From: Lytechinus pictus
Lineage: Eukaryota
Reading direction: 5' to 3'
DNA length: 64,000 bases
NCBI RefSeq assembly: GCF_037042905.1
Contig: NC_087251.1
Coordinates: forward strand, 34,102,001 to 34,166,000
A program made the translations under genes and the position numbers. How positions within the stretch are numbered: the first letter of the stretch is position 1; the number at the start of each line of letters is the position of its first letter. Shown here piece by piece: positions 1-64,000 of this stretch. A model generated the notes under the pieces. The model was not told the origin of the DNA. It ran no database searches and saw nothing but the letters and a program-made list of their open reading frames with translations.

Positions 1-96
1 TTATGGATTGTTCTTAAGGGAATGGCTTTACCAATGTTTTTCCAATAATAGATTTAAACTGATTTACCCTTGTTTCTACTGACACTCTATCTATAG

Positions 97-294
97 ATAC
101 TCTGTGGCAAGGAAATACCATCATGGATTAACCGGTTAGCTGCTGTAGGAGCACGCCTGCCTTTCATGGAGCGGATGCTACCCAAGGAGTGGCTTACCCC
201 TCTAGCCCTAGTGGAGAACAACTCTGTCAAAGAACCTGAACCCTCAAGAACACCTAGTGACTCAGAAACAGGGAGCAAATCATCGCTGTTATGA
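97..294 (+). CDS. DESI2: Last coding exon of desumoylating isopeptidase 2 (PPPDE1/DESI2); upstream exons lie left of the window
   Basis: Acceptor ctatag at 91-96 is followed by an open frame [65 protein letters not shown] (TGA 292-294). This closely matches the vertebrate DESI2 C-terminal exon [15 protein letters not shown]...LPKEWLTP. It is not in the ORF track. Confidence 0.9.
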
Positions 295-1739
295 CCACCC
301 TGAATCCTCCTTGGGGAAGGGTTTTTACACTAGAGTGCCACAGGGATGCCATGTGTGCTTGCTTTTATCGTGACTTGAGGAGAGGTAACAGATACGGAGG
401 GAGTTTCTCGGGAGCAGTTAGCCACCGAGCCATCGTTCCCCTTGTTTGGCAGATAGTACCTCTCCATTTATTTGATTGTAACATCAGTAAACAGAGTGTG
501 TGCACTTTGCGGATGGTGTCCAGATCCAGGCTCGCATCGAAACCCAAACATACATTTACTCTATTCTGGGGTGTAAAAGATATAATATTTCCAATTATTA
601 TTGTTATAATAATTTATATTATGACCATTGAAATAATAATTTTTACTGATAATGCGACCCTGTATCAATAAAACTACACATGAATGGCATGGATCTGAGA
701 TAGTTCTTTGACATACAGAGGCTCTCTTTTAATAAATGTTACGTCTGTTCAACAATAGTGTGGAACTGAAAAAAAATGGTTGAGAATATATGAGGTCCAG
801 AAATGGTACACTCGTTCTATCAAATATTTTGCCACCAGACACAATTCCTATCAGTTCCTGAAGCATGTATCAAGAAAAAAAATTGTGATGTTAAATTCCT
901 ACATTGGTATATTTCCTCCCGCCTTTTAAAATAGAGACAGAACTAGCATGCTGCGCTGTGCCTTCAGAGATTGTATATTTAATCAAGAGAAATGGTGGTA
1001 TTCATGATACGAGGTCATCCTTTCAAATATTGATATCGTAGTCTCTGCACAATTGCCCCAATTAGCACAGTGACCCTCCAAGACATAGAATGCCAAAAGA
1101 GCAAGGAGATCAACTTTGTGGCACTCACACTCGATTTTACTACTAGTATCTCTTTTTTATAAACTTAGTGTTGAATATAAACAGATAGATATCTATTTTT
1201 GTGTGCTTACAATTGTACAAAGCTGATATCATAAACAGAAATTTGTTTACAAAATATATGTATATATTTATTGAAGTAGACTTGTATCATCATTGTATAC
1301 ATAATTTATTGGAATGGTTGTAATAATCATCTAGTTATCTAGTCAGATCATTGATATGTAGATGTATATTTGCATTGTTCCTATGGGTATCAAGTATTAT
1401 GGAACATGTAGACCGTGCCTTGGGGACTTTATAGAGAATCAATAGAAAAGGCAGAGATAATATTTCTAATATTGAAGGGAATTGCATTATTTTGGAAATC
1501 AAAATATATTTTAAGAAATGTGCAGGTAATGTTCATACAGTTGCTGATTTCAGCTGAGCTAAAGGTGAAAAGTCTCTCCCAAAGTACTTTGCTAATTGCC
1601 AGTTTTTCTAATCATAGTTCTTCATGTGATGTTAAGTCTCATCCAAAATTTCTTTGACTACCAATTTATCAAATAACCATTCAAACACTTTGCACTTTTT
1701 ATGTTTAAAAAATGAATTAGTTGAGCTGTTCTATAAAGA

Positions 1740-1910
1740 GGAATTCAGAGTGACACATTTACTCGGATCTAATATATGAGGGCATAGGTTTAGCGTTGTT
1801 CAGATCAAGGATTAGGGTTTATTTTGTTTTGGAGGTTAGCTTTTATGTTCGCTTAACATGCAGATTTTCTATCAGAACATTTGTCACTGGAGCAAATGTT
1901 ATAGAACCGT
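1740..1910. repeat. Dispersed repeat fragment, related copy at ~18470-18635
   Basis: Both positions share gagggcataggttt...agggtttattt.gttt..gaggttag.ttttatgt...taacatgca. Confidence 0.5.
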
Positions 1911-2657
1911 CTTCAGAGGAAGTGAAATAAATGAAATTATATTAAAAACGCATGGCAGACTTTATAGATTTGAAAAAGTCTTCCCTATGGAAGAATGTTG
2001 AGATATTAGCAGAGGAGATGAAATCAATAACGGTATGAACATGACCGGGTAGAATGAAGGGTGATGAAAATGGTTTTATCTCAGGAACTGGCTCATTTGA
2101 GAGGCATATGAACAGCATCAGCAGAACATTTAATGTTATCTATGGTGTATAATTCTAATTATACTGCATGGAAATAAAGGCAAAGAAATGATCAAGGGAC
2201 CTCCTCCATAAAAGTAACTTATTATCTAAACTGTACCACCTAATGGTGAATGTCATGAAATCTAGACTCTGATTGGCCGTTTGGCATTGCAACCAAAGTA
2301 GTCACCAGTTGATGTCATAGTTACCATATCAGGAAACTTTATGCACTGGGACCCTGATATGGACCTTGTTGTATAAACGTGTCATTGATTTGAAGCTTTA
2401 TATGATAGTGTTGAACTGTTGATCAATATTTGAACCAATCAAATTTCCTTTGAATGCAATTCATGGTTACTTTTTAGCAATGATAAGCAAATTTTCATAC
2501 AAGAGATTCGTACAGCCCATTTTACAGAATTTGTTTTCAAGATTTTTTCTTGGCCAATTAGATTGCAGGGTTTCAGTGATGCATAATGAAGTGCTTGTGA
2601 TTTACCATTGGCAACAAGTTTTCTGAAACAGTGCAGTGGTATTAAGTTATATTAAGT

Positions 2658-2688
2658 GGGTGCGTCGTGGTCTAGTGGTTCTGACTCT
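2658..2688 (+). mobile_element. 5' part (A box) of a tRNA-derived SINE split by a transposon insertion
   Basis: gggtgcgtcgTGGTCTAGTGGttctgactct aligns to the start of the intact SINE at 12787, and the element continues at 8006. Confidence 0.85.
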
Positions 2689-2749
2689 TAGTGGAGCGGT
2701 TATGTGACAAAAAATGGCCAAGATGCTCGGATCTGGCAGAAAGTGTGAA

Positions 2750-4130
2750 ATTTGGTATACAGGGGTATTTTTGGGCGCTGATTTCAAAAATTGCCGGCCC
2801 CAAGCGATTTGACCATCGGGTCGGCCGCCATTTTGAAATCCAAGATGGCCACCATGAAAAATCATTAAATGTCATTTTTTTTTTTTTTACATGGCATGTG
2901 ACACTGAAATTTGGCATATAGGGGTATTATGAGGCACTGATTTCAAATATTGCCAGCCCCCAGCAATTTGACCATTTGGTCGGCGGCAAAATGGCCGCCA
3001 TCTTGAAATCCAAGATGGCCGCCATGATATATTATTGCAATCATTTTCTCGAGTTTTATATGAACTGCGGTATTGAAATTTGGCATATAGGCTTAATTTG
3101 GGGTGCCGATTTCAAATATTGCCGGCCCCAAGTGATTTGACCATCGGGTCGGCCGCCATTTTGAAATCCAAGATGGCCGCCATGAGAAATCATTAATGTC
3201 ATTTTCTTGAGTTTTACATGACGTGTGACACTGAAATTTGGTATGTTGGGGTATTTTTAGGCACTGATTTCAAATATTGCCTGCCCCCAGCAATTTGACC
3301 ATTTGGGCAGCGGCTAAATGGCCGCCATTTTAAAATCCAAGATGGCCGCCATGAAAAATCATTAAATGTAATTTTCTTGAGTTTTACATGATATGTGACA
3401 CTGAAATTTGGCGTATAGGCTTAATTCGGCGTGCTGATTTCAAATATTGCCGGTCCCAAGTGATTTGACCATCGGGTCGGCCGCCATTTTGAAATCCAAG
3501 ATGGCCACCATGAGAAATCATTAATGTCATTTTCTTGAGTTTTACATGACATGTGACACTGAAATTTGGTATGATGGGGTATTTTTAGGCACTGATTTCA
3601 AATATTGCCAGCCCCCAGCAATTTGACCATTTGGTTGGCGGCAAAATGGCCGCCATTTTGAAATCCAAGATGGCCGCCATTATATAATAATGCAATCATT
3701 TTCTTGAGTTTTATATGAACTGCGGTATTGAATTTGACATATAGGCTTAATTTTGGGCGCTGATTTCAAATATTGCCGGCCTCAAGCGATTTGACCATCG
3801 GGTCAGCTGCCATTTGAAATCCAAGATGGCCGCCATGAAAAATCATTGAACTCATTTTCTTGAATTTTACATAATATGTGCCACTGAAATTTGTAGTATA
3901 TCGGTATCTGGGTGAGTCCATTAAAAAAATTGCTGGCTCCAAGCAATCTGACAATTGGTCGGCGGAAAAATGGCCGTCATCTTGAATTTGAAGCTGGCTG
4001 CCATAGAAATATTGCAATTATTTCGTTGAGTTTTATATGATCTGCGGTATTGCACTTTGACATATAGAAGTAGTGTGGGGAGCTTATTTCAAATATTGCT
4101 GGCCCTCAGCGATCTGATCCCCTGAGTCAG
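2750..4130 (+). repeat. Left-arm tandem array (alternating ~170/158-bp monomers, 328-bp dimer)
   Basis: The motif GCCATYTTGAAATCCAAGATGGCC recurs at ~2827, 2997, 3155, 3324, 3483, 3652, 3809 and 3976. Confidence 0.9.
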
Positions 4131-5985
4131 GGTTATACGGGCCAAAGATATTCATTCGAGCCAACCCATTTAATTCTCAATTTTTAATTTTGATATTGCT
4201 GATTGACAAAAACGAATGAATATGATTGATAATCTAACACTGATTCTAGGGAGGGTAACTTTACTGAACTTCCTTTTTTCAAATTGGGAAGATATATCAC
4301 CACTTTGGAACTATTTTTATACTGGCGGAAGAAGTATTGCCATTTTACTGTCTCAAGTGATGAATATGACCCTGTCAGGTGTAGTCTTCATAAATGCGGA
4401 TTTATTTTTAAAATGAGCTGGTCGAGGTACCCTTTTCTGACATGTATCCTATCCACTGGACAGGTAGTAAACATTCAATTCTCGAATTTCATCTTTTTTT
4501 TAGAGCGCCTCTTTAACACACGAGTCTATGGGAAATGTTTTAGGCCCGTGATACCTCAGCTGCAAAATGGCAGCCATCTTGAAATCCAAGATGGCTGCCA
4601 TAAAGAAATCATTAAAAAAATCAAGTATCATAATTATAAAGAAGGTATTATTTTGAAATTTGGCATCTTGGGGTATTGACATTTCCCCCAAGTAATCTGC
4701 CCAATAGATATGCTGCAAAATGGCCACCATCTTGAAAATTCATTAAAATCATTTTCTTGAGTTTTAAATAATTTGAGGCACTGCATTTTAGACATACAGG
4801 CAGGTTTTGGCCTGCTGGTTTTAGAATATTGCTGCCCCAGTGATTGATCCCCCAGTGATTGATCCACCGGGTCAGCTGAAAATGACCGCCACTTTGAAAT
4901 CTAAGATGGCTACTACGTAATATCTTTCAAAAATGTTTTCCTGAATTCTACATTACCTGTGACACTGTAAATTGGTACTATGAAGCAAAAACTTGTATGT
5001 TACTTTCAAATATGGATAGATAATGAACATAATTATAACACATAACACACTTTATCTGCCATTTTAAATCACACAACATAATGGGGCAGCTGCTCGTACA
5101 GTATATGACGTCACAAATCAAAAACTTAAAATTCTAATATCTTTGATGGATTTACCAATATCCTTTTTATATCATATTTTCTTGTGTTTTTACAACAAAG
5201 TTTTTCTCCGGGGTGAACTTCCCTTTTTAATGGATAGAGCAACGTCCGATGTGGCGCTGCTAAGTTACTGCCGGGCTCATGATCTACAGGGTATGGGCGA
5301 AATAACTTTTCGGAGCATTTCTGTTACTGAATTCTATTTTGAACAATAAAATATGTAGTATTATCATCCATCATTAATATTAATTTCATCATCATCATCA
5401 TCATCTTACCACTATATAACCATCAGTACTTCAAGTCTGGAGCAGTTTTCTTCTTGTCGATTTGTAATAAAATATCGCAATTATTGGAGCAATATTCTGA
5501 AACCAGCAGGCCAAAAACCTGCCTGTATGTCTAAAATGCAGTGCCTCAAATTATTTAAAACCAAGAAAATGATTTTAATGAATTTTCATGACAGTCGATC
5601 CAATCTAGATTTCAAGAAGGTGGCCATTTTGCAGCATATCTATCATGTCTATTGGACAGATTACTGGGGGCAATTTCGATATCCCTAGATTAAGCTTACC
5701 ATAGATGCCAAATTTTTAAATAATACGTTACCTGATACTAGATAAAGTGATTTTTTTTTCAATGATCTTTTTTCATTTCAGCCATCTTGGATTTCAAGAT
5801 GGCTGACATTTTGCTTCTGACTCAGGGGATCAGATCGCTGAGGGCCAGCAATATTTGAAATAAGCACCCCGCACTCCGTCGATATGTCAAAGTGCAATAC
5901 TGCAGATCATATGAATCTCAAAGAAATAATTTACAGCCTCTCAACAGAAAATGATTGTTCCGGATGGTTATTGTTCAACCAAAGC

Positions 5986-6130
5986 CACCTCAAATGTGTA
6001 ACTGCAGAATAAGCTTGCTGGTTTGTGTATTTATGGTGCTTCATATTTACGTAACATCTATATCAGCAATTAAGGGTGCCAAAGTATTATAATCCTTGCA
6101 ACGGACAAAGATGTGGTTGTGTTGGATTTG
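5986..6130 (+). pseudogene. Decayed relic of an Academ-type XPG/PIN-like nuclease domain
   Basis: With frameshifts and a stop it reads HLKCVTAE*A...FMVLHI...SAIKGAK/SIIILATDKDVVVL, resembling the L.C.HEEADTR..LH...IIIRS.DTDV.VL motif. Judged by eye only. Confidence 0.45.
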
Positions 6131-6309
6131 TTTTCAGTGCCAATACAATGGGTTTTACTCACCATTATAATGTTGTACATCATTCAAACTTGGTAACCAT
6201 ATTGGAATTCAAAATAGCATCTATTTATTATGTTTTTTTCATTGATCAAGGATGCAAAGATCAAGTTTTTCTCCAAATTCAAAGTGTTACAGGCCATACG
6301 TAAGACTTG

Positions 6310-7945
6310 AGCAAATTATCTTTCATGGCGGCCATCTTTTATTTAAAATGGCAACCAAATAGGGGTCTGACAATAATCAGTGCCTAAATATATGCCTATA
6401 TGACAACTTTCAGGGCCAGAGTTCATATAAAACTCAAGACAATTATCATTACTTTTAATTCATGGCGGTCATTTTGCCGAAACTCGGTGGTTACATTGCT
6501 GGTGGCCGGCAAAAATCAGTGCCACGTACTTCTGTATGCCAAATTTTGGTGTCATATATAATGTAAAATCCAAGAAAATTATTTTGATATGGTTTTTCAT
6601 GGCAGCCATATCTTGCCGCTGAACTGATGGTCAGATCACTTGTGGCTGGCAATATTTGAAATCAGCACCCAAAAATAGGTACTCTATTTGCACATGTAAA
6701 ATTCAAGAAAATGAGTTTTAGTGATTTTCATGGTGGCCATCTTAGATTTCAAGATGGCAGCTGACCTGGTGGTAAGACTATTAAAATAAGTGCCCTAAAC
6801 TACACCTACACTGTATATGCTAAATTTCAATACCATAGCTCATACAAAATTAGAGAAAATTATTGCAACGATATTTCATGGTGGCCATCTTGGATTTTAA
6901 GATAGCGACAAATTGCTGGGGGCCGGCAATATTTGAAATCAGCACGCCGAATTAAGCCTATATGCCAAATTTCAGTGTCACATATCATGTAAAACTCAAG
7001 AAAATGACATTTAATGATTTTTCATGGCGGCCATCTTGGATTTAAAAATGGCGGCCATTTAGCCGCTGACCAAGAGGTCAAATTGCTGGGGGCAGGCAAT
7101 ATTTGAAATCAGTGCCTAAAAATACCCCAACATACCAAATTTCAGTGTCACACGTCATGTAAAACTCAAGAAAATGACATTAATGATTTCTCATGGCGGC
7201 CATCTTGGATTTCAAAATGGCGGCCGACCTGATGGTCAAATAACTTGGGGCCGGCAATATTTGAAATCAGCACCCCAAATTAAGCCTATATGCCAAATTT
7301 CAATACCGCAGTTCATATAAAACTCGAGAAAATGATTGCAATAATATATCATGGCGGCCATCTTGGATTTCAAGATGGCGGCCATTTTGCCGCCGACCAA
7401 GTGGTCAAATTGCTGGGGGCTGGCAATATTTGAAATCAGTGCCTCAAAATACCCCTATATGCCAAATTACAGTGTCACATGCCATGTAAAACTTGAGAAA
7501 ATGACATTTGATGATTTTTCATGGCGGCCATCTTGGATTTCAAAATGGCGGCCGACCCGATGGTCAAATCGCTTGGGGCCGGCAATTTTTGAAATCAGCA
7601 CCCCAAATTAAGCCTATAAGCCAAATTACAATACCGCAGTTCATATAAAACTCGAGAAAATGATTGCAATAATATATCATGGCGGCCATCTTGGATTTCA
7701 AGATGGCGGCCATTTTGCCGCCGACCAAGTGGTCAAATTGCTGGGGGCTGGCAATATTTGAAATCAGTGCCTCAAAATACCCCTATATGCCAAATTACAG
7801 TGTCACATGCCATGTAAAACTTGAGAAAATGACATTTGATGATTTTTCATGGCGGCCATCTTGGATTTCAAAATGGCGGCCGACCCGATGGTCAAATCGC
7901 TTGGGGCCGGCAATTTTTGAAATCAGCGCCCAAAAATACCTCTGT
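6310..7945 (-). repeat. Right-arm tandem array, inverted relative to the left arm
   Basis: CATGGYGGCCATCTTGGATTT occurs at ~6878, 7023, 7192, 7350, 7520, 7678 and 7848. ORFs 7351 and 7679 share the same first ~80 aa, showing a near-exact 328-bp duplication. Confidence 0.9.
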
Positions 7946-8005
7946 ATGCCAATTTTCACACTTTCTGCCAGATTCGAGCATCTTTTTCACATATCTACTG
8001 GACTA

Positions 8006-8250
8006 TCTCGCCTTTGAAACAGAGGGTTGTGGGTTCGAATCCCAGCCATGGCATGTTTTCCTTCAGCAAGAAATTTATCCACACTATGTTGCACCCGACC
8101 CAGGTGAGGTGAATGGGTACCCGGCAGGAGTAATTCCTCGCATGCACTGAGCGCCGGTGATGGTAGCTCGAGCTAAAGCCAGGGTAATAATAGCAGCGCT
8201 TTGTATCCTCAGGCAAAAAGCGCTTTATAAATCCAGCTATTATTATTATT
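8006..8250 (+). mobile_element. 3' part of the split tRNA-derived SINE (B box, body, L2-like tail)
   Basis: B box GGTTCGAATCC at ~8032, body matching 12830-13060, tail gcgctttg...aaaagcgctttataaat...(tat)n. Confidence 0.9.
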
Positions 8251-8666
8251 ACATAAGGCTGGCCTTGGACACATCGATTTTTCCATCATTTCCATGGGTG
8301 AGCTTTGCACTGGAAAGAACAGGCATTACAAGTTTTGCATTGTTTTGAATGTTTTTCTCATGGTTGAGAAAGCAGACTCTTTATCTTAAAAAAAATCAAG
8401 AACATGTATGTGAAAACTGTTGGTGTGATCAAGTATATCTTATACCAGTGAGACATTGTGTACTTAAGTTTGCCTGCACTATAATTTTGAAATCCGAGTT
8501 TTATATATTGCTTTGTAGTGTGTATACATGTTTTGTTATTTAGAATCTATGAAAAGAACTTAATTTTGCACATTATAAAAATCCTGTAGCTAAGATTTTT
8601 TTTTTGGGGGGGGTGCACTCAGTAAAGCGAGATCACATTCTTAATCTTTTACATGATGGCAAATCA

Positions 8667-8904
8667 GGGGCCCGACTTACAAAGAGTTACGATTGATCCA
8701 ATCAATCGAAACTATCTAGAATGATATGTTTGTTCAAAATATTTTCCAGAAATGAGGTTAATTCATATATTCACTGTTTTCTTGACAATTCAGTATGCTA
8801 CTCGTCGATTTCAAAGGAGAATGAGCGAATTTCCCAGAGAAAAAATTATGACATTGATGGATTTCCATATACTTGAGATTGATCGTAACTCATTGTGACT
8901 GAGC
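8667..8904. mobile_element. Harbinger-like MITE (degraded right end)
   Basis: Left terminus GGGGCCCGACTTACAAAGAGTTACGAT with the inverted counterpart ATCGTAACTC near 8882. Confidence 0.5.
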
Positions 8905-9892
8905 TGTAGACCAATTGTGATCAAGCAGAAGCTGGGAAATCTTGGGAAAGACTAAAAAATATACTTAATACAGAAAGAACATCGTTCAGTATTAAAAGCT
9001 TTGTCCTAATCAAGAGAGTTGCACTGGTGAGTTTGAGTGTATTTTAAAACCAACAAAGGTCCTTGTGGTAGTGCCACAGCCTTCCAAGCAGATTGCACCT
9101 AAATAAATTTTATGAACCTTTTCGCATGAAGTGTAAAATTTTTAGATTTATTTGAGTATGCAGGCAATGAGAAGGCTTTTTGGATTATTTATTATTAGCA
9201 GTTTATTATTAGAAGCACAAAGGAGATAAAGAGACAAATAAATATTACTAGCATATATTTGACATCATTGCACCCAACATGGATATTTTAGCTTTCTTGT
9301 ATATTTGCTTTTTATAGATATTGGCCAAACACTAAAAAAAAGGGGAAAATAACATATATCTATCATATTATCCAAATATATTTTGACCACTTTCAAGTGT
9401 GTTAGCACAACATACAGTGGTGTATATTGTATATTGAATGGTGCAAATTATACAGGTAGCCAGTACACATATGTTTATTTGTATCATCAATCTTTTTTCA
9501 TGTGATCAATTTACTACTTGCTTGGTCTTTAATTTTTGTGCTTCCGTAAGTGTGTGCTCACACCAGTCACACCTGTGAAACTGACTCCAAACCACCCAAT
9601 GGGATGTCATTGGCAGTAAGCTTCGGTTGATGTGGAGTCGGTTTCACCAGTGAGAATGTAGCATCAAAACGTGGTTCATTAAAGATTCAAGATAGATCAT
9701 ATAATATGATGAGGTTTAATTTCTTAGTGCTAAAGAATACATACCATGTGGGTATAATGAGCGTTCATGCAGATTATCCTCATGAATAGACATATATATT
9801 TGGATGTGCTGAAATATGATTCTATATCTTATTTGACATAGCTGCGGTATCAGTACTGGTAATTGAATTTCACACTTTTTCATTGTCAGTCA

Positions 9893-10010
9893 GGGGCCCA
9901 TAGCAGAAGGCGTCGCAATCAAACATAACTCTAAAAATCAAACGCATCTTGATTTGAGGACTTGCACTTGATTTTTTGAGTTGCGATTAAACACAAGCCT
10001 TTCTGTGCCT
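9893..10010. mobile_element. Short palindromic Harbinger-like MITE
   Basis: ggggcccatagcagaagg..gcaatcaa...ttgcgatt..gcctttctgtgcc forms an imperfect hairpin. Confidence 0.45.
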
Positions 10011-10841
10011 CTGGTAGATTTTTGTGTCGCTTTATAGGTGGGTCTTATATACTCTTCAGTTCTCTTTTAAATCCTGTATCCCCCCCCCCCCCCCACCAGA
10101 AATCAAGAAAAATTTAATACATTTTTATTATAAACTTTGCATGTGTGAGTTTGAACTCATCCTTCTTTATGTCACAACATTTCCTTTTTGTCTGGTGAGA
10201 GTGAACAATGAATGCTACATGTGTTGTTGAAGATGTGAAAACAGCCTTCCTCACTCATGGTAGTAATTAATGCTACATATTTGCTGGAGATGTTCCTCCG
10301 TTGTCTAGCTCCATCACACCTTCATTTCCTTTTCCTGTGTGAAGCCAGACAAGGATATGGATTTTTTGCCATTCCTGTTACCATGGTTACACAGCTTTGA
10401 GGACATGCAGAGTCTTTTTAAATGAGAAATATTTCCAATCAAATCACAGAAAATAAGAGTTAACATGCCCAATATTATTTGTATTGCAAGTGCACATCTT
10501 GGTCTTTTAGCAACTTCATTGCATTGATAGCAAAATGGTTTTGTGTATAGGGACTATGCACACTTGTAACAAAGATGGTGTTTATCAATATTCTTGCGAT
10601 TAAGTGTACATCATGACGTTTGATCATTTCTATAAAGAGATTGACATGTCCATTTCAAATGTTGTCTTCTGAAATTGTATCTGTACTTTTTTTCCCAAAT
10701 CATTTTGATCTTGCCCACTGGAGGTAAAGGTAATGCTATAAAGGGATCTAAATGTTATTTGTACATTGTCCATCATTAAAGGTTGTCTGAGATCACCTGC
10801 TAAGGTCAAAGATCTTTGAGGTCATACATCTACTGCTACCT

Positions 10842-12085
10842 CCCACTGGGCATTTTACCCGATATTACCCGGGTTGTAACAGGTAATAACGTAGTTATTA
10901 CCACGGTAACACCAGTGGGTAGTAACGGGGAAATAGTAGACCAATCTTTCCCCGTTATTACCCGGACCTGATATTACTCCATTTACCCAATATTACCCAG
11001 TATGATGTAACCGATATTTCCAGCATTTTAATGATATCACCACCTCATATTACTCTGTTTACCCAATATTACCCAATTAATGTCGGCTCATTAAAAAAAC
11101 AATTAGTGTCATTAGGGTCATTGAAGCACATTTTTACAACTCCATACTCTAAGCCATATCATCTTATCCATATCCTAAAATCCTACATCCTAATCCTAAT
11201 CCTATCCTACACCTATCCACCAAACCCTGTCATTTACTTCTATATATTGAGCGAGTTTACAACACTTGACAAATTATGGTTAACAATTATTCAACCCTAA
11301 AACATTTTTCTAAAATTAATGTCATGTTTATGACTAATATGATATATAAACTACACATTTTTCTGAAAATTTTCTGGGTGGAATAATTGCATAAACATAA
11401 ACACATTAATTATTACAGCTATATTAGCTAAAATTTTGGCCATTTATTGTAGTAATGAATATTCATGAGTAACTAATATTCCCAGCATTTTCCTGATATT
11501 ACCATCTGATATTACTCCATTTACCCAATATTAATGGGTTCCGCATGGGTTGGAGGTCTCGTTTCCATCTGAGTCCTATCTGGGCACCATGTGGGTTCAA
11601 GTATATGTTTTCATCTGGGTTCCATGTGGGCCCATATGGGACCCAGATATCCCAGATAAGAACCGTATGTGATCCAGATACTTTGCTGTCTGGGAATGGA
11701 AGCGCTTCAACATTACCCATTACCCCTTATCAACCTGTTTGTAACTGGGTAAAATGTTGGTTTCATCAGGGTGATAACAGTAATTTTTTGGACTTTGACA
11801 ATTTCGCTGGGATTGCTGTAAGATTACTGTTATTACTAAAGTTTGCAATGTTATAACCAATCAAAGTCATTCAACATTACCCTTATTACCCATCGTCACC
11901 CTGTTGTAACTCGATCGGTAAATGTCGGTTTCATCAGGGTGACAACAGTAACAGGTATCAACAGGAATTATAATTTCGGTAATAGCATGGTAATAACGGT
12001 AATATTTGGTGTTACTCAAACTTCCGGGTGATATTACCGGTAATAACCGGTAAAATTGGTAATCGGTAACAAATTGCCCAGTGGG
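10842..12085. mobile_element. Non-autonomous EnSpm/CMC-like element
   Basis: TIR CCCACTGGGCA(T/A)TTT...AAATTGCCCAGTGGG, 2-bp TSD CT (10840-10841 / 12086-12087), and many subterminal TTACC/GGTAA repeats. Confidence 0.8.
11535..11694. mobile_element. Terminal fragment of a second EnSpm-like MITE nested in the element above
   Basis: GGGCCCATATGGG-type short palindromic repeats ending in TTTGCTGTCTGGG. Confidence 0.5.
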
Positions 12086-12786
12086 CTGCCAGCCTGTCAT
12101 GAAAAATATATCATTTGCTTGGAAGATGTTAGATGCACTTGGGTTTGGTAATATTTTTGTTATGGTGCCTTCAGTGGTCACATGGTATTAAGGTCAAAGC
12201 TAGGGGATTTTAGGTCAATGCACGAAAAAGTTTACCTGCGAACTCGCATGACAAATGTGTATCTGCAACTCTAAATTGCATCCAAATTTAGGATATTAAT
12301 GCACTGGTAGAATCTCCATGTTACGGTGCCATTGGAGGTCACAGTATGACAAGGGTTATGGAAAGTGCTATGGATGTGTATTGTCACAAGTGGGCAATGT
12401 GACTGATGGCTTGTATCAGTTGCATAAATCAGTATTTTAATCTGAGTTGTCTGAAAACATTGGTGCATACTTTTATTAGAGTATGGTATATTCCAGTGCA
12501 AGATAATGTTATTAGCTCTATTCTAAAAATGTAGCTAATGTAGTATTAAAGCATATAATGTAACTGGTAACTCTGTATATCAAAACAGTTCAATAGTTTA
12601 ATAATATTAAGACTGCCAGAAAAGTAGGGTACATGTATATTTGTAAATCTAGTAAAATGATAGTGTAATGAACTGAATGTGTATAAATTGGTGAATTGCA
12701 GATTAAGAGGATGTTATATGAAAGATTCTATTTTTTAAAACGAGAAAAATAAAATGTGGGTGTATACGAGTATATAGGAGTATAGT

Positions 12787-13060
12787 GGGGCATTGTGGTC
12801 TAGTGGTTATTACTCTCGTCTTTCAATGTGAGGGACGTGGGTTCGATTCCCAGTCATGGCATGTTTTCCTTCAGCAAGAAATTTACCCACATTGTGCTGC
12901 ACTCAACCTAAGTGAGGTGAATGGGTACCTGGTAGGAAGAAATTCCTTGAATGCTTTAGTTCCTGTATGGCAGCACAGCTAAAGCAGGGCTAATAATAGC
13001 AGCGCTTTGTATCCTCGGGCAAAAAGCGCATTAATAAATCCTGCTAGTATTATTATTATA
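12787..13060 (+). mobile_element. Intact tRNA-derived SINE (SINE2) with L2-like 3' tail
   Basis: A box TGGTCTAGTGG, B box GGTTCGATTCC, central gaggtgaatgggtacc, tail ending in (tat)n. Homologous to 2658-2688 plus 8006-8250. Confidence 0.9.
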
Positions 13061-13858
13061 TGAATGTTCCTGAGGTAGCCTAGTAGCTATTAGAAGGAAA
13101 GACATTAGTCAAACTCAAAGAGTTTAGCTATCATATGACTCAACCCATTTAAAATGTTCATGGCTGTGTAGGACACAAATCACAAATATTTGGGGTATAT
13201 TATTAAATTATTGAGAAGGCTGATTGCAAGAGTGTTTACAGGTAGCAGAGATGATATTCCTATCAGGACATCAAATTTATTCACAAGTTTGATATGGCCA
13301 TTCACTTCATTTTATTGACCTTTGGGGTACACTTACTAAATAAATACCTAATTATGAGTAATTTTCGAAAAAAATTATTCAATAAGTTAAAGGCAAATAT
13401 GATCTTTGGCTATGAAATGTAATTTCATCATTAAATGTGTACGTATGATGATGTTTGCAGATATGTGGGTATAATTTGTTTATTGTCATTTTATAAATTG
13501 TATAGTTAGATGGTGTATAATCATTGATTTTCTTGGACAACATTAGCATGAAATAAGTGATAGGAAACCCCTGTCTTTACATGCATGGCTATGGTAGGTG
13601 CATGTGTCATGTATGTTATGTTTTAAAAATACAGTATTAAAAACAAATAGTCAAGTAGTAAAACATAATATAATTCATAAAACCACATTAGACATACATG
13701 TATATAAATACAGGTAGCTTTGTGTAGACTATATGTACTTAAAGAGTACAGGTTCAAGAAAATGGGAGTAACAGAACAAAAATGTGTTTTTTTTATGATT
13801 CTCAAACAATTATTCAACATACATCTCCAGCTGTGGACTAATGATAGAGCATAGATTT

Positions 13859-13989
13859 GGGAGGCATTTCATGAAACATATATTCAATGATTTTCACTGA
13901 CAAATTTTCTCTGAGCCAATCAGGTGCAAGTATTTCAGTAGCTTATATCAGTTGCAGTGAAAATCACATTTGTTTTATGAAATGCTCCC
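13859..13989. mobile_element. Short Harbinger-like MITE family A (CCAAT-bearing)
   Basis: Termini GGGAGGCATTTCATGAAAC...TTTATGAAATGCTCCC with internal agccaatcag and ttcagtagcttata. Relatives at 40365, 47050, 52148 and 62576. Confidence 0.7.
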
Positions 13990-14305
13990 TACCTGGTTTT
14001 TACCCATGCATTGTTTATAATGTTTATTTTTGGCATTTCTGGACATATTTTTGTATGACATTTGTATGAACTGCGAAACTTGTATGGAGTTGCAATCAAA
14101 TGCAACTCCATAAATCAAATGCAACTCCATAAATCAAATGCGACTTTGCTTTTAACCAATCAAAAGCATGCATCTCAGATTTTCGCCTGATTGTTATGTT
14201 ATGCCATTGAAAATATGCAAATGATACACTGTACATACATGTATATGTTGAAAACTTGCTTAATTCTTTAAAAATATAGCGATTCGCTCACTGATCCAAA
14301 ATTAA

Positions 14306-15820
14306 AGGAGAATGAAACCTTTGGAACAAGAAAGCTTGTGTGAAAAAATCAAAGAAACAGATCAACGAAAGTTTGAGAAAAATCAGACAAATAATGAGAA
14401 AGTTATGAGCATTTGAATATTGCGATCACTAATGCTATGGAGATCCTCACATTGGCAATGCGAAAAAGATGTGTGATGTCACTTGTGAACAACTCCCATT
14501 ACTTTAGTATATATTTCACTTAAGGACGTTCCACAGTTAAAGTGAAATCCATGTCATTTTCACCAAACTTTGCACATAGATACTTTAGAACCTTAATATT
14601 CGAAATATGCAAAAATTAACATAGGTCCATGTGCTTGATTTTTTGCTATAGAACCTCAAAGTTCACCCAAATTGATGTTCTTAAGAATTGCGCATTCAAA
14701 AGAATTTGGCATTTTTAGACCGCCCAAGATTACTACAATGAGTTTAAACCTGTATTACTCAGTCAAAATACATGAAAAAGTCATCAAATTTCGCAAGAGA
14801 GTTAATAATTGTATCGTTAGAATGGAGAATATATTTATAGTGCTATTTGTTTGCAATTTTAAGTTTAACAGCACTGTCAGTTCTTAAAGATGGCGTAAAA
14901 GATAACAAAATCCCAATCTAAAAAATGTGAAATTTCAGTAAGAAACTACAAAATTACAATAAATGCTGCACTTTATTCAAAATCCATGTCATTTTCACCA
15001 AAATTTGTAGAGTTGTAGAGGAAGGTATACCTAAGAGGAACAAACATTAAAAAATAGGGGTTCATGTGCTTGTTTTTAAACTATCAGTATTTTTATTAGA
15101 GCAAATGTGCTTTTTAAAACACCAAAAATGCGCCGAATGCTTTGTATCTATGTGAAGAAAAAGTCAAAACCACTCTACCATTTATTCAAACTCGGGGTAA
15201 TATTCGTGATTCTTGGCAGCACTGCAGAGTAAAGTATTTTGAAATTGTAGAGAATCTTTTTTTTAATGGTCCATGGAATAATTCCATTTTTTAGCTTCAT
15301 GAAATAAAGCATCGGATCTGCAGTTAAAGTGCAGAAGATGAGAAAAATCAGCACATACCCGCAGCCAATCAATCACCTGTTCATCTATTGTGACGTCAGC
15401 GCGCAGAGTGTAAACTATGCGCAGATCATAATGCGCACAAACATAACTGTGGAACGTCCTTAAACTGCCTCTTTTACATCTATCAGTAGATCATGTGTTC
15501 TTTCTATATAGGAGGGCATGTAATACAGATTTCAAAGAATACATCATGGATAAAGAGTTTGTATTACCATAAGAAAAAGGAAAATGAGACATTTTGGGGG
15601 TATTTTATAGTCCATCAAAGGGAAAGTTGTTCACATGTGACATCACACATCCTTGTTGCATTGCCAATGGAGGATCTCCATGGCATTAGTGATTGCAATA
15701 TTCAAATGCTTTTTAACCTTTTTCATTATTTGTCAAATTTTTCTCAAACTTTCTTTGTCCTTATTCTTTGATTTTTCTGTTTTGACACAAGCCTACTTGT
15801 TCCAAAGGTTTCATTCCCCT
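14306..15820. mobile_element. Kolobok-like MITE (outer element) at a TTAA target
   Basis: TTAA|AGGAGAATGAAACCTTTGGAACAAG...CTTGTTCCAAAGGTTTCATTCCCC|TTAA, with ~200-bp inverted arms. Confidence 0.8.
14524..15459. mobile_element. Second Kolobok-like element nested in a TTAA of the outer MITE
   Basis: Perfect 16-bp TIR GGACGTTCCACAGTTA / TAACTGTGGAACGTCC with TTAA TSD (14520-14523 / 15460-15463). Confidence 0.85.
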
Positions 15821-16270
15821 TAACATTGTTAGTTTGGACGGCCATTCTGCACAGTTGCATTAAAAGGAAAATCTATATGTTCAAACCATCAATGTGGTGA
15901 ATCACATTGGTTTAATCATACACAACTCAAATTTCATTCACTGTACCATAAAAAGATTACCATGGATGGACATAGGGCAAGTGATGTCATGTTTATATTG
16001 TGACCATTATTCTTATTCACCCTATTTTATTGTCAGATTTCGGTTTAGAAATCACTTCTCTTTGGAATTGTCAGTGTTAATTAAAACACCACTAGGCCTA
16101 TGCTGTAATGAAAGGTAGAGTTAAAAAAAAGGATAAAAGATTACATTGATAATGAAGATCAACATAACAATAATTGAATTTGTGTGTTCTTGCAGTGTTA
16201 CAATTCATTGTTTCAAAATTATTTGTACCATAGACAATTGCTTATAAGACTGAAGACAAAGAATCAACCT

Positions 16271-16426
16271 GGGCCCCATTGCATAAAAGTTACTATGGTA
16301 ATTTTGCCATCCAGTGGTAACTTCCCTGAAATTGTTGATTCTGATTGGCTGATAAGCATCGTTGCCATGGCAGTTACCATTGGATGACAATGTTACTATA
16401 ATAGTAACTCTTATTCCACGGGGCCC
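16271..16426. mobile_element. Harbinger-like MITE family B (CCAAT-bearing)
   Basis: GGGCCCCATTGCATAAAAGTTAC...GTAACTCTTATTCCACGGGGCCC with internal tctgattggctg. Relatives at ~2250-2355 and 60989-61145. Confidence 0.7.
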
Positions 16427-17490
16427 AGTATTTTGTATTGAAATCTCAGGACTGAAAGGATTAAAGAGAATTAAACCCACTCCCAGGTTTTTTTTTAAAA
16501 AGCATACAAGCATCCTGAATCTGATCCAATTTCATATTTTCTGTAAAATGCATATATTGGCAATTTGCCTTTGTTTGTGCTTATTGTATCACTAGCATGC
16601 TTTATCAAGTAGGATATTTTTTTAGGGGGGATGTAAACCCCCTATGTGGTTTATAAACCTCTTATGACATGAAGCTTTCGCAATTTTGTCCAATTTATAC
16701 ACTGATAAATTAATTTGTTGAAATTAACACCTTGGTATACAATGAACAGCAACCCAGTATTAATATTAGACATGTGGATGCATACATGCAGATTTTTACC
16801 TATCATGTAGATTTGAAATATGTAGTGTTAGTTGCATAGTACTAGATGTGATTGTTAACCTATAAATTTTCAGGTATGTTAACCCAGATGACACTGCCTA
16901 GTCTTGCACACAAACTATTTATCCATTGTCAAAATGACTTAGGCCTCATTTTGGGGACAAAATAAAATTTACTATCACAGATTTGTATACATTCCTTGTT
17001 TCCATGTGTTTTCCTTTGTATTAATTATTTGCATAGAGTGATGAATTTACATGTACATGTATTTGAATTGTTAAATGCCTACTTGATCTTGAATGGGTGA
17101 TTTCCAGTTCAGTGTTGGTGTTTGATAGGCAAATCAAACACCATCCACACTATTTTGTACCACTAAGTTTTTTTTAAGAATTAGGTGACAACAAACTGCA
17201 AATTATTAAGAGAGAGGGAATGAGGAGAGAGAGAGAGGGAGGGGGGGATGAGAGAGATCAAGTGAAGGGGGAGAGATACGGAGGGAGAGATAAAAGTGGC
17301 AACTTGTTGGCCCAAAGTAAAGGTTTTTAATCGGTGGTCCGATCTGTTGTTTATACCATGGAGATTTACATCCCATGATTTCAGGCATTATAATATGCCT
17401 GAAATACCACTTGTTACTTTGTTACAAAAGTGATTGAACTGAATTCTAGCTTTCTTAAGGCCTAACAAACTTTCAATAAACCAAGATTAA

Positions 17491-18243
17491 CCCTAAAGAG
17501 CCGGGTTATTTGGACCCATCTCACAGCCGGGGAGGGGCGGATTCTGCCCCCCCCTGAGATCTCGGCCTTCGATTGCGCGAGCGCCGCGAAAATTTGCACA
17601 GTGGTAGTGTGCGATATAGTCTACAAGGTTGTGTGGTTTATTTTTTTTTAATAATAAGATTCTTCATTTAATGAATTGATTATGCTAATATATTCATGAA
17701 ATGAAATATTTGCTCTAATCAACTATTATACTGCCTCAAAACTGCTAATTTTTTATTCACAGACTCTTTGTAGGATCCCGATCAAATGTACTAAAAAAAA
17801 ATTTGGTATTGCAATTTTTTTCTTATGTATTTTATTGTTTTTTTTAAATTTCTTATGTATTTCTTTGTTTTTTTACTTTTTGTTTTTATTGTTTTTTCGA
17901 TGGAAATTGTTGCAGACTTAATTTTGATCATAAGACAAAATTAATTAAATTTAATCAGTCAAAGTAGAAATAATGATACATTTATGAATTTTGGCTAAAT
18001 ACACAATTTGCTTTGGATTTGTACATGAATTCACATTTTTGAGCAGTTTTGGGTCCGACATGCACTTACATAATGTTACGTGATTTCGTAATCGCGTACC
18101 CGGGCATCGTAAATTTGATCTCAAAAGTTGCGCGAGATTTGAAAGTAATAAGTCAGCGAGTGGCGCAGTTGAAAAATTTCCAGCGGCGGATTTATCGTGA
18201 AAAATGTAGAGGGGGCGAATTCTGCCCCCCAGGCCTTTTAGGG
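17491..18243. mobile_element. piggyBac-like non-autonomous element
   Basis: TTAA|CCCTAAAGAGCCGGG...CCCAGGCCTTTTAGGG|TTAA, with subterminal GGGGCGGATTCTGCCCCC motifs at both ends. Confidence 0.85.
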
Positions 18244-19031
18244 TTAAAGACCAGTTCAGTGCACAAATGAATTAGCTTAAAAAATAAAACTGATCATACA
18301 TAACAAAGTGAGCATAATGTCATTAAATGAGCTATTTTATTAAAATATGTCATGATATATACATGTATATATACACAATTCTTTTTCAAGGGACTGACAG
18401 GACTGGAAGCCATTCCATGTTTCATAAGTTCAATCATGAGCCCCCCCCCCCCCTTCCAGTTGACACAACATATGCTCCTGCAACATTTGTTTCAGTCTTA
18501 ATATCTTAGAGGGCATAGGTTTAAAAGTTAGGATTGCAATAGAGTTTTGGTCCGGAATAATGTTAAGATAATGATCAGGGTTTATTTAGTTTTTGAGGTT
18601 AGGTTTTATGTATGGTGTAACATGCACATTTTACAAGGAGTAAAATGGGCAAGCCACTATAAGTACATGTACAGGGTATAAACAAAATAAATACGAAAGT
18701 ACTGCTCATTTTAACCTCCAAATGCTAAGAGATCATTGTCCCTCCAATATGCATGATGAACCCAAATTGCAGTTGACCCCCGAAACAGCTCTCCCCTTCT
18801 GAGGAGAACAAGGCAACTTAATACATACGTCAGTATCCTTTGACTTCACCTCATGATCCCCCCCTCTCCAAAATAAAAGCTGATTTGATCATTAAGAAAT
18901 TACATTATCCCTCCAAGATGAACCAAGTTAACCTCTCAAATGATTTCTTAGTTCTTGCAGTAGAGGCAAGAAAATACTTGATTTGATATGTGTTGGTCCC
19001 ATTTTTTTCCAATAGCTACATCAGCATGCTA

Positions 19032-20547
19032 CTATTCCATAGATGATTCCTCTGGTGTCCACTTTTCGTAATCATCCAATTCCTCATTGTCTGTCCTTGA
19101 TGCGAACCTATCACTTCTACCTGAATTTCCTTGTTCTTCTATTCTGTGTCCTTCATCAGCATCGGCTGCGTCCTCATCATCAAAGTATTTCTCTTCCTCG
19201 TCCCACGCACGGATCGCGAGGGAATCGTACTCCTCATTGTTATCAACTGCTGCGTAATCAAAGTCTTGATCGCCTCCACTGAGGAACCTCTCTCTCATTA
19301 GGTTCTGGAACTCTTCTCTCAAGAGATGCTTCTCTGCTTCTGTGGCAGGAGTTGGCTGACGAGGGCTAAAGACTGCACCATCTTGATCCTCATCATCCAT
19401 CATTTCGTCATCCTCTTCTTCATCCTCATCATCTTCTTTCCCGACAGAATTTTGTGAGGGTTGAGCCAGGGCGGTGGACTGACCTGAACATAATAAAGAT
19501 AAATGAGTGTTTCAATTCAAACTTAGTATAAAAGTATTATTATATCTTTATAAGTGAAGGAAAACAAAACCAGATTACTTATGTTCAATTAGGACTTGTT
19601 CATTTTGAACATGATAGTTCTTAAGATGGTCATGATTTGATATTTGCTGCAGCTCCACAGAAATGAAACACATTTGACAATCAACAAATTACATAAATTA
19701 CCAATTAATACTGAAGAAACATATGAAGAACAAAGTGATTATCTTAATATTGATACATTCATCAAGTATTAGCATGATTTTCTTTGTTTTTGCTAGCCAA
19801 TGAATATCTTTACAATTTACCAATATCTGGAAGTAAGAGATCACCTTTTTTATCTCCATCAATCTCGTCATCATCATCATCATCTTCTTCTTCTTCTTCT
19901 TCTGCCTCTTCTTCTTTATCTTGTTGTCTCTTATACAATTCTTTTGTTTCCTGGTCCTGCATGAATGTCATGAGGATTGTTGAAAACTTTAAGTCCGTCA
20001 TGTCAACCTTTGTTCTGGTTTCTGCACGCTCTTCGTCTGTCAAGTACTGTCCAATGAGCTGTTCATACATCAGAGGCTCCCTCGCTCTCATCTCATCATC
20101 GCTGAAATAAGTCCCCTCCTTCTCCAGCTTCTTTAGTGCTTCATACCGTCGGTTTTTCACTACCACAGAGTTATTTCCAGTACTAAGTCTCCTCTTAGTC
20201 ATCTTGAGATAAAACGACACCTCGTACACATCGGAGGAAGGTTCGAAACACACAAGGTCGTCTTCACACAGGTAAGGGTGGAACTTTTCAATGAATACTG
20301 CAGGAGAGTGATGGAACTGTTCAGAGAGGATTTTTACCCTTTCACTTAATGACAGGTCTACATCGTCTCGTTGCAGGTTTTTGATGTGGGCATTGCTGAG
20401 CGCAATGTTCTCAAACATTCGTTGCTGTGCGTTCAAAAGTTCGTCTGTAGTGTCTATTTGTGGAGCAGATATCAATTCTATATTTTCTGGAGCTTGGATG
20501 CTTTCCGTATTGGGCTTGGGTAAATCTACCGGAGACTGCATCATCAT
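19032..20547 (-). CDS. CCDC97: Coiled-coil domain-containing protein 97 (DUF2052 family), two coding exons: 20547-19821 and 19483-19032
   Basis: Family motifs VKNRRYEAL..L..EGTYFSDDEMRAREPLMYEQLIGQYL and LREEF..LMRERFLSGGDQDFDYAAVDNNEEYD...DEEEKYFD. A GT-AG intron at 19484-19820 joins in frame (PDIG/QST). Acceptor at 20554-20555; TAG stop at 19032-19034. Confidence 0.9.
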
Positions 20548-21007
20548 GCATACCTTCAATATAAAAATACAAACACAAACATTTATTTCACTCACTCAAA
20601 TTTATCACTCAATTATGTAAGCAATATATCAACTTTGGTTTCATCGACCATCAATTATAGTTTATATACATTCTTTTTTTTATTTACTGAACACCTTTCA
20701 CATATTCAATGATATCAAATACAATTCAGACAAGCCAAGTCTCATATATTTAGGAGCAGGAGACTACATTACGAACTCTTGCTCATCCCTCCAAATCTCC
20801 TTCTTACAACTGTGTCACAGCCTATCCTCAATATAGTCTACAATACACATAATGCCTGGAGATATCCCTGCCTAAATTACACAGTATCGCTCCGAAGCTG
20901 GTCTTTTTTTAACTTTGCATCTCTGACAGCATTCAAATTCATTTAAATTCCATCACAAATAAATAAATCGGCACATAGATTTATGCTATGCCTATGACTA
21001 AATATTC

Positions 21008-21388
21008 ATAAGGGTTGGGTGTCCGGACACTTATTATTAAAGCCTCCTCTTTTCTCTGTAGATGAAACATAAACAATGAATTGAAAAATTGTAGACAGCT
21101 AATCCTCGATCATCAGCCTATGTTCTCTTTAATTAGAACACTTTGTATACCCAGTTGTTGTGTGTCCGGACAGGTTGTGTGTCCGGACGATCAATTTTAG
21201 AAAGTCATTTGGAAAAAATTACAAGCGAAATTTCATCAATTTTTAGTACAAAATGTTAGGAAATATTATAGAGAACAAAATAGAAGATGATTACAACTAT
21301 TGAATTCGTATTTTTAGTGTAATCCAAAGACAAAAAAGAAGGCTTCAAAAATATAAAGTGTCCGGACACCCGATCCCCCATCCTACTA
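21008..21388. mobile_element. MITE with TGTCCGGACA repeats (possibly hAT-like)
   Basis: gggtgtccggacactt near 21017 is inverted with aagtgtccggacaccc near 21356; further internal gtgtccggac copies. Confidence 0.55.
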
Positions 21389-21709
21389 AATGAATTTTAT
21401 TTTTATCTGCTTGCAAAATTTTTAAATGACTGTTTGAAATTTATTGTTCGAATACACGACCCACAACACCTGGGTACAGATCTAGTCTTATAAGTTATAG
21501 GAATAGATCTAATACTTAGGATACACAAGTTACAAGTTCAATCTTATAACATCATGAACATAAGACATTGCATGCCTTTATTTATTTGTTCCTGGACCTG
21601 GATGAGTGTCCAGATTTAAAATTTCCAAAGAATACTCATAAATTGTTTGTCAAAGCAGTCAAACAATATTCCAAAGCAAACATTGATATTATTTAAGTAA
21701 AGAATGACG

Positions 21710-22260
21710 CCCGGGGGGGCCACTTCCATTCACGAGTGGATACCATGCGCGACCATGGGGTCTCGAAAAGCACCCTAAACACGTAATTTCCATATTCTGA
21801 AAATGCACCCCTTAACAAGTATTGGCGCGTGAAACCCTACCCTTAACAAGTATTGGAAACAAAACGATACTCTTGGCAAATATTCCCTGAAATGAACCCC
21901 TAAACAAGTACAGGAATGTTTTATTGTTACGGGTCCTTCGGTCGTCGGCTTTACCTTATTTGGTTTGGTACGACCCCACTTTCTACACCTCGCGCAAATC
22001 GGACTCTAAACACGAAGTGTTGGTGCAAAATGGACATCCTTTATAAAACATTTTAATTTTGTTTTATCATTCCCGCAAATTCGACCCTAAACACGTAATT
22101 TTCCTAGCGAAATAGACACCCTTTTTTCATTATTTTTGTGTTTTTGACACCCTTATCACGTTACGTACGTAACGTGCCCTATCGTGAAAAGGACATCCTT
22201 TTTACGTGTTTTTTTGGTCGCGCATGGTATCCACTCGTCAATGTAAGTGGCCCCCCCGGG
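21710..22260. mobile_element. MITE with CCCGGG termini and perfect 8-bp TSD, in CCDC97 intron 1
   Basis: TSD GAATGACG (21702-21709 / 22261-22268) and a ~45-bp TIR CCCGGGGGGGCCACTT.CATT.ACGAGTGGATACCATGCGCGACCA. Confidence 0.9.
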
Positions 22261-22542
22261 GAATGACGACCAAACAGGTGAGCCTAGGTTAGATTGAACG
22301 TTAGAGTTTTTAGACAAATAAAAGAGAGGTGGGAGTGCACTTTCGCACCCCACCAAAATAATGCAGTGTTTCAATACGCCAGCGCCCCAATGAAGCGGGG
22401 GTGAAGCAGCGAGAAGGTTGTACATTATTTCGTTGACCCACCGGTGAGGCGAAAGCGCACTAGACCTACCGCCGAAGAACTTATTCAAATTCAAGCTCAA
22501 TATCTTTCCAGTAAATCTACCAGTAAATTCCAATCCACTCAC

Positions 22543-22812
22543 CTTGACCTAGATTATTAAAAATAAAAAAACGGCAATGCAGCAAGCTGATATCGGTTTT
22601 GTGTTCTAGGAAAATCGTCGTTGAAACTTGAACATCAAATAAATTTACCAGCTAGTGTCGAGCCTAGCCCTAGGCCTAGTCAGCCGCGCCGAACCGGCGC
22701 GCTTAAAGCTTGTGCTGCTGATTTTGCATATCAATATCATGAAGGCGCCTTGATTTGAATTTGGAACTAGATCATAGATGAATATTCAACTTTCTGAGGA
22801 GTTCGGGAAATC
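22543..22812. promoter_or_regulatory. Bidirectional promoter region between CCDC97 non-coding exon 1 (-) and GINS1 (+)
   Basis: Minus-strand donor AAG|GTGAGT at 22543/22542 and GINS1 ATG at 22813. Locally CpG-rich, with GGCGCGC (22696), TTTGAA (~22754) and TTCGGGAAA (~22802) resembling E2F/CHR motifs. Confidence 0.6.
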
Positions 22813-22887
22813 ATGTTCGGAGAAAAGGCAATAGAACTTATCCATGAGCTTCAGAGAGCTGTCAATGGGTCGCTTGCCCCCTTTAAT
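22813..22887 (+). CDS. GINS1: GINS1 exon 1
   Basis: MFGEKAIELIHELQRAVNGSLAPFN followed by donor gtgagt. Confidence 0.95.
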
Positions 22888-25800
22888 GTGAGTATAATCG
22901 GCCTTTTGAGGGTTCTGTTTATGTTAGACGTAGATCCCAGTCCCACTAACTTATTTTTGCGTTTCTTCCTTTTCTGTATGGTTGGAACTACCCCTTATCG
23001 ACCACCTAATTTTCTAAGCATCGTATCTGCGAAAATATTTATCAGTTTTACCCAGTTTCCGTTTCATTTGTGCAGAAAATTGAGCAGATCAGATTCTCAT
23101 GTTTCGATCGGCGACTCTGATTCAATCCGCGTATATTATATATCAGCGAACAACGAATACGACGATTTTACATAAATTTGCACCTAGACCAAAAGCTTCA
23201 GTCTCTGTAATGTATTTTGGTTGTTCCACTGAACTGCGTTGGCTCCACTCACAATTATAGTAAAATGTCAGATATTGTTAAATAAATCCCCAGAAACGAT
23301 GGTTATTCCTGTCTAATTTGCACCCTTCTTTTGAAACCGACCACCCGCAATAGTTTACGGCCGATTCTTGTGGCGTTGGCGAAATATTTTGACTCTTCCA
23401 AATCAGTTCTATGATATGATGTCAACATGCTATATGATCGTCTCACTACTTCCACTGCGAGCTCCGGCACATGAATCGACGATTGACGACGGATATTTGT
23501 TCTAAAGCCGTTTCCTATCGGAAACGGGGCGGGTTCGGGTCTAGTCAAAACAATTTTGATAAATTTTTACCTTTTTCTCTCGTAAAATCTATTCTTACCG
23601 TTCCTATGGACACTGCGCCTACTCTCCCGCGCGTATCGTTTGTAATACGCAATAATTTTAATGCGCGCAAGGTGGTCGGTTTCAAAAGAGGTGGTCGATA
23701 TGTAGTGGTCTCACTATACTTGTTGAGTGATTCATTGACTTGATACATGTATGATATAATTAAATTCATATGTTACTTTACCATGTAGCTAAACAAGTAG
23801 ACACAGTAAATATTCCATCATTATGAAGGCGTTTGGCATTATACGTTGTTGTAGTCTTTCAGATTTTTTTTTCTTTCCTTTTTTTTCTTTTTTTTTTCTT
23901 TCTTTTTTTTTCTTTCTTTTTTTTTCTTTCTTTTTCTTTCTTTCTTTCCTTTCTTTCATCCATCTTTCTTTTTTTTTTTGTGATGCTGGAAAAGTTTTTT
24001 TTTCCAGGAGACGTTCATCTACAAATACAATACATGTGTAGCATCTTTATAATATTAAGTTAGACAACAGAAATCTTTTTGGAGTTTGGTCTTTAGAGGA
24101 GTTTTACACATTTTATTATGAAGCAAGACATAGTCCAGTTGAACGATAAAATGGACACTGACTCAATATTCTTCATTTTCTTCTCCTTCTCCTCCTTGTC
24201 CTCCTTCACTTCCTCCCCCTTCCCCTTCTTCTCCTTCTTCTTCTTCTTCTTCTTCTCCTCTTCCTCCTTCTTCTTCTTCTTCCCCTTCCCCTCTCTTCTA
24301 TCCTCCTCCCCCTTCTTGGTCTCCTACATGTACTCCCCCTTATCATTCTCCTCCTTCTTTGATTTTCCTATTCTTTCCCCATAGGAGAGGGTTTCCAATA
24401 TAAGTTTTGATCTCTCCTAAATCAGATATTCACCTAATTATTTGTACTAGATCTTTTTTTATAATTGTCATTGAACAGACTAAATTTGAGTTCAATTTAA
24501 ATGGTTTTCCCCTTTTTGCAGGAAGAAGGTGTTAGGCAAGTTCTTGAAGAAATGAAAGCTCTTTATGATCAAAACCAAAGCGATGTGTGAGTATTATTTT
24601 GCTGGCTTTGTACAAACATGTATATGAGACTCTTTTACAATAAAAGTGATTTCAATTTTCAACACACATGACATGAGCATCTGTCACCTAACTTTTGATG
24701 TCTGCATTCAGATTTTTATTGGTACTCAGTAAGATCTCCACTCCCCCTTTCCCCATTACCACCGTCCTGTGCATTTTGGTGTGGTTTGTCAGGGATGCAT
24801 CATACCGGCTATGCTTGTCATAATAAAAAGCAGATATGGCCTCTGGCTCTGTGCGATCCCTTGAAATTTGGAGGGGTTTAAATAATTTATACTGCTAAGT
24901 GCTAACCCGTTGTATAAAACAAATAATGTACAGTTTTCAATTTGACAGAAAAAGTAGTAGGTATAGATTCTGTCTTTCATTATGCCTTGGTGTTTGTTGC
25001 AGAGAGGCGACAGTTCAAGGAGAGAAAGACCGCCTTCCAGCTGTCCAGTTTCGTCACACATGTCTTGAAAGAAACAAGCGATGTCTCCTTGCTTACTTGT
25101 AAGTATCACTCATTCAAACATACAGTAGAGAAAATGTGGATTTGGAATTAGTACCCAATTTATTTCATGCTGGAATAGAAGACTCTGTCATCCTTTCATT
25201 GTTCATTTTTCTATAGGCCTTGGTAATGTAAACACATATGAAATTAATTGCAACATTATGAATTGAAATGTCCAAATATGAATCAAGAATGTTAAAAAGT
25301 TTGTTTAACAAGTATGGTGACTAACAGGATTTGTTTGCAAGACACTACATGACATTACAGAAGCAATGCTATATTTGACTATAATTTATAAATTTATCAA
25401 TATATACTACAAACACTCAATTTGGTAGTTAATTGCCAGTGTAAATGTAACATTTGTTTCTGTACTGATGTTCCCATTTACTAGGCACAACAGACTGTGT
25501 ATGATCCGTGATATGAGATGGGAGTTTGGAAGTGTGCTACCGGCAGAGGTCAAATACAATCTCTCAGAACAAGAGGTAATTATAAATTCAACAAAGTGTA
25601 CTTAGGATTTATCAGATTTATATTTTAGGATAGATTTGAATGTTGACACAGAGTGGTTTATAGAGGGAGACATTCTGTAGATAAGATATTTCTTTATGAT
25701 AGGTTTCTCATTTCATTCCTGTAATAATTTCCTTTTAAATTTTATGTAATCTTTTAAGCTTGCTTCCTTGGACTATTCCCACACCCCAAAGGATTTGCCT

Positions 25801-28800
25801 AAAAGGATAGAGTTACTCTGGAGATAAGATTCAGAAAAGCGTATCATACAGTGCATATAGAAATTAAAATAGTAATGATGATATTCAAGAAAATAAGTTT
25901 AAGGTTCTTTGTTTTTAGGAGCTCAAATTATGTGAAAGTATCTTTCTGAGTTTGTTATGTAATGATGACTATATTACTCTACAGGTGCAGTGGTTTACAA
26001 AGTATAACAAGTCATTGGCATCCTACATGAGAACATTAGGACAGGATGGACTTGATCTCACACAGGTAACATGTTTGTTATGAGACTTATGAGTATCGTT
26101 TATTTTTAATTATTATTTATTTTCATTATTTTAGGCTGCAATTTTCTTAACCCACAAGCTTTGCCTTTTTTAGTTCCCCCATTTCCTTATCTACTTTATT
26201 GTACATGAATGAATTATGGAATATATTTGTCATCTACTGTATTTATTTGTATATTTTTAAGGATTTGAAATGCATTTATATGATCTTATGTGTTGTAAAT
26301 ATGTTTTTTTTTAATGATTTGGAAATAGAGACACTGAATTGAATTGAAATTGTTTCATTATTATTTGTTTACTTTACCTGTGCCTGTGAAATGAAGAGTG
26401 ATATGAATGGTTTATATTCACTTGTTGCTATTGTTGGGTTTTAGTAAGGCACAAATAACGTCCAGATGTGAATATTTATGCCTGGTGAACAAGCAGTTGT
26501 CTACATTCTCAGTTAGTCTCTAATACCACATAGGCAAAACCCATTTGGTCCACTATCACTTTGGTCTAATTGCTGTTTGGTCTACAACCCAAATTATTCT
26601 AATTTTGATCTATTGCCTAGTAGTTGGTCTAATTTCCATTTTATCTCCTTATTATTATTTTTTACATTATCTGAGGAAATATATATCGTAAATAATCCAT
26701 CTAACTTTATAGACTGAGTAGTGTTGGACCAAGTGGATATTAGATAAACTGCCTTACTGAATTATCAGACTAATTGGTACATTGCCTAACTAGCAATCAG
26801 ACCAAATGTTTATTCGATGAACTATGAAAATAATGTGTGGGATGAGACCAAATAGAAAGTAGATGAAAGTAGGTGCAGATCAATTAGCAATTTACCATCT
26901 GAATTACTATAAGGCCCCCCCCCCCAATCCAGTGGGTTTTTTTCCCCTTCACATTGTTTATTGTGATATAAATTAGGAAATGCCCTCTCTGTTAGAAATA
27001 GTGGATAATACGTTTAATTAATTTGCACACAAAGTAAACCTTGATATTGTTGTTGTTGTGCCCATGTATATATTTGAAAATAACGATTCCTGGAAGGCGA
27101 TGTGCCAAGGTGCATTACTCTAGTTGTAATGATTTTAAGAAGTTATGTGATTGAAGGTTAGTCTATCATGCATTTACATGTTCACTTGTTCTATTTCGAA
27201 GATGAGGCAAAGCTGATTTGAGAGTATGTATACCTTACAATAGTATTCTGAGGATGCTACTTCCGGGGGGCGTTTCATCAAACAATTAGTCGGTGGTTTT
27301 CTCCGACTAAATGTGATTTTCACCGACTAATTTCATTTTCACCGACAATTTTGCCATCACCGACTAAATTCCATTTCATGAAAATTTGTCGGTGATTTTC
27401 TCCGACAAATTATTGGAAACCACCGACTAATTTTGTCGGTGGCCTTCACCTACCGACAAAACTTATTTTCACCGACTAATCAGCCTTTTGAGGGCCTTTG
27501 CAGCTAAAATCGATCAATTTCAGTTGATTTTGAATATAACATTTTAATAAATTGCTTATTTTTCATTTCATTGAGAAAATTCAAAGAAAATGTATTTATT
27601 TTTAGTCAATGACAAATAAAAAGTAGACATTTCAAGAATAATATTTTCATCTTTAAAACTATATTATATCAATCAATACATAGGAAACATCTTCAAATGT
27701 ACACATTTTTTCAAACATAATTTTCTTTAACCCAAATAAATCATTGTGCATTTTTTAATCAATAATGTCTGAAAAATGCGACCTCATTGACTTTTGTACA
27801 AGTTTTTTCAATGTTCATTAGTGTTGTTGGTGTTGCTGCTGCTGTTGTCATCGTGATTGCTGGAATTGCTGTTTGTTTTTGCTGCTCTTGGTGTTGTGGG
27901 TGTGGTTGTTGCATCTCCTGGTGCAATTAGTTATTTTTGCTACTGATGTTGCTCAAGGTGTTGCCTGTGTTGTTGCTGTTGTCATCGCTGCTACTGCTGC
28001 TGTTTACGAGTGTGGCTGTTGCATCCCCTGATGCATCTATTGATGTTGTCGCTTGTGTTGTTGCTTGTATGATGGCTTGTTAGAATCCTTGCTGTTGGCT
28101 TTGTTTCTACTGTCGTTGTTGCTACTGCTGTTGATGTTTACCACTGTGGTTGTTGCATCTCTTGATGAAGTTATTTATGTTGCGCCCGATGTTCCCTGCA
28201 TGGTTGTTGGAGCTCCTGCTGCTGTTGATGTTGTCGGTGTGGTTGTTGCATCTCTTACTGCAGTTGTAGTTTCAGCTGCTGATGCTGTTGTTGCTCCTGC
28301 TGCTGTCCATGTTCATTGAAGTAACTAAAATGGATTTAATTTATAGAGCATGTGATATTTTATTAATAAAGATATCAATTTCCATCATTATTGATATCAG
28401 TCATTTATTCTTAATTTAATTATCATGTTAAAACTTACATTTTTTTTATTTCTAATGTTTGAAATAAGAACTTTAAGTTCTAAATGGTTAAAATATTGTC
28501 ACCAAAGCCTTATTAAACAATGAAAACAAAAAAGTTAATAACAAAGAAATGCATAAGAAAATGATTAAAATTTCCTCTTTTTTTATACACAATTGATTTT
28601 AATGACTTGGGTTTTTCTCATTGGTTTACCAAAGAAAGGGAGTCAAAATCCAAAATTATCACATTTGGTCTTTATTTCTTGAGCCAAATGCTGATTTCAT
28701 GCAAGAGTCATGTTATCATATTAAAAAAAACAAAAAAACATCAGGAACAGCAGCATGATTTCTGAAGCGAGTGCACAATCAACAGGCAAGATCCTGAGGC

Positions 28801-31800
28801 ACCCCCCCCCCTACCAAGATCATTTGAATTAAATGAGGTTTCATGACTGCTTTTGTAGGCATTACATTTATACAGGCCTACAAGAGATATAATTTTTTTT
28901 TTTTTTTTTTTTTTTTTTTGGGGGGGGTAATCTTCCAGTGTTACTCCCATACAAAGCAGATGGTGATGGGGCGGGGGGGGGGGGGGTATAATAGGAATGC
29001 AGAACAATGGAACATTCATTTACTACTTTGGCAATAGAAAGCAAGTCACACCATCTAGCATTGATTGATATTGGTTGTTTTACAACTGTCCAATAAATAT
29101 CACCATTAATCAATTAAGCATCTAAGCACTTATAGTTGTCATTGTTTTCAAATATTTGAGTAGACCAAATAAAGAAGAAAGCAGTACCAGTAATTTAATA
29201 TTTTTTTTAATGTGACTTTACTTTCTTCGCCAAAGTGAGGCAGTCATAATTAAGTGTGTTTTAACTTACAAGTGACATCACATTTCCTGCCTTCTTGTCT
29301 GGCTCTCCTAAACCTTCAACCATTTATACTTGTGTAACTTTGTATCTCATGTCTGTCTGAAAAGTTTGGTTGAAGCCTCCACCTGAAGGAAAAATAGTAT
29401 TGAAATAACTAATTAAAATATTTGCCATAATCTGGTATTTCTTCTCACATTTATATGAACATGTCTAAAAACAGGAAATAAAACATCTTTTGATTACCAG
29501 GTTTCATATAGAAGGGGGTAAATAAAGGGTTCAAGTTTTTATTATGTTAATAAAAAATACAAACAATAGTAAATGACATATGCTCTGGCTGAGAAACTTA
29601 AAAGGTGAAATTATTCCTCACAATGTAGCTTGTATGTACATACACATGAGCAAGTAGTGCTAAATGGATTGAGGGGTGAGAGCAGGGGCTCCGGAAACCG
29701 GGGGGGGGGGGGGGGGGGGGGGTGCATGTTAGCTGCAGGGTCAGCGGAACGGTTTTTACAGTGAGCGGGCTGACCATGCATAACCAGATGGTCATTTCAT
29801 ATTTTTCAGCCCCCGCACTGTTTTCCAAAACCATGTACAAAAATGTAAAATTGACCATCTGCTTATGATTTTTTGCATTGGTCAGCCCCCACCCCCCCCC
29901 CCACTTTCGGCTCAGCCCCCTCACTTTCAAAACCGTTCTGCTGACCCTGCAGCTAACATGCAAAATATATTGAATCTATTATGTCTTTCATGCTTATGTA
30001 ATGTTTGCATTTCAAACTGACTTTAAATAGAAAATCTGGTCACAGTCCGATTTCATTGTCATTGATGTGGGTTTTTATGATTTTACATTCTGCAACCAAA
30101 TTTTTTAATCATTATCGCATTTTACTAGTCTACATGTTACCTGTGGTTGCATTTCAATCTCAGTATTTCTTCACCCATTGCCAAATCTTCTGTCACATGT
30201 TCATCAGATTGGCCGCTGGCACATTCCTTGCTGTAGTAGACCAGTCAGAGCCTTGCTTTCTAGTTCCAGATCCGTCTTCTTCTGCATACTGTTCAAATGT
30301 CCATAGTCTGAAATTAAAATATTAATAATATCACATTGTTATACATGTAGCAAAGAAAATATGTAGATTTACAGTGATCATTGAAAAATACTGCACTTTC
30401 AATGAATATTGTTGACATTTCATAAAGGGGAATGATCGAATATACCAATCATTTTTCTTCTTTTATTATCCTGAAATTTATAGAATTTACCAACAATCGG
30501 TCAACAATTTATCCTTGTTAATTCATACAATTTTCACTTGATTATAAACAAGACGGTAATTAACACATTAACCATACAAAATAGTAAAACAGCTTTTTCA
30601 ATAATTTTTTTTTTAATTCAAAAATAAAAACAAAGTTTTTTTCTAACTCAATAGCGCTTGGATACCTTGCCGGTTAAAAGCCACGATCAAATTAATAAAA
30701 AATATGAATAGGCTCCTAATTCATAACTGCAGCAAATTGCATCCCCATCAAACTGTCAACTATTTCTGGACTGTGACCTTTGTTCAATGGAACTTTAATA
30801 TGAGATTCAAGGCAGAAAAATACTTGGGATTGATGAGATCCATTCCATATTCTCCTATATTTTTTTCTAATGAAGAGACCTTTAACCTTTACATGCTATT
30901 TAAGGTTAGGTATGACTAGACTCTAACTTTATGTGGTACGACAGTATTTTTCAAAAAATAGATTAAGAGACATTATCAACAATAATTTAATTTATTTACC
31001 CCAATAACACCGATGCTATTGCAGATTCATGCTAAATAGTAATTTGTCTAAAAAATTGACTTAGAAAAATAAAAGCAAAACAAACTTCATAATCGCACAC
31101 AAATGAAGAGCATTATTTCGTCTCCCCCAAATTGGACGATCAATCTCTTTTTTAAAAGGGAGCTATGCAATGGCTCATTTCACTTAGGTGCGCAAAGTCA
31201 AAGATAATTTAAGATAGATCTAGGCCTATAAGCTATACCAGTACGGCCACAGGCCGGGTGCACTATTTAAAACTTAGATCTAATAATTTTTTTATAGGCC
31301 TATCTAGATTTTAATTTTTATTGGGTGTGAACGCACCTCTGCCACAATCGCATCACCCCCCCCCCCCCCCGAATCCTCGCCAGCTGTCGAGAGCCTTCAC
31401 TTCATTCGACTTGTGACTTGCTAAGGCTAAGCCTACATTAATACTAGTTGAGAACATCCACTTTACAAATTTACCACTCACACTATTAATTACCATGTGA
31501 TTTAGCTCCTGTTCAATTCCAATATCTGTAACACAGAATTAGGATGGCCCCATTGGATATGTGTACATTTACAATTGCACACGCTGGTTTGCCTGGTGAT
31601 CAAGGATATCTCCGACCACACCGAGCAACAAAATTATTACAAAACCAAAGGAAATGAAAAAATATGATTTGCAACATAGAATGACATAAAGGTAGAACAA
31701 TATAAAGAATTCTCTTTGCAAAATTTATAAAATTGCAGCCATGTGCGGATCATAAAAACGTGACAGCCGTGAGCCGTGTCGTTAGTTTGGACCCGAGATA

Positions 31801-34800
31801 GTTCTACAGACACAGAAACACGGGTATGGGACTTGACTGGATTTTGTACTGTCAAGTTCACCGATCGTATCGACAGGGGTCCTGCCAGAAGATCCTCTTT
31901 TCTTGTAATTCATTTGATAATCACGCACAACGAATAATTCAATCACCTTACATACAATATGAAGGATATTTTGAAGGGTTTTACTTACGGTAAAATCCTC
32001 ATTCACCTCTACGAGGACCTTCGCTTCTTCTCATTTCTTCGTTTCATTTCAAATGGTCGCGGCGAAAACATCACCCAATTTTACATCTTTTTCACGACTT
32101 TGGGAGTGGGCGTGGCCTAATTAGTCAGCGAACCTCGTTCAAGACGATTTGTAAAATAAAAATTCTCTGACAATAGTCAGAGGAGCTCCGAGAGTTTGAT
32201 GAAACGCATTTTTGTCAGCGCTGACTAAATTGTCAGCGCTGACAATTTTAGTCAGCGCTGACAGTTGTCGCGCGACAATATTGATGAAACACCCCCCTGG
32301 TATTTGTATGTACTCACAGCTGAGGGCTGTACCTTATTTAGGGATAATCAGGGGGGTGTTTCATCAATATTTTCGTCCGACAACTGTCAGCGCTGACTAA
32401 AATTGTCAGCGCTGACAATTTAGTCAGCGCTGACAAAAATTCGTTTCATCAAACTCTCGGAGCTCCTCTGACTATTGTCAGAGAATTTTTATTTTACAAA
32501 TCGTCTTGAACGAGGTTCGCTGACTAATTAGGCCACGCCCACTCCCAAAGTCGTGAAAAAGATGTAAAATTGATTGATGTTTTCGCCACGACGATTCGAA
32601 ATGAAACGAAGAAATGAGAAGAAGCGAAGGTCCTCGTAGAGGTGAATGAGGATTTTACCGTAAGTAAAACCCTTCAAAATGTCGTTCATATTGTATGTAA
32701 GGTGATTGAATTATTCGTTGTGCGTGATTATCAAATGAATTACAAGAAAAGAGGATCTTCTGGCAGGACCCCTGTCGATACGATCGGTGAACTTGACAGT
32801 ACAAAATCCAGTCTAGTCCCATACCCGTGTTTCTGTGTCTGTAGAACTATCTCAGGTCCAAACTAACGACACGGCTCACGGCTGTCACGTTTTAATGATC
32901 CGCACATGGCTGCAATGTTATAAATTTTGCAAAGAGAATTCTTTATATTGTTCTACCTTTATGTCATTCTATGTTGCAAATCATATTTTTTCATTTCCTT
33001 TGGTTTTGTAATAATTTTGTTGCTCGGTGTAGTCGGAGATTGGCTTGATCACCAGGCAAACCAGCGTGTGCAATTGTAAATGTACACATATCCAATGGGG
33101 CCATCCTAATTCTGTGTTACAGAAATTGGAATTGAACAGGAGCTAAATCACATGGTAATAGTGTGAGTGGTAAATTTGTAAAGTGGATGTTCTCAACTAT
33201 TAATGTAGGCTTAGCCTTAGCAAGTCACAAGTCGAATGAAGTGAAGGCTCTCGACAGCTGTCGAGGATTCGGGCGGGGGGGGGGGGGGGGTGATGCGATT
33301 GTGGCAGAGGTGCGTTCACACCCAATAAAAATTAAAATCTAGATATAAAAAAATTATTAGATCTAAGTTTTAAATAGTGCAACCGGCCCGTGGCCGTACT
33401 GGTATAGCTTATAGGCCTAGCCCTAGATCTATCTTAAATTATCTTTGACTTTGCGCACCCAAGTGAAATGAGCCATTTCATAGCTCCCTTTAAAAAAAAT
33501 ATTGATCGTCCAATTTGGGGGAGACGAAATAATGCTCTTCATTTGTGTGCGATTATGAAGTTTGTTTGGCTTTTATTTTTCTAAGTCAATTTTTTAGACA
33601 AATTACTATTTAGCATGAATCTGCAATAGCATCGGTGTTATTGGGGTAAATAAATTAAATTATTGTTGATAATGTCTCTTAATCTATTTTTTGAAAAATA
33701 CTGTCGTACCACATAAAGTTAGAGTCTAGTCATACCTAACCTTAAATAGCATGTAAAGGTTAAAGGTCTCTTCATTAGAAAAAAATATAGGAGAATATGG
33801 AATGGATCTCATCAATCCCAAGTATTTTTCTGCCTTGAATCTCATATTAAAGTTCCATTGAACAAAGGTCACAGTCCAGAAATAGTTGACAGTTTGATGG
33901 GGATGCAATTTGCTGCAGTTATGAATTAGGAGCCTATTCATATTTTTTATTAATTTGATTGTGGCTTTTAACCGGCAAGGTATCCAAGCGCTATTGAGTT
34001 AGAAAAAAACTTTTATTTTTATTTTTTAATTAAAAAAAAAAATTATTGAAAAAGCTGTTTTACTATTTTGTATGGTTAATGTGTTAATTACCGTCTTGTT
34101 TATAATCAAGTGAAAATTATATGAATTAACAAGGATAAATTGTTGACCGATTGTTGGTAAATTCTATAAATTTCAGGATAATAAAAGAAGAAAAATGATT
34201 GGTATATTCGATCATTCCCCTTTATGAAATGTCAACAATATTCATTGAAAGTGCAGTATTTTTCAATGATCACTGTAAATCTACATATTTTTTTTGCTAC
34301 ATGTATAACAATGTGATATTATTAATATTTTAATTTCAGACTATGGACATTTGAACAGTATGCAGAAGAAGACGGATCTGGAACTAGAAAGCAAGGCTCT
34401 GACTGGTCTACTACAGCAAGGAATGTGCCAGCGGCCAATTTGATGAACATGTGACAGAAGATTTGGCAATGGGTGAAGAAATACTGAGATTGAAATGCAA
34501 CCACAGGTAACATGTAGACTAGTAAAATGCGATAATGATTAAAAAATAATGAAGGATATTGTTTTGGTTGCAGAATGTAAAATCATAAAAACCCACATCA
34601 ATGACAATGAAATCGGACTGTGACCGGATTTTCTATTTAAAGTCAGTTTGAAATGCAAACATTACATAAGCATGAAAGACATAATAGATTCAATATATTT
34701 TGCATGTTAGCTGCAGGGTCAGCAGAACGGTTTTGAAAGTGAGGGGGCTGAGCCGAAAGGGGGGGGGGGGGCTGACCAATGCAAAAAATCATAAGCAGAT

Positions 34801-37800
34801 GGTCAATTTTACATTTTTGTACATGGTTTTGGAAAACAGTGCGGGGGCTGAAAAATATGAAATGACCATCTGGTTACAATTTTTTGCATGGTCAGCCCGT
34901 TCACTGTAAAAACCGTTCCGCTGACCCTGCAGCTAACATGCACCCCCCCCCCCCCGCCGGTTTCCGGAGCCCCTGCTCTCACCCCTCAATCCATTTAGCA
35001 CTACTTGCTCATGTGTATGTACATACAAGCTACATTGTGAGGAATAATTTCACTTTTTAAGTTTCTCAGCCAGAGCATATGTCATTTTTACTATTGTTTG
35101 TATTTTTTATTAACATAATAAAAACTTGAACCCTTTATTTACCCCCTTCTATATGAAACCTGGTAATCAAAAGATGTTTTATTTCCTGTTTTTAGACATG
35201 TACATATACATGTGAGAAGAAATACCAGATTATGGCAAATATTTTAATTAGTTATTTCAATACTATTTTTCCTTCAGGTGGAGGCTTCAACCAAACTTTT
35301 CAGACAGACATGAGATACAAAGTTACACAAGTATAAATGGTTGAAGGTTTAGGAGAGCCAGACAAGAAGGCAGGAAATGTGATGTCACTTGTAAGTTAAA
35401 ACACTCTTAATTATGACTGCCTCACTTTGGCGAAGAAAGTAAAGTCACATTAAAAAAAATATTAAATTACTGGTACTGCTCTCTTCTTTATTTGTTCTAC
35501 TCAAATATTTGAAAACAATGACATCTATAAGTGCTTAGATGCTTAATTGATTAATGGTGATATTTATTGGACAGTTGTAAAACAACCAATATCAATCAAT
35601 GCTAGATGGTGTGACTTGCTTTCTATTGCCAAAGTAGTAAATGAATGTTCCATTGTTCTGCATTCCTATTAGACCCCCCCCCCCCCGCCCCATCACCATC
35701 TGCTTTGTATGGGAGTAACACTGGAAGATTACCCCCCCCCCAAAAAAAAAAAAAAAAATTATATCTCTTGTAGGCCTGTATAAATGTAATGCCTACAAAA
35801 GCAGTCATGAAACCTCATTAATTCAAATGATCTTGGTAGGGGGGGGGTGCCTCAGGATCTTGCCTGTTGATTGTGCACTCGCTTCAGAAATCATGCTGCT
35901 GTTCCTGATGTTTTTTTTTTTTTTAATTTAATATGATAACATGACTCTTGCATGAAATCAGCATTTGGCTCAAGAAATAAAGACCAAATGTGATAATTTT
36001 GGATTTTGACTCCCTTTCTTTGGTAAACCAATGAGAAAAACCCAAGTCATTAAAATCAATTGTGTATAAAAAAAGAGGAAATTTTAATCATTTTCTTATG
36101 CATTTCTTTGTTATTAACTTTTTTGTTTTCATTGTTTAATAAGGCTTTGGTGACAATATTTTAACCATTTAGAACTTAAAGTTCTTATTTCAAACATTAG
36201 AAATAAAAAAATGTTTTAACAATGATAATTAAATTAAGAATAAATGACTGATATCAATAATGATGGAAATTGATATCTTTATTAATAAAATATCACATGC
36301 TCTATAAATTAAATCCATTTCAGTTACTTCCATGAACATGGACAGCAGCAGGAGCAACAACAGCATCAGCAGCTGAAACTACAACTGCAGTAAGAGATGC
36401 AACAACCACACCGACAACATCAACAGCAGCAGGAGCTCCAACAATCATGCAGGGAACATCGGGCGCAACATAAATAACTTCATCAAGAGATGCAACAACC
36501 ACAGTGGTAAACATCAACAGCAGTAGCAACAACGACAGTAGAAACAAAGCAAACAGCAAGGATTCTAACAAGCAATCATACAAGCAACAACACAAGCGAC
36601 AACATCAATAGATGCCTCAGGAGATGCAACAGCCACACTCGTAAACAGCAGCAGTAGCAGCGATGACAACAGCAACCACACAGGCACCACCTTGAGCAAC
36701 ATCAGTAGCAAAAATAACTAATTGCACCAGGAGATGCAACAACCACACCCACAACACCAAGAGCAGCAAAAACAAACAGCAATTCCAGCAATCACGATGA
36801 CAACAGCAGCAGCAACACCAACAACACTAATGAACATTGAAAAAACTTGTACAAAAGTCAATGAGGTCGCATTTTTCAGACATTATCAGACATTATTGAT
36901 TAAAAAATGCACAATGATTTATTTGGGTTAAAGAAAATTATGTTTGAAAAAATGTGTACATTTGAAGATGTTTCCTATGTATTGATTGATATAATATAGT
37001 TTTAAAGATGAAAATATTATTCTTGAAATGTCTACTTTTTATTTGTCATTGACTAAAAATAAATACATTTTCTTTGAATTTTCTCAATGAAATGAAAAAT
37101 AAGCAATTTATTAAAATGTTACATTCAAAATCAACTGAAATTGATCGATTTTAGCTGCAAAGGCCCTCAAAAGGCTGATTAGTCGGTGAAAATAAGTTTT
37201 GTCGGTAGGTGAAGGCCACCGACAAAATTAGTCGGTGGTTTCCAATAATTTGTCGGAGAAAATCACCGACAAATTTTCATGAAATGGAATTTAGTCGGTG
37301 ATGGCAAAATTGTCGGTGAAAATGAAATTAGTCGGTGAAAATCACATTTAGTCGGAGAAAACCACCGACTAATTGTTTGATGAAACGCCCCCCTGATTAT
37401 TTCTACTAGAATTAAACAGCAAAAGACATAATTATAATCATAAATAAAGAAACAACACTTTCCACTAACATGTTTTTGTTATGGTTCATTCAATGATAAA
37501 TTATTTAGGAATTGATATTTCATTTCTTTTCTCTTTCTCCTGGTGTTCATCTCCATTTACTGCTTTCATGCATACTTTATCATATAGGACCGCAGCCCTC
37601 CAAAGAGCCTATACGTAGAGGTAAGATATTATCATATTATATTGAATGCCTTAGAATAGGATTCCAAAAATATTCCACAAGTTAGTATAAAGTATTGCAT
37701 GATTGCAGATGCATTGAATAATTCCATCTCTCGTGGTGTAGTCATAATAATTAAGACATTTTTTTCCGTTTTCAATTAACTTACAAAAAGTGTGTAGTGT

Positions 37801-39222
37801 TTTGACGTTGTTAAAATATATCGTTCCTTGATTTTATTACATGGAATGTGTATGCGCTCTCTCTCTCTCTATATATATATCAAATTCATGGGGATTACTC
37901 TAGAGCTGTAAGTACAATGAGGGTAAATGGATGCACACAAACAAATGGATATTAGTATATACTGCATTACTCTGAATCCATACGGCAGATTACTTTGAAC
38001 CATCCTATGGTATCGCACATCAACTTTTGTATATACAGGCCTATTGGGAAGTCATCAGGTTTTGCTGCATCTTGCAATTAGCTCTGATAATTTCCTAATC
38101 TTAATAGTATAAATGTATTGCTTTTTGTGTTTGATATATATAACCTTATCTTTCCCATTGTTCATTATTTTCTGTAGGTAAGGTGCTTGATGGATTATGG
38201 TGAATTTGAGACAGAAGATGGCAGTATGGTGGTACTAAAGAAAAATAGTCAGGTAATTCACATTTTCTCTTACAGATTAAGGTTTCTCAACAAGCAAGGT
38301 TTTCGAGGACACCAAATAAAGACTCTTGTTGGAAAGGTTGATGTCCATGAAACTCTTCTAAAAGGTGACAAATTTTTGTCATTTTGTTCAAGCACCTCCA
38401 CCATGTGTTTGAACATGTAATAAACACAAAGATTAAGTGGTGTTATGAAAAGTCCTTCCTCCGTGATGTGTTTTGGAAAATTGGATTTGGCTGTAATTAC
38501 ATTTTTACTTTTGTTTCCTTGGATTCATTAATGTAAATGAACAGACTTATGTATTTATTCATTTGCATCTATACATATTGATGTATATTTATACATATAT
38601 ATATATATATATATATATAAATATATATTTCTCTACATCTTTGTTTAAGGCAGATTTTTTGTCTTTACGTCTATATGTGAATTATGACGGAATTAACCCA
38701 TTCAAAGACCTCGCCCTTGCGTAGGATGTAGGCATATATATATATATATATATATGTGCCTACATCCTACGTAAGGGCGAAGTCTACGAATGGGTTTATT
38801 CCGTCAGGATGTAGGCATATATATATATATATATATATATGCCTACATCCTACGTAAGGGCGAAGTCTATGAATGGGTTTATTCAGTCTTAATACACATA
38901 TAGACGTAAAGACGAAGGTAGAGGGCGTTAAGGCGCATTATGCACATTGAAAGAAGACAAAAAATTCGCCTTAAACACAGATGTAGAGAAATATATATAT
39001 TTTTATTATTACAAGTATATATTTTAGTTATCAATTCCTTTGGTTTTATGATTTTGTTATTAAAGTTTATTAATGTATATAAAAATTAGTAAGTGTATGA
39101 GACCATGAGGTTCCTGCAAGTTGATTTGGTTTGTTTTATCTGTTTTCCCGCAGCATTTTCTTCTGAGATCTCTTTGCGAGCCTCTGATAAGACAAGGTAT
39201 CCTAGAGCATATTATGTCATGA
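22813..39222 (+). CDS. GINS1: DNA replication complex GINS protein PSF1, join(22813-22887,24522-24586,25003-25098,25485-25575,25985-26065,37588-37620,38178-38252,39154-39222), 194 aa
   Basis: Spliced translation: MFGEKAIELIHELQRAVNGSLAPFN EEGVRQVLEEMKALYDQNQSDV EATVQGEKDRLPAVQFRHTCLERNKRCLLAYL HNRLCMIRDMRWEFGSVLPAEVKYNLSEQE VQWFTKYNKSLASYMRTLGQDGLDLTQ DRSPPKSLYVE VRCLMDYGEFETEDGSMVVLKKNSQ HFLLRSLCEPLIRQGILEHIMS*. All introns are GT-AG with consistent phases (585 nt total). Confidence 0.95.
22987..23711. mobile_element. TIR element (MULE-like?) in GINS1 intron 1
   Basis: actaccccttatcgaccacct is inverted with aggtggtcgatatgtagt; internal gaaaccgaccacc/ggtggtcggtttc pair. No TSD recognised. 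Confidence 0.45.
23864..24360. repeat. Polypyrimidine low-complexity tracts ((TTTC)n, (CTT/CCT)n)
   Basis: Seen directly at 23864-23980 and 24168-24360. Confidence 0.85.
24522..24586 (+). CDS. GINS1: GINS1 exon 2
   Basis: tttgcag|EEGVRQVLEEMKALYDQNQSD(V)|gtgagt. Confidence 0.95.
25003..25098 (+). CDS. GINS1: GINS1 exon 3
   Basis: ttgcag|...FRHTCLERNKRCLLAY(L)|gtaagt. Confidence 0.93.
25485..25575 (+). CDS. GINS1: GINS1 exon 4
   Basis: actag|HNRLCMIRDMRWEFGSVLPAEVKYNLSEQE|gtaatt. Confidence 0.95.
25985..26065 (+). CDS. GINS1: GINS1 exon 5
   Basis: ctacag|VQWFTKYNKSLASYMRTLGQDGLDLTQ|gtaaca. Confidence 0.95.
26533..26897. mobile_element. Degraded MITE with TTGGTCT/AGACCAA internal repeats
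   Basis: The left half is rich in ttggtc(t/c)a and the right half in (a/g)gaccaa, giving an imperfect foldback. Confidence 0.5.
27820..28320. repeat. GTT/GCT-rich low-complexity tract inside the Harbinger-like element (mirror at ~36324-36830)
   Basis: Seen directly. It produces the spurious V/A/L-rich and Q/T-rich ORFs. Confidence 0.8.
29682..29961. mobile_element. Small hAT-like MITE nested in the Harbinger-like element (mirror at ~34700-34975)
   Basis: 34-bp inverted repeat tgcatgttagctgcagggtcagcggaacggtttt / aaaaccgttctgctgaccctgcagctaacatgca. Present in both arms. Confidence 0.6.
32351..37393 (+). mobile_element. ~5.04-kb decayed Harbinger/PIF-like element, copy 2 (right arm of the giant inverted repeat)
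   Basis: TIR GGGGGGTGTTTCATCAA...TTGATGAAACGCCCCCC with palindromic flanks ATAATCAG / CTGATTAT. Transposase-like relic at 34340-34506. Confidence 0.85.
34340..34506 (+). pseudogene. Decayed exon resembling a Harbinger transposase N-terminus (mirror in copy 1 at ~30141-30307)
   Basis: Bounded by tttcag and gtaaca. With frameshifts it reads RRRRIW/TRKQGSDW...ASGQFDEHVTEDLAMGEEILRLKCNH, resembling RRR.W.R.RS.DWW...F....W.ENFRMS.ETF..LC of HARBI1-type transposases. Judged by eye. Confidence 0.4.
37588..37620 (+). CDS. GINS1: GINS1 exon 6 (33-nt mini-exon)
   Basis: catatag|DRSPPKSLYVE|gtaaga, carrying the conserved PPKSLY motif. Confidence 0.93.
38178..38252 (+). CDS. GINS1: GINS1 exon 7
   Basis: ctgtag|VRCLMDYGEFETEDGSMVVLKKNSQ|gtaatt. 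Confidence 0.95.
38628..38991. mobile_element. Foldback element embedded in (TA)n with internal (TA)n loops
   Basis: tttctctacatct.tgtttaaggc is inverted with gccttaaacacagatgtagagaaa. AGGATGTAGGCA(TA)nTGCCTACATCCT occurs twice. Confidence 0.75.
39154..39222 (+). CDS. GINS1: GINS1 exon 8 (last coding exon)
   Basis: cccgcag|HFLLRSLCEPLIRQGILEHIMS* (TGA 39220-39222). Confidence 0.95.
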   Translation, partial: HFLLRSLCEPLIRQGILEHIMS

Positions 39223-39404
39223 TGGATGCCGAACATCTCTATTCAAAGAAACATGAATGATAAATCTTTAGCCATACCAATGCTGGATGTGACCTGAAAG
39301 GCTGTTACAATATCATCGACGTTCCAGTGTACATCCATTAGACCAATTTGGTTTGGGTGATTTTTATTGGTTATTTATAAATAGGGGCGCTTCAATTATG
39401 TGTA

Positions 39405-39795
39405 AAGGCCACGGCACACTTTACGTCTGGTGGTCCATGATCTTATTTTGGAATACCGGTAAATCTCATTTTGCCAATTTTCTGAAAATGTGAATAAAAA
39501 GTATCTTTTTATTTGAGGTTCAAATTAACTGGAAGAATACCAATACAACAGTTTTGGATGATTGCAAGCCTTTTTTTTGGAGTAAAGGCCAAGTTAGTTT
39601 CAAATTGTACGATTGCTAGGACGTCATTACGACTTGATATTAGATTCGCTTTTATTCTAATAAGGATGATAGCGTAGTCACAGATTTGAACATAGGTATT
39701 CCTACAATGATTTAGAATAGTACACAGTAACAGATTCTAATGCATTTTATACCAAAATCAGGTCGCAGACCAATCGTAAGGTGTGTGATAGCCTT
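39405..39795. mobile_element. MITE downstream of the GINS1 stop codon (probable 3' UTR)
   Basis: Imperfect TIR AAGGCCACGGCACACTTTACG / CGTAAGGTGTGTGATAGCCTT. Confidence 0.55.
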
Positions 39796-40364
39796 ATCAG
39801 AGGTTAATTCATCGACACTGGCATAGCAACACACCTGGCTCATTACATTACTCATTGGAAGCGTGTTCTTCTTTGGAAGCCTGTTCTGCTTTGAAAGCCC
39901 TCAGATATGGCCGCCATAAGACGCAATGTTCTGGAGTCGGATTTATGTATTGACTATCACGTATTGTTCTATAAAATTATTAGATAATGAATGTATGTGA
40001 AATGAAATACCAGTAATGAAATCATATGTATGCAGTCATGATTTTGACTTTTCCATAAAGACTTGGAACCAGAGAAATTTGAACCTATGATTTAGTAACG
40101 AGTCGGTTAATGGGACTGATGAGCTGAAAACAAACCTCAACCCCCCCCCCCCCCCCCCCCCCCGCACATTCTTCATTTGTGCTTGTTATCTTATCTTCTG
40201 GGGGGAATCCAACTTCAAACTACATTTTTTTATGAGTGAAATATCCTTTGTTTAACTTTGTGAATTTAATTCTAATTTATAACATAGAATTGCCTTGAAT
40301 GAAATTTGACATGTAGTGTACAGTATATATTGCCTGTTACATTAATTTTCCCAGAGGGTGACAA

Positions 40365-40479
40365 GGGGAGTCTTTCATTAAAAAAAGTGATTTTCACTGA
40401 CTATAAGCTACTGCAAATCCTGCATATGATTGGCTGAAAGAAAAATAGTTCATGAAAATCATTGACAAAACACTTCCCC
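40365..40479. mobile_element. Harbinger-like MITE family A, degraded
   Basis: ggggagtctttcat...tataagctactgcaaatcctgcatatgattggctg...cacttcccc. Confidence 0.55.
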
Positions 40480-43390
40480 AATGTAATATGGCAATCTATA
40501 TGTAAATATATAATGAATAAACAGTGTATTGTAAGGGTAAAGCATTGTGTCAATTCATTTTTTTTTCTTATGGTATTTCTAAACACAGTTTGACATTGAA
40601 GAATGAAAACAGCAAAAACAAAAGACTCATTTGCATGAGACAACCTTCTCTCTTTTTTATTATTCAAGGAGTTTTTAAGCAGATGCATTTGGAATTAAAA
40701 CACAACTCGTCAGTGATACAAAATAAATCACGGAAAGTACAAATTGTGACTCAAAGCATTGGCCGCATCATAAAACATAGTATGGTATAATAATCTACCA
40801 AATACAAAAACTGAACATAATAACCAAGGTATTTTTCTCTTCAAAAAACAGCGAGCATATGTTGTCCAAACTGACTAATGATTAAACATGATTGTGACAG
40901 CTGAAAGATACACAGAGATAAAGGGAACACAAAACACTAAAAAAAGCTCAAGATTGCACTGTCTACCCCTTAATAGAAAGAAGAAATAAAAAGACCCCCA
41001 AAAAGCTGTATTCCAAATACTTGCAGCTCACAAACTAGATATATTCAGCATTCAACCAGGCAAGAAAGTCAAGCATTATTACGAATAGTTCATCATTTCT
41101 TCTTCAAATTTCTCATCCATTCTTATGAAGCCAACAGCAACATCTAAATTAGGGCGGGATACATGCTCTTCTCTGTTCAAATTGAAATAAACATCACTGA
41201 CTATTAAAGCACGAGCCAATTAAGTGGCAACGTGCGGAGGTTACCAACACCCTTATTTGAGTGTTCATGTAATCTTCTAATGATGACTGCACTTTTCGAT
41301 ACATTTTGGGAAACAATCTGGATCCCATAACACAAAGCTTAGCGATCATCATAGAAGAAATATCTTTACGATTGATTTCATTGACCACAATGTACTATCC
41401 ATCGTGAAAAATCAAGCGCATAATTAATCACTAACCTTTGTGTTACGGGAACCAGAATAAGAAAAGTAAGAAATGCTAAAGGATTGTTGACTCGTGTATG
41501 GAGGTTGATGTGTACCCAATAGAATCTGACCCATGGATGGGCTTAGCTAAAAAATAACCAATTTCAACCTGAACCATATCCAATGGATTCTCAAAATTTC
41601 TGAATTATTTTGCAAGTGTCATTGTTTAGTTTATTTCCCCCCCTCCCCCCCCCCCATTCTGTGATACTACAATTGACAAATACTTAAGTATAGTTGGAAT
41701 GGTACACAAATAAAAAAAGGCAGCCAAGTATAAACTGATTCATGGCACTAACTACAGTTTATCCAATCACTACATAATAATTTCAAATTTATACAAATCT
41801 TCACCTTCAAGGAACAGCAATTGTCCACTTAATTCATCTGTATCAAGTTAATATATATAAAATCAATGAATTTGGTCGAACAAGTACCCTACAGGAAATG
41901 TGTAAGGCCCATCCCCTTTGCAAAAACAAAGTTTGAAGACATGGCAAAAATCACCAGCACTCTCCTTACATTGATGTACAATGCATAATATGTCATGTCT
42001 CTATTGCATAAGATTCCACAAAAAGGTCCTTAATATCATTAAAATTAATAATGACCTTCTTGCACAAGACAGCAATTTTATCAAACGGGGTCCATTAAAT
42101 ATTGTTGAGCCCCATTTCTCAACAACCAGCTTCACACTATAAGATCAACAAAACCAAGGCAGTTCAATTTCTTGTCATTTCCATGCCATATCTGAACGCA
42201 CCTTTATTTAAATATCTCTGTAAACATTAACAGAGGTAAATGAAAAAGAACAAGACTACTGCAACTCAATATATAATGTAGGTGTAATGCATCTTCTGTC
42301 TGAAACAGGAGATAAATACAAAAACTTTCATCTTTAGAATAAATAAGTTTGACAATCTGAAGAGCACCACAGTATTTCAACTATCCACAAATTCTAATAT
42401 ACAAAACATATCTGGTAAATGAATATTACTTGGCAAGGACAAATCTACTTTACAAAAAAAAAGATAAATCATACTTTAACTTCTGTAAGACTAGGTATGC
42501 ATAAGATCTACATGTAATGATCATAAAGTAACTTGATTCCACAAAACATAATTATTAAAGGCTTACAGTTACTACTAGTACATTGGATGTGTAATCAAAT
42601 TCATGCTAGTTTCCATCTATTACTGTACTGTGTGTTTTGGTTTTGTTTTCATTTTTTTTTCTGTTTCTGCTTAATTTATGTATTTTATGCCGTTATTCTA
42701 ATTTCCACAACAATTTCAAGTTAATTGCAAATTGGAAATATATTTTGTTAAATAAATCAGTTTTGAAACAATACTGAAAGCATCCATCTGATAATTGACA
42801 ATGAAAGACCTGTTAGCAAACTTAAATTATATTTTACGACTGCAACCTTTTGGTTTTAATTAAAGCATGTTCAGATAACTGAGAATGTAAAAAAACAAAA
42901 AAAATAATCCTTTTAAGTTGTTAGTGCAAATACCCTTGGCAAGTGTATTCTTTGGGCAAGCATATGTATCTTGCAGAGGATTGACAACAAGCAAGCAAAT
43001 AATTAGCTCACTGGTTAATATATTTCAACGTATCAGAGTTGTAGCGAAACAATAACCCATTCCAAATGAGTAAAGCTTTGTTGAGCAAGAAGGGAATATC
43101 GTATTTTTTGTTCTTGTGTTTTTTTTTTTTTTTAGAAAGGGTGGAAATTTCAACCCAGATAATCTCAACATCCCTTCAAATCAAAGCATCACATCCCTTT
43201 TTACACACACGTTTCAGATAAAATTATCCACGGCCTATATTCACAAGGATAGGTTAAAATGGATATGGTAAAAGTATACTTGATTCAGCAAATAAACATT
43301 TATTTGAAATGTTCCAACAATAAACATACTTTTTAGAAAAGGGTGCTAAATTAACATTTGTTGTTATAGTTACAATAGCTGTTCATTTAA

Positions 43391-43985
43391 AGGACAAGTC
43401 CACCCCAACAAAAAAGTTATTTGAATAAAAAGAGAAAAATCCAACAAGCATAACATTGAAAATTTCATCAAAACCGGATGTAAAATAAGAAAGTTATGAC
43501 ATTTCAAAGTTTTGCTTAATTTCACAAAACAGTTGTATGCACATCCTGGTCGGTATGCAAATGAGGAGACTGATGACGTCATCCACTCACTATTTCTTTT
43601 GTATTTTATTATATGAAATATTCTAAATTTCTCCTCATTGTCAAGTGAAACAGTGATTATTTCCTCCCTATACATGTGGAATTAGCATTGTTTAATAATA
43701 TATGGTTCAGTCAAGTCAGTGCCTACGGTCAAATCTGTAAAAAAAAATGAAATATTGTATAATTCAAACAATAAAAAACAAAATAGTGAGTGATGGACAT
43801 CATCGACTGACTCATTTGCATGTCACAGAGTTGTGCACATCACTGTTTTGTGAAAAATAAGCGAAACTTTAAAATACCATAACTTTCTTATTTTACATCC
43901 GATTTTGATGAAATTTTCAGTGTAATGCTAGTTTGATTTTTTTCTATTTATTCAAATCAACATTTTGCTCGGGTGGACTTGACCT
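43391..43985. mobile_element. Kolobok-like MITE, TTAA TSD
   Basis: TTAA|AGGACAAGTCCACCC...GGGTGGACTTGACCT|TTAA with long inverted arms. Confidence 0.85.
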
Positions 43986-46900
43986 TTAAATTCACTTAGA
44001 TCAAATCTAAATTAAACACATTTTTAAACACAATACCAAGTGAAAATTTAACACCCATTTTTCAAACCATATGTTAATATATTGAAAGTGTATTCTTCTT
44101 CAAGCACTCTTTTAAAATGGGCTGTTATACTTCACACATCTTTGCAAATGTATGCCCTTATATTCTAGTCCCTAGAGAATGATGATGTCATAGGAGATCA
44201 ATTTACCCACAATACATCACAATGCATCATGTGAAATTTGGTCTTGGTTTGAAATATTTTCATAATACATGACCAAACTTAAGAATTTGTAAGTTTGTTC
44301 CATATGTGAATTTTAACTTATTAGTGGTGGCACTTGATGGCACATACCATTGCAAATCCACTGTAATGCTCTCAAATAAAGATAACTAGTGTAGATGATA
44401 CATTTGAAGAAAGTAAGTTAGGGAACAACACATCTTTTTTTTCATTCCACCAGGAATTGTGATCATGTATCTATATGATCCTGAATCAGAGTTGTATCAA
44501 GTTGCTCTGGAAATACGGTACAAAAGGAAGGGACTTTTTGGTAGATTTGTCTGAAATATATATATATATCAAAGTATAGAAAGGAAACACTATGGGATAC
44601 AGCATTGAGTAGATAACATTTCATAATATGGTAAACCGCAATGCTCTGTATTTCATCTGGCTTTTTCTTTATAATATTAATTAGAACGGTGGTCAGTAAA
44701 GAAAGGGAGGGGTCCTATATATCTCCTTTCAAAGTCTACATCTCAAAATATGCATACATTGTCTCTACATCTCCTAAATATGCAATTTAAACCACATAAT
44801 TGCATAGAGTAAATAATAAGTGAAAAAGGCAAATAATACTAATTCTGGATTTTGTATTTAAAAACAAAATGCACACAATATCATAGCTGCTGTTATTATT
44901 ATTTAATTTACTTCTAGTTACAAACTGAGTGTGCATTTCAAACACACAAACCTGGTTTAGAAAGGAAAGAGGCTTATATTGTATAATTTTGGTTATGAAT
45001 TACACATAAGACATTGATTATCAATGCCAATACACAACCATAAAAATCTTAGAAGATTCAAAGATTACTGTGTTTGTCATGATGCCACTATATCAAATTT
45101 TGAAATTGTCTATCTCATTCAATAATGTAAAATACAAATAGTTTCTCACTTCTGTCTTCACTAGTATTCCTGTCACAAATTCTATAACACATCAAAAAAG
45201 TGTTCTGGAACCATATATATGATTCTTCCTGTCAAAACCAGGAGATTGTATATACTGCGATAGTATGAAAACAATACTTCTCTCAAAAGGTGACATCATA
45301 GTAGCCATTACATCAACAGCCCCTCATTTTCAGATGCAAACCTCAAGCAAAAAGAGAATCTGAAACTTTCTTGAAAGCTTTCTGCATTTTGTAAAAGATC
45401 TATCCTTGATATGTGTATGTGGACAATTATACCCATATCAACTTTCAACTTTTTTTTTCTTCGACAAAGTCATAAAATACAACTGGTTTTGACAGAAAGA
45501 GCCATGTGTACATAAATGGTTTATAGCATCAAATAATACATCACACAGTTTAAATTCCAATTATACAGCTTTTAAAAAAAAATGAGATCTCAGGTACAAC
45601 AGCCACACAATCAAATCCAACAATACATTATACTTAACAGAGATTTCATGGGATGTAAGAGAAGGGGAGGGTCGTATCTTATGCCACATATTCACAAATG
45701 AACAAAACTCGGTAAATTCTTCCATCTCGCTGACGAAATTTGACCAACAAAATATGAGCAACACTCAGTAAAATCACCAATTTATATTTAAAAAAACAAT
45801 AAAAATGAAGGAAAATGTGTGCATACTTTGACCATTTACAGATAAGAACACAACATTATACCGACTTGTTAACTCCCTAATATGCTTTGACCATATTTCT
45901 TGGTAATATCATACACTCCATTCTAGATACACACAAAAGTTGACTACACTCTAAATCAGCATAAAATCCCAACAATGTACGAGGGATTATATATTGCACA
46001 AAAAAATGTTCAAAATGTGACACTGAAAGAATTCCCTATTTTTTTCCCCAAAAAACAATTCTTTCATCAGGTGCCATTTTTATCCGCAATTTGTTCGGCT
46101 TCCATACTTGCTCCGTGGTTGTGCGAAAACCATTTATGCACACTTTAAAGTTTGTGCGAAAAAACATCAAATAGGCATCCATAAAAACAAAGCTCCACTG
46201 GTTAATAGCCGTCGAGTAGGTTCAAATACTTCTGAGTCATGGGAAATGATACATTGTGTTTATGAGTTCTGAATTGTTTATCAACTATCTCCAGTGGCAG
46301 AGGTTGACTTATGTATATTTGTATTGTTGTGAAGGCACACAGCTATGTCTGTCAAACTTCCTTGCAGTTTTGTAACATGTAGAAGTATATTCTCACAGCA
46401 TGATTTAGACTATTTTCAGGTGGACAGAATGTATTTGGAATAAATACATTCACTCCTTTTTATCTAATGCATCCACTGATATCATCACATTTGTTTTCTT
46501 CCAATGAGCCAGTCTTCATTCTTTGCCAGTAAAGGTATGTTCATTGAAAACACATTGTCCCATTGATTGTGGTTGCGCAATAACTGTCTCTGCTTGGCAA
46601 TCAAGCTTACAATCATGTTTCTGAGTTGTATCCTCTTCTTTCCTCGAGTCTATCCACAGAAAATAAACTAAAAAATAATACATGTATAAATATATATTAT
46701 ATATATTATATATCGTTTCCATCTTGAGTCCAAACTGACAGAGACTCTGGCAAGGAACATTGTTCTGTGGCTGTAAATTTCAACAAAAGTATGGAGATAA
46801 TGTTGGATGACATTCTCTTGAGTTGTTTCTTCGGTCCTTGGGTTTCAAAATGAGATGACTCTTTGCTGGCTCCACAAAATAATCAGAGGTTTTCATCCAG

Positions 46901-47049
46901 GCTAAAGCATGACATCCGTATCAAAGACAAATATCTTCCCCTGTCAATATGAGAAATCACTTATGAGATGAGGAGAACTAATGGCTGAAATGTAATGTAT
47001 ATCCATGTGATATAAATAAGATAAATTGATAGATGAAGAGCTATGCCAA

Positions 47050-47172
47050 GGGAGCATTTCATGAAACAAGTAGTCGCTGACAACTGTTATAAGCTACTGA
47101 AATCCTTGCATCTGACTGGCTCAGAACTAGTCAGTGAATGTTACTGACTCGTCCCTACATGAAACACTCCCC
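47050..47172. mobile_element. Harbinger-like MITE family A
   Basis: GGGAGCATTTCATGAAAC...CATGAAACACTCCCC with internal ttataagctactgaaatccttgcatctgactggctc. Confidence 0.7.
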
Positions 47173-47685
47173 AGAAGGTAACCAAAGGGTTTTGTAAGAA
47201 AAGTAATATTTCTTGATGACACTCTGGAGGTAAGGTAGAATCCTTTGCAGAATGAAAATAAAGGTGATATTAATGCTGAGGCAAAGTCAGAACAGATTAT
47301 GGACGATAAATACTGTTCCTTCATCCCGACTATCAAATACGGGTTTTCCTCCACGATATACTACGTACATCCAGTCATTTAAGTGTTTTCATCGTCGGAC
47401 TGCAGTATCCAATACCAATGCTCAGACGTTGCTTTCTCATTTCTTTGTTTCTTTGGGTCTACATCCGTCCTGATGTGTAAGCGTTAGGGTACATGATTTG
47501 GACAGAGCATCACTGCTCTACTTGAAAGTGTATGATGGACTCACTGTAAAGGGCTTTCGTTCCACACATAAAAGGGACTAGTCTTGTATTCCTGTTTAAT
47601 GACTGAAAGTGAAATTGGTTAGGGAACACGGTGTGGCACACTGGTCCTCTCCCAACACTAAGCTTGGCTTTGGTTCCTCAGATGA

Positions 47686-64000
<16,315 letters not shown>

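Follow-up and report, generated by a model that had tools for sequence, protein, structure and literature searches.

Two independent insertions of a PIF/Harbinger-type element probably account for a 10-kb palindrome in a GINS1 intron of Lytechinus pictus

Introduction

Inverted Alu pairs in human introns are substrates of ADAR, with arms of ~300 bp that are 10–15% diverged. The locus described here resembles them in that two independent, opposite insertions of one family in an intron would give rise to intramolecular dsRNA in the pre-mRNA. It differs in that its arms are 5 kb long and 1.2% diverged, with a potential duplex that is far longer and nearer to perfect.

Mu killer of maize offers a second comparison, as inverted transposon sequence is there transcribed from a neighbouring host promoter into a multi-kilobase potential hairpin RNA, as described in PMC3440606, and the arrangement in GINS1 is similar. 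Mu killer, however, is a partial inverted duplication which includes transposase-gene sequence and whose silencing effect has been shown genetically, whereas the GINS1 locus appears to consist of two independent whole insertions of a non-coding derivative in an intron.

The zebrafish elements Harbinger3_DR and Harbinger3N_DR use an extended, partly palindromic, C-W-G-centred target, given in PMC3016246 as AAACACCWGGTCTTT. More generally, the target preference of PIF/Harbinger elements is described in PMC2836001 as extending past the TSD (15 bp in vertebrates). The family found in L. pictus has a target of this kind and shares with the zebrafish elements short TIRs, non-autonomous derivatives that far outnumber coding copies, and longer relatives with a transposase of the DDE_Tnp_4 type. 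It is unlike them in its host, in non-autonomous copies that are 5 kb long rather than MITE-sized, and in the middle base of the flanking C-N-G, for which 12 of 29 copies have one base on one side and another on the other. The Myb-like ORF1 domain was not found in 12.6 kb of one longer copy examined short of its 3′ end.

Results and discussion

The DNA analysed is a stretch of 64,000 nucleotides, hereafter the window. An inverted-repeat search of the window recovered two ~5-kb reverse-complement arms, 27265-32297 and 32351-37393, with the ~53-bp spacer that the preliminary description had reported. The repeat blocks are colinear, running from an outermost pair at 27262-27775/36883-37396 to an innermost pair at 31489-32299/32349-33159, and the long blocks are 97–100% identical. 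Aligned with MAFFT, the arms match at 4934 positions and mismatch at 61, an identity of 98.8% over the bases aligned, and differ by 21 indel events totalling 96 nt; by blastn with gaps counted, identity was 96.97%. The individual differences listed earlier are present, including QNILHI versus QNVVHI in the mirrored ORFs, 6-bp indels at right-arm positions 33346 and 33426, an 8-bp indel at 34884 and a 16-bp insertion at 34563.

As had been proposed, both arms are complete elements bounded by TIRs. Their termini, GGGGGGCGTTTCATCAA...TTGATGAAACACCCCCC, are identical to those of 27 further full-length copies from this genome. The left arm (27265..32297, + strand, 5033 bp) is an older copy of a 5-kb, non-autonomous Harbinger-type element, and the right arm (32351..37393, − strand, 5043 bp) is a young copy of the same family; the 5′ ends of both face outward. 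On reading the sequence, the left-arm 5′ TIR is followed by subterminal CACCGAC/GTCGGTG repeats (27265..27480, + strand; mirrored at ~37178-37393), with nine copies of the motif in the first 212 bp. By analogy with the systems described in PMC2836001, an ORF1 protein would bind these repeats. The left-arm 3′ subterminal region (32214..32297, + strand; mirrored at 32351-32434) contains three copies of a palindromic 12-mer, GTCAGCGCTGAC, and then the TIR. Between the two 3′ ends lie 53 bp of unique intron sequence (32298..32350), or 49 bp if the flanking C-N-G trinucleotides at 32297-32299 and 32349-32351 are counted with the arms.

We considered whether the whole 10 kb might be a single foldback-type mobile element, and set this candidate aside when a whole-genome pattern search for two family TIRs at most 300 bp apart returned only the present locus and one small-MITE cluster, on C9. 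An Rfam gathering scan of the window gave no matches.

Both arms had been placed inside a ~11.5-kb intron of GINS1, and this placement is borne out by homology and by spliced reads. The upstream GINS1/PSF1 exon (25983..26065, + strand) encodes ..QWFTKYNKSLASYMRTLGQDGLDLTQ; its 27 residues from 25985-26065 match human PSF1 residues 111-138 (E 2.7e-6, phmmer against PDB), and the spliced contig begins at 25983. The intron (26066..37587, + strand) is 11,522 nt long, contains both arms and has GT..AG ends, with a splice joint of 26063->37586 (cut +2). The following exon (37588..37625, + strand), placed by its translation and by the same joint, starts with DRSPPKSLYVEVR.., and contig X5 departs from the window sequence at 37625. 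Without both insertions the intron would measure ~1.44 kb, in keeping with the ~1.4 kb suggested previously for the intron with its arms discounted.

The splice joint was present in four of four runs, namely X1, X5, X20 (19 raw RNA reads) and X21 (30 raw RNA reads), where X1-X8 are contigs whose type is unrecorded or a guess and X20 and X21 are rRNA-depleted RNA reads. The first mate at the joint lies on the − strand, which fits + strand RNA. Because the joint bridges the intron, the two arms are transcribed together within a single RNA, and the host-gene read-through postulated earlier is upheld. GINS1 pre-mRNA must contain both arms and, according to the predicted fold, can form the near-perfect duplex foreseen in the preliminary description: the central 851 nt of the palindrome RNA are predicted to fold at -726.9 kcal/mol (z -87). 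The arms would pair in the pre-mRNA or in the lariat. Among the splice joints listed, none excises exactly one arm.

Little RNA from the intron was seen in the rRNA-depleted runs. The intron and arms had a depth of ~0–1x versus ~36x on the exon, and sense depth over unique intron sequence was 0–0.24x. Most arm bins reached at most 1.4x in the two runs when summed over all copies of the family. Changes of the A>G and T>C types showed no excess, making up 5 of the 22 listed in X20 and 4 of the 21 listed in X21, at an arm depth of ~0–1x and with reads from ~200 paralogues mixed in. Two peaks in depth, at 28968-28986 and 33271-33290, have loose ends of poly-G and were taken for artefacts.

The 17-nt TIR occurs 398 times in the genome, versus once for a reversed control, and the arm's first 1 kb has at least 45 genomic matches, with 40 of 114 first-look candidates scored. 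None of the 131 left-arm ORFs of at least 24 aa reached a Pfam cut-off (E up to 0.01), and the 21 arm ORFs of at least 45 aa (E up to 1) gave chance-level matches only, below the cut-offs. As all of these ORF matches are at chance level, the arms themselves provide no direct evidence of superfamily. Judged from their sequence, they are non-autonomous elements without transposase sequence.

Longer relatives are more informative. One is 96.6% identical to the arm over arm positions 1-2414 and contains a piece of DDE_Tnp_4 (PF13359; L035:2201-2353(+), E 1.1e-9, 38.5 bits, cut-off 24.8); it is pieces of the gene that were recognised here, not an intact gene. This piece is the single Pfam match among 126 ORFs of L046 and L035. 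What the arm has in common with the transposase-bearing copy is confined to positions 1-2566, which look non-coding. Five of the ten closest genomic copies of a neighbouring HARBI1-like exon lie ~5 kb inside elements that start with the 5′ end of the arm family. The Harbinger assignment of the preliminary description holds because longer relatives contain the DDE_Tnp_4 piece and the target pattern is like that of Harbinger3_DR, and we regard a PIF/Harbinger-type affiliation as supported. No 3′ TIR was found within 9.9 kb or 12.6 kb in the transposase-bearing C16 and C9 copies. Other candidate long copies, chosen by TIR spacing (C4, 16 kb; C1, 11 kb; C5), loci L021-L025, were rejected, having no convincing transposase ORF of at least 110 aa.

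The flanks of the 29 copies have the consensus A-Y-C-W|W-G-G-T-C-W. Upstream, A is found at -4 in 15/29, C at -3 in 17/29 and C at -2 in 28/29; downstream, G occupies +2 in 29/29 and +3 in 16/29, followed by T at +4 in 22/29 and C at +5 in 18/29. An extended target preference is thus present, with a flank consensus that fits the zebrafish sequence. With the outermost G and C taken as part of the flank, C-N-G bounds the copies on both sides, and the middle base agrees between the sides in 17 of the 29, versus ~37% by chance. The arms are flanked by CCG/CTG and CAG/CTG; such a mismatch of middle bases would speak against clean target-site duplications, were it not present in 12 of the 29 copies. 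Given this disagreement, a simple 3-bp TSD is at most a candidate reading.

Ancestry of the arms was assessed from pairwise substitutions among the 29 full-length copies, comprising the two arms and 27 others. Distances of 0.16–0.52% separate the right arm from 12 dispersed copies, which lie on other contigs. No copy comes closer than 0.88% to the left arm, and the right arm, at 1.28%, is only the 11th of its 28 neighbours in rank. In the ML tree the left arm joins L036 and L042 in a three-row clade (SH-aLRT 95) within a six-row clade (97), and the right arm belongs to an 11-row clade (99) within a 13-row clade (100). Their end branches measure 0.0051 and 0.0006, respectively, and singleton substitutions number 15 in the left arm versus 2 in the right. 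Of 64 arm-to-arm substitutions, near-private variants account for 26 in the left arm and 2 in the right, and the remaining 36 involve variants that other copies also have. Constraining the arms as sisters costs 170 lnL units (AU p 3.0e-5). The preliminary description had proposed an inverted duplication of the Mu-killer type, which is contradicted by the placement of the arms in different, well-supported clades and by the AU test. Since the arms fall in different family clades, the palindrome is best read as two independent insertions, of which the left probably came first.

We consider it probable that the palindrome is a by-product of these two insertions in the GINS1 intron, tolerated by the host and presumably without a selected function. 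The GINS1 intron would once have been ~1.44 kb long. A non-autonomous PIF/Harbinger-type copy of an older lineage, the left arm, would have entered it by cut-and-paste, and during the family's latest burst the right arm would have landed in opposite orientation, 49 bp past the left arm's 3′ end. Each arm would have gone into a separate target, C-W-G-centred and partly palindromic. The host tolerates both, with Pol II traversing the two arms and the whole 11.5-kb intron being removed at normal GT..AG sites, and pairing of the arms would carry no selected function.

The closeness of the insertions deserves comment. Under uniform insertion, ~199 elements in 811.7 Mb are expected to give ~0.003 pairs within 53 bp. 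Two insertions 49 bp apart are unlikely on this basis, and something beyond chance may have been at work. A resident copy may attract incoming elements, for example through element proteins on the subterminal repeats, although this is a guess from one case.

According to another explanation, which we find unlikely, the GINS1-driven 5-kb duplex is diced or fed to the piRNA pathway and silences the Harbinger family in trans, with Mu killer (PMC3440606) as the precedent. One RNA does run through both arms, and the predicted fold of its central segment is consistent with this reading. Trans targets exist, since arm positions 1-2414 are matched in a transposase-bearing element, and the route proposed would be through the 2.4 kb common to the arms and the transposase-bearing copies. 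As a member of the youngest clade, the right arm dates the hairpin to the last burst, and the family is almost silent in both rRNA-depleted runs. Near-silence, however, is the default for most transposon families, and the hairpin lies in an efficiently removed intron with very low sense depth relative to the exon. The content also differs from that of Mu killer, since among the 131 ORFs there is no coding sequence for transposase or ORF1, and the clades and AU test argue that the structure was not born of duplication. We know of no silencing role for most intronic inverted repeats. By analogy, the palindrome could be a natural animal counterpart of Mu killer in which, from the arrival of the second copy, all GINS1 pre-mRNAs of dividing cells contained the 5-kb duplex and small RNAs from it helped to end the family's latest burst, to which the right arm itself belongs, but we think this quite improbable.

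Palindromic artefacts are known from long-read assemblies, and a chimeric long read folded back on itself, or the head-to-head joining of haplotypes, might have converted a single real copy into two. No independent read or contig among the 16 pieces listed spans the 53-bp spacer, and at the left outer junction contigs X1 and X5 end 30 nt into the TIR, where 31 was required for crossing, so that the central junction is known from the assembly alone. A fold-back read would, however, yield identical arms and zero spacer. The arms observed differ by 61 substitutions and 21 indels that track the family phylogeny, variants of the 11-row clade occurring in the right arm and variants of a different clade in the left; each arm has complete termini, and the spacer is unique and non-palindromic. 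An artefact is thus very unlikely.

It is extremely unlikely that a single resident copy was duplicated locally in inverted orientation, whether through aberrant or alternative transposition or through replication template switching, and that divergence or gene conversion came afterwards. The arms are very close together and alternative transposition is described as making inverted duplications in maize Ac/Ds (bioRxiv 10.1101/2020.01.07.897926), but sister arms are rejected by the AU test, the right arm differs by 0.16% from a copy on a different contig and by 1.28% from the left arm, and both arms have complete ends and the family's usual flank pattern.

Significance

Read as two insertions, the GINS1 palindrome would be a clean and well-dated case of a long animal palindrome formed by repeated insertion and not by duplication. 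It also shows that an intron lengthened eightfold by a 10-kb insert, predicted to form a hairpin, can be removed from the transcripts of an essential replication gene. The copies define a young family of Harbinger type with a target similar to that of Harbinger3_DR. The 61 inter-arm substitutions and the 15 left-arm singletons would let small RNAs be assigned to the GINS1 locus. Were the hairpin to feed small-RNA pathways, the locus would provide a rare natural example in animals of a host-gene-driven trigger against a DNA transposon.

Structure of the palindrome

A repeat search of the window, drawn from an assembly of 812 Mb (811.7 Mb) in 368 contigs, returned a single colinear inverted repeat running from 27262/37396 at its outermost to 32299/32349 at its innermost. 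The left arm (27265–32297, 5033 bp) and the right arm (32351–37393, reverse strand, 5043 bp) are separated by a unique 53-bp spacer, and the 3′ ends of both arms face each other. MAFFT alignment of arm with arm gave 4934 matches and 61 mismatches (98.8%), with 21 indel events amounting to 96 nt in all. The 10-kb palindrome noted in the preliminary description is thus confirmed in the assembly, and the arm differences it named were located as two 6-bp indels (33346 and 33426), one of 8 bp (34884) and one of 16 bp (34563), along with the QNILHI/QNVVHI difference between the mirrored arms.

Four public runs were placed on 25800–37800. Contigs from two of them (26193–27294 in X1, 26943–27294 in X5) pass from unique intron into 30 nt of the left TIR, one short of the 31 nt used to define a crossed junction, and none of the pieces listed crosses the spacer, which gives the structure limited independent support. 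The next GINS1 intron holds a small foldback-like element (38597–39022) around (TA)n cores, with nested inverted repeats whose 111-nt arms are 92% and whose 69-nt outer arms are 83% identical.

A dispersed family of Harbinger type

Searched with its first 1 kb, the left arm has at least 45 genome matches, mostly at 91–99% identity (40 of 114 first-look candidates scored). Its 17-nt TIR, GGGGGGYGTTTCATCAA, occurs 398 times in the genome vs once for the reversed control, suggesting a family of ~200 elements (~199). A terminal-motif search found full-length copies with the arm termini, 4755–5419 bp long, in 27 of 37 fetched loci.

None of the 131 arm ORFs of at least 24 aa, on both strands, reached the Pfam cut-off. 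The arms lack recognisable coding capacity, which leaves classification to their ends and relatives. Flanks of 29 copies carry C at −2 in 28 and G at +2 in all 29, with a consensus of A-Y-C-W / W-G-G-T-C-W. This agrees with the palindromic target AAACACCWGGTCTTT of zebrafish Harbinger3_DR (PMC3016246) and with the 15-bp extended target preference of vertebrate PIF/Harbinger elements (PMC2836001).

Some loci open with the family 5′ end yet diverge from the 5-kb element. In one of these, L018/L028, an exon that we take to be HARBI1-like lies ~5 kb inside. It has no Pfam match and 146 genome matches, and five of its ten closest copies (on contigs C16, C9, C11, C18 and C3) are inside elements starting with the family 5′ end. 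The first 2414 bp of the C9 copy are 96.6% identical to the arm. A further exon, 1.5 kb downstream of the HARBI1-like one and in the same orientation, matches DDE_Tnp_4 (PF13359; E 1.1e-9, 38.5 bits, cut-off 24.8). A Myb-like ORF1 did not turn up among the 126 ORFs of this copy, in a stretch that stops before the 3′ end. Target-like flanks and relatives that share the 5′ end and bear a DDE_Tnp_4 exon therefore support the Harbinger label first assigned to the arms.

The 5′ part of the element includes a GCT/GTT-rich low-complexity stretch (27800–28320, mirrored at 36320–36860) that is open in several frames. Its ORFs (45–94 aa, Cys/Leu/Val-rich or Thr/Ala-rich) have no Pfam matches, and the stretch also occurs in the transposase-bearing C9 copy. 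Contigs of X5 (depth 345) and X1 (depth 108) contain joints at 32659→34340 (right arm, plus strand) and at the mirror positions 30307→31989 (left arm) that skip 1680–1681 nt. The skip has GT..AG ends on the bottom strand of the element, the right-arm pair being in GINS1 sense, and reflects either a spliced family transcript starting near the element 3′ end or a deletion subfamily; this deletion is in none of the 29 full copies.

Separate origin of the two arms

In a 29-row alignment, the right arm lies 0.16–0.52% from 12 copies on other contigs, whereas it differs from the left arm by 1.28%; no copy comes closer than 0.88% to the left arm. The 64 arm–arm substitutions comprise 26 near-private to the left arm, 2 near-private to the right arm and 36 that each arm has in common with further copies; singletons number 15 in the left arm vs 2 in the right. 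In a quick IQ-TREE tree, L042 and L036 group with the left arm (SH-aLRT 95), and the right arm belongs to an 11-row clade (99) nested in a 13-row clade (100). Constraining the arms together made the best tree 170 lnL units worse (AU p 3.0e-5); this test was chosen after the distances had been seen, which somewhat weakens the p-value and leaves the picture unchanged.

Because the arms are not sisters by distance, tree or AU test, the palindrome is best read as the product of two independent insertions, the left older and the right from the family's latest burst, and an inverted duplication of the Mu killer type is contradicted. An assembly artefact (fold-back read or haplotype join) is improbable, since the arm differences follow two clades of dispersed copies, and complete ends on each arm with a unique spacer in between would not be expected from either.

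Close spacing and insertion targets

Genome-wide, family TIR pairs no more than 300 bp apart in any orientation occur only at the GINS1 locus and in a MITE cluster on C9. Uniform insertion of ~199 elements in 811.7 Mb would, by our own arithmetic, place ~0.003 pairs within 53 bp, an expectation to be raised by an unspecified factor for target preference and for the open chromatin of an expressed gene. PMC2836001 reports binding of ORF1 protein to Harbinger TIRs and an interaction between this protein and the transposase. As a guess from one case, an incoming element was possibly attracted to the resident copy. At ~270–610 of locus L027 (C9:25346000–25346800), three ~170-bp MITEs with a related TIR (GGGGGGCGTTTYATGAAAGG...) adjoin each other with single CCG or CAG trinucleotides in common. 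Within this TIR group, reinsertion seems to take place next to a resident copy, precisely at the target trinucleotide.

The C-N-G trinucleotides bounding the arms lie at 27263–27265/32297–32299 (left) and 32349–32351/37393–37395 (right), those of other copies in loci L002–L043; the middle base differs between sides in 12 of 29 copies. Point mutation is an unlikely cause because the 29 copies are only 0.2–1.5% diverged, with a few up to 6.5%. Since PIF/Harbinger excision is precise (PMC2836001), overhangs from the donor site may travel with the excised element and be joined to the new site as in piggyBac, in which case one flank copy would come from the donor and the other from the target.

Transcription of the host intron and the hairpin model

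The exon ending at 26065 resembles human PSF1/GINS1 residues 111–138 (E 2.7e-6), and the following GINS1 exon, beginning at 37588, reads DRSPPKSLYVEVR. A splice joint at 26063→37586 (cut +2; GT..AG), skipping 11,522 nt, was supported by 19 and 30 raw reads in two RNA libraries depleted of rRNA, where the strand pattern is consistent with plus-strand RNA. Because the joint is present in all four public runs, GINS1 is expressed, Pol II traverses both arms, and the intron is excised at its normal sites. Exon homology and joint together bear out the proposed location of the palindrome in a transcribed, spliced GINS1 intron. At 26201–26601, both total-RNA runs contain a few reads, all antisense to GINS1, with two fixed differences, C>T at 26551 and C>A at 26559 (8 of 8 and 14 of 14); their orientation and the two differences suggest an allele or a paralogous repeat with transcription from the opposite strand.

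The preliminary description proposed the palindrome as a candidate Mu killer-like hairpin silencer of its family, a role that we now regard as improbable. Both arms are on a single pre-mRNA, the central 851 nt are predicted to fold at −726.9 kcal/mol (z −87), and 2.4 kb are common to the arms and transposase-bearing copies, all of which would suit such a role. However, unlike Mu killer (PMC3440606), the GINS1-intron palindrome neither is an inverted duplication nor contains transposase sequence. In the ~6% read of each of the two total-RNA runs, sense depth was 0–0.24x on unique intron, compared with ~36x at exon position 26023. Arm bins were mostly at or below 1.4x, summed across all paralogues, and the two large depth spikes carried loose poly-G ends. 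Among the changes listed, A>G and T>C together accounted for 5 of 22 in one run and 4 of 21 in the other, at a depth too thin to weigh editing either way. The locus belongs to two known kinds, a Harbinger-type non-autonomous family and an insertion-built intronic palindrome.
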